NCBI GenBank assembly: GCA_012103295.1
Contig: WLXB01000022.1
Coordinates: 1,258 to 25,257 of the forward strand
Origin: Alphaproteobacteria bacterium
GTDB lineage: Bacteria > Pseudomonadota > Alphaproteobacteria > Rhodospirillales > Rhodospirillaceae
Direction: 5' to 3'
Length of the DNA: 24,000 bases
The notes under the pieces are model-generated. The model made no database searches. It was not told where the DNA came from and saw nothing but the letters and a program-made list of their open reading frames with translations. Positions within the stretch are counted from its first letter, which is position 1; every line of letters begins with the position of its first letter. Of this stretch, positions 1 through 24,000 are shown piece by piece. Both the position numbers and the translations under genes were made by a program.

Positions 1-72
1 CTGCGCTTGCGCGCCAACTGACAAAAGAAGCGCGACCACCACGCTCGATAACTTTATCCAAAAATTACGCAC
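1..72 (-). CDS. tolB: TolB N-terminal fragment (signal peptide only; gene runs off the window start)
   Basis: The reverse strand from GTG at 72 reads VRNFWIKLSSVVVALLLSVGAQAQ, which looks like a signal peptide. AGGAGAGG lies 8 nt upstream. The fragment sits directly downstream of tolA, where tolB lies in tol-pal operons. It is absent from the ORF track because it is truncated. Confidence 0.5.
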   Translation of the reverse strand, partial: MRNFWIKLSSVVVALLLSVGAQAQ

Positions 73-154
73 GCTTAACTGACCTCTCCTGCCCGCTGTG
101 CTGATACCATCAGCAATACGGGACCAACTAATTCTAGAAGATAACACATCCAGC

Positions 155-973
155 CTAATTCAGCCGTCCTTGGGGTGTGAAGGTAAATACGATTTCTTTA
201 AAAATCTCGTACCTTTGTGGCGAGATTGGGATGTTACTGCAACTTAGTATCGCAGTACGCGTACTATCGGCGAAGGTTCGAAAAGCAGGATCAGTAAAAT
301 ACCTTCCGGTATCTTCGATGACAGCCTGACGCACACTGCCATCAGGATTTATCGTCACGCGCACATTTGCGACCAGATCATCGACACCTTCTTTGCCTGG
401 ATCGATGCGCCAACACCTCTCTATGTGTGCGCCTATAGCGTCACGCTCGCTGAGTGTTGCGCGATCCGCAGTCTGCAGCGTTCTCAATCGTTCATCCGGT
501 TCTACGTCAGTTGGTTCCGACACTTTCGGTGGCGGTCGATTAGAGACTTCCTGCTCCAAATCTTTGACCAAACTAACGAGCTGATCGAAGGAGTCTTTCT
601 TTGGAGGCACTGGTTTACGCGGTGGTGCGGCAACCTTGCGTGGCGCGGGCACCTCGGCGATCTCCTCTGGTGGTGCCGGTTCGGGTTCAGGCGGTAGAGG
701 TGGTGGGGCTGGCTTTTCTGGTTTCGGAGGTGCAGCCGGTGCGGGTTCAGGTTCGGGCTCTGGTTCGGGCTCAGGCTCCGGCTCTGGTTCCGGCTCTGGT
801 TCCGGCTCGGGTTTTGGCGGTGGCGCAGCAGTCACTTCAGCAATAGTGACCAACTCAACAACGATAGGAGTGTCGACATCAATAATGTCTCGCTTAAACA
901 TCGGCATGCCGACCCAAGCGAAGACAACAACCAAGCTGTGCAATACGGCCGAAAGAAGAAAGCTTTTGCCCAT
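155..973 (-). CDS. tolA: TolA-like cell-envelope integrity protein
   Basis: 272 aa. It has an N-terminal TM anchor with an S-x3-H pattern (LLSAVLHSLVVVFAWVGMPMF) and a long Pro/Glu/Ala linker that includes a (PE)n run. The C-terminal domain is TolA/TonB-C-like (IERCWRIDPG...VRVTINPDGSV). It follows tolQ-tolR. Confidence 0.85.
   Translation of the reverse strand: MGKSFLLSAVLHSLVVVFAWVGMPMFKRDIIDVDTPIVVELVTIAEVTAAPPPKPEPEPEPEPEPEPEPEPEPEPEPAPAAPPKPEKPAPPPLPPEPEPAPPEEIAEVPAPRKVAAPPRKPVPPKKDSFDQLVSLVKDLEQEVSNRPPPKVSEPTDVEPDERLRTLQTADRATLSERDAIGAHIERCWRIDPGKEGVDDLVANVRVTINPDGSVRQAVIEDTGRYFTDPAFRTFADSTRTAILSCSNIPISPQRYEIFKEIVFTFTPQGRLN
744..809. repeat. Tandem hexanucleotide tract (GGYTCN)x11 encoding the (Pro-Glu)n linker of TolA
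   Basis: Read directly as ggttca ggttcg ggctct ggttcg ggctca ggctcc ggctct ggttcc ggctct ggttcc ggctcg. On the minus strand this is GAR-CCN repeated. Confidence 0.9.
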
Positions 974-984
974 GCGCGGCTGCC

Positions 985-1425
985 CTAGCGCCCCGCTGGC
1001 GGGTCAGTCACCAGCGCGGCGTTGCGCAGCCCGGCTTTGTAAATTTCAGACATGACATTCATGACCGTGCCGTATGCGAGCGATTTATCGGCCCGAACGT
1101 AGATACGCACGTCTGGATTTGATTCACTCACGGCTTTCAATCGTGCACCAAGATTCTCAATTTCCACTGGCGTATTCTGTAGAGTGACGCCATCCTGGTT
1201 AACGTTGACCGTTAAAGCCTTGTTGTCTTGGGGAAGGTTCGGTGTTGTCGCCTCTGGCAAATCAACATCCACTCCTGTTGTTAGGAGCGGTGCTGCAACA
1301 ATAAAAATGACGAGCAGCACAAGCATGACATCGACCATAGGAGTGACATTGATCTCCGCCATCGGTCGGTAGGGTTTGCGCCGAGAACCGCCGCCGCCCT
1401 CGTTGGGTTGAACAAACATCCCCAT
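985..1425 (-). CDS. tolR: TolR (ExbD/TolR family)
   Basis: 146 aa. It has a single TM carrying the ExbD/TolR signature with a membrane Asp (AEINVTPMVDVMLVLLVIFIV), followed by an ExbD-like periplasmic domain. Its start lies 4 nt after the tolQ stop. Confidence 0.9.
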   Translation of the reverse strand: MGMFVQPNEGGGGSRRKPYRPMAEINVTPMVDVMLVLLVIFIVAAPLLTTGVDVDLPEATTPNLPQDNKALTVNVNQDGVTLQNTPVEIENLGARLKAVSESNPDVRIYVRADKSLAYGTVMNVMSEIYKAGLRNAALVTDPPAGR

Positions 1426-1428
1426 AAT

Positions 1429-2154
1429 TTACGTCCGCTCTTCCAACTGACGAGACAAAATCGCTCCGAATTCCCCAGCAAAATTTTCCAGGCGCAGCGC
1501 GTACCTGTTCATGTCCGAAGAAATTGAATTGAAGGCAATGACGGCAGGAATGGCAGCCACTAAGCCAAGGGCAGTCGCGAATAAAGCCTCGGCTATCCCT
1601 GGCGCGACCGTGGCCAGGCTCGTATCACTGGATGCACCAATAGCAGTAAAGGTGTTCATGATTCCCCAGACCGTACCGAACAATCCAACGAACGGCGCCA
1701 CCGCCCCTGTTGATGCAAGAAACGTCATTCGGCTCTGCAACTGATCCATCTCGCGCTCTAAGCTGATGCGCATGACGCGATCAATTCGCGGCCCCAGCCC
1801 AGCAATATTCTCCGGTTTCCCCTCTTTGTTTTTAGAAGAAGACCGCCGCCACTCGCGCATGGCTGCCACAAATATAGAGGACATTGGATCTGGAGGACGT
1901 GGACCAACCCGGTCATACAACTCTTCTAGAGAACTACCGGACCAAAATTTCTCTTCAAACTTCTCCGCACGTTTGGTCAAAGACCGTATGCGTAAAATTT
2001 TGTCGAATATTATTGCCCAACTCCACAGGGATGCTGCGGCCAAAAACAGCATGACGGATTTGACGACAATGTCCGCCTGAAGGAAAAGGCCCCAAAGCGA
2101 AAATTCAGATTGTGTTGCAAGGGCACCAAGGGCGCCGACAGATTCTACTTCCAT
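1429..2154 (-). CDS. tolQ: TolQ (MotA/TolQ/ExbB proton-channel family)
   Basis: 241 aa. Channel motifs APFVGLFGTVWGIMNTF and GIAEALFATALGLVAAIPAVIAFN are present. It lies between ybgC and tolR. Confidence 0.92.
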   Translation of the reverse strand: MEVESVGALGALATQSEFSLWGLFLQADIVVKSVMLFLAAASLWSWAIIFDKILRIRSLTKRAEKFEEKFWSGSSLEELYDRVGPRPPDPMSSIFVAAMREWRRSSSKNKEGKPENIAGLGPRIDRVMRISLEREMDQLQSRMTFLASTGAVAPFVGLFGTVWGIMNTFTAIGASSDTSLATVAPGIAEALFATALGLVAAIPAVIAFNSISSDMNRYALRLENFAGEFGAILSRQLEERT

Positions 2155-2160
2155 GCCTCG

Positions 2161-2631
2161 TTAACCCTTCTCATCACGTAAGTTTTCAAGTGCGGTTTTT
2201 ATGTTTGCCGGCAAGCGCTGGGGCTTGCCGGCCTCATCTACGATCACCAGTTTAATTTTGATATTGGATATCGTCGGCCCGATGCCGTCGTCTCCAACCA
2301 AATTAATGCGCTGATCCATGGTCATTGACGCGCCACCAAGTGCGGCGACACTGGTCTGCACGACAAGCTCGTCTTCTAACTTCGCTTGTTGAAGGTATCG
2401 AATTTCGGCGGAATGAACGGCAAAGACCAAACCGTATTTCTCGATCATTTCGATATGGTCTAGCCCGTTCACCCGCATCATTTCTGTCCGAGCGCGCTCC
2501 GCAAACTTTAAATAAGCCGCATGATAGACCATGCGCCCCGCGTCGGTTTCTTCGTAATACACACGCAGCGGATAGAGATGAACATTGCCATCCATCACTC
2601 CGGCGGTTGGTCTCGGTACGTCACTGGTCAC
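2161..2631 (-). CDS. ybgC: YbgC-type acyl-CoA thioesterase (4HBT hot-dog fold)
   Basis: 156 aa with the pattern [30 protein letters not shown]. It occupies the canonical position upstream of tolQ. The GTG start overlaps the ruvB stop (GTGA). An alternative ATG at 2595 cannot be excluded. Confidence 0.8.
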
Positions 2632-3662
2632 GTTTCGTCACCAAGCATATCGAATTGATTCTGGTCTCGTTGCGGCACGGCTAGTCCGATATGACGATAC
2701 CCACTATCGGCGAGAATTCGACCGCGGGGCGTACGCTGCAACAAGCCTTGCTGAATAAGAAACGGCTCAACAACATCTTCAAGTGTATCGCGCTCCTCTG
2801 CCAATGCAGCCGACAACGTATCCACACCGACCGGTCCGCCACCATAGTACTCTGCAATACATGTAAGATAACGACGGTCCATTGCATCAAGACCCAGAAC
2901 GTCGACATCCAAGCGTTGCAAGGCAGCGTCCGCTGCCTTGGCATCAACGGTTGCGAGTTCATCAACGGCGGCAAAATCTCGGACCCGCCGCAAAAGCCGA
3001 CCAGCAACGCGCGGCGTGCCACGTGAACGCTTCGCGATTTCCAAAGCACCGTCGGGAGACAAATCACAACCCATAATGGCGGCACCTCGCTCCACAATGC
3101 TGACTAATTCTTTCGGTTTGTAAAACTCAAGTCGCAATGGAATGCCAAACCGGTCTCTCAGTGGTGTCGTCAGCAACCCAGAGCGCGTCGTCGCGCCAAC
3201 GAGCGTGAATGGTTGCAATTCAATTCGCACCGACCTCGCTGCTGGGCCTTCCCCAATAATGAGGTCCAGCTGAAAATCTTCCATCGCCGGATACAACACT
3301 TCTTCTATGGCTGGATTGAGGCGATGGATTTCGTCGATGAATAAGACGTCCCTTGCCTCGAGGTTGGTCAGAATCGCCGCCAAATCCCCCGCCTTGGCGA
3401 TCATCGGCCCGGACGTCGCGCGAAAGCCAACGCCGAGCTCCCGCGATACGATTTGGGCCAAGGTTGTTTTGCCTAGGCCCGGCGGACCATGAAGCAGGAC
3501 ATGGTCAAGGGGTTCACTACGGCCGGACGCTGCCGAAATAAAAACACTGAGATTCTCGCACAGTTGCCGTTGGCCAATAAATTCAGTCAACCGCTGAGGA
3601 CGCAGCTTCGCGTCTGCATCTTCCGTTTGGGCACCACCCGAGACAATCCGATCTTCAGCCAT
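2628..3662 (-). CDS. ruvB: Holliday junction branch-migration ATPase RuvB
   Basis: 344 aa. Walker A (GPPGLGKTT) and Walker B (LFIDEIHRL) are present, and the protein is collinear with RuvB over its full length. It overlaps the ruvA stop by 8 nt. Confidence 0.97.
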
Positions 3663-4290
3663 CGCTTGAAAGATCCTTTAATCCGTCGCGGATCATGTCG
3701 TCGAGATTCTGACCACCCGGATCCTTATGTGCGGCACGACTAACTGCACCAAAAGCATCGGCGCGACCAAAGCCAAGGTTGACGAGGGCGGATACCGCGT
3801 CTTCGACCAAACTCGCAGCGGGATCAGCAACCGCGCCTCCGTCATTTTTTGCGGCCGACGCACCTGATAGCCCAGGTGCTAAAGCAATACTCCCGACCTT
3901 GTCTTTCAGTTCAGTAACAATGCGGGCGCCCAGCTTTGGCCCGACGCCGCTGGCACGAGTAAAGGCTGTCTTGTCTTGCGCGGCGATAGCCTGTGCCATT
4001 TGATCGGGGCTCAACACAGATAGAATTGCTAACGCGACTTTTGTGCCGACACCCTGCACCTTGGTTACAAATTGGAAAGCGTCTTTTTCTGCAGTTGAGC
4101 CAAAGCCGTAGAGATGAATGTGGTCTTCCCGCACATGGGTCTCGATTGAAAGACTCACAGCTTCCCCAGCAACCGGCAGCGCGGACAGCGTGCGGGATGA
4201 ACAGAATACGCGATAGCCAACACCTGCCACGTCGATGACTGCCCAATCGTCACCAACACTATCAACCAGACCTTTGAGCTTGGCGATCAC
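3655..4290 (-). CDS. ruvA: Holliday junction DNA-binding protein RuvA
   Basis: 211 aa. It has the typical MIAKLKGLV start, two helix-hairpin-helix motifs ([26 protein letters not shown]) and a flexible linker plus C-terminal domain. Confidence 0.95.
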
Positions 4291-4805
4291 CGGGACTGCC
4301 CCCCTGCGATGGCTTTTTTTAGACGGTCATCTGAGACGCGATAATGAGCATGACAAATTGCGACGGCGAGAGCGTCCGCAGCGTCAGAAGATTCTGGGTT
4401 ATGGCCAGGCAGAAGCATTCGAACCATCGCTTCGATTTGTTGCTTGCCCGCGTGCCCCGCCCCGACGACCGCTTTTTTAACGGCATTGGGCGTATACTCG
4501 GCCACTCGCAAGCCTGCTTCGGCAGCCGATAACATAGCTGCGGCGCGGGCGTGACCAAGTTTCAGCGTTGAGGTTGGATTTTTGTTCACAAACGTTTCTT
4601 CGACCGCACATTCGTCTGGCTCATGATCACGAATAACCTTACGTACTTCGGAGAAAATGAAATGTAATCGCTCTGATAGAGGAGCCTTTTCGTCAGCACA
4701 CACCGTGCCACTAGCTACGGCGGACAAAGCGTTGCCGTCTGCATCAACGATACCCCAACCCGTCGCGCGCAGGCCTGGATCAAGTCCCAATAGACGAATT
4801 GCCAC
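4287..4805 (-). CDS. ruvC: Crossover junction endodeoxyribonuclease RuvC
   Basis: 172 aa. It has an RNase-H-fold start (IRLLGLDPGLRATGWGIVD) and a C-terminal ADALAVAICHAH motif. It overlaps ruvA by 4 nt. Confidence 0.95.
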   Translation of the reverse strand: MAIRLLGLDPGLRATGWGIVDADGNALSAVASGTVCADEKAPLSERLHFIFSEVRKVIRDHEPDECAVEETFVNKNPTSTLKLGHARAAAMLSAAEAGLRVAEYTPNAVKKAVVGAGHAGKQQIEAMVRMLLPGHNPESSDAADALAVAICHAHYRVSDDRLKKAIAGGQSR

Positions 4806-4826
4806 TTTCCCTTCTCACCGCTCGGC

Positions 4827-5573
4827 CTAGTTTCCTAGCTTTGCTAATATTGCGTCATCAATTTCGTAGTTTGCGGCAACCCGTTGGACGTCGTCGTCAT
4901 CGTCAAGAACGTCCAATAGATTGAAAAGTTTTTGCGCGTTAGCTTCATCCACTTCGACCGTGTTCAAAGCACGCCAATCCAAGCGCGCGCTTTCTGGCTC
5001 GCCAAGAGACTCTTCCAACGCTTTTTGAACAGTATTGAGATCATCAGGCTTGCAAAATATGTCATGCCCGACGTCGCTGGATTCAACATCATCCGCACCC
5101 GCCTCGATGGCCGCTTCCATTACCGTGTCTTCGCTTCCCGCGTCGGCCGGATAGGTTATCTGACCAACCCGGTCGAAATTAAACGACACACTGTTGGTCT
5201 CGCCCATCGCGCCGCCACCTTTATTAAATGCAGTGCGTACAGAACCGGCAGTGCGGTTTCGGTTGTCGGTCAGGGCTTCGACAATGAGTGCGACACTGCC
5301 AGGCCCATAACCCTCGTAACGGGCTTCTTCATAATTCTCGCCGTCTCCGCCGATGCCTTTGTCCATTGCCCGCTGGATGTTGTCCTTAGGCATACTTTGG
5401 CCCCTGGCGGCGACGATCGCTGATCGCAGCCGAGGGTTATGATCAGGATCAGGCATCCCCATTTTGGCGGCGACCGTTATCTCTTTGGCCAGCTTGCTAA
5501 ACAGCTTGGCATGCTTCTTATCCTGCGCACCTTTGCGAAACATAATGTTCTTAAACTTGGAATGACCAGCCAT
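4827..5573 (-). CDS. yebC: YebC/PmpR-family transcriptional regulator
   Basis: The track ORF is 4827-5648. I trimmed it to the ATG at 5573, which gives the canonical family N-terminus [20 protein letters not shown]. The remaining 248 aa are collinear with YebC. Confidence 0.9.
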
Positions 5574-5699
5574 AGCGACGTCCTTCGAGCCACCACAGAC
5601 GGCAGCTCCCCTCAATAACTTATACCAGATGTAGTGTTTAGCACCCAAATGGGTGGAAAAGCATCAAATGCCGGGGCCGACCTTAGGTGTCAAGCTTCA

Positions 5700-6518
5700 T
5701 CAAGGGCTCGGCGGCAACACCGGGGCCAATTCACCGCCATCCCTGAGCGGGTAAATCTTGTCAGCCAGACCTGTTCGATCATCAGTTTCGACCATAACGC
5801 CACAGATCGTGGCGGTTCCTGACGCCGGTTCAAGGCGCTCGCCCGGCAGACTGTCAACAAAGCGCCTCACCGCTATGCCAGCATCCATGCCGATCACTGA
5901 ATCAAAGGGTCCACACATTCCGGCATCAGTCTGAAACCCGGTCCCCGCCGGCATTATTCGGGTATCGGAGGTTGGAATGTGGGAATGACTACCAACGGCA
6001 AGAGAGGCTCGTCCGTCAGCTATGCAGCCCAAGGCCGTTTTCTCGCTGGTCGCCTCGCCGTGGATATCGATGACGATAGCGTCAGCGTCCTGCCCCAGCT
6101 GTGTTCCTCCCAGGAACGTTTCTAGGGCCCGGAATGGATCATCAATCGGGGGCATGAAAAGGCGTCCCATCACCTGGCAAACCGCGACCTGACGCCCATC
6201 GGCGGTGTGATACAACCCTGAACCCAAACCTGGAGTACCGTCGGCATAATTGATTGGTCGCAGTAACCTCGGTTCCGTCGGGATGTAGTCGATAATCTCC
6301 CGTTGATCCCAAGCGTGATTGCCGGTCGTAATGACATCCACACCAGCCAAGAATAAAGCTTCGCAAATTTTGACCGTAATCCCGAAGCCATGCGCGGCGT
6401 TCTCGCCACAGGCAATGACGAAGTCCAAACCGAGTTGACCGCGCAAGTCTGGCAGACGGTCGATGACGGCCTGCCGCCCGGATTTCCCCATGATATCGCC
6501 TAGATACAGAATCCTCAT
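5700..6518 (-). CDS. YmdB-like metallophosphoesterase (TIGR00282-type)
   Basis: 272 aa starting MRILYLGDIMGKSGR. Metallophosphoesterase motifs GEN, GNH, HGE and GSHSH occur in the family order. Confidence 0.8.
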   Translation of the reverse strand: MRILYLGDIMGKSGRQAVIDRLPDLRGQLGLDFVIACGENAAHGFGITVKICEALFLAGVDVITTGNHAWDQREIIDYIPTEPRLLRPINYADGTPGLGSGLYHTADGRQVAVCQVMGRLFMPPIDDPFRALETFLGGTQLGQDADAIVIDIHGEATSEKTALGCIADGRASLAVGSHSHIPTSDTRIMPAGTGFQTDAGMCGPFDSVIGMDAGIAVRRFVDSLPGERLEPASGTATICGVMVETDDRTGLADKIYPLRDGGELAPVLPPSP

Positions 6519-6526
6519 CGTGTATC

Positions 6527-7144
6527 TCAGCCGTCTGATTTCGCGAGAATAGTTCTGCTCGGTGTAATCACGCCATCCAACTGGGCGTCGAATGACTCCC
6601 GGGGGATCCGCACAACCTCTTGACCGTCATACCCTATTCCATAGGCTGCTATCTTCTTTGTCGAGCGCAACTTCGGAAGAGTGCGGTCATAATATCCGCC
6701 GCCAAAACCCAGGCGGTAGCCAAACGGGTCAAACGCAACCAAGGGCACCAAGATCACATCCGGATCAATGGCCTCTGACTTTGCCGCCGGGTGGTAGGTG
6801 CTCATGCGGCCTTTTTCCAACGCATCGCCCGTCTGCCAGGCGCGAAAGGCAAGGACATCGCCAGATTTACCAGCAACCGGCAAAACGATAGAAGCGCCGG
6901 CAACCTGCAAAGCTTCTAGAGCTGGCGATGGGTCAAGTTCATCACCAATGGCCACATACCCGGCGATGATAAGCGTTTCTGAGGTATCAATGACCTGAAG
7001 TATTTGTGTCGTTAGGTTGTCCGGCGCATCCGGCTCTGCCGCTCGCATCGTTTTCCGAACTGCCAGCATCTGTGTACGCAAAGCAGCCTTGGCGGCCTGA
7101 GCCTCGTCAGCGTTTTGGCCGCTATCTGAAGCCGATCGTGCCAT
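6527..7144 (-). CDS. 5-formyltetrahydrofolate cyclo-ligase
   Basis: The track ORF runs to 7219. I trimmed it to the ATG at 7144 (206 aa), because the upstream 75 nt fall inside the candidate 6S RNA. The family motif LGFGGGYYDRTL is present. Confidence 0.8.
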   Translation of the reverse strand: MARSASDSGQNADEAQAAKAALRTQMLAVRKTMRAAEPDAPDNLTTQILQVIDTSETLIIAGYVAIGDELDPSPALEALQVAGASIVLPVAGKSGDVLAFRAWQTGDALEKGRMSTYHPAAKSEAIDPDVILVPLVAFDPFGYRLGFGGGYYDRTLPKLRSTKKIAAYGIGYDGQEVVRIPRESFDAQLDGVITPSRTILAKSDG

Positions 7145-7174
7145 AATAAGGTACCAATACAATTCTTGCTGGGT

Positions 7175-7329
7175 GGAGCCACCGTGGCCGTCGGCTAACG
7201 TGACCTCGCCATGGGCCACAGGGTCATGTGGGCGCCGCGATCAAAGGGCCAGGGCCCTACGAGAGGCAGCTCCCGGTCTTACGATATCGCCCCTGGGAGT
7301 AACCACAGCCTAACGCACCCGGTAGCTCC
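7175..7329 (-). ncRNA. ssrS: Candidate 6S RNA
   Basis: The 196-nt gap between the zapA stop and the trimmed cyclo-ligase start is the conserved zapA-ssrS-ygfA position. On the minus strand, GGAGCUACCG (7329-7320) pairs with CGGUGGCUCC (7184-7175) for 10 bp. Interrupted helices follow, for example GUGG with UCAC and GGGAGCUGC with GCGGCGCCC at 7 of 9 positions. There is a terminal hairpin AGGGC-CCUG-GCCCU. This gives a rod-like fold about 155 nt long. The ends are approximate. Confidence 0.55.
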
Positions 7330-7340
7330 AATCGCGGAAC

Positions 7341-7673
7341 TTAAGGTCGTTCAAGCTTTTCAGCAAGGCTATCAATCCGGGAGGCTAGGCTGTCAATGGC
7401 AGTTACGACGGCGTCTTCGGCCTCAATACGAGCGTCACCCTTGCCACTATTCCCCAGATTCTCGAGCTCTCCCGCCGCATCTGATAGTTCGTCGGCAATC
7501 AAGAGCGACACCATAACGAGCAACATACTGTCCGATACGGGTCCGGTCGTCTGCAGCAGTTGGTTCGCTCGCTCATCTAGATATCGGCCGAGCCGGCTTA
7601 GATGTGCCTCTTGACCGTCTTCACACGCGATTTGATAGCTGCGGCCGCGCAGCGTTATGGAAACCTGAGCCAT
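7341..7673 (-). CDS. zapA: Cell division protein ZapA
   Basis: 110 aa. The N-terminal domain reads VSITLRGRSYQIACEDGQEAHLSRLGRYLDERANQL and is followed by a C-terminal coiled coil. Both the pattern and the synteny are typical of ZapA. Confidence 0.85.
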   Translation of the reverse strand: MAQVSITLRGRSYQIACEDGQEAHLSRLGRYLDERANQLLQTTGPVSDSMLLVMVSLLIADELSDAAGELENLGNSGKGDARIEAEDAVVTAIDSLASRIDSLAEKLERP

Positions 7674-7676
7674 ATC

Positions 7677-7961
7677 CTATGCCGACGCGCTTTGAACGGC
7701 GCTATCGAGGAGCTCGATTTTATCATCTAGTCGATCAGCGACTTGCGATGCTGCCGTATGGAGCTGTTCATAATCGGCTCTTATGGCGTCTAGCTCGGCT
7801 TGTAGGAGGTTAAACTGTTCCCCCTCTTTAGGGCTGTCCTCTTGCTTGACATCCACAACGTCTAGCCCTGCGGACGCAGATTCCAACCGGGAGACAGCTG
7901 CTCCCAATCGTTCAAGTGCTTTCTCAACACGTTGCAGTCTATAGATCGCGATATCTTTCAA
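7677..7961 (-). CDS. Coiled-coil protein, DUF4164/ZauP-like (ZapA-associated)
   Basis: 94 aa and almost entirely heptad-like helical. Its stop lies 4 nt before the zapA start, matching the alphaproteobacterial zauP-zapA arrangement. Confidence 0.6.
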   Translation of the reverse strand: MKDIAIYRLQRVEKALERLGAAVSRLESASAGLDVVDVKQEDSPKEGEQFNLLQAELDAIRADYEQLHTAASQVADRLDDKIELLDSAVQSASA

Positions 7962-8176
7962 CGCCCTAGCACCCTTTTCTTGAAGCGATACTGGAACATA
8001 AGCAGCGTTCCCTTGGGCGTCAATCTTAGTTGGAGATGCAAATATTTTTGCGCAGCCCGCCTTCTGTCAGCTTTGAGTCTGTTCACCGCCGCGCGGTGCC
8101 GATATATGTTCCAGACCAGTATCAATATGCACGGAACGCTAAGCTGCCGCGCTCTACTAGTAGGGGATTACGACAC

Positions 8177-9106
8177 ATGAAATTGACCCAGCGGGTTAAG
8201 AAAATTCTAGCCGGATACGAAAGCGACAATCCGGGGACCAAAGCCAACCTCGCCCGTATTTTGATGCAGGGCCGCCTTGGTGGCACTGGCAAAGTGGTCA
8301 TCCTCCCAGTAGACCAAGGGTTTGAGCACGGTCCTGCCCGCAGCTTTGCCCCCAACCCTCCTGCCTATGACCCCCATTACCATTGGCAGCTAGCCATAGA
8401 CGCAGGCCTTTCGGCCTTTGCGGCACCGCTCGGCATGATTGAGGCTGGCGCAGCTACATTTGCCGGATCCGTACCGACAATTCTCAAGGTCAATAGTGCC
8501 AATTCGCTAAACGGCGAGAACGACGCTCCGACCCAGGCAATCACCGCGAGCGTCGGTGATGCTTTACGCTTGGGCTGCTCTGCGATCGGCTACACAATCT
8601 ATCCTGGCTCCCAGCAAGCCTATGGAATGATTGAAGACCTGAGAGAACTCTCCGAAGAGGCCAAATCCGTCGGATTGGCGGTCGTCGTATGGTCTTACCC
8701 CCGCGGAGCGTATGTTTCAAAGGAAGGTGAAACGGCGTTTGATATCGTCAGCTACGCCGCCCATATGGCAGCCCTCGCTGGCGCTCACATCATCAAAGTT
8801 AAACTTCCCACAGATCAATTGAGCTTACCTGCGGCGAAGAAAGTCTATGAAGAGCAAAAAATTTCAGCTGCGACCCTCGCTGACAGAGTCCAACACGTTG
8901 TTCAGAGTTGCTTTGAGGGGCGCAGAATTGTTGTGTTTTCCGGCGGCGGCAAGAAAGGCCTCGATGGACTTTACGATGAGGCGCGCGCCATCCGTGATGG
9001 TGGCGGTAATGGCTCGATCATTGGCCGGAATACCTTCCAGCGCCCAAGGGACGAAGCCATAGCGATGCTGGACACGCTCATCAATATCTACAAAGGCAAA
9101 GAGTGA
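8177..9106 (+). CDS. Class I fructose-bisphosphate aldolase (DhnA/FbaB-type, DeoC/LacD superfamily)
   Basis: The track ORF starts at 8030. I trimmed it to the ATG at 8177, which has AGGGGA 9 nt upstream. This gives 309 aa starting MKLTQRVKKILAGYESDNPGTK. The VILPVDQGFEHGP and HIIKVKLP regions and a C-terminal GRNTFQ are typical of the family. Confidence 0.8.
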   Translation: MKLTQRVKKILAGYESDNPGTKANLARILMQGRLGGTGKVVILPVDQGFEHGPARSFAPNPPAYDPHYHWQLAIDAGLSAFAAPLGMIEAGAATFAGSVPTILKVNSANSLNGENDAPTQAITASVGDALRLGCSAIGYTIYPGSQQAYGMIEDLRELSEEAKSVGLAVVVWSYPRGAYVSKEGETAFDIVSYAAHMAALAGAHIIKVKLPTDQLSLPAAKKVYEEQKISAATLADRVQHVVQSCFEGRRIVVFSGGGKKGLDGLYDEARAIRDGGGNGSIIGRNTFQRPRDEAIAMLDTLINIYKGKE

Positions 9107-9738
9107 GCGATTCAACAGGCTGTCGACTCTATCTCGTAACTCCGCCGCAGCTAGACGACCCCAATGCCTTCGCAACTAGTCTTCGCGAAGTCATTGAAGC
9201 TGGCGATGTTGCATGCATCCAATTGCGGTTAAAGGGTGCCGGCGACGAGGAGATACTTAAGACGATCGACCTAATGCTGCCGGTTTGCGAACAGACTGAT
9301 ACAGCCTTGATTCTAAATGACCGGCCAGACTTAGCGGCAAAATCCGGCTGTGATGGCGTTCATATTGGCCCCGACGATATGCCCTATTCTGAGGCACGGA
9401 CCGTAATGGGCGAAGATGCGTCGATCGGTGTTTCATGTGGTGCGTCCCGTCATTTAGCCATGACATTGGCTGACGACGGGGCTGACTATGTGGCCTTTGG
9501 TGCTTTTTTCGAGACGAAAACCAAAGAAGACACCGACGAAGCAACTGTCGAGCTTCTAGAAATTTGGTCTCAAACAACAAACGTACCCGCTGTCGCTATT
9601 GGCGGGATTACGCCAGAAAATTGCAGCCCGTTGGTATCGGCTGGCGCGGATTTCCTAGCTGTCTCCTCCGGGGTCTGGAACCATCCGGACGGGCCGGAAA
9701 GTGCGGTGCGTCTGTTTTCCGAACGCATGGCAGAATAA
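9103..9738 (+). CDS. thiE: Thiamine-phosphate synthase
   Basis: 211 aa. The TMP-synthase pattern is present: LYLVTPP, IQLRLKG, LILNDRPDLA, GVHIGPDD, VAIGGI. The GTG start overlaps the aldolase stop (GTGA). Confidence 0.85.
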   Translation: MSDSTGCRLYLVTPPQLDDPNAFATSLREVIEAGDVACIQLRLKGAGDEEILKTIDLMLPVCEQTDTALILNDRPDLAAKSGCDGVHIGPDDMPYSEARTVMGEDASIGVSCGASRHLAMTLADDGADYVAFGAFFETKTKEDTDEATVELLEIWSQTTNVPAVAIGGITPENCSPLVSAGADFLAVSSGVWNHPDGPESAVRLFSERMAE

Positions 9739-9827
9739 ACGAAATTTGGACCTTTCTGGGACTTCCCATCTAGGACCGATCCGAATAATGTGACGCCGAC
9801 TGAGAACCTGAAAGCAGGCAGATTAAT

Positions 9828-10385
9828 ATGAAAAACGGGATTGCTCTCGCGACGGCGCTTTTTCTACTAGGCGCAACCTCCACCGGATACGCCCAAGAAG
9901 CGGATACCCTCGCGCCTCCGCCACCTCCAGAACTTGAAGAAGAAACTGCCGATGCCCCAGTGGCAGCGCCAGCGAAGAAGAAAAAGAAGCTCGATCATTG
10001 TGGACCACAGTCCGCGAAGGCGTGTGACGGAATCGAAAATATTGCCGATCTCGGCGACGGTGTATGGAAAATTGGCGCCATGGGAGCCGCTCTTTGCTCG
10101 AAGAGTGCTGCAATCGAGGCGACACGTAAGCGCCGCAAAGACCGTGTCGAGTATGAAGAGATACTCGCAGACATTGCTGAAGACGATGAAAACAGCAGTT
10201 ACACTCCTTGGGTTCCCTCAGAATCAAACACTGAGTTTGCGCGGCGCACATCGGCCGAATGCGGTGACAACAAGGAATACTGGTGCGGGGAAATGCAATT
10301 CACAGCAGCTGAGATCGCAGATCCGCAGACACAAGCAGCGGCGCTGGCCATGGTCGAGACCGCCTGCGGCCCTATCACAGAATAA
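9828..10385 (+). CDS. Secreted hypothetical protein with six Cys residues
   Basis: 185 aa. The signal peptide is MKNGIALATALFLLGATSTGYA|QE. It is followed by a Pro/Glu-rich stretch, a K5 run and six cysteines in the mature part. I recognise no family. Confidence 0.6.
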   Translation: MKNGIALATALFLLGATSTGYAQEADTLAPPPPPELEEETADAPVAAPAKKKKKLDHCGPQSAKACDGIENIADLGDGVWKIGAMGAALCSKSAAIEATRKRRKDRVEYEEILADIAEDDENSSYTPWVPSESNTEFARRTSAECGDNKEYWCGEMQFTAAEIADPQTQAAALAMVETACGPITE

Positions 10386-10410
10386 ATTTTTCCTTGATCG
10401 AAGAATTAGA

Positions 10411-10443
10411 AACGGCGGGTCACAAACCCGCCGTTTTCTTTTT
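10411..10443 (+). terminator. Rho-independent terminator between convergent genes
   Basis: The hairpin is aacggcggg-tcacaaa-cccgccgtt, followed by ttcttttt. It lies 26 nt after the stop of the 9828-10385 gene. Confidence 0.8.
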
Positions 10444-10451
10444 AGCGCCTG

Positions 10452-11501
10452 TTATTCGACGTCCATATCGACAGGAGCCCACAGGACATCCCGGATATGA
10501 TCAGCCCCAGTCAACAACATAATCAACCTGTCGACGCCTAACGCCATGCCGGCTGACTCTGGTACCTGCGCTAAAGCGGACAAGAAGTCTTCGTCAATTG
10601 GCGGCGCCTCACCATGCAACCGCGCATACGCTGACTGATCTCGTGAGAAACGACGCCGCTGTTCAATTGGGTCTGTTAGTTCAGAAAACCCGTTGGCCAG
10701 TTCGATACCACAAGCGTAGGCCTCAACCCGCTCGCAGACCCTACTATCTGCTGCCTTGGGGCGAGCCAACGCGCCCACGGGAGTTGGGAAATCCGTAAGC
10801 AACGTCGGTGGTCCGTCAGATATTTGGGGTTCAATACACTCCAGCATGACGCGATGAAAAACATCATCCCAACGGTCATTTTCATCACACCGCACGCCCG
10901 CCGCTTCTGCGCTGGCGACAAATTTTCTCGACGGCAATTCATCTTGACCCGTTACTTCGGCCAGAAGGTCAATGCCTGCATATTCGGCGAACGCTTGCGA
11001 TACACTCAGTTTATTCCAGGCCTGATTGATATCAGTGGAATAGCCCCTGTGCCGGAAACACGCCTGGCCGACGGCGGCGGCGGCTGACGACGCAAGATTG
11101 ATGACATCCTCCATCAACGCGTCGTAAGTCGCTTGTGCGCGATACCATTCCAATAACGTGAATTCAGGGTGGTGAAGATGCCCCTCTTCACCATCCCGAT
11201 AGACGTGGCAGATCTGAAATATCTTTTGCTCACCTGCTGCCAAGAGTTTCTTCATACAAAACTCTGGTGACGTATGAAGAAAGCGACGGCGATCAGCGCT
11301 TTCGAATGGGCCACGCACATTGACTTTGAAGGGACGAATGTGGCGATCAATGCCTGGCGACACCTGAATCGCCGGCGTGTCGACCTCTATGAATCCCTGA
11401 CCGGTGAGATATTCTCGCACCGCGCCAATTGCCTGGTTCCTGACCTGGAGATTTGCTCGCCGTCTGGAAAAGGCTGATTGATCCCACCACGTTTCAGGCA
11501 T
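10452..11501 (-). CDS. epmA: EF-P lysine beta-lysyltransferase (PoxA/GenX, truncated class II LysRS paralogue)
   Basis: 349 aa. Class II aaRS motif 2 (HHPEFTLLEWY) and motif 3 (GMALGVDRLIMLL) are present, plus GIELANGFSELTD. The protein is collinear with E. coli EpmA and divergent from efp. Confidence 0.85.
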   Translation of the reverse strand: MPETWWDQSAFSRRRANLQVRNQAIGAVREYLTGQGFIEVDTPAIQVSPGIDRHIRPFKVNVRGPFESADRRRFLHTSPEFCMKKLLAAGEQKIFQICHVYRDGEEGHLHHPEFTLLEWYRAQATYDALMEDVINLASSAAAAVGQACFRHRGYSTDINQAWNKLSVSQAFAEYAGIDLLAEVTGQDELPSRKFVASAEAAGVRCDENDRWDDVFHRVMLECIEPQISDGPPTLLTDFPTPVGALARPKAADSRVCERVEAYACGIELANGFSELTDPIEQRRRFSRDQSAYARLHGEAPPIDEDFLSALAQVPESAGMALGVDRLIMLLTGADHIRDVLWAPVDMDVE

Positions 11502-11634
11502 TTATGAGCGCTCACCTACATTATGGCCTTGACCGGCCGCCCGTTGCACGGCCCAGGCCAAACTGATAAAAGCCCCCGGCCTAAGAGATACGCATCGTCG
11601 TTCCATTCTTTATACGTCCAACAGTGATGAAGTC

Positions 11635-12201
11635 ATGAAAATTCAAGCCAATACAATGCGCCCAGGAATGGTGATTGAACACCAAGACAAGCAGTGGACC
11701 GTCCTCAAGATCGAACTGCTGCAACCGGGAAAAGGTGGCGCGTTCATACAAGTAGAAATGCGAGACATTGCGTCGGGCAACAAATCCAACGACAGGTGGC
11801 GCACTCAAGATTCCGTTGAGAAGCTAGAAGTGCGGGAGCGTGATAGCCAGTATCTCTACCAGGACGACGACATTTATACATTCATGGACACAGAGACTTT
11901 TGAGCAATTCACTCTGACTGGAGACGATCTGGGTGAAAAGGCCCCCTTCCTACAAGAGGGAATGGCCGTCACAACGTCGACGATCGAAGGCAAGCCTGTA
12001 GACATTAATCTACCCATGCACATCACCTTAGAAGTCGTTGAGGCTGACGCCGTGGTCAAAGGTCAAACGGCAGCGTCTTCCTATAAGCCAGGTGTTCTAG
12101 AGAACGGTGTTAAGGTTATGATCCCACCATTCGTAGAAGCTGGAACGCGGATTGTCATAAATACGACCGACGGCACGTACGTCGAACGCGCCAAGGACTG
12201 A
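11635..12201 (+). CDS. efp: Translation elongation factor P
   Basis: 188 aa. The loop QPGKGGAF places a Lys at residue 33, equivalent to E. coli K34. The three-domain EF-P length and pattern are present. Confidence 0.95.
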   Translation: MKIQANTMRPGMVIEHQDKQWTVLKIELLQPGKGGAFIQVEMRDIASGNKSNDRWRTQDSVEKLEVRERDSQYLYQDDDIYTFMDTETFEQFTLTGDDLGEKAPFLQEGMAVTTSTIEGKPVDINLPMHITLEVVEADAVVKGQTAASSYKPGVLENGVKVMIPPFVEAGTRIVINTTDGTYVERAKD

Positions 12202-12211
12202 GGCAGCTCAA

Positions 12212-13027
12212 ATGGCGGTCCGCTCCGCAATCCTCAATGTGATGGTCGGTGCCGCCGAAAAAGCTTCGCGGACCATGAAACGTGACTTTGGCGAGGTAGA
12301 AAACCTTCAAGTGTCACGTAAAGGCACCAATGACTTCGTTACGATTGCCGATACACGGACCGAAAAGACTCTTCAATATGAGTTAGCTAAGGCGAGACCA
12401 GCATTCGGTTTCATCATGGAAGAATCCGGCGTCATTGAGGGTGAAGACCCAAACCGCACATGGATCATTGACCCGATTGATGGCACGACAAACTTTATCC
12501 ATGGCATTCCGCATTTTGCGATCTCGATCGCGCTGCAGGAGCATGGTGAATTGGTCGCCGCGCTCGTCTACGCGCCCGTTTTTGATGAGATGTTCCTTGC
12601 TGAAAAAGGACAAGGTGCGACCTACAACAACCGACGCCTCAGGGTTTCCTCACGCACAGAACTAAGCGATTGCGTCTTGGCCACGGGAATCCCCCACCTT
12701 GGACGAGGTGATCACGAAGCCTACCTCCCCCAACTCACGTCGGTGATGGAAGCAACCGCAGGCGTTCGCCGTTTTGGTTCAGCAGCTTTAGATTTAGCGT
12801 ACGTTGCAGCTGGCAGGTTCGACGGATTCTGGGAAACAGGCCTGCAATCCTGGGATGTCGCCGCGGGCATATTGTTGGTCCGCGAAGCCGGTGGTTTTGT
12901 AACGGAAATCAATGGTAAGGGTGAAGCTCTTGGTGGCGAATCCATCTTGGCCGCCAATCCGCGGCTCCATCAACCGCTCAGCAACCTTCTGACAGGCAAA
13001 AAGACCGAGCGGCTCCGGGCGCGATAA
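12212..13027 (+). CDS. suhB: Inositol monophosphatase family protein (SuhB-like)
   Basis: 271 aa. IMPase motifs WIIDPIDGTTNF and WDVAAG are present. Confidence 0.85.
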   Translation: MAVRSAILNVMVGAAEKASRTMKRDFGEVENLQVSRKGTNDFVTIADTRTEKTLQYELAKARPAFGFIMEESGVIEGEDPNRTWIIDPIDGTTNFIHGIPHFAISIALQEHGELVAALVYAPVFDEMFLAEKGQGATYNNRRLRVSSRTELSDCVLATGIPHLGRGDHEAYLPQLTSVMEATAGVRRFGSAALDLAYVAAGRFDGFWETGLQSWDVAAGILLVREAGGFVTEINGKGEALGGESILAANPRLHQPLSNLLTGKKTERLRAR

Positions 13028-13061
13028 CTCACGTTGTGCGGTTAGTCGGACATTGTCCGGA

Positions 13062-13088
13062 GGACCACCCTTAGGGTAGGGTTCTTTT
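13062..13088 (+). terminator. Weak candidate terminator after the IMPase gene
   Basis: The hairpin is ggacc-accc tta gggt-a-ggttc (9 bp, one bulge, tight 3-nt loop), followed by only tttt. Confidence 0.3.
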
Positions 13089-13143
13089 GAGAAGGTGTTG
13101 AAACACCTGGTTGGGGACCTCAAATTCAGGATGGAATGTTGGC

Positions 13144-14055
13144 ATGGCTAAGAAACGCGTTACGAGGCGAAGCGCTATACGCGTCGGGCCACAATTATTA
13201 GCAATGCTCTTAGCCCCCGTCGTCATAGCGTCAGGGGCGACAATTGGCCCAGAAGCCGTTGCTCAAAATATCGATGGAGTTTCTGTCAACTTAGGCGTAC
13301 TCGACGATCTCGACCCGATGAAGACTCTCCCCCGGCTCCTGATGCCAAGTTCTCAGCCCACCCGTGGCCGCGTCATTTTAACACCACCCGCGGGCGTTGA
13401 CGCCATAACACCACAGCGCGCGCGTGTCGTGCTGCGCCCACCGCCAGGTGCGCCAACACGCGTTGCATCTGCGCCAAAAATATCTGTGCCACCCAAAGCT
13501 CCAGCGGCCCCCGCTCCACCTGTATCGGTAACCGCACCGCCAGCTCCGGCGTCGACTAGCGTACCACAGCCGCCGGCGCCTATCGCCAGCGTCCCAGACA
13601 TATCTCAGTCTGATGACAGCACAGCGACCATAGAAACATCAGGGCCCATCGCTCCATCAGAGGCGACATCGCAGGAGCCCGAGCAGGCAACTGAACGCAG
13701 TCAAGCTGAGCAGGTCGCAGCGTTACCGAAGCCAGATTCTGATGCCGGGACGGTTTCCGTCGCTTTCGGAGTCGAGGAAACTGACCTTCCATCATCAGCA
13801 GCAGCCACGCTCACACCGGTGGCTGAGCGGATGAAATCTGACACAGAGCTTCGCGTCCAGTTACTCGCATACGCCAGTAGTGCAGACGGATCTCCAAGTA
13901 GTGTGCGCAGAAAATCTCTTAGCCGTGCACTGTCGGTTCGAGAGTTCCTAATGGATCAAGGCGTTCAAAGTACACGCATCGAAGTTAGAGCCCTGGGAGA
14001 CAAGGTTGAGGATGGAGCGCCTGACCGGGTCGATGCAGTTGTCGAGCGACGCTGA
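13144..14055 (+). CDS. Anchored or secreted Pro-rich protein with C-terminal OmpA-like domain (gene 1 of the stator-like triad)
   Basis: The track start at 13111 is a TTG, so I prefer the ATG at 13144 (303 aa). The N-terminus MAKKRVTRRSAIRVGPQLLAMLLAPVVIASGATIG is a signal or anchor. A Pro/Ala-rich spacer of about 110 aa follows. The C-terminus reads LRVQLLAYASSADGS...SLSRALSVREFLMDQGV...RIEVRALGD, matching the OmpA-C-like pattern. The SRALSV motif is identical to the one in gene 3. Confidence 0.65.
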   Translation: MAKKRVTRRSAIRVGPQLLAMLLAPVVIASGATIGPEAVAQNIDGVSVNLGVLDDLDPMKTLPRLLMPSSQPTRGRVILTPPAGVDAITPQRARVVLRPPPGAPTRVASAPKISVPPKAPAAPAPPVSVTAPPAPASTSVPQPPAPIASVPDISQSDDSTATIETSGPIAPSEATSQEPEQATERSQAEQVAALPKPDSDAGTVSVAFGVEETDLPSSAAATLTPVAERMKSDTELRVQLLAYASSADGSPSSVRRKSLSRALSVREFLMDQGVQSTRIEVRALGDKVEDGAPDRVDAVVERR

Positions 14056-14088
14056 ATGACTCTTCGGAGATAGATTCATGGTGCCGGA

Positions 14089-15303
14089 ATGACTGACACC
14101 ACACGCTTCCTCACACGGATGACGCTGTTCCTGGTCGCAGGATCTATAGCTGGCGCATTTCTATACGGAACCCTGGTTGAAGCCTTTATGGCCAATCCAC
14201 TTCTAAACGGATTGATTCTCGGCGTTCTTCTCATCGGTATTATTTTAAACGTGCGTCAAGTTCTGATGCTCAGACCGGAAGCTGAGTGGTTAGAATCATT
14301 CCAGGACAAAGGCGCTCAGGAGAAAAGTGAAGGTGGGCACAGCGCGGATGAGGCCCCGCCGCCTCTATCCGGAAGTGGGCCGAAGTTACTTTCGCCAATG
14401 GCGCGTATGTTGGCCGAGAGCCAAAGTCGAGGCGGAAAGTTCTCTCTCAGTGCTCAGGCCATGCGAACTCTTCTGGACGGTATTGCGTCGCGCCTTGAAG
14501 AATCTCGCGATCTAGCGCGGTATTTTGTCGGACTCTCAATCTTTCTGGGCTTACTCGGTACGTTCTGGGGATTGCTCGGCACCGTTGCGTCTGTCGGAGA
14601 CGTCATTCGCAACCTATCCATTACGGGAGAAGACATATCGCTGGTCTTCAATGATCTAAAAGCCGGTCTTGAAGCGCCACTCGACGGTATGGGTACGGCA
14701 TTTTCCTCTTCGCTGTTTGGTTTAGCTGGCTCTTTAGTTCTTGGCTTCCTTGATTTGCAAGCCGGTCAGGCACAGAACGCGTTTTACAACGATCTCGAAG
14801 AATGGCTATCGGGTATGACCCGGCTTTCGTCGGGAACCAGTCTGAGCGAAGGTGAACAGGGCGTTTCGGCATATACCGAAGCACTACTAGAGCAAACCGC
14901 TGAGAGCCTGGACGAACTCCAGCGGATATTGGGCCGCGGCGAGGAAAGCCGTATCGCCGGCAACCAGCATTTCGCAACCATGAACGATAAATTGACTCTG
15001 TTAACTGAACAGATGAAAGCTGAACAACAAGTCTTACTAAAGATGGCTGGAAACCAAAAAGACCTTTCCCCCCTCCTGGAAAAGGTCGGTGCTCTTGGTG
15101 ACGCACTCGCTCAACCGCAAGACTCTGGTATGGACGACGGCACCAAGACTCATATTCGAAATATTGATCAATCCTTGAATCGTTTGGTTTCAGAACTCAC
15201 AGCCGGCCGCGACCAAATGGTCAAAGACCTAAGGTCAGAAATCAAACTGCTCGCAAAGACGGTCGCAGCATCCAGCAGCCGCCCCGATACGTCGGAAAGC
15301 TAG
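14089..15303 (+). CDS. MotA/TolQ/ExbB-family proton-channel protein with a long C-terminal helical tail (gene 2 of the triad)
   Basis: 404 aa with four hydrophobic segments at about residues 11-31, 37-55, 143-170 and 200-224. The TM3 motif FLGLLGTFWGLLGTV parallels TolQ VGLFGTVWGIMNTF in this same window. TM4 GTAFSSSLFGLAGSLVLGF parallels AEALFATALGLVAAIPAV. About 180 aa of heptad-like tail follow TM4. Confidence 0.75.
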   Translation: MTDTTRFLTRMTLFLVAGSIAGAFLYGTLVEAFMANPLLNGLILGVLLIGIILNVRQVLMLRPEAEWLESFQDKGAQEKSEGGHSADEAPPPLSGSGPKLLSPMARMLAESQSRGGKFSLSAQAMRTLLDGIASRLEESRDLARYFVGLSIFLGLLGTFWGLLGTVASVGDVIRNLSITGEDISLVFNDLKAGLEAPLDGMGTAFSSSLFGLAGSLVLGFLDLQAGQAQNAFYNDLEEWLSGMTRLSSGTSLSEGEQGVSAYTEALLEQTAESLDELQRILGRGEESRIAGNQHFATMNDKLTLLTEQMKAEQQVLLKMAGNQKDLSPLLEKVGALGDALAQPQDSGMDDGTKTHIRNIDQSLNRLVSELTAGRDQMVKDLRSEIKLLAKTVAASSSRPDTSES

Positions 15304-15319
15304 GTCGTAGAGAAACCCG

Positions 15320-16540
15320 ATGGCACTGGCCCGCCGCACGCGTCGCACCACAGATATTTGGCCAGGGTTTGTCGACGCCCTTTCGACTCTTCTCATAATT
15401 ATCATTTTCATTTTAATGGTCTTTGTTCTCGGCCAATTTTTTCTGGGCCAAGCGCTGTCAGGGCGTGACGCTGCCCTTGAACGACTTACGGCTCAGGTCA
15501 ATGAACTTGGTGAAATGTTAGCGCTTGAGCGGCAAGCCAATACGGATCTAACACTCAACGTATCCCAATTGTCCGACCAACTGCAGGCTGCGAACATAGA
15601 GCTTGATGATTTAGCATCTCTACGAATGGAGAACCGACAACTACTCGGACAAATCGAAACACAAGATGCGGATGCGCGAGCTCGCGAAGCCGAACTAGCG
15701 CGAATGCAGACGGCAATCAACGCCGCGTTAGAAGCGGCGGAGGCTGATCAAACCCAGATTACAGAGCAACGCCAACAGCTAGCGCTGCTGCAACAGAATA
15801 TTAGAGCGCTTGAGGCCTTGAAAGCAGAGTTAGAGACAGAAATCTCTCGATTAGGCGATACCCTTGTCGAGCGCGACCGCGAAGTTGCAGAAGAACGCCA
15901 GGTATCTGTAGCAGCCAGAGCTCAGGCCGCACTAATGAGCCAGCAGTTGGAAGCGCTTAGGCAAGAGCTTGCCCGATTGGCAGAAACATTAGATGCCTCT
16001 GACGCGCTCTCAGTAGAACAGCGAGCCCAGATTGCCGACCTCGGGCGTAGAATGAACAGAGCCCTGGCAGGAAAAGTGCAAGAACTGCAGAGATACCGAT
16101 CCGAGTTCTTTGGCCGCCTTAGGGACATTTTGGGGACCCGGCCCGGCATTCAAGTCGTCGGTGACCGCTTTGTGTTCCAATCTGAAGTGCTATTTGCAAG
16201 TGGATCAGCTGAATTAGCGGCTGAGGGTCAACGTCAACTGGCCCAACTGGCGAAGACGCTCATCGATATTTCCCGCGACATACCAGAAGAGGTGGATTGG
16301 ATCATGCGGGTCGACGGCCATACCGACGATGTACCCATCAGTACCGCCACTTTTCGGTCAAACTGGGAGCTCTCGGTCTCACGGGCGCTGTCAGTCGTCC
16401 GCTTTCTGATCACGCAAGGTGTGGCACCAGAGCGCCTCGCCGCGGCAGGTTTTGGCGAGTATCAGCCAATTGACACCGCTAAAACCGGCTTAGCCCGGGG
16501 CAAAAACCGCCGAATTGAGCTAAAATTAGACCAAAGATAG
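15320..16540 (+). CDS. MotB-like protein: N-terminal TM with channel Asp, long coiled coil, C-terminal OmpA-like peptidoglycan-binding domain (gene 3 of the triad)
   Basis: 406 aa. WPGFVDALSTLLIIIIFILMVF carries Asp19 at the cytoplasmic end of the TM, comparable to TolR PMVDVMLVLL. Residues about 45-265 are Q/E/A/L-rich coiled coil. The C-terminus VDGHTDDVP...SNWELSVSRALSVVRFL...GFGEYQP...NRRIELKL is a canonical OmpA-C-like domain. Confidence 0.8.
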   Translation: MALARRTRRTTDIWPGFVDALSTLLIIIIFILMVFVLGQFFLGQALSGRDAALERLTAQVNELGEMLALERQANTDLTLNVSQLSDQLQAANIELDDLASLRMENRQLLGQIETQDADARAREAELARMQTAINAALEAAEADQTQITEQRQQLALLQQNIRALEALKAELETEISRLGDTLVERDREVAEERQVSVAARAQAALMSQQLEALRQELARLAETLDASDALSVEQRAQIADLGRRMNRALAGKVQELQRYRSEFFGRLRDILGTRPGIQVVGDRFVFQSEVLFASGSAELAAEGQRQLAQLAKTLIDISRDIPEEVDWIMRVDGHTDDVPISTATFRSNWELSVSRALSVVRFLITQGVAPERLAAAGFGEYQPIDTAKTGLARGKNRRIELKLDQR

Positions 16541-16621
16541 TACGGCCCTTGATCACTGAGGGGTCTTGCTTCCGGGTATCTGGTTCGCTATACCCCAGCG
16601 ACTTTTCATACGAGGCACATA

Positions 16622-16846
16622 ATGAAAAAAGATATTCATCCCGATTATCATGACATTACGGTGATCATGACGGACGGCAGCGAGTACACGACCCGCAGCA
16701 CTATGGGCAAAGAAGGCGATACAATCCGTCTTGACGTTGATCCCAAGACTCACCCTGCGTGGACCGGCGTGCACCGTCTGCTTGATTCAGGTGGCCAACT
16801 TGCCAAATTTAACAAGCGCTTTTCTACATTTGGCTTAAAGAACTAA
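16622..16846 (+). CDS. rpmE: 50S ribosomal protein L31 (Cys-less form)
   Basis: 74 aa with [10 protein letters not shown]...THPAWTG...[14 protein letters not shown] lies 7 nt upstream of the ATG. Confidence 0.95.
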
Positions 16847-16870
16847 TTTCGGCCAAATACCAAATATGGT

Positions 16871-16900
16871 AGCCGCCTTCTTCGGAAGGCGGCTTTTTTT
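16871..16900 (+). terminator. Rho-independent terminator of rpmE
   Basis: The hairpin is agccgccttc-ttcg-gaaggcggct, followed by a T7 run. Confidence 0.9.
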
Positions 16901-16966
16901 GTGTCTAAGGCGAACCTTTAGCCAATTTGTGCGTTAGTCATATAACCGCAACTACCACGAATTCGC

Positions 16967-18832
16967 ATGCTGAGAGTCGTACAATACGAAGTTTATGTCC
17001 TCGACAGAGGCCGGTGGTTCTTCCAATCCCGTTATCCAGGTGCTGAGCGGGACGAAGCCATACTGGATGCTCGGAATACCGAGGTACGGACCGGCTATCC
17101 GACAAAAGTTGTCAAAGATACCTATCATCGCGATCAAAATTATTCGGAAGAGACAACGACCTACACAAGTCCAAATGCCAAGATTCATCTAGCACAAAAC
17201 AAGTCAGCCCCATTGCATTCGAGACAGACGCGGGGAAACCAAACCCACCGCAGCAAAGCAATAGGGAAACCTGGAACAGCGGGAGACCCGCAAAACCGTA
17301 AACCTCTTCAGCCAGTGAGCGACGGAACATTCGTTGTCCGGCTTGTCCTAGCCCTAGGCGGCAGCATGATACTTGCCGCCGCGCTGACTGCGTTACTTGC
17401 AACAGCACTAAACGCTATCAACAAACTAGGCTATCGTGTTTCAAGCGATGCAGGGTCGCAGATTACGATATATTGGTACATCGCCATGTTTCTGTTGAGT
17501 GCCGTCGCGCTCAATAAGGCTTATGTGCCCTGGCGTCAGCTTTTTGCCCGGCGTTCGATCGACGCAGCAGTCGCGCAACACATAGAACCCGCATCACCAC
17601 CTCCAGAAACGCACCTAAAACCGAAGCATCCCGATTCAGAGATCCAAGCTGAAAAAGATCGAGCCGTATTTGAAATGAAAACAATGCGTGGCGACATAGA
17701 TGTCGCCGCTGAACCCGCACAACTCGACGATACCACTGTCTTCGGCACCCTCGATGAGGGCCATACAAGCGACCAAGAATCCGAAAATCCAAAAGACCAC
17801 GAAGGCGTCGTCAATTCAGAGAAGGTAGATGGCAAACAAACTATTGCTCCACCCTCTAACCCAATAGTGGAGGCCAAAAACGAGCTCCAGGACACCCAAA
17901 AACCTAGCGAGGTAGCGCAGGCAACGACTCTCACAGAGATGGACATTGAGCGGTTAATTATGATGCGATTTCTCGGTGACGCCGTCATGACATTACGAGC
18001 CAGTCACGACCAGATGGACGCTAGGACGCAATTTGGAGTTAGCCTCTACTTGGCTGGTGCCGCTTCGGCTTTGGCCGACCAGCGTGGCCTTACTCCTGAT
18101 TCAGAACATGCCGTGTTGTCAGATGCTCTCAAACTCATCGGGCACGGGAACGCCAAGCGAGACTCCTTCTTCACAGCTTATGATGAGAATATGGCGGCCA
18201 AAAAGAATCAGGGCGTTATTGAGGCGGGTCAACAGGCCATGACCCGACACCTTCAATTCACAAACTGCCCTGCCAAAGACTTAGGCGCACTCCTCCAAAA
18301 GTGGGACAAGACAGCGCACTCGCCCACCCCTAGCCTCGGTGATATTTTTCTTCTTACCTATACAAATATATCCGGCACACCGTCGGCCGGAGCTGAGGAC
18401 AGCGATATGAGCAGGCACAATCATAGCGTTCGCCGGGTTTTGGAAAACTGCAATGGCGAGGAGGTGCGCCACACAGGAAAGGGTATTTTTGCCCGGTTCG
18501 CCCACCCAGATGACGCGATCTGCGCAGCTATTTCCATTCAGCAAGACCAGGAGCAAAAGCGAAAATCGGCGGAACCTCTTCCGACGACACGTGTTGCTGT
18601 GGTTGCTAGTCTCTTAGATCAAAGCGATCCAGATTTCTCAGGAGAGGTTTTTAGTTATTGCGACGGCCTTTGCAGGCGCCTTGGAGAGGGCCGGATCGCC
18701 TGCGACGCCACACTCAGTGATGTCTGCACTATTCACGATGTGGTTTTTGACCGCGCCATCCCGAGTGCCCATAGCGGCATTTCAGAACATGGCCCAGCGG
18801 TCGAAATCTTATGGGAACCTTTGCCTGCATAG
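16967..18832 (+). CDS. 2-TM membrane protein with a degenerate class III nucleotidyl-cyclase-like C-terminal domain (pseudo-cyclase paralogue)
   Basis: 621 aa. It shows full-length architectural homology to the next gene. The N-terminal modules align (VVQYEVYVLDRGRWFFQSRY against IEHFEIYYFQNGRWHVHARF). Both have two TMs (about residues 122-148 and 166-183 here). The mid domains align (FLGDAVMTLRASH...GVSLYLAGAAS...VIEAGQQAM). In the C-terminal domain, FLLTYTNISGT replaces FLFTDIVGST and RHTGKGIFARF replaces KHTGDGIMATF. Confidence 0.75.
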   Translation: MLRVVQYEVYVLDRGRWFFQSRYPGAERDEAILDARNTEVRTGYPTKVVKDTYHRDQNYSEETTTYTSPNAKIHLAQNKSAPLHSRQTRGNQTHRSKAIGKPGTAGDPQNRKPLQPVSDGTFVVRLVLALGGSMILAAALTALLATALNAINKLGYRVSSDAGSQITIYWYIAMFLLSAVALNKAYVPWRQLFARRSIDAAVAQHIEPASPPPETHLKPKHPDSEIQAEKDRAVFEMKTMRGDIDVAAEPAQLDDTTVFGTLDEGHTSDQESENPKDHEGVVNSEKVDGKQTIAPPSNPIVEAKNELQDTQKPSEVAQATTLTEMDIERLIMMRFLGDAVMTLRASHDQMDARTQFGVSLYLAGAASALADQRGLTPDSEHAVLSDALKLIGHGNAKRDSFFTAYDENMAAKKNQGVIEAGQQAMTRHLQFTNCPAKDLGALLQKWDKTAHSPTPSLGDIFLLTYTNISGTPSAGAEDSDMSRHNHSVRRVLENCNGEEVRHTGKGIFARFAHPDDAICAAISIQQDQEQKRKSAEPLPTTRVAVVASLLDQSDPDFSGEVFSYCDGLCRRLGEGRIACDATLSDVCTIHDVVFDRAIPSAHSGISEHGPAVEILWEPLPA

Positions 18833-19012
18833 CATTTTGAGCGTTTTTTAGGAGATATTCTCCGCTTAAGGGTTAAGACCCCTTTAGGGATTCTCCTGCA
18901 TATTCTTGATGTTAAGGGCATAAACCACTAACAATCCCCTTAATGGTGGGATAAGTCGGACTCTAATTCGACCGTTGGTAAAGGACCGTCGAACGAACGG
19001 CGAGCACAGGCC

Positions 19013-20983
19013 ATGGCGATCGAACACTTCGAGATATATTATTTCCAAAATGGCCGATGGCACGTACACGCCCGTTTTGAAGCCGAAGAACGCGAAATCG
19101 CCATCGAGGAAACCAAATCCGTCGAGGCCAATCTTGGTTATCCCGCGCGTGTCATTCGGGAAACTTTTTACCCAGAAACCAATACAACAGAAGAAGTTGT
19201 CACCTATCAGGGCAATCGCGCAAAGAAGATATCGGATTCCGACACGATGTTCGGAGCAAACGCGCAGGCTGGTGGGTCATCGGCAAAGAGCGGTTCCGGT
19301 GGAGGCGGCAAAGCGAGCGGCGGTAGTAAATCCGGTGGGGGCAAGCCTGCACGATCTACTCCACGACCAGAGGGCCGTGGTGCGGGATCAAGTGCTCGCC
19401 AGCAAGCCATCAAGAAAGACGCGAATAAACAGAAACAAAAAACGAGAAAAAAGGCCAAGAGCGCTTTTCTAACTGTTTTGACTGGCTTTGCACTAAGCCT
19501 GCTCGTTGCTGTAATCGGGTCTGTAGCCGTAACACTAATTCTATTCCAATTGGTCGAAGCGGGACTGGTTCCGAACGGGAATCGGAACCCCCTCCTCTTT
19601 GGAACCTTCATTCTTTTGTTCTTCGGTTCGGCCTTTATGCACTTAAACAAGAACTTCAACTTCATGAAGTTGTTCAAGAAGAAACCAAAAGAGAAGCGCG
19701 GACCAGCGCCAAAGACCGTGCCACTCGCACAAAAGAAACCAACGCCGCGTGACGCCTCTGATCTTGCCGATGCCAACATTGATGAGCTTGCTAAACGTGT
19801 GAAAGCAGACGATGCGGAAGGCGACATGACAGTCCCATCTCTTGATGATGATGGCTTTGAGTCTGATCAGCCATCCGACAAGAGCGGCGACAAAAAACCG
19901 AAAGAAAAAGAAAAAGAGAAACCAAAAGACGAGAAAAAAGAAAAAGCCGAAAAAAAGAAGGAAGAAGAGCGTAAGAAAAAAGAAGCCGAGAAAAAATCCA
20001 AGCAGGATGAGGAAAAACGTAAGGCGGCAGAAAAAAAGAAAAAGGAAAAGAGCCCCGTAGACACAGTCAAACCGGACTTTCTCAAATTCCTTACAGATGC
20101 GGTGACATCGATTCAGGCAGAGCACCCACAACTGAACACGTTTAGTAAATTTGGAATGAATTTGTATATGTGTGGAGCCTGCTCAACTATTTGTCAGGCT
20201 AAGGGCTTGGCCAACGACGTGATGCTAACATTGCTAAAGAATGGCTTGGGCTTGATCGGAACAAATGCTTCGAGCGCTCAATCATTCTGCGACGACATCC
20301 CAACCCATGGAAGCAATCCACGGTACGCGGGCATGATCCAGGCAGGAAGCCAAGCCATGCAGAATTTCATGGGTGGACAACCGAACATAAATGCAGGGTT
20401 AAGCGGCCTGCTGACAGAGTGGAATTTGCCCGAAAAGCGGGCTGCCGTACCCAATATGTTTACCTTCCTCTTTACCGATATCGTTGGGTCTACAGCGATG
20501 ACCCAACGCCTCGGCAATGCCGGCGCACAAAAAGCAGTACGTGCGCACAACGACGCCGTCCGGGGCGCCATTCAGCAGTATAATGGTCGTGAAGTTAAGC
20601 ATACGGGCGATGGCATCATGGCCACGTTCCCCGACGGCCCATCAGCTGTCGCTGCATCAATCCAAATGTTGCAGGGTGTGGTCTCCCACAATCAGGCCAG
20701 CCCTGACGTTCCCGTTGAAATTAGAGTTGGCGTCAATACAGGTGAAGCCGTGGAAGAAGAGAATGACTTCTTTGGGCAAGCTGTACAAATGACCGCACGA
20801 ATCTGCGATAAGGCAGCGGACGGCCACGCCTGGGTATCAGAGATAATCGTCGACGCATGCCAGGGCCAAAAATTCAAATTCCTACCCCGGGGTGAATTTG
20901 AAATGAAGGGCATAGAAAAGCCGAAGTCATTATTTGAAATCGCATGGACTGACACACATCGAGATGAGTTAGCAGATCTATAG
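19013..20983 (+). CDS. 2-TM membrane-anchored class III adenylate/guanylate cyclase
   Basis: 656 aa. The C-terminal 174 aa match the class III cyclase pattern: FLFTDIVGST (metal Asp489), VKHTGDGIMATF (Lys529, metal Asp533), IRVGVNTGEAV, FFGQAVQMTARI. TMs lie at about residues 151-181 and 193-210, flanked by basic residues. A Lys/Glu-rich segment of about 58 aa is also present. Confidence 0.85.
   Translation: MAIEHFEIYYFQNGRWHVHARFEAEEREIAIEETKSVEANLGYPARVIRETFYPETNTTEEVVTYQGNRAKKISDSDTMFGANAQAGGSSAKSGSGGGGKASGGSKSGGGKPARSTPRPEGRGAGSSARQQAIKKDANKQKQKTRKKAKSAFLTVLTGFALSLLVAVIGSVAVTLILFQLVEAGLVPNGNRNPLLFGTFILLFFGSAFMHLNKNFNFMKLFKKKPKEKRGPAPKTVPLAQKKPTPRDASDLADANIDELAKRVKADDAEGDMTVPSLDDDGFESDQPSDKSGDKKPKEKEKEKPKDEKKEKAEKKKEEERKKKEAEKKSKQDEEKRKAAEKKKKEKSPVDTVKPDFLKFLTDAVTSIQAEHPQLNTFSKFGMNLYMCGACSTICQAKGLANDVMLTLLKNGLGLIGTNASSAQSFCDDIPTHGSNPRYAGMIQAGSQAMQNFMGGQPNINAGLSGLLTEWNLPEKRAAVPNMFTFLFTDIVGSTAMTQRLGNAGAQKAVRAHNDAVRGAIQQYNGREVKHTGDGIMATFPDGPSAVAASIQMLQGVVSHNQASPDVPVEIRVGVNTGEAVEEENDFFGQAVQMTARICDKAADGHAWVSEIIVDACQGQKFKFLPRGEFEMKGIEKPKSLFEIAWTDTHRDELADL
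19885..20052 (+). repeat. Purine-rich low-complexity tract encoding the Lys/Glu-rich segment of the cyclase
   Basis: About 170 nt are almost entirely A/G, with several A6-A7 runs. They encode DKKPKEKEKEKPKDEKKEKAEKKKEEERKKKEAEKKSKQDEEKRKAAEKKKKEK. Confidence 0.9.
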
Positions 20984-20997
20984 GCCGCGACGTGTGG

Positions 20998-21177
20998 TCA
21001 CTTGAATACAGACTCCGCCCCCATGCGTGCGCTTTGCTTTGCTTTTATCGCCGCTTTCGTGCGTTCAATCTCCACTGACATTAACTCTATATATTCTTCC
21101 AAATCTTCAATAGACATGACCGTAAGATCGCGCGGCTTTACCTTCTTGCCCAAAGGTTCAAGGTCTTCAGCATCCAT
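20998..21177 (-). CDS. DUF1192-family small protein
   Basis: The track ORF runs to 21222. I trimmed it to the ATG at 21177, which has AGGAGA 6 nt upstream. This gives 59 aa: MDAEDLEPLGKKVKPRDLTVMSIEDLEEYIELMSVEIERTKAAIKAKQSARMGAESVFK, matching the DUF1192 pattern. Confidence 0.75.
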   Translation of the reverse strand: MDAEDLEPLGKKVKPRDLTVMSIEDLEEYIELMSVEIERTKAAIKAKQSARMGAESVFK

Positions 21178-21282
21178 CACATTTCTCCTATACACCCAGC
21201 CTGCCCTTTGTCTGGACGTCACCGGTCGTCGTTACTAAAGTTCGGGCAACTCTAAGACAAAAATCCTTGGAAGAAAAAGAGC

Positions 21283-22284
21283 ATGAAACCATCACAGTCT
21301 ATGCGTTGCATAGAAATCCGGAAACCTGGCGGGCCAGAGGTATTGGTCGAGACGACACGACCTATTCCTACGTATGGCCACGATCAAATACTAATCAAGG
21401 TAGCAGCCGCCGGTGTGAATCGACCAGACGTGTTCCAACGATTAGGTCAATACCCTCCGCCGGACGGCGCCTCGGACCTACCCGGTCTCGAGGTCTCTGG
21501 AACAGTGGTTGCGGTCGGACAAGATGTTGATACTTGGAAAGTCGGTGACTGCGTTTGCAGCCTTCTAACGGGCGGCGGCTATGCTGAATACGCCAGCGTC
21601 GATGCGGATACATGCATGTCGATACCGATCGGACTGGACCTCATCGAGGCGGCTGCTTTACCAGAAACGGTTTTTACCGTTTGGTACAATGTCTTCGACC
21701 GATGCGACCTCAAGCCAGGGGAAAGCCTGCTTGTTCACGGGGGAACGAGCGGCATCGGGACAACTGCAATTCAAATGGCGAAGGCTCACGGCTGCGAGGT
21801 TATCGTTACGGCCGGATCAGACGAAAAGTGTCAGGCCTGCCTCGATATCGGGGCTGACATAGCAATCAATTATCGTGACCAGGATTTCGTCAACGTCATC
21901 CGCGACCGGCCCAACAAGGGGGTGGACGTCATCCTCGATATGGTTGGAGGCAATTACATCGCGAAAGATCTAAAATGCCTGAGACCTGATGGCAGGCTGG
22001 CGTTTATTGCGTTTCTTGGTGGCTCTAAAGCTGAGATCGATTTTATGCCCCTCATGCTTAAGAGGCTGACGGTAACCGGCTCAACCCTTCGCACCCGGCC
22101 ACCTTCCGTTAAGAGGGCCATAGCCAGATCCGTCACACGGGCGGTTTGGCCTTGGTTGGAAAAAGGCCATTTCAGGCCGAAAATCGACCGTATCCTACCT
22201 CTTTCTCGGGCCTCAGAAGCACATCAGATTATGGAGAGCAGCAGCCATATCGGCAAAATTTTGCTTAGAATTGACCAGGGCTAA
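21283..22284 (+). CDS. NAD(P)H:quinone oxidoreductase (MDR superfamily, PIG3-like)
   Basis: 333 aa. It has a GroES-like N-terminal domain and the Rossmann motif HGGTSGIGTTAIQMAK. It ends HIGKILL, as is typical for quinone oxidoreductases. The start could instead be the ATG at 21301. Confidence 0.85.
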   Translation: MKPSQSMRCIEIRKPGGPEVLVETTRPIPTYGHDQILIKVAAAGVNRPDVFQRLGQYPPPDGASDLPGLEVSGTVVAVGQDVDTWKVGDCVCSLLTGGGYAEYASVDADTCMSIPIGLDLIEAAALPETVFTVWYNVFDRCDLKPGESLLVHGGTSGIGTTAIQMAKAHGCEVIVTAGSDEKCQACLDIGADIAINYRDQDFVNVIRDRPNKGVDVILDMVGGNYIAKDLKCLRPDGRLAFIAFLGGSKAEIDFMPLMLKRLTVTGSTLRTRPPSVKRAIARSVTRAVWPWLEKGHFRPKIDRILPLSRASEAHQIMESSSHIGKILLRIDQG

Positions 22285-22401
22285 GCATTCAACAGGTTTG
22301 ACCCTGCCTCCCCTATTCCGATATACCAGCGCCACAATTCGCGACTTTCAGTGCTAATGCCGGGCTTAAGCTGGTGCTGATCACCCTCGAAAGGAAGTTC
22401 C

Positions 22402-23076
22402 ATGGCTTTGCCGCTAATGCCAAAAGCGACTGCAGTTTGGCTGGTCGACAACACGACACTCACCTTCACGCAAATTGCCGACTTTACCGGCATGCATGAG
22501 CTTGAAGTTCAAGCGATAGCAGACGGAGAAGTCGCTGTTGGTATTGTCGGTGTTGATCCAACAAGCAATGGGCAACTCAGCGCCGACGAAATAAAGCGCG
22601 GCGAGGATAAAGCTGGGTACAGCCTTAAGCTTAGCAGATCAGATATTCCCAAGCCTAAAGCCCGATCTAAGGGCGCGCGTTATACACCTGTTTCAAAACG
22701 GCAGGAGCGCCCTGATGCCATCGCTTGGCTTTTGCGCCACCATCCAGAGCTTGCCGACTCACAAGTCTCTCGTTTACTAGGCACGACAAAGCCGACGATC
22801 AACTCGATCCGTGAACGCACTCATTGGAATATGCAAAACATTAAACCGCAAAACCCCGTAACTTTAGGGTTATGCAACGAACCTGATTTGCAAAAGGCTC
22901 TGGCCCTGGCAGCGCGTCGAGCAAAAAAAGCGGGTATAGAACTGCCCAAACCTGCCCCAGATGTCGAACAGCCTGCTGAAGAGCAAAGTGCACCTGAAGA
23001 GACAGCTCCCACAGCCCCCGCCGCCCCCGAAGTCACAGCTGAAAATCTATTCCGTCCAAGCACGGCTGAAAACTAG
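22402..23076 (+). CDS. DUF1013-family protein (alphaproteobacterial; annotated in some genomes as cell-cycle regulator TrcR)
   Basis: 224 aa. The family signature is recalled from memory: MALPLMPKATAVWLVDNTTLTFTQIADF...ARYTPVSKRQERPDAIAWLLRHHPEL...TTKPTINSIRERTHWN. The C-terminal tail is Pro/Ala/Glu-rich. Confidence 0.75.
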   Translation: MALPLMPKATAVWLVDNTTLTFTQIADFTGMHELEVQAIADGEVAVGIVGVDPTSNGQLSADEIKRGEDKAGYSLKLSRSDIPKPKARSKGARYTPVSKRQERPDAIAWLLRHHPELADSQVSRLLGTTKPTINSIRERTHWNMQNIKPQNPVTLGLCNEPDLQKALALAARRAKKAGIELPKPAPDVEQPAEEQSAPEETAPTAPAAPEVTAENLFRPSTAEN

Positions 23077-23088
23077 AAAGCTATCTAT

Positions 23089-23122
23089 AAAAAAAACGGC
23101 CCATCCATTTTTGGATAGGCCG
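23089..23122 (-). terminator. Rho-independent terminator (T-run on the minus strand; may act bidirectionally)
   Basis: The minus strand reads cggcctatcca-aaaa-tggatgggccg followed by T8. It lies between the convergent DUF1013 and DUF465 genes. Confidence 0.75.
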
Positions 23123-23212
23123 AAGGGGATCGGATTAACCGACCATTATTTGACGGGCGCCTGGTCTTTGTTGACCACTAGATTTCCGGTTTACAGAATA
23201 CAAGAGCTCCCT

Positions 23213-23377
23213 TTAATGGGGCATTCGTTCGAATTCGTCTTTAATCCTAAGCTTATGCTTTTTAAGATCATGGACCATTGTGTAATCAGGGAGGGGTCTG
23301 TTTTCCTCTTCTTCGATCTGATGATCGAGTTCTTCGTGCTTTACTCTCAAGGTTTCCAAACGAGCATCCTGCCCCAT
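23213..23377 (-). CDS. DUF465 (YdcH-like) small protein
   Basis: I trimmed the ORF to the ATG at 23377, which has GAGGAG 8 nt upstream. This gives 54 aa: LETLRVKHEELDHQIEEEENRP.PDYTMVHDLKKHKLRIKDE, matching the DUF465 pattern. Confidence 0.75.
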   Translation of the reverse strand: MGQDARLETLRVKHEELDHQIEEEENRPLPDYTMVHDLKKHKLRIKDEFERMPH

Positions 23378-23731
23378 AGACGAAACTCCTCTCATACTTT
23401 GTTACAACACCTCTATCGTAACGCCTCCGGCGAACTCAGCGCCAGAGGCTTACGTAAGGCTCTGTCTTAACTCGATTTTTTACTGGCAATATTGTTACTT
23501 ATGAAAGCAATAATAGTATGCGCAGTACCGATAACCCAGTGACGGGCGAACCGTACATTCTCTGAAGCCCAGATTTTATGGGCTAGGTGCCAAGCAGTAG
23601 AGAGCAAATATCCAGAAAAAATGACCATATCAGCCGCGACTCGATAAGCTTGATTCCTTCACAACGCGGCTAAGCTCAACGCACATATATCGGTGCCTAT
23701 ACACCTCTTCCCAGAATGATTAGACATAGCG

Positions 23732-23944
23732 ATGATCGAAACAGACGATTCCCAGGACCAAATTCAAGAAAAGATCGCCGCTCTAGACCTTGAGCACCGA
23801 GATCTCGATGAGGTGATTCAGAATCTAGAAATTCAGGGGGATTTTGATCAACTCAAGCTTTCGAGACTCAAAAAGCGAAAGCTAATGTTGAAAGATCAGA
23901 TATCCAGCCTAAGCAATAAGCTTCTACCAGACATCATCGCATAG
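23732..23944 (+). CDS. DUF465 (YdcH-like) small protein, second copy
   Basis: 70 aa with LDLEHRDLDEVIQNLE....DQLKLSRLKKRKLMLKDQISSL. This is the same helix-loop-helix pattern as the 23213-23377 gene. Confidence 0.7.
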   Translation: MIETDDSQDQIQEKIAALDLEHRDLDEVIQNLEIQGDFDQLKLSRLKKRKLMLKDQISSLSNKLLPDIIA

Positions 23945-24000
23945 ACCTCTATTCACTATGATCTCAATACATGATCGGCCTGGCCAATAGCCTGTAGAGC

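What the first reader, a model, noticed from the sequence alone, without database searches (positions are those of the whole stretch)
13144..16540. Orphan three-gene stator-like module (Pro-rich OmpA-like protein + 4-TM MotA/ExbB-like channel + MotB-like coiled-coil anchor) with no recognisable output partner
Seen: three same-strand genes are separated by 33 and 16 nt, bracketed by a weak hairpin after the IMPase gene and by rpmE with its own SD. Gene 2 carries the MotA/TolQ/ExbB channel motifs; GLLGTFWG compares directly with TolQ GLFGTVWG at 1429-2154. Gene 3 has the single TM with a membrane Asp (FVDALSTLL against TolR MVDVMLVLL) and a canonical OmpA-like C-terminus. Gene 1 has an anchor, a Pro-rich spacer of about 110 aa and a second, more divergent OmpA-like domain that shares SRALSV with gene 3. 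Established: MotAB, PomAB, ExbBD, TolQR, AglRQS, GldLM and ZorAB are ion-driven motors built from a MotA/ExbB-type channel subunit and a MotB/ExbD/TolR-type partner, and each is wired to a specific output. Inference: this is a further motor of that class. The genuine TolQRA set lies 12 kb away in the same window, and no flagellar, TonB-like or Zorya effector gene is adjacent. The three-part layout of channel, plug/anchor and elongated Pro-rich protein echoes ExbB-ExbD-TonB and TolQ-TolR-TolA, but with peptidoglycan-binding ends. The core-genome setting suggests an envelope housekeeping function rather than an accessory one.
Basis: partly seen in the sequence, partly recalled or inferred. Interest (0 to 1): 0.78.

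Follow-up and report, generated by a model that had tools for sequence, protein, structure and literature searches.

The report
Orphan Zorya-like envelope motor of Alphaproteobacteria
Two adjacent genes encode what looks like a small ion-driven membrane motor, related to the flagellar stator and most similar to the phage-defence motor ZorAB, that sits in a fixed housekeeping position across Alphaproteobacteria, has no known function or output partner, and is routinely mislabelled as a flagellar motor.

Summary
The three genes are real and lie as described: g1 13144-14055, g2 14089-15303, g3 15320-16540, with gaps of 33 and 16 nt.

- **g2** is a divergent MotA/ExbB/TolQ-superfamily channel subunit. 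Pfam MotA_ExbB is just below threshold, but all 35 diverse relatives hit ZorA models. A confident core model retrieves only TolQ, ExbB, ZorA or MotA chains. Unlike TolQ or MotA, it carries a conserved cytoplasmic coiled-coil tail of about 180 aa, as ZorA does.
- **g3** is the MotB/ZorB-type partner. It has a membrane Asp19 (conserved in 77 of 79 loci), one continuous heptad rod of about 220 aa, and a canonical OmpA-like peptidoglycan-binding domain. It passes the curated NCBIfam model PRK09039.1-2.
- **g1** is a secreted Pro-rich protein with a degenerate OmpA-like domain. It is not membrane-anchored and is absent from Sinorhizobium and several other lineages.

The conserved unit is therefore g2-g3. 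It stays between the IMPase gene and rpmE from Rhodospirillales to Sinorhizobium. No effector, flagellar or TonB/TolA-like neighbour accompanies it, and no relatives were found in viral or phage collections. Likely orthologues in the flagellum-less Komagataeibacter hansenii cause cell elongation when overexpressed and localise to the poles.

Verdict: the stator-like inference is supported and the three-part TonB/TolA analogy is not. This is a new variant of a known kind, with function still unknown.

The parts
13144..14055 (+). g1: secreted Pro-rich protein with a C-terminal degenerate OmpA-like domain (303 aa). It is a lineage-variable accessory gene.
   Evidence: ORF. Exact protein is in NCBI as 'OmpA family protein'. 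Present upstream of g2 in 73/80 loci, absent in L037, L045, L066-L068 and S. meliloti.
13144..13263 (+). g1 Sec signal peptide (aa 1-40, ...PEAVA|QN).
   Evidence: Single N-terminal hydrophobic segment. An A-x-A|Q ending followed by a V-x-V-[ND]-L-x-V-L-D motif recurs across homologues, with no lipobox Cys.
13765..14004 (+). g1 OmpA-like domain (aa 208-287). It keeps SLSRAL but lacks the GHTD and NRRIE motifs.
   Evidence: Pfam OmpA 38.7 bits, profile positions 2-82 of 98. Consensus comparison with g3. BLASTP g1 vs g3 aligns only 29 aa.
14089..15303 (+). g2: MotA/ExbB/TolQ/ZorA-superfamily channel (A) subunit, 404 aa.
   Evidence: Pfam MotA_ExbB 21.1 bits against a 22.9 cutoff. PADLOC ZorA1 1.5e-11. 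35/35 diverse relatives hit ZorA models and 23/35 hit MotA_ExbB. Foldseek hits.
14089..14757 (+). g2 membrane core (aa 1-223): four hydrophobic helices (about 11-31, 38-60, 145-170, 201-222) with an 85-aa cytoplasmic loop between helices 2 and 3. Thr158 in GLLGTFWG is invariant. Thr203 in GTAFSSS is invariant among close relatives.
   Evidence: Hydropathy. AF2 core model pLDDT 78, pTM 0.69. Invariant columns. TM3 and TM4 are the most conserved regions.
14758..15300 (+). g2 cytoplasmic helical tail (aa 224-404): two heptad segments (260-341 and 350-396) and a conserved terminal motif LRSEIKLLAKTVAA.
   Evidence: Secondary structure. Heptad periodicity z = 9.0 and 5.5. Full-length matches including the tail across the family. 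Conservation profile. The ZorA1 profile alignment extends to residue 323, past TM4.
15320..16540 (+). g3: MotB/ZorB-type (B) subunit, 406 aa. Member of NCBIfam PRK09039 'peptidoglycan-binding protein'.
   Evidence: NF006543 469.5 bits against a 305 cutoff. PADLOC ZorB3 1.7e-26. Adjacent to g2 in 79/80 loci, mostly with 3-40 nt gaps.
15356..15448 (+). g3 single transmembrane helix (aa 13-43) carrying Asp19 (codon 15374-15376) in the PGFVD motif.
   Evidence: Hydropathy 3.11. P[GA][FWY]VD found in 77/79 loci. Identical motif in S. meliloti.
15452..16114 (+). g3 periplasmic coiled-coil rod (aa 45-265), of variable length between lineages.
   Evidence: In-register heptad periodicity z = 16.4, best period 3.50, almost no Pro or Gly. 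Family lengths 342-495 aa. The S. meliloti orthologue differs by gaps totalling about 64 residues, confined to this region.
16190..16510 (+). g3 OmpA-like peptidoglycan-binding domain (aa 291-397) with the GHTD, NWELSxxRA and NRRIE motifs.
   Evidence: Pfam OmpA 60.3 bits over the full profile. Matches MotB, PomB, MotS and TssL C-domains in the PDB at 1e-16 to 1e-10. Family consensus.
12212..13027 (+). Upstream context: inositol monophosphatase (SuhB-type) gene, a conserved left neighbour.
   Evidence: Present upstream in 73/80 loci and in S. meliloti, L082 and L083.
16622..16894 (+). Downstream context: rpmE (L31) with its own SD site and a strong terminator-like hairpin (16871-16894). Frequent but not fixed right neighbour.
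   Evidence: rpmE lies 0.1-6 kb downstream in 57/80 loci, with an MFS or ABC transporter gene inserted in many.

Best explanation
g2 and g3 form a non-flagellar, peptidoglycan-anchored, ion-driven motor of the MotAB/ZorAB class, presumably in the class's usual A5:B2 arrangement. It is inherited vertically as a housekeeping operon in Alphaproteobacteria.

Inferred mechanism, by analogy with solved 5:2 motors: two g3 helices carrying Asp19 sit inside a ring of g2 subunits. The conserved g2 threonines (Thr158, Thr203) line the ion path. The g3 dimer extends a long coiled-coil rod (about 220 residues here, variable elsewhere) that ends in an OmpA-like domain gripping peptidoglycan. Ion flow then turns the g2 ring around the fixed g3 dimer. 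The moving part that reaches the cytoplasm is g2's conserved helical tail of about 180 residues, a short version of the ZorA tail. That tail most likely couples the motor to a partner encoded elsewhere.

g1 is a secreted, Pro-rich, OmpA-like periplasmic accessory protein that some lineages have lost.

The physiological role is most likely in the cell envelope or in division and polarity, not in swimming or phage defence.

Shown here: domain identities, fold class, conserved residues, operon structure and synteny. Inferred: stoichiometry, rotation, tail as output, and the envelope/division role.
For: **Fold and family of g2.**
- MotA_ExbB E = 2.7e-4 and ZorA1 E = 1.5e-11.
- All 35 diverse relatives hit ZorA1/ZorA3 models; 23/35 hit MotA_ExbB.
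- The AF2 core model (pLDDT 78, pTM 0.69) retrieves only TolQ, ExbB, ZorA or MotA chains in its top 47 hits, with TM-scores around 0.5. The full-length model gives the same picture.
- Thr158 is invariant and TM3/TM4 are the most conserved regions.

**g3.**
- Asp-bearing helix conserved in 77/79 loci.
- OmpA domain at 60.3 bits; MotB/PomB C-domain matches in the PDB; ZorB3 1.7e-26; NF006543 above cutoff.
- Continuous heptad, z = 16.4.

**Operon and vertical inheritance.**
- g2-g3 are adjacent in 79/80 loci with short gaps.
- The same IMPase-g2-g3-rpmE layout is found in S. meliloti and in L082 and L083.
- 770 clusters at 50% identity reach E <= 1e-30.
- No relatives in the viral or phage collections.

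**Not flagellar.**
- No flagellar model reaches its cutoff.
- The K. hansenii 'MotA/MotB' have termini matching family-specific patterns, in a genome the authors report to lack flagellar and pilus genes.

**Tail as output.**
- The ZorA tail precedent.
- g2's tail starts at about residue 223, as in EcZorA, is conserved family-wide, and the ZorA1 alignment runs into it.

**Envelope or division role.** Overexpression in K. hansenii elongates or chains cells, and GFP fusions are polar.
Against: - No complex model or experiment supports the 5:2 stoichiometry, because multimer prediction was not possible with these tools.
- The window's own g2 is below Pfam's gathering score, and a profile of the family finds nothing in PDB sequences.
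- Foldseek E-values are only 1e-3 to 1e-2, with TM-scores around 0.5.
- g3 lacks a detectable MotB_plug region.
- A 220-residue straight coiled coil (about 30 nm) is longer than expected for the inner-membrane-to-peptidoglycan distance, so the geometry is unexplained.
- The only functional data are overexpression phenotypes, in an organism whose orthology was inferred from primer-encoded termini and reported lengths.
- No loss-of-function or essentiality data were found.
Confidence: 0.65

Rival explanations
1. The module is a Tol/Ton-like energiser in which g1 plays the TolA/TonB role. On this reading g2-g3 power an elongated Pro-rich protein that spans the periplasm to act at the outer membrane or peptidoglycan.
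For: g1 is Pro-rich (20% Pro over aa 46-200). It sits immediately upstream in 73/80 loci. It has a conserved N-terminal motif and a peptidoglycan-domain-like C-terminus.
Against: g1 has a cleavable signal peptide, not the N-terminal membrane helix through which TolA/TonB dock into their motors. It is absent in Sinorhizobium and five other complete loci, while g2-g3 persist. g3 is not an ExbD/TolR-family protein. The genuine TolQRA set is elsewhere in the window.
Confidence: 0.1
2. The pair is a passive structural element rather than a working motor. On this reading it is an inner-membrane-to-peptidoglycan tether or periplasmic spacer that retains an ancestral stator scaffold.
For: The variable-length, in-register coiled coil of g3 looks like a spacer. 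No output partner is encoded nearby. g3 is annotated only as 'peptidoglycan-binding protein'.
Against: The ion-path residues are the most strongly conserved part of both proteins: g3 Asp in 77/79 loci, g2 Thr158 invariant, and TM3/TM4 conservation of 0.78-0.87. That pattern is hard to explain for a passive tether.
Confidence: 0.12
3. It is a Zorya-type or related anti-phage defence core (ZorAB) whose effectors are encoded elsewhere or have been lost.
For: The best profile matches are to ZorA1/ZorA3 and ZorB3 models. The A subunit has a cytoplasmic tail like ZorA.
Against: No ZorC/D/E/F/G-like or any PADLOC-recognised gene is adjacent. The flanks are housekeeping genes in conserved order from Rhodospirillales to Sinorhizobium. 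No relatives were found in the viral or phage collections. The tail is about 180 aa against about 500 in EcZorA. ZorB lacks the long coiled coil.
Confidence: 0.07
4. It is a flagellar stator paralogue, as most database names say ('flagellar motor protein MotA', 'chemotaxis protein MotB').
For: Source annotations. Four-helix MotA-like topology and a MotB-like OmpA C-domain. Overexpression increased colony spreading in K. hansenii.
Against: No flagellar MotA model is hit at E <= 1, and MotB/MotD/MotS models are hit only over the OmpA domain and far below their cutoffs. Flagellar MotA/PomA chains rank at the bottom of the fold hits. There are no flagellar genes in the window or in the conserved flanks. 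Likely orthologues occur in a genome reported to lack flagellar genes. S. meliloti's flagellar stator genes lie in its flagellar regulon, which is a different locus (established knowledge; see also PMC9541039, listed and not read).
Confidence: 0.05

Closest known systems
ZorAB, the membrane core of the Zorya anti-phage system (E. coli, Shewanella and Sulfuricurvum structures)
   Same: The best sequence-profile match for both subunits and one of the best structural matches (8vvn_D, TM 0.49/0.54). The A subunit has a membrane-proximal cytoplasmic loop followed by a C-terminal helical tail starting near residue 223. The B subunit has an N-terminal Asp-bearing helix and a C-terminal peptidoglycan-binding domain.
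   Different: No effector genes, and a core-genome rather than defence-island context. The tail is about 180 aa in two heptad segments, against about 500 aa. g2 has an extra N-terminal hydrophobic helix (four helices against ZorA's TM1-TM3). No beta-hairpin is predicted in the loop. g3 inserts a coiled coil of about 220 aa between the membrane helix and the peptidoglycan domain, which ZorB lacks.
Flagellar stator MotAB/PomAB
   Same: Four-helix A subunit topology. The B subunit has a membrane Asp and an OmpA-like C-domain, with PDB matches at 1e-16. The A-then-B operon order is the same.
   Different: No match to flagellar MotA models, and MotB-type models are matched only over the OmpA domain below cutoff. 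No MotB_plug hit. The cytoplasmic loop is short and unrelated to the FliG-contacting domain. The context is non-flagellar. The tail and the long periplasmic coiled coil are absent from MotAB.
TolQR-TolA / ExbBD-TonB
   Same: Same superfamily fold for the A subunit, with top Foldseek hits to TolQ and ExbB. The GLxGTxWG transmembrane motif is shared with the window's own TolQ. The role is housekeeping.
   Different: The B subunit is not ExbD/TolR-type. There is no membrane-anchored TolA/TonB-like transducer, since g1 is secreted and dispensable in some lineages. TolQ and ExbB have three helices and no tail.
Komagataeibacter hansenii 'MotA/MotB' (Jacek et al. 2018, 2019; PMC6315621, PMC6570709)
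   Same: Very likely the same family. Lengths are 348 and 321 aa, with four helices in the A subunit and one helix plus an OmpA-like domain in the B subunit. The primer-encoded N-terminus MTRPTTY and C-terminus EFRLTDR match the family-specific patterns MTRPxx[YF] and RIE[LF][KR]LT[QD]R. The genes are adjacent and conserved in Alphaproteobacteria.
   Different: Orthology was inferred from termini and reported features, not from full sequences. That study interpreted the genes as motility-related. Only overexpression and GFP localisation were done.
NCBIfam PRK09039 (NF006542-NF006546) 'peptidoglycan-binding protein'
   Same: g3 scores 469.5 bits against the 305-bit cutoff of NF006543, and it also clears the cutoffs of NF006544 and NF006545.
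   Different: The family name describes only the peptidoglycan-binding end. It says nothing about the Asp-bearing helix, the coiled coil or the paired channel subunit. No curated model exists for g2.

Membership tests
MotA/ExbB/TolQ/ZorA superfamily (A subunit of 5:2 ion-driven motors) | Match to the MotA_ExbB profile (PF01618) at or above the gathering score | tested here: inconclusive
   The window's g2 scores 21.1 bits against a 22.9 cutoff, E = 2.7e-4. 23 of 35 diverse family members match at E <= 0.01, best 1.1e-8.
MotA/ExbB/TolQ/ZorA superfamily (A subunit of 5:2 ion-driven motors) | Fold of the membrane core resembles solved A subunits | tested here: met
   The core model (pLDDT 78, pTM 0.69) has its top 47 Foldseek PDB hits all in TolQ, ExbB, ZorA or MotA chains, with probability about 1 and TM up to 0.54. 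The full-length model gives the same result. E-values are modest, 2e-3 to 3e-2.
MotA/ExbB/TolQ/ZorA superfamily (A subunit of 5:2 ion-driven motors) | Conserved polar (Thr/Ser) residues in the two channel-lining helices | tested here: met
   Thr158 (GLLGTFWG) and Thr165 are invariant across 35 sequences at 34-57% identity. Thr203 is invariant among closer relatives. Ser208 is invariant. The motif aligns to the TolQ GLFGTVWG.
MotA/ExbB/TolQ/ZorA superfamily (A subunit of 5:2 ion-driven motors) | Assembly as A5:B2 and ion-driven rotation | not testable with these tools
   Only monomer prediction was available, and there are no experiments.
MotB/ZorB-type B subunit | Single N-terminal membrane helix with a conserved Asp | tested here: met
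   Asp19 lies in PGFVD. The motif is present in 77/79 loci and in S. meliloti.
MotB/ZorB-type B subunit | C-terminal OmpA-like peptidoglycan-binding domain | tested here: met
   Pfam OmpA 60.3 bits over the full profile. PDB MotB, PomB and MotS C-domains match at 1e-16 to 1e-11. The GHTD, NWELSxxRA and NRRIE motifs are conserved. Actual peptidoglycan binding was not tested.
MotB/ZorB-type B subunit | MotB_plug region (PF13677) | tested here: not met
   No PF13677 match at E <= 1. The coiled coil begins directly after the membrane helix.
Flagellar stator MotAB | Match to curated flagellar MotA and MotB models above cutoff | tested here: not met
   g2 hits no flagellar MotA model at E <= 1. g3 hits MotD/MotB/MotS models only over aa 284-403, at 62-114 bits against cutoffs of 250-301.
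Flagellar stator MotAB | Flagellar genomic context or dependence on a flagellum | tested here: not met
   No flagellar genes in the window or in the conserved flanks. Likely orthologues occur in a genome reported to lack flagellar genes.
Zorya anti-phage system | ZorA and ZorB homologues | tested here: met
   ZorA1 1.5e-11 and ZorB3 1.7e-26. 35/35 family members hit ZorA1/ZorA3. The matches cover only part of the ZorA profiles (about 180 of 683 positions).
Zorya anti-phage system | Adjacent effector genes (ZorC/D, ZorE, ZorF/G) | tested here: not met
   PADLOC finds nothing in g1 or in the downstream 621-aa protein. The neighbours are IMPase, EF-P, rpmE and transporters.
Zorya anti-phage system | Accessory, patchy, island-type distribution | tested here: not met
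   A fixed syntenic position in Rhodospirillales-like genomes and in S. meliloti. No relatives in the viral or phage collections.
Tol-Pal / Ton energisers | B subunit of the ExbD/TolR family (PF02472) | tested here: not met
   g3 has no ExbD match and no similarity to the window's TolR.
Tol-Pal / Ton energisers | Membrane-anchored Pro-rich transducer (TolA/TonB type) as an obligate third component | tested here: not met
   g1 has a cleavable signal peptide and is absent from several lineages that keep g2-g3.
NCBIfam PRK09039.1-2 (NF006543) peptidoglycan-binding protein | Whole-protein score at or above the curated cutoff | tested here: met
   469.5 bits against a 305 cutoff.

The most novel reading that the evidence does not exclude
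This would be a housekeeping counterpart of Zorya: a core-genome rotary motor of Alphaproteobacteria. On this reading the peptidoglycan-anchored B subunit, held on a coiled-coil rod of lineage-specific length, reports the state or spacing of the cell wall. The rotating tail bundle of the A subunit would transmit that signal, or mechanical work, to a cytoplasmic partner involved in polarity or division. It would be a new functional class of 5:2 motor whose output is inside the cell, and possibly the kind of lineage from which defence Zorya was recruited.
Probability: 0.3. Interest if true: 0.85.

Novelty: new variant of a known kind. Interest (0 to 1): 0.6.

Why it matters
Every characterised motor of this class (flagellar stator, Ton, Tol, gliding and type 9 motors, Zorya) is tied to a specific output. 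This one is as widespread as a core gene in a major bacterial class: 770 clusters at 50% identity, at a fixed position next to translation genes. Yet it has no known output, no name and no mechanistic study.

It combines two features not seen together elsewhere. One is a ZorA-like cytoplasmic tail. The other is a very long periplasmic coiled coil on the peptidoglycan-binding subunit.

If it works as proposed, it would show that cytoplasm-directed output is not a peculiarity of phage defence. It would also give a tractable entry point, in Sinorhizobium and Komagataeibacter, to an unexplored envelope function.

There is a practical consequence too. Thousands of database entries calling these proteins 'flagellar motor protein MotA' or 'chemotaxis protein MotB' are probably wrong, which can mislead inference of motility from genomes.

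Tried and rejected
- A profile of 35 g2 homologues against all PDB sequences found no relevant hit. The relationship is visible only through Pfam or PADLOC profiles and through fold comparison.
- The full-length monomer model was poor (pLDDT 62) and was replaced by a core-only model with a deeper alignment.
- Literature:
  - 'PRK09039' gave nothing relevant.
  - The S. meliloti Rgs/Tol-Pal interactome contains no MotA- or OmpA-type member.
  - The MotAB evolution paper (PMC12505986) excludes Zorya-like proteins and does not describe this clade in the passages read.
  - Searches for stator-like or MotAB-like systems in Alphaproteobacteria found no mechanistic study.
  - The Bartonella epitope paper lists a 235-aa MotA/TolQ/ExbB protein that is probably TolQ, not this family.
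- I could not obtain S. meliloti 1021 locus tags, so published Tn-seq tables were not consulted.
- Rfam found no RNA element in 12900-17000.
- The promoter and terminator scan was no better than shuffles, apart from the rpmE terminator.
- Clustering of all flanking ORFs in 80 loci found no further conserved partner.
- The profile-based name search returned only MAG labels, giving no model-organism names beyond Sinorhizobium.

Full report
**1. Observation.**

The window contains three same-strand ORFs exactly as described:
- g1 at 13144-14055 (303 aa from the ATG; a TTG alternative lies at 13111)
- g2 at 14089-15303 (404 aa)
- g3 at 15320-16540 (406 aa)

The gaps are 33 and 16 nt. rpmE follows at 16622-16846 with its own GAGG Shine-Dalgarno site and a strong terminator-like hairpin at 16871-16894.

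The exact g1 and g3 proteins are on record in public collections as 'OmpA family protein' and 'peptidoglycan-binding protein'. g2 is recorded as 'flagellar motor protein MotA'.

The genuine TolQ (1429-2154) and TolR (985-1425) are confirmed by Pfam at 119 and 107 bits.

Two details of the observation need correction. The 'weak hairpin' after the IMPase gene folds no better than shuffled sequence (z = -0.64). The N-terminal 'anchor' of g1 is a Sec signal peptide.

**2. What g2 is.**

- *Profiles.* Pfam MotA_ExbB scores 21.1 bits, just under the 22.9 gathering score. NCBIfam has no model that g2 passes. The strongest profile matches are to ZorA models of PADLOC (ZorA1 1.5e-11, ZorA3 7.5e-9).
- *Family-wide.* This holds across the family. 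All 35 diverse representatives (34-57% identical to g2) hit ZorA1 and ZorA3 models, down to 1e-15. 23 of 35 hit MotA_ExbB, best 1.1e-8.
- *Solved structures by sequence.* A profile of the family finds nothing among PDB sequences. Similarity to the window's own TolQ is confined to one 19-23-residue transmembrane motif.
- *Fold.* The full-length AF2 monomer was poor (pLDDT 62). A core model of residues 1-255, built with a 54-sequence alignment, reached pLDDT 78 and pTM 0.69, with the membrane helices near 90. Its top 47 Foldseek matches in the PDB are exclusively TolQ, ExbB, ZorA and a few MotA chains. The best TM-scores are about 0.5: ZorA 8vvn_D 0.49/0.54, ExbB 7ajq_A 0.47/0.51, TolQ 9ddm_E 0.45/0.50. 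Flagellar MotA and PomA rank at the bottom.
- *Anatomy.* There are four hydrophobic helices, at about 11-31, 38-60, 145-170 and 201-222. An 85-residue loop lies between helices 2 and 3.
- *Conservation.* It peaks in helices 3 and 4 (0.78 and 0.87 mean majority fraction). Thr158, Thr165 and Ser208 are invariant. Thr203 is invariant among closer relatives.
It has two heptad segments, 260-341 (z = 9.0) and 350-396 (z = 5.5), that are out of phase with each other. Conserved motifs lie at its start and at its end (LRSEIKLLAKTVAA). Most family representatives match full length, tail included. The ZorA1 profile alignment runs to residue 323, well into the tail.
- *Comparison with EcZorA.* In EcZorA the membrane-proximal cytoplasmic domain is residues 48-127 and the tail starts at residue 223. 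The layout is strikingly parallel, except for g2's extra N-terminal helix and much shorter tail.

**3. What g3 is.**

g3 exceeds the curated cutoff of NCBIfam NF006543 (PRK09039.1-2, 'peptidoglycan-binding protein': 469.5 bits against 305). It also exceeds the cutoffs of two sister models.

- *N-terminus.* It is positively charged and is followed by a single strongly hydrophobic helix containing Asp19 in the motif PGFVD. The motif is present in 77 of 79 related loci and in S. meliloti.
- *Coiled coil.* Residues 45-265 have almost no Pro or Gly and show one continuous in-register heptad (z = 16.4, best period 3.50). If straight, that is a rod of roughly 30 nm (my arithmetic, at 0.15 nm per residue).
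- *C-terminus.* It is a canonical OmpA-like domain (Pfam 60.3 bits over the full profile). It is closest to MotB, PomB, MotS and TssL C-domains among solved structures. The GHTD, NWELSxxRA and NRRIE motifs are conserved.
- *Other matches.* PADLOC ZorB3 matches at 1.7e-26. Pfam MotB_plug is not detected, and there is no similarity to TolR.
- *Length variation.* Across relatives, g3 length varies from 342 to 495 aa while g2 stays at 367-409 aa. The S. meliloti orthologue (46% identical) differs by gaps totalling about 64 residues, confined to the coiled coil.

**4. What g1 is.**

g1 has a signal peptide ending A-x-A|Q. Next comes a short conserved motif (V-x-V-[ND]-L-x-V-L-D), then a Pro-rich stretch (20% Pro). 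The C-terminus is a truncated OmpA-like domain (Pfam 38.7 bits, profile positions 2-82 of 98). That domain keeps SLSRAL but lacks the GHTD and NRRIE motifs. It has no lipobox.

It is therefore a soluble or loosely associated periplasmic protein, not a TonB/TolA-like membrane-anchored transducer.

**5. Conservation and context.**

- *80 genome loci, 52-92% identity, mostly labelled Rhodospirillaceae, Rhodospirillales or unclassified Alphaproteobacteria.* g2 and g3 are adjacent in 79; the exception is a contig end. The gaps are mostly 3-40 nt.
  - g1 is present in 73.
  - IMPase is present upstream in 73 and EF-P in 68.
  - rpmE lies 0.1-6 kb downstream in 57.
[quoted passage not shown] Next come a 'peptidoglycan-binding protein' and an ABC transporter on the opposite strand, then rpmE. 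There is no g1.
- *Two further long contigs.* They show thiE-efp-IMPase-OmpA(g1)-g2-g3-(MFS or ABC)-rpmE-DUF1465. One of them combines g1 with the Sinorhizobium-type downstream arrangement. That suggests g1 is ancestral and was lost in some lineages (inference).
- *Other neighbours.* Clustering all other flanking ORFs found only housekeeping genes, plus a lineage-variable transporter inserted before rpmE.
- *Family size.* A profile search of 1.84 billion cluster representatives found 770 clusters at E <= 1e-30 and 1968 at E <= 1e-10.
- *Taxonomy.* Almost all names seen are alphaproteobacterial. The few other labels sit on loci with the same synteny and are probably mis-binned.
- *Mobility.* No relative was found in the viral contig collection or in the phage records.

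The co-conserved unit is thus g2-g3. It behaves as a vertically inherited core operon.

**6. Published knowledge.**

I found no mechanistic description of this family.

- The two Zorya structure papers define the ZorAB hallmarks used above. In the passages I read, neither mentions housekeeping relatives.
- The MotAB evolution study excludes Zorya-like proteins and does not single out this clade.
- The S. meliloti Rgs/Tol-Pal interactome has no such component.
- The one relevant body of work concerns Komagataeibacter hansenii 'motA/motB' (PMC6570709, PMC6315621). The proteins are 348 and 321 aa, with four helices in A, and one helix plus an OmpA-like domain in B. The genes are adjacent, in a genome the authors report to lack flagellar and pilus structural genes.
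  - Their primers encode an N-terminus MTRPTTY and a C-terminus EFRLTDR. These match the family-specific termini I see in the 80 loci, MTRPxx[YF]L and RIE[LF][KR]LT[QD]R. So they are very likely orthologues.
  - Overexpression doubled cell length or produced chains, increased colony spreading and loosened the cellulose network. GFP fusions were polar.
  - The authors state that the partner receiving the energy is unknown, and they speculate about division or outer-membrane invagination.
  - No loss-of-function data were found.

**7. Mechanism proposed.**

*Shown.* A channel-type subunit of the MotA/ExbB/ZorA fold and an Asp-bearing, peptidoglycan-domain partner are co-transcribed and co-conserved. 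The residues that line the ion path in solved relatives are the best conserved parts.

*Inferred from the solved 5:2 motors (Zorya papers; TolQR, ExbBD and MotAB structures retrieved).* Five g2 subunits surround two g3 helices. Ion passage via Asp19 and the Thr ring turns the g2 ring around g3. g3 is fixed to the wall by its OmpA-like dimer at the end of the coiled-coil rod.

*Further inference.* No partner is encoded nearby, and the g2 tail is conserved in sequence rather than only in helical character. The tail is therefore the likely output, contacting a cytoplasmic partner encoded elsewhere. g1 may assist anchoring or activation in the periplasm, but it is dispensable in some lineages.

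*Physiological role.* An envelope, division or polarity role is the weakest step. It rests on the genomic setting and on the Komagataeibacter overexpression phenotypes.

*Unexplained.* I do not know why the rod is so long and so variable in length, nor how a 30-nm rod fits between the inner membrane and the wall.

**8. Rivals.**

- *Flagellar stator.* Contradicted by the curated-model scores, the context and the flagellum-less host.
- *Zorya-type defence.* Contradicted by the absence of effectors, the fixed core position and the absence from viral collections.
- *Tol/Ton-like triad with g1 as transducer.* Contradicted by g1's signal peptide and its patchy presence, and by g3 not being ExbD-like.
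- *Passive tether.* Not excluded, but it fits poorly with the strong conservation of the ion-path residues.

**9. Novelty and score.**

The kind (5:2 ion-driven motors) is known. The family is catalogued for g3 and has been touched experimentally once. But its architecture is distinct: a tail on A and a long coiled coil on B. Its output is unknown, and it is systematically misnamed.

I rate it a new variant of a known kind, with interest 0.6. The three-part TonB/TolA analogy and the claim of a co-conserved triad are not.

Noticed in passing
window 16967-18832 and 19013-20983 (+): Two large tandem genes downstream of rpmE appear to be paralogues. The 656-aa protein has a C-terminal adenylate/guanylate cyclase domain (Pfam 3.4e-14). 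The 621-aa protein has no Pfam hit, yet tblastn with either query lands on the same regions of related loci at 24-40% identity. It may be a degenerate cyclase-like partner. Both are present in about 32 of 80 related loci.
   Followed up: partly
window 10452-11501 (-), divergent from efp at 11635-12201: A 349-aa ORF next to EF-P reads like a class II lysyl-tRNA-synthetase-like EF-P modification enzyme (EpmA/PoxA type). That label is my reading of the sequence only, with no family search run. It is conserved next to efp in 31 of 80 loci.
   Followed up: no
window 22402-23076 (+): A TrcR-family transcriptional cell-cycle regulator (Pfam PF06242, 4.1e-61). A similar gene recurs downstream in 16 related loci.
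   Followed up: no
window 155-973 (-): The ORF directly downstream of tolQ-tolR, in the position of tolA, has no Pfam match at E <= 0.001. It is presumably a divergent TolA.
   Followed up: no
L013, L039, L060, L079; protein P0040: Several MAG records carry this typically alphaproteobacterial locus with the same synteny. They are labelled Neomarinimicrobiota, Patescibacteria, Gammaproteobacteria, Sulfotelmatobacter or Acidimicrobiales. This is probably mis-binning or mislabelling.
   Followed up: no
L081 (CP090106.1): This PLSDB record is titled 'plasmid pSymB'. It is 3.72 Mb long and carries core genes (rpmE, rpmJ, purEK, thiE, IMPase), so it looks like a mislabelled S. meliloti chromosome.
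   Followed up: no
related loci between g3 and rpmE (e.g. L040 7091-8362; L081 9011-10825; L082 8587-9777; L083 8498-10294): Different lineages have either an MFS transporter on the same strand (25 loci) or an ABC transporter, mostly on the opposite strand (19 loci), inserted between g3 and rpmE. In the window the two genes are only 81 nt apart.
   Followed up: partly
window 15061-15087 (- strand, inside g2): A 10-bp terminator-like hairpin followed by a T-run lies on the antisense strand within the g2 coding region. It is probably a chance match, since the scan found 10 sites against 6.1 +/- 2.5 expected.
   Followed up: no

Follow-up and report, generated by a model that had tools for sequence, protein, structure and literature searches.

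A tandem pair of membrane class III cyclase paralogues next to rpmE in a marine Rhodospirillales clade: an intact copy and a probable pseudo-cyclase regulator

The window, a 24,000-nt stretch of Rhodospirillaceae DNA, carries beside rpmE two tandem cyclase paralogues, ORF-A and ORF-B (hereafter A and B), of which B keeps both halves of a class III catalytic site and A lacks both metal-binding aspartates. B is predicted to be the catalytic enzyme, a class III adenylate cyclase that is anchored in the membrane and belongs to the Ma1120/Rv1900c-like branch. A is probably a non-catalytic regulator of B, and probably a negative one, rather than half of a two-part enzyme. The features of the locus are collected in Table 1; an ORF check returned both frames exactly at the coordinates that an earlier, sequence-only reading of this DNA had given.

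Table 1. Features of the rpmE-cyclase locus (positions in the window).
Feature	Coordinates	Strand	Evidence
rpmE (ribosomal protein L31)	16622..16846	+	PF01197 at 3.6e-25
Intrinsic terminator of rpmE	16871..16904	+	10-bp GC-rich stem, then T-run
ORF-A, 621 aa, catalytically dead paralogue (pseudo-cyclase)	16967..18832	+	
A N-terminal ββαββ module (aa 2-73)	16970..17185	+	N-domain HMM at 1.3e-34
A membrane hairpin (aa 119-152 + 164-188, 17-aa loop)	17321..17530	+	hydropathy scan
A helical mid-domain (aa 326-452)	17942..18322	+	aligns with B mid-domain
A pseudo-CHD (aa 453-621)	18323..18829	+	
A-B intergenic region, 180 nt	18833..19012	+	
ORF-B, 656 aa, membrane class III adenylate-cyclase-type, catalytic set intact	19013..20983	+	
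B N-terminal ββαββ module (aa 1-72)	19013..19228	+	AF2 pLDDT 92.4
B membrane hairpin (aa 148-189 + 192-212)	19454..19648	+	hydropathy scan
B Lys/Glu-rich charged linker (aa ~289-350)	19877..20062	+	weak PF11600 match
B helical mid-domain (aa 352-478)	20066..20446	+	AF2 seven-helix bundle
B cyclase-homology domain, CHD (aa 479-645)	20447..20947	+	PF00211; all seven catalytic residues

A and B are tandem full-length paralogues, as the sequence-only reading had proposed. BLASTP matches them far beyond chance at both ends: 296 C-terminal residues are 28% identical (E 2e-31), and the N-terminal 71 are 32% identical (E 5e-11). The five-part architecture described earlier is likewise common to both proteins: an N-terminal module, a basic linker, a two-helix hairpin, a helical mid-domain and a CHD. 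AF2 models the N-module (residues 1-72) as a ββαββ fold with pLDDT ~92, and a profile of this module matched 654 cluster representatives, occupying the N-terminal position in all 150 of those listed. Behind the basic linker, the hydropathy scan shows in each protein hydrophobic segments joined by loops of ~12-17 aa. Basic residues flank the B hairpin on both sides, which places both termini of B in the cytoplasm, and the topology supports the entirely cytoplasmic sensory input first suggested. The helical mid-domain spans ~127 aa and seven helices (B copy, AF2 pLDDT 88.4, pTM 0.83); its best Foldseek match in the PDB reached only E 2.3, and a PDB profile search with the B copy was empty. A solved relative was found for none of the three parts of B that precede the CHD in this description, namely the N-module, the hairpin and the mid-domain. 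The Lys/Glu-rich linker of B has no counterpart in A. The two CHDs are ~24% identical, and the invariant residues common to A and B lie in the β2-β3 stretch G-x-E-x-x-H-x-G-x-G-x-x-A-x-F.

The CHD of B matches PF00211 at 53.3 bits (E 3.4e-14, residues 483-636; curated cut-off, 21.9 bits). Its catalytic set consists of D489 and D533 (metal), K529 and D585 (substrate), Q592, R596 and K632, within the motifs FLFTD489, K529HTGD533G and D585FFGQAVQ592MTAR596, whose letters and residue numbers had been given correctly. The description of this copy as intact-looking is borne out. The seven residues are invariant among 30 homologues, and the B and singleton copies of the 87 loci surveyed read D-D-K-D-Q-R-K, the exceptions being Q to T in 3 and the last K to R in 3. 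From its substrate pair, Lys529/Asp585, B is predicted to convert ATP to cAMP. The B frame is interrupted in 4 of 17 MAG loci (L007, L008, L016 and L017), probably through assembly errors; at L008 the neighbouring genes are fragmented as well.

The solved relatives nearest to the B CHD are the actinobacterial class III adenylate cyclases Ma1120 of M. avium (4.6e-20) and Rv1900c/LipJ (3.3e-19), from both of which B differs in carrying the N-module, the two-helix hairpin and the seven-helix mid-domain. The positions K529/D585/Q592/R596 have the exact spacing of K101/D157/A164/R168 in Ma1120, so that the Lys/Asp pair and the Arg coincide and the canonical Asn is replaced in both enzymes, by Ala164 in one and Gln592 in the other. 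Of the transition-state pair, B thus has Arg596, with Gln where Asn is usual, a substitution that had earlier been raised as a concern. The concern appears unfounded: Gln at this position characterises the Rhodospirillales family as a whole (Thr in 3 loci), a family-wide state in which the relatives of B depart from Ma1120, and Ma1120 is active with Ala164, its A164N mutant losing activity (PMC4215837). Gln592 is therefore compatible with activity, which for B is a prediction.

A, on the other hand, has no Pfam match at E<=1. A profile of its C-terminal domain alone matches solved class III cyclases (3mr7 at 2.6e-7, Ma1120 at 4e-5), and this, with the BLASTP match to B, makes its CHD homology detectable despite the absent Pfam match. 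The relevant motifs, FLLTY465, R501HTGK505G and D556FSGEVFS563YCDG567LCRRL, had also been read and numbered correctly. They place Y465 and K505 at the metal positions, R501 at the Lys, D556 at the substrate Asp, S563 at the Asn/Gln and G567 at the Arg; S603 stands at the last Lys. Aligned with the solved 3mr7, the A-only profile sets Lys against a metal Asp, Ser against Asn and Thr/Gly against Arg, in agreement with the earlier view of a degenerate upstream copy; both metal Asp and the Asn/Gln and Arg equivalents are gone. Throughout the 87-locus survey, every A copy is without the metal Asp (Y, S, E or I at the first position, K, T or A at the second) and without the Asn/Gln and Arg equivalents. 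Judged by these residues, A cannot form a complete canonical site on either dimer face. The Lys/Asp and Asn/Arg positions vary between A subclades, so any function of the pocket would not be universal.

The neighbour co-occurrence check suggested by the sequence-only reading shows that every one of the 17 distinct loci of a single marine clade has A immediately ahead of B; at ~65 more distant loci, the slot beside rpmE is filled by a single intact gene. In most of the 87 loci, the L31 gene is the immediate upstream neighbour of the cyclase gene or genes, a position that it keeps across Rhodospirillales. The A copies form a monophyletic group in 100/100 bootstraps, and their subtree mirrors that of their B partners. 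A single ancient tandem duplication, in situ beside rpmE, gave rise to the A+B pair, whose copies have co-diverged since. The strong rpmE terminator ahead of A implies that A needs its own promoter. No terminator was predicted in the 180-nt gap between A and B, and this gap holds conserved blocks at -129, -75 and -44 from the B start in five genomes. Each of the two genes appears to have a cis-regulatory region of its own.

Purifying selection keeps the N-module, hairpin, mid-domain and CHD core of A. Among 20 A orthologues, mean identity is 0.65 in the N-module, 0.52 in the mid-domain and 0.50 in the pseudo-CHD, where 22 residues are invariant, against only 0.15-0.20 in the linkers. Across 11 genomes the other domains are conserved to comparable degrees in A and B (N-module 0.47/0.62, hairpin 0.34/0.34, mid-domain 0.39/0.55), and CHD identity is 0.34 in A versus 0.75 in B. 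Having lost its catalytic residues while purifying selection preserved the rest of its fold, A has the profile of a pseudoenzyme.

A functionless, decaying duplicate would account for the loss of all catalytic residues of A, its lack of a Pfam match and its faster evolution relative to B. This reading, to which we give hardly any credence, is effectively refuted by the conservation pattern: A frames are open and full-length in 15 of the 17 distinct loci, across which the B partners diverge down to ~40% identity, 35 pseudo-CHD columns are invariant among 12 A orthologues, and the domains of A far exceed its own linkers in identity. It is a possible, though on balance unlikely, alternative that A acts independently of B, as a non-catalytic membrane receptor or scaffold forming an A2 homodimer that would use its N-module, its mid-domain and a remodelled nucleotide pocket, so that the adjacency of the genes would be a mere footprint of tandem duplication in a very stable neighbourhood. 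The MotA-like, MotB-like, rpmE, cyclase, ADH and TrcR genes are indeed syntenic across the order, which makes adjacency weak evidence of functional linkage. In a mirror-tree comparison, the distances of A correlate no better with those of B than with those of ADH; by their ORF coordinates A and B lie ~96-300 nt apart across loci and are never translationally coupled, and A has a conserved signature of its own (Y465, R501, K505, CRR and HSGI). However, none of the 17 A-bearing loci is without B in the adjacent slot, and A keeps a B-like hairpin, mid-domain and CHD core that would be plausible surfaces for contact with a partner.

The sequence-only reading had inferred an obligate heterodimer, a split version of C1/C2 with one active site and a regulatory pseudo-site. 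A class III site is built from the two metal Asp of one chain and the Lys, Asp, Asn and Arg of the other; the metal ligands come from C1, and C2 contributes the residues for specificity (PMC6027212). This is an established arrangement, reportedly described by Tesmer in 1997 and Guo in 2001. Because the residues of a site are split in this way, C1/C2 and sGC alpha/beta are pairs of complementary, half-competent chains: one supplies the metal Asp and the other Lys/Asp (or Glu/Cys), Asn and Arg, yielding one good site and one pseudo-site. A and B resemble both systems in being paralogous CHDs that arose by duplication, with one partner catalytically incomplete, and resemble sGC alpha/beta further in being separate full-length chains with matching domain order. 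In contrast to C1, C2, sGC alpha and sGC beta, each of which has shed one half of the site, B keeps both halves in every genome and A neither; no complementary degeneracy is seen, and by the same logic both canonical sites of an A·B dimer would be incomplete. The two genes always occur together within the clade (17 loci), and outside it the family is single-copy. The full residue retention of B, to be expected only with both halves of its site in use, implies B homodimers, the single intact orthologues outside the clade must work as homodimers and point to a homodimeric ancestral enzyme, and seven invariant residues in B would be pointless if B worked only with A.

An obligate A·B heterodimer, whether likened to C1/C2 or to sGC, is for these reasons improbable. 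It would need a working site made of the B metal Asp, R501 and D556 of A, and relocated basic residues, while Y465/K505 of A and K529/D585/R596/K632 of B would form a pocket that binds nucleotide without turnover. Conserved adjacency and co-divergence of the genes favour it. So does the subclade of the window, in which R501 (20/20), K505 (20/20) and D/E556 (18/20) are conserved among 20 A orthologues and C569-R570-R571 lies one helical turn past the lost Arg, with both R570 and R571 in 16/20; together, R501, D556 and C569-R570-R571 leave room for a non-canonical half-site in A, and Lys505 at the metal position could replace a cation in phosphate binding. Yet R501 and the CRR motif are missing from the remaining A subclades (L004-L018 types), where the pair is conserved too. 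For the window's subclade specifically, we regard as improbable a heterodimer in which one active site is unconventional, combining the B metal Asp with Arg501/Asp556 of A and with Arg570/571, moved a helical turn along its helix, in place of the lost transition-state Arg, and in which the other site is a metal-free sensing pocket, where the invariant Lys505 of A would act as a cation stand-in facing the intact Lys/Asp/Arg/Lys of B. If true, such a heterodimer with relocated catalytic residues would give bacteria a two-gene analogue of sGC or C1/C2.

The explanation we favour, an active B homodimer modulated by the pseudo-cyclase A, is one that we hold, taken as a whole, with roughly even confidence. 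B would pair with itself head to tail to give two complete active sites, like the single-copy orthologues of other Rhodospirillales, and A, having lost its catalytic residues after the duplication, would bind B through the common hairpin, mid-domain and CHD surfaces. Since an A·B CHD dimer would lack a complete site, cAMP output would be lowered or gated by A, depending on the A:B ratio or on a signal that A reads through its N-module or mid-domain; with separate cis-regulatory regions, the cell could adjust the ratio.

Behaviour of this kind has a precedent in trypanosomes, where a CHD mutated in one metal Asp and the transition-state Arg is dominant negative on wild-type partners (PMC6027212). 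Like this doubly dead T. brucei ESAG4 mutant, which dimerises and lowers the activity of its partner, A is predicted to act through a non-productive dimer; the mutant, however, is laboratory-made with two residues changed, whereas A is natural, anciently diverged and equipped with conserved motifs of its own. In bacteria, degenerate GGDEF/EAL proteins are dead paralogues of second-messenger enzymes retained by selection as receptors or regulators, and in many of these proteins the messenger still binds at sites that have been kept. A is likewise a dead second-messenger-enzyme paralogue retained by selection, but it belongs to another fold subfamily and another messenger, and the A copies as a whole show no evident binding site that has been kept in all of them.

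The window carries two full-length tandem paralogues: ORF-A, a degenerate cyclase (pseudo-cyclase), and, downstream of it, ORF-B, an intact-looking class III cyclase. Both were found where the sequence-only reading had placed them, and BLASTP aligns their C-terminal 296 residues at 28% identity (E 2e-31) and their first 71 residues at 32% identity (E 5e-11). On this comparison, the full-length paralogy is genuine. The class III cyclase profile PF00211 matches B at 53.3 bits (cut-off 21.9); a Pfam search of A, even at E ≤ 1, matched no family. A profile built from A-type C-terminal domains alone reaches the solved cyclases 3mr7 (2.6e-7) and Ma1120 (4e-5), so A does contain a true cyclase-homology domain (CHD), though one that has diverged strongly.

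Features of the window and of three family loci in other genomes (window positions are those of the whole stretch)
Feature	Locus	Coordinates	Strand	Remarks
OmpA-domain protein (314 aa), 404-aa protein, 406-aa coiled-coil OmpA/MotB-like protein	window	13111..16540	+	three genes
rpmE terminator	window	16871-16894		strong; just upstream of A
ORF-A	window	16967..18832	+	621 aa
A residue 497	window	about 18455-18457		Gly (NCNGEEV)
A-B gap	window	18833..19012		180 nt; notable parts 18967-18978, 19011-19024
ORF-B	window	19013..20983	+	656 aa
Lys/Glu-rich run of B	window	19877..20062		B aa ~289-350
Convergent gene	window	20998..21222	-	74 aa; lies 15 nt past B stop
Tandem copies	L060	4975-9015		both D-D-K-D-Q-R-K
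Tandem copies	L077	5944-10131		both D-D-K-D-Q-R-K
Out-of-frame A/B junction	L072	5950-7070		A-type ORF 5950-6684; B-type part 6555-7070

The proposed five-part layout is also common to both proteins, comprising an N-terminal module (N-module), a basic linker, two hydrophobic segments, a helical mid-domain and the CHD. AF2 predicts a ββαββ fold for the N-module of about 72 residues (pLDDT 92) and an all-helical, seven-helix fold for the mid-domain of about 127 residues (pLDDT 88, pTM 0.83). The hydrophobic segments span residues 119-152 and 164-188 of A and 148-189 and 192-212 of B, with a loop of 12-17 residues between them; the basic stretches on their flanks would place both termini of A and B in the cytoplasm. 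Between hairpin and mid-domain, B has a long Lys/Glu-rich run (KKPKEKEKEKPKDEKKEKAEKKKEEERKKKEAEKK...) that matches PF11600 weakly and resembles a charged single-helix spacer; the equivalent linker of A is acidic and Pro/Gln-rich, without such a run.

Profile searches of the PDB and Foldseek revealed no solved-structure relative of the N-module or of the mid-domain. The N-module profile gave no match below E 1 against PDB sequences, and a Foldseek match to the RuBisCO small subunit (E 0.07, TM about 0.5) was too weak to be taken as homology. For the mid-domain, the profile matched nothing in the PDB and the best Foldseek match reached only E 2.3. An exhaustive search with the N-module profile returned 654 cluster representatives; in the 150 matches listed, the module lies at the very N-terminus, and most of these proteins have the length of the A/B family, the exceptions being shorter and probably fragmentary.

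B aligns unambiguously to Ma1120 and Rv1900c, and the spacing of its K529/D585/Q592/R596 is identical to that of Ma1120 K101/D157/A164/R168 (PMC4215837). Seven catalytic columns were read from a family-HMM alignment of every member in 87 loci. B-type and single-copy members read D-D-K-D-Q-R-K, with Thr for Gln (n=3) and Arg for the last Lys (n=3) as the exceptions, in keeping with the original description of B as intact. The description of A as degenerate was borne out across the family: every A-type member lacks both metal Asp (Y/S/E/I at the first position, K/T/A at the second) as well as the Asn/Gln and Arg equivalents, and has R/K/T/Q/P at the Lys position. In the window, A reads Y465, K505, R501, D556, S563, G567 and S603. 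It is highly probable that A is catalytically dead and B active.

Gln592, previously flagged as standing where Asn is expected, is a family hallmark and no defect: all 30 homologues share Gln at the Asn position, and Ma1120 is an active cyclase with Ala there, in which introducing Asn abolishes activity (PMC4215837). Thr replaces Gln in three loci (L027, L039 and L046, from Rhodospira, Pararhodospirillum and a related MAG), as AVTVAAR, AVTLAAR or AVTIAAR. At residue 497 of A, the window has Gly, but P0001, its cluster representative in the database and listed as 100% identical, has Cys (NCNCEEV); Gly at A 497/B 525 is otherwise invariant in both families.

The family is widespread, while A is confined to a small part of it. 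With A as query, only 22 relatives came up, each at 41-72% identity; B as query gave more than 100 full-length ones, and a scan of species-representative genomes with the B alignment found at least 579 loci. Among the best 80 of these, every locus with a credible label belongs to Rhodospirillales (among them Novispirillum, Haematospirillum, Caenispirillum, Telmatospirillum, Roseospirillum, Pararhodospirillum, Magnetospirillum, Magnetovibrio and Oleispirillum). Most family loci come from MAGs. The A+B tandem occurs in 17 distinct loci (the window and L001-L018), with B at least 40% identical to the window's B, so the pair is conserved as neighbours. The other loci among the 87 hold one intact gene, except L060 and L077, from Thalassospiraceae-like MAGs, where both tandem copies keep all seven residues. 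These represent an independent duplication, intermediate between the singleton and the intact-plus-dead pair.

In an NJ tree on 293 mid-domain and CHD columns (100 bootstraps), the A copies are monophyletic (100/100) on a long branch, with an internal branching order that matches the one among their B partners; the duplicates of L060 and L077 group in a clade of their own (100/100). The tree puts A outside all other copies, as an older lineage would be. We ascribe this placement to the long branch, since A is found only alongside the B-partner clade. The most parsimonious scenario has a single in-situ tandem duplication in the ancestor of one marine clade, after which the rpmE-proximal copy lost catalysis and A and B diverged together. 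Mirror-tree distances gave r 0.91 for A-B against 0.89 for A and the downstream quinone-oxidoreductase-like gene (ADH), a signal not above the control; the partial r(A,B | controls) was 0.56 against a control partial of 0.62.

In most loci, including those with a single copy, rpmE (L31) immediately precedes the cyclase gene, with a MotA-like/MotB-like pair upstream and the quinone-oxidoreductase-like gene plus TrcR downstream. About 45 Rhodospirillales loci retain the MotA-like/MotB-like pair ahead of rpmE and the cyclase; in the window, the 404-aa protein resembles MotA/ExbB only weakly (E 2.7e-4, short of the Pfam cut-off). The convergent gene after B corresponds to a PF06698/DUF1192 gene annotated likewise in L001, L002, L005 and L006, and many loci keep it downstream of the cyclase. 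Some genomes have an additional intact family member away from rpmE: two MAGs (L028/L083 and L053/L065), with L069, L070, L075, L078 and L085 as further cases. The family expands by dispersed duplication as well. B is split in L007, L008, L016 and L017, probably through assembly errors, as neighbouring genes in L008 are fragmented too. In L072, an A-type N-module and hairpin pass directly, out of frame, into the final 171 residues of a B-type CHD, with about 2.4 kb of the usual pair missing. Natural loss of the pair, with both genes destroyed, was considered, but in this co-assembled MAG it is indistinguishable from a misassembly.

The A frame is full-length in 15 of the 17 distinct loci, with one cut at a contig end and one truncated. 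In a set of 20 orthologues of the A in the window, pairwise identity averages 0.65 in the N-module, 0.57 in the membrane hairpin, 0.52 in the mid-domain and 0.50 in the pseudo-CHD, against 0.15 and 0.20 in the two linkers. R501 and K505 are invariant (20/20), and C569-R570-R571 forms a new, nearly invariant motif. Across the whole clade (11 genomes), identity in A versus B is 0.34 versus 0.75 for the CHD, 0.47 versus 0.62 for the N-module, 0.34 versus 0.34 for the hairpin and 0.39 versus 0.55 for the mid-domain. Relaxation in A is concentrated on the catalytic domain, where its invariant residues are mostly common to B (the G-x-E-x-x-H-x-G-x-G-x-x-A-x-F stretch). These patterns indicate that A is under selection.

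It is established that class III domains pair head to tail with site residues divided between chains, an arrangement reportedly described in Tesmer 1997 and Guo 2001. The two metal Asp of each site come from one chain, and its Lys/Asp, Asn and Arg come from the partner; the metal ligands lie on C1 and the specificity residues on C2 (PMC6027212). Because each site draws on both chains, C1/C2 and sGC alpha/beta are complementary halves. In contrast, both faces of B are complete and both faces of A are empty, which leaves an A·B dimer without any complete canonical site, and the earlier interpretation of the pair as a split C1/C2 enzyme needs correcting. Strict retention of the seven residues by B in every genome is expected if B still self-pairs, as its single-copy orthologues must. 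A CHD disabled in a metal Asp and the transition-state Arg is dominant negative on intact partners (PMC6027212). Given the non-complementary pair, B's retention and this precedent, we favour a model in which B2 would be the enzyme, converting ATP to cAMP as predicted from its Lys/Asp pair, and A a retained pseudo-cyclase that would modulate B by hetero-association. Inactive A·B dimers would be the simplest form of modulation, their abundance set by the A:B ratio or by a signal read through A's N-module or mid-domain. We put forward this regulatory hetero-association tentatively, with a chance of being right that falls just short of even.

Simple decay of A is excluded, being contradicted by its conservation pattern. 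An independent role for A is a serious alternative, though a rather unlikely one: the neighbourhood is very stable, and adjacency to B could be a relic of duplication. It is quite improbable that the single-active-site A·B heterodimer first proposed survives, and then only in non-canonical form. A of the window's subclade does keep the purine pair conservatively, as R501 and D556, and has Arg570/571 one helical turn past the lost Arg, but these features are missing from other A subclades and leave B's keeping both halves unexplained.

Separate control of A and B is plausible, given the rpmE terminator before A, a gap in which the genes never overlap (at least about 96 nt elsewhere) and conserved blocks within it. 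These blocks, at -129, -75 and -44 from the B start, are shared by the window, L001, L002, L007 and L008, whose A proteins are just 42-65% identical, and are absent from other subclades. The -44 block, TTCGACCGTTGG, is partly complementary to CCATGGCGATCGAA, which spans the B start codon, and the two could form a candidate hairpin sequestering it. A structured RNA in the gap is not supported: with five sequences, RNAalifold returned a covariation term that was positive (unfavourable) and little compensatory pairing; Rfam found no RNA element in the window. A sigma-70 scan, ill-suited to alphaproteobacterial promoters, found no such site in the rpmE-A or A-B gap.

Regulation of second-messenger enzymes by dead paralogues has well-documented precedents among GGDEF/EAL proteins and kinases. 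Our literature searches found no described bacterial class III pseudo-cyclase partner, and nothing relevant on Rhodospirillales cyclases. All functional statements on A and B are predictions; the underlying observation is correct and applies to many loci outside the window. It brings to light an uncharacterised, order-wide, rpmE-adjacent cyclase family with two domains without a solved relative and an invariant Gln at the Asn position. One locus offers a natural series, from a single intact gene in most Rhodospirillales, through an intact tandem pair (L060, L077), to an intact and a dead copy in the window's clade. This series lets one ask how cyclase heteromers of the C1/C2 or sGC type arise, and whether evolution can settle stably on a wholly dead partner instead of complementary half-sites.
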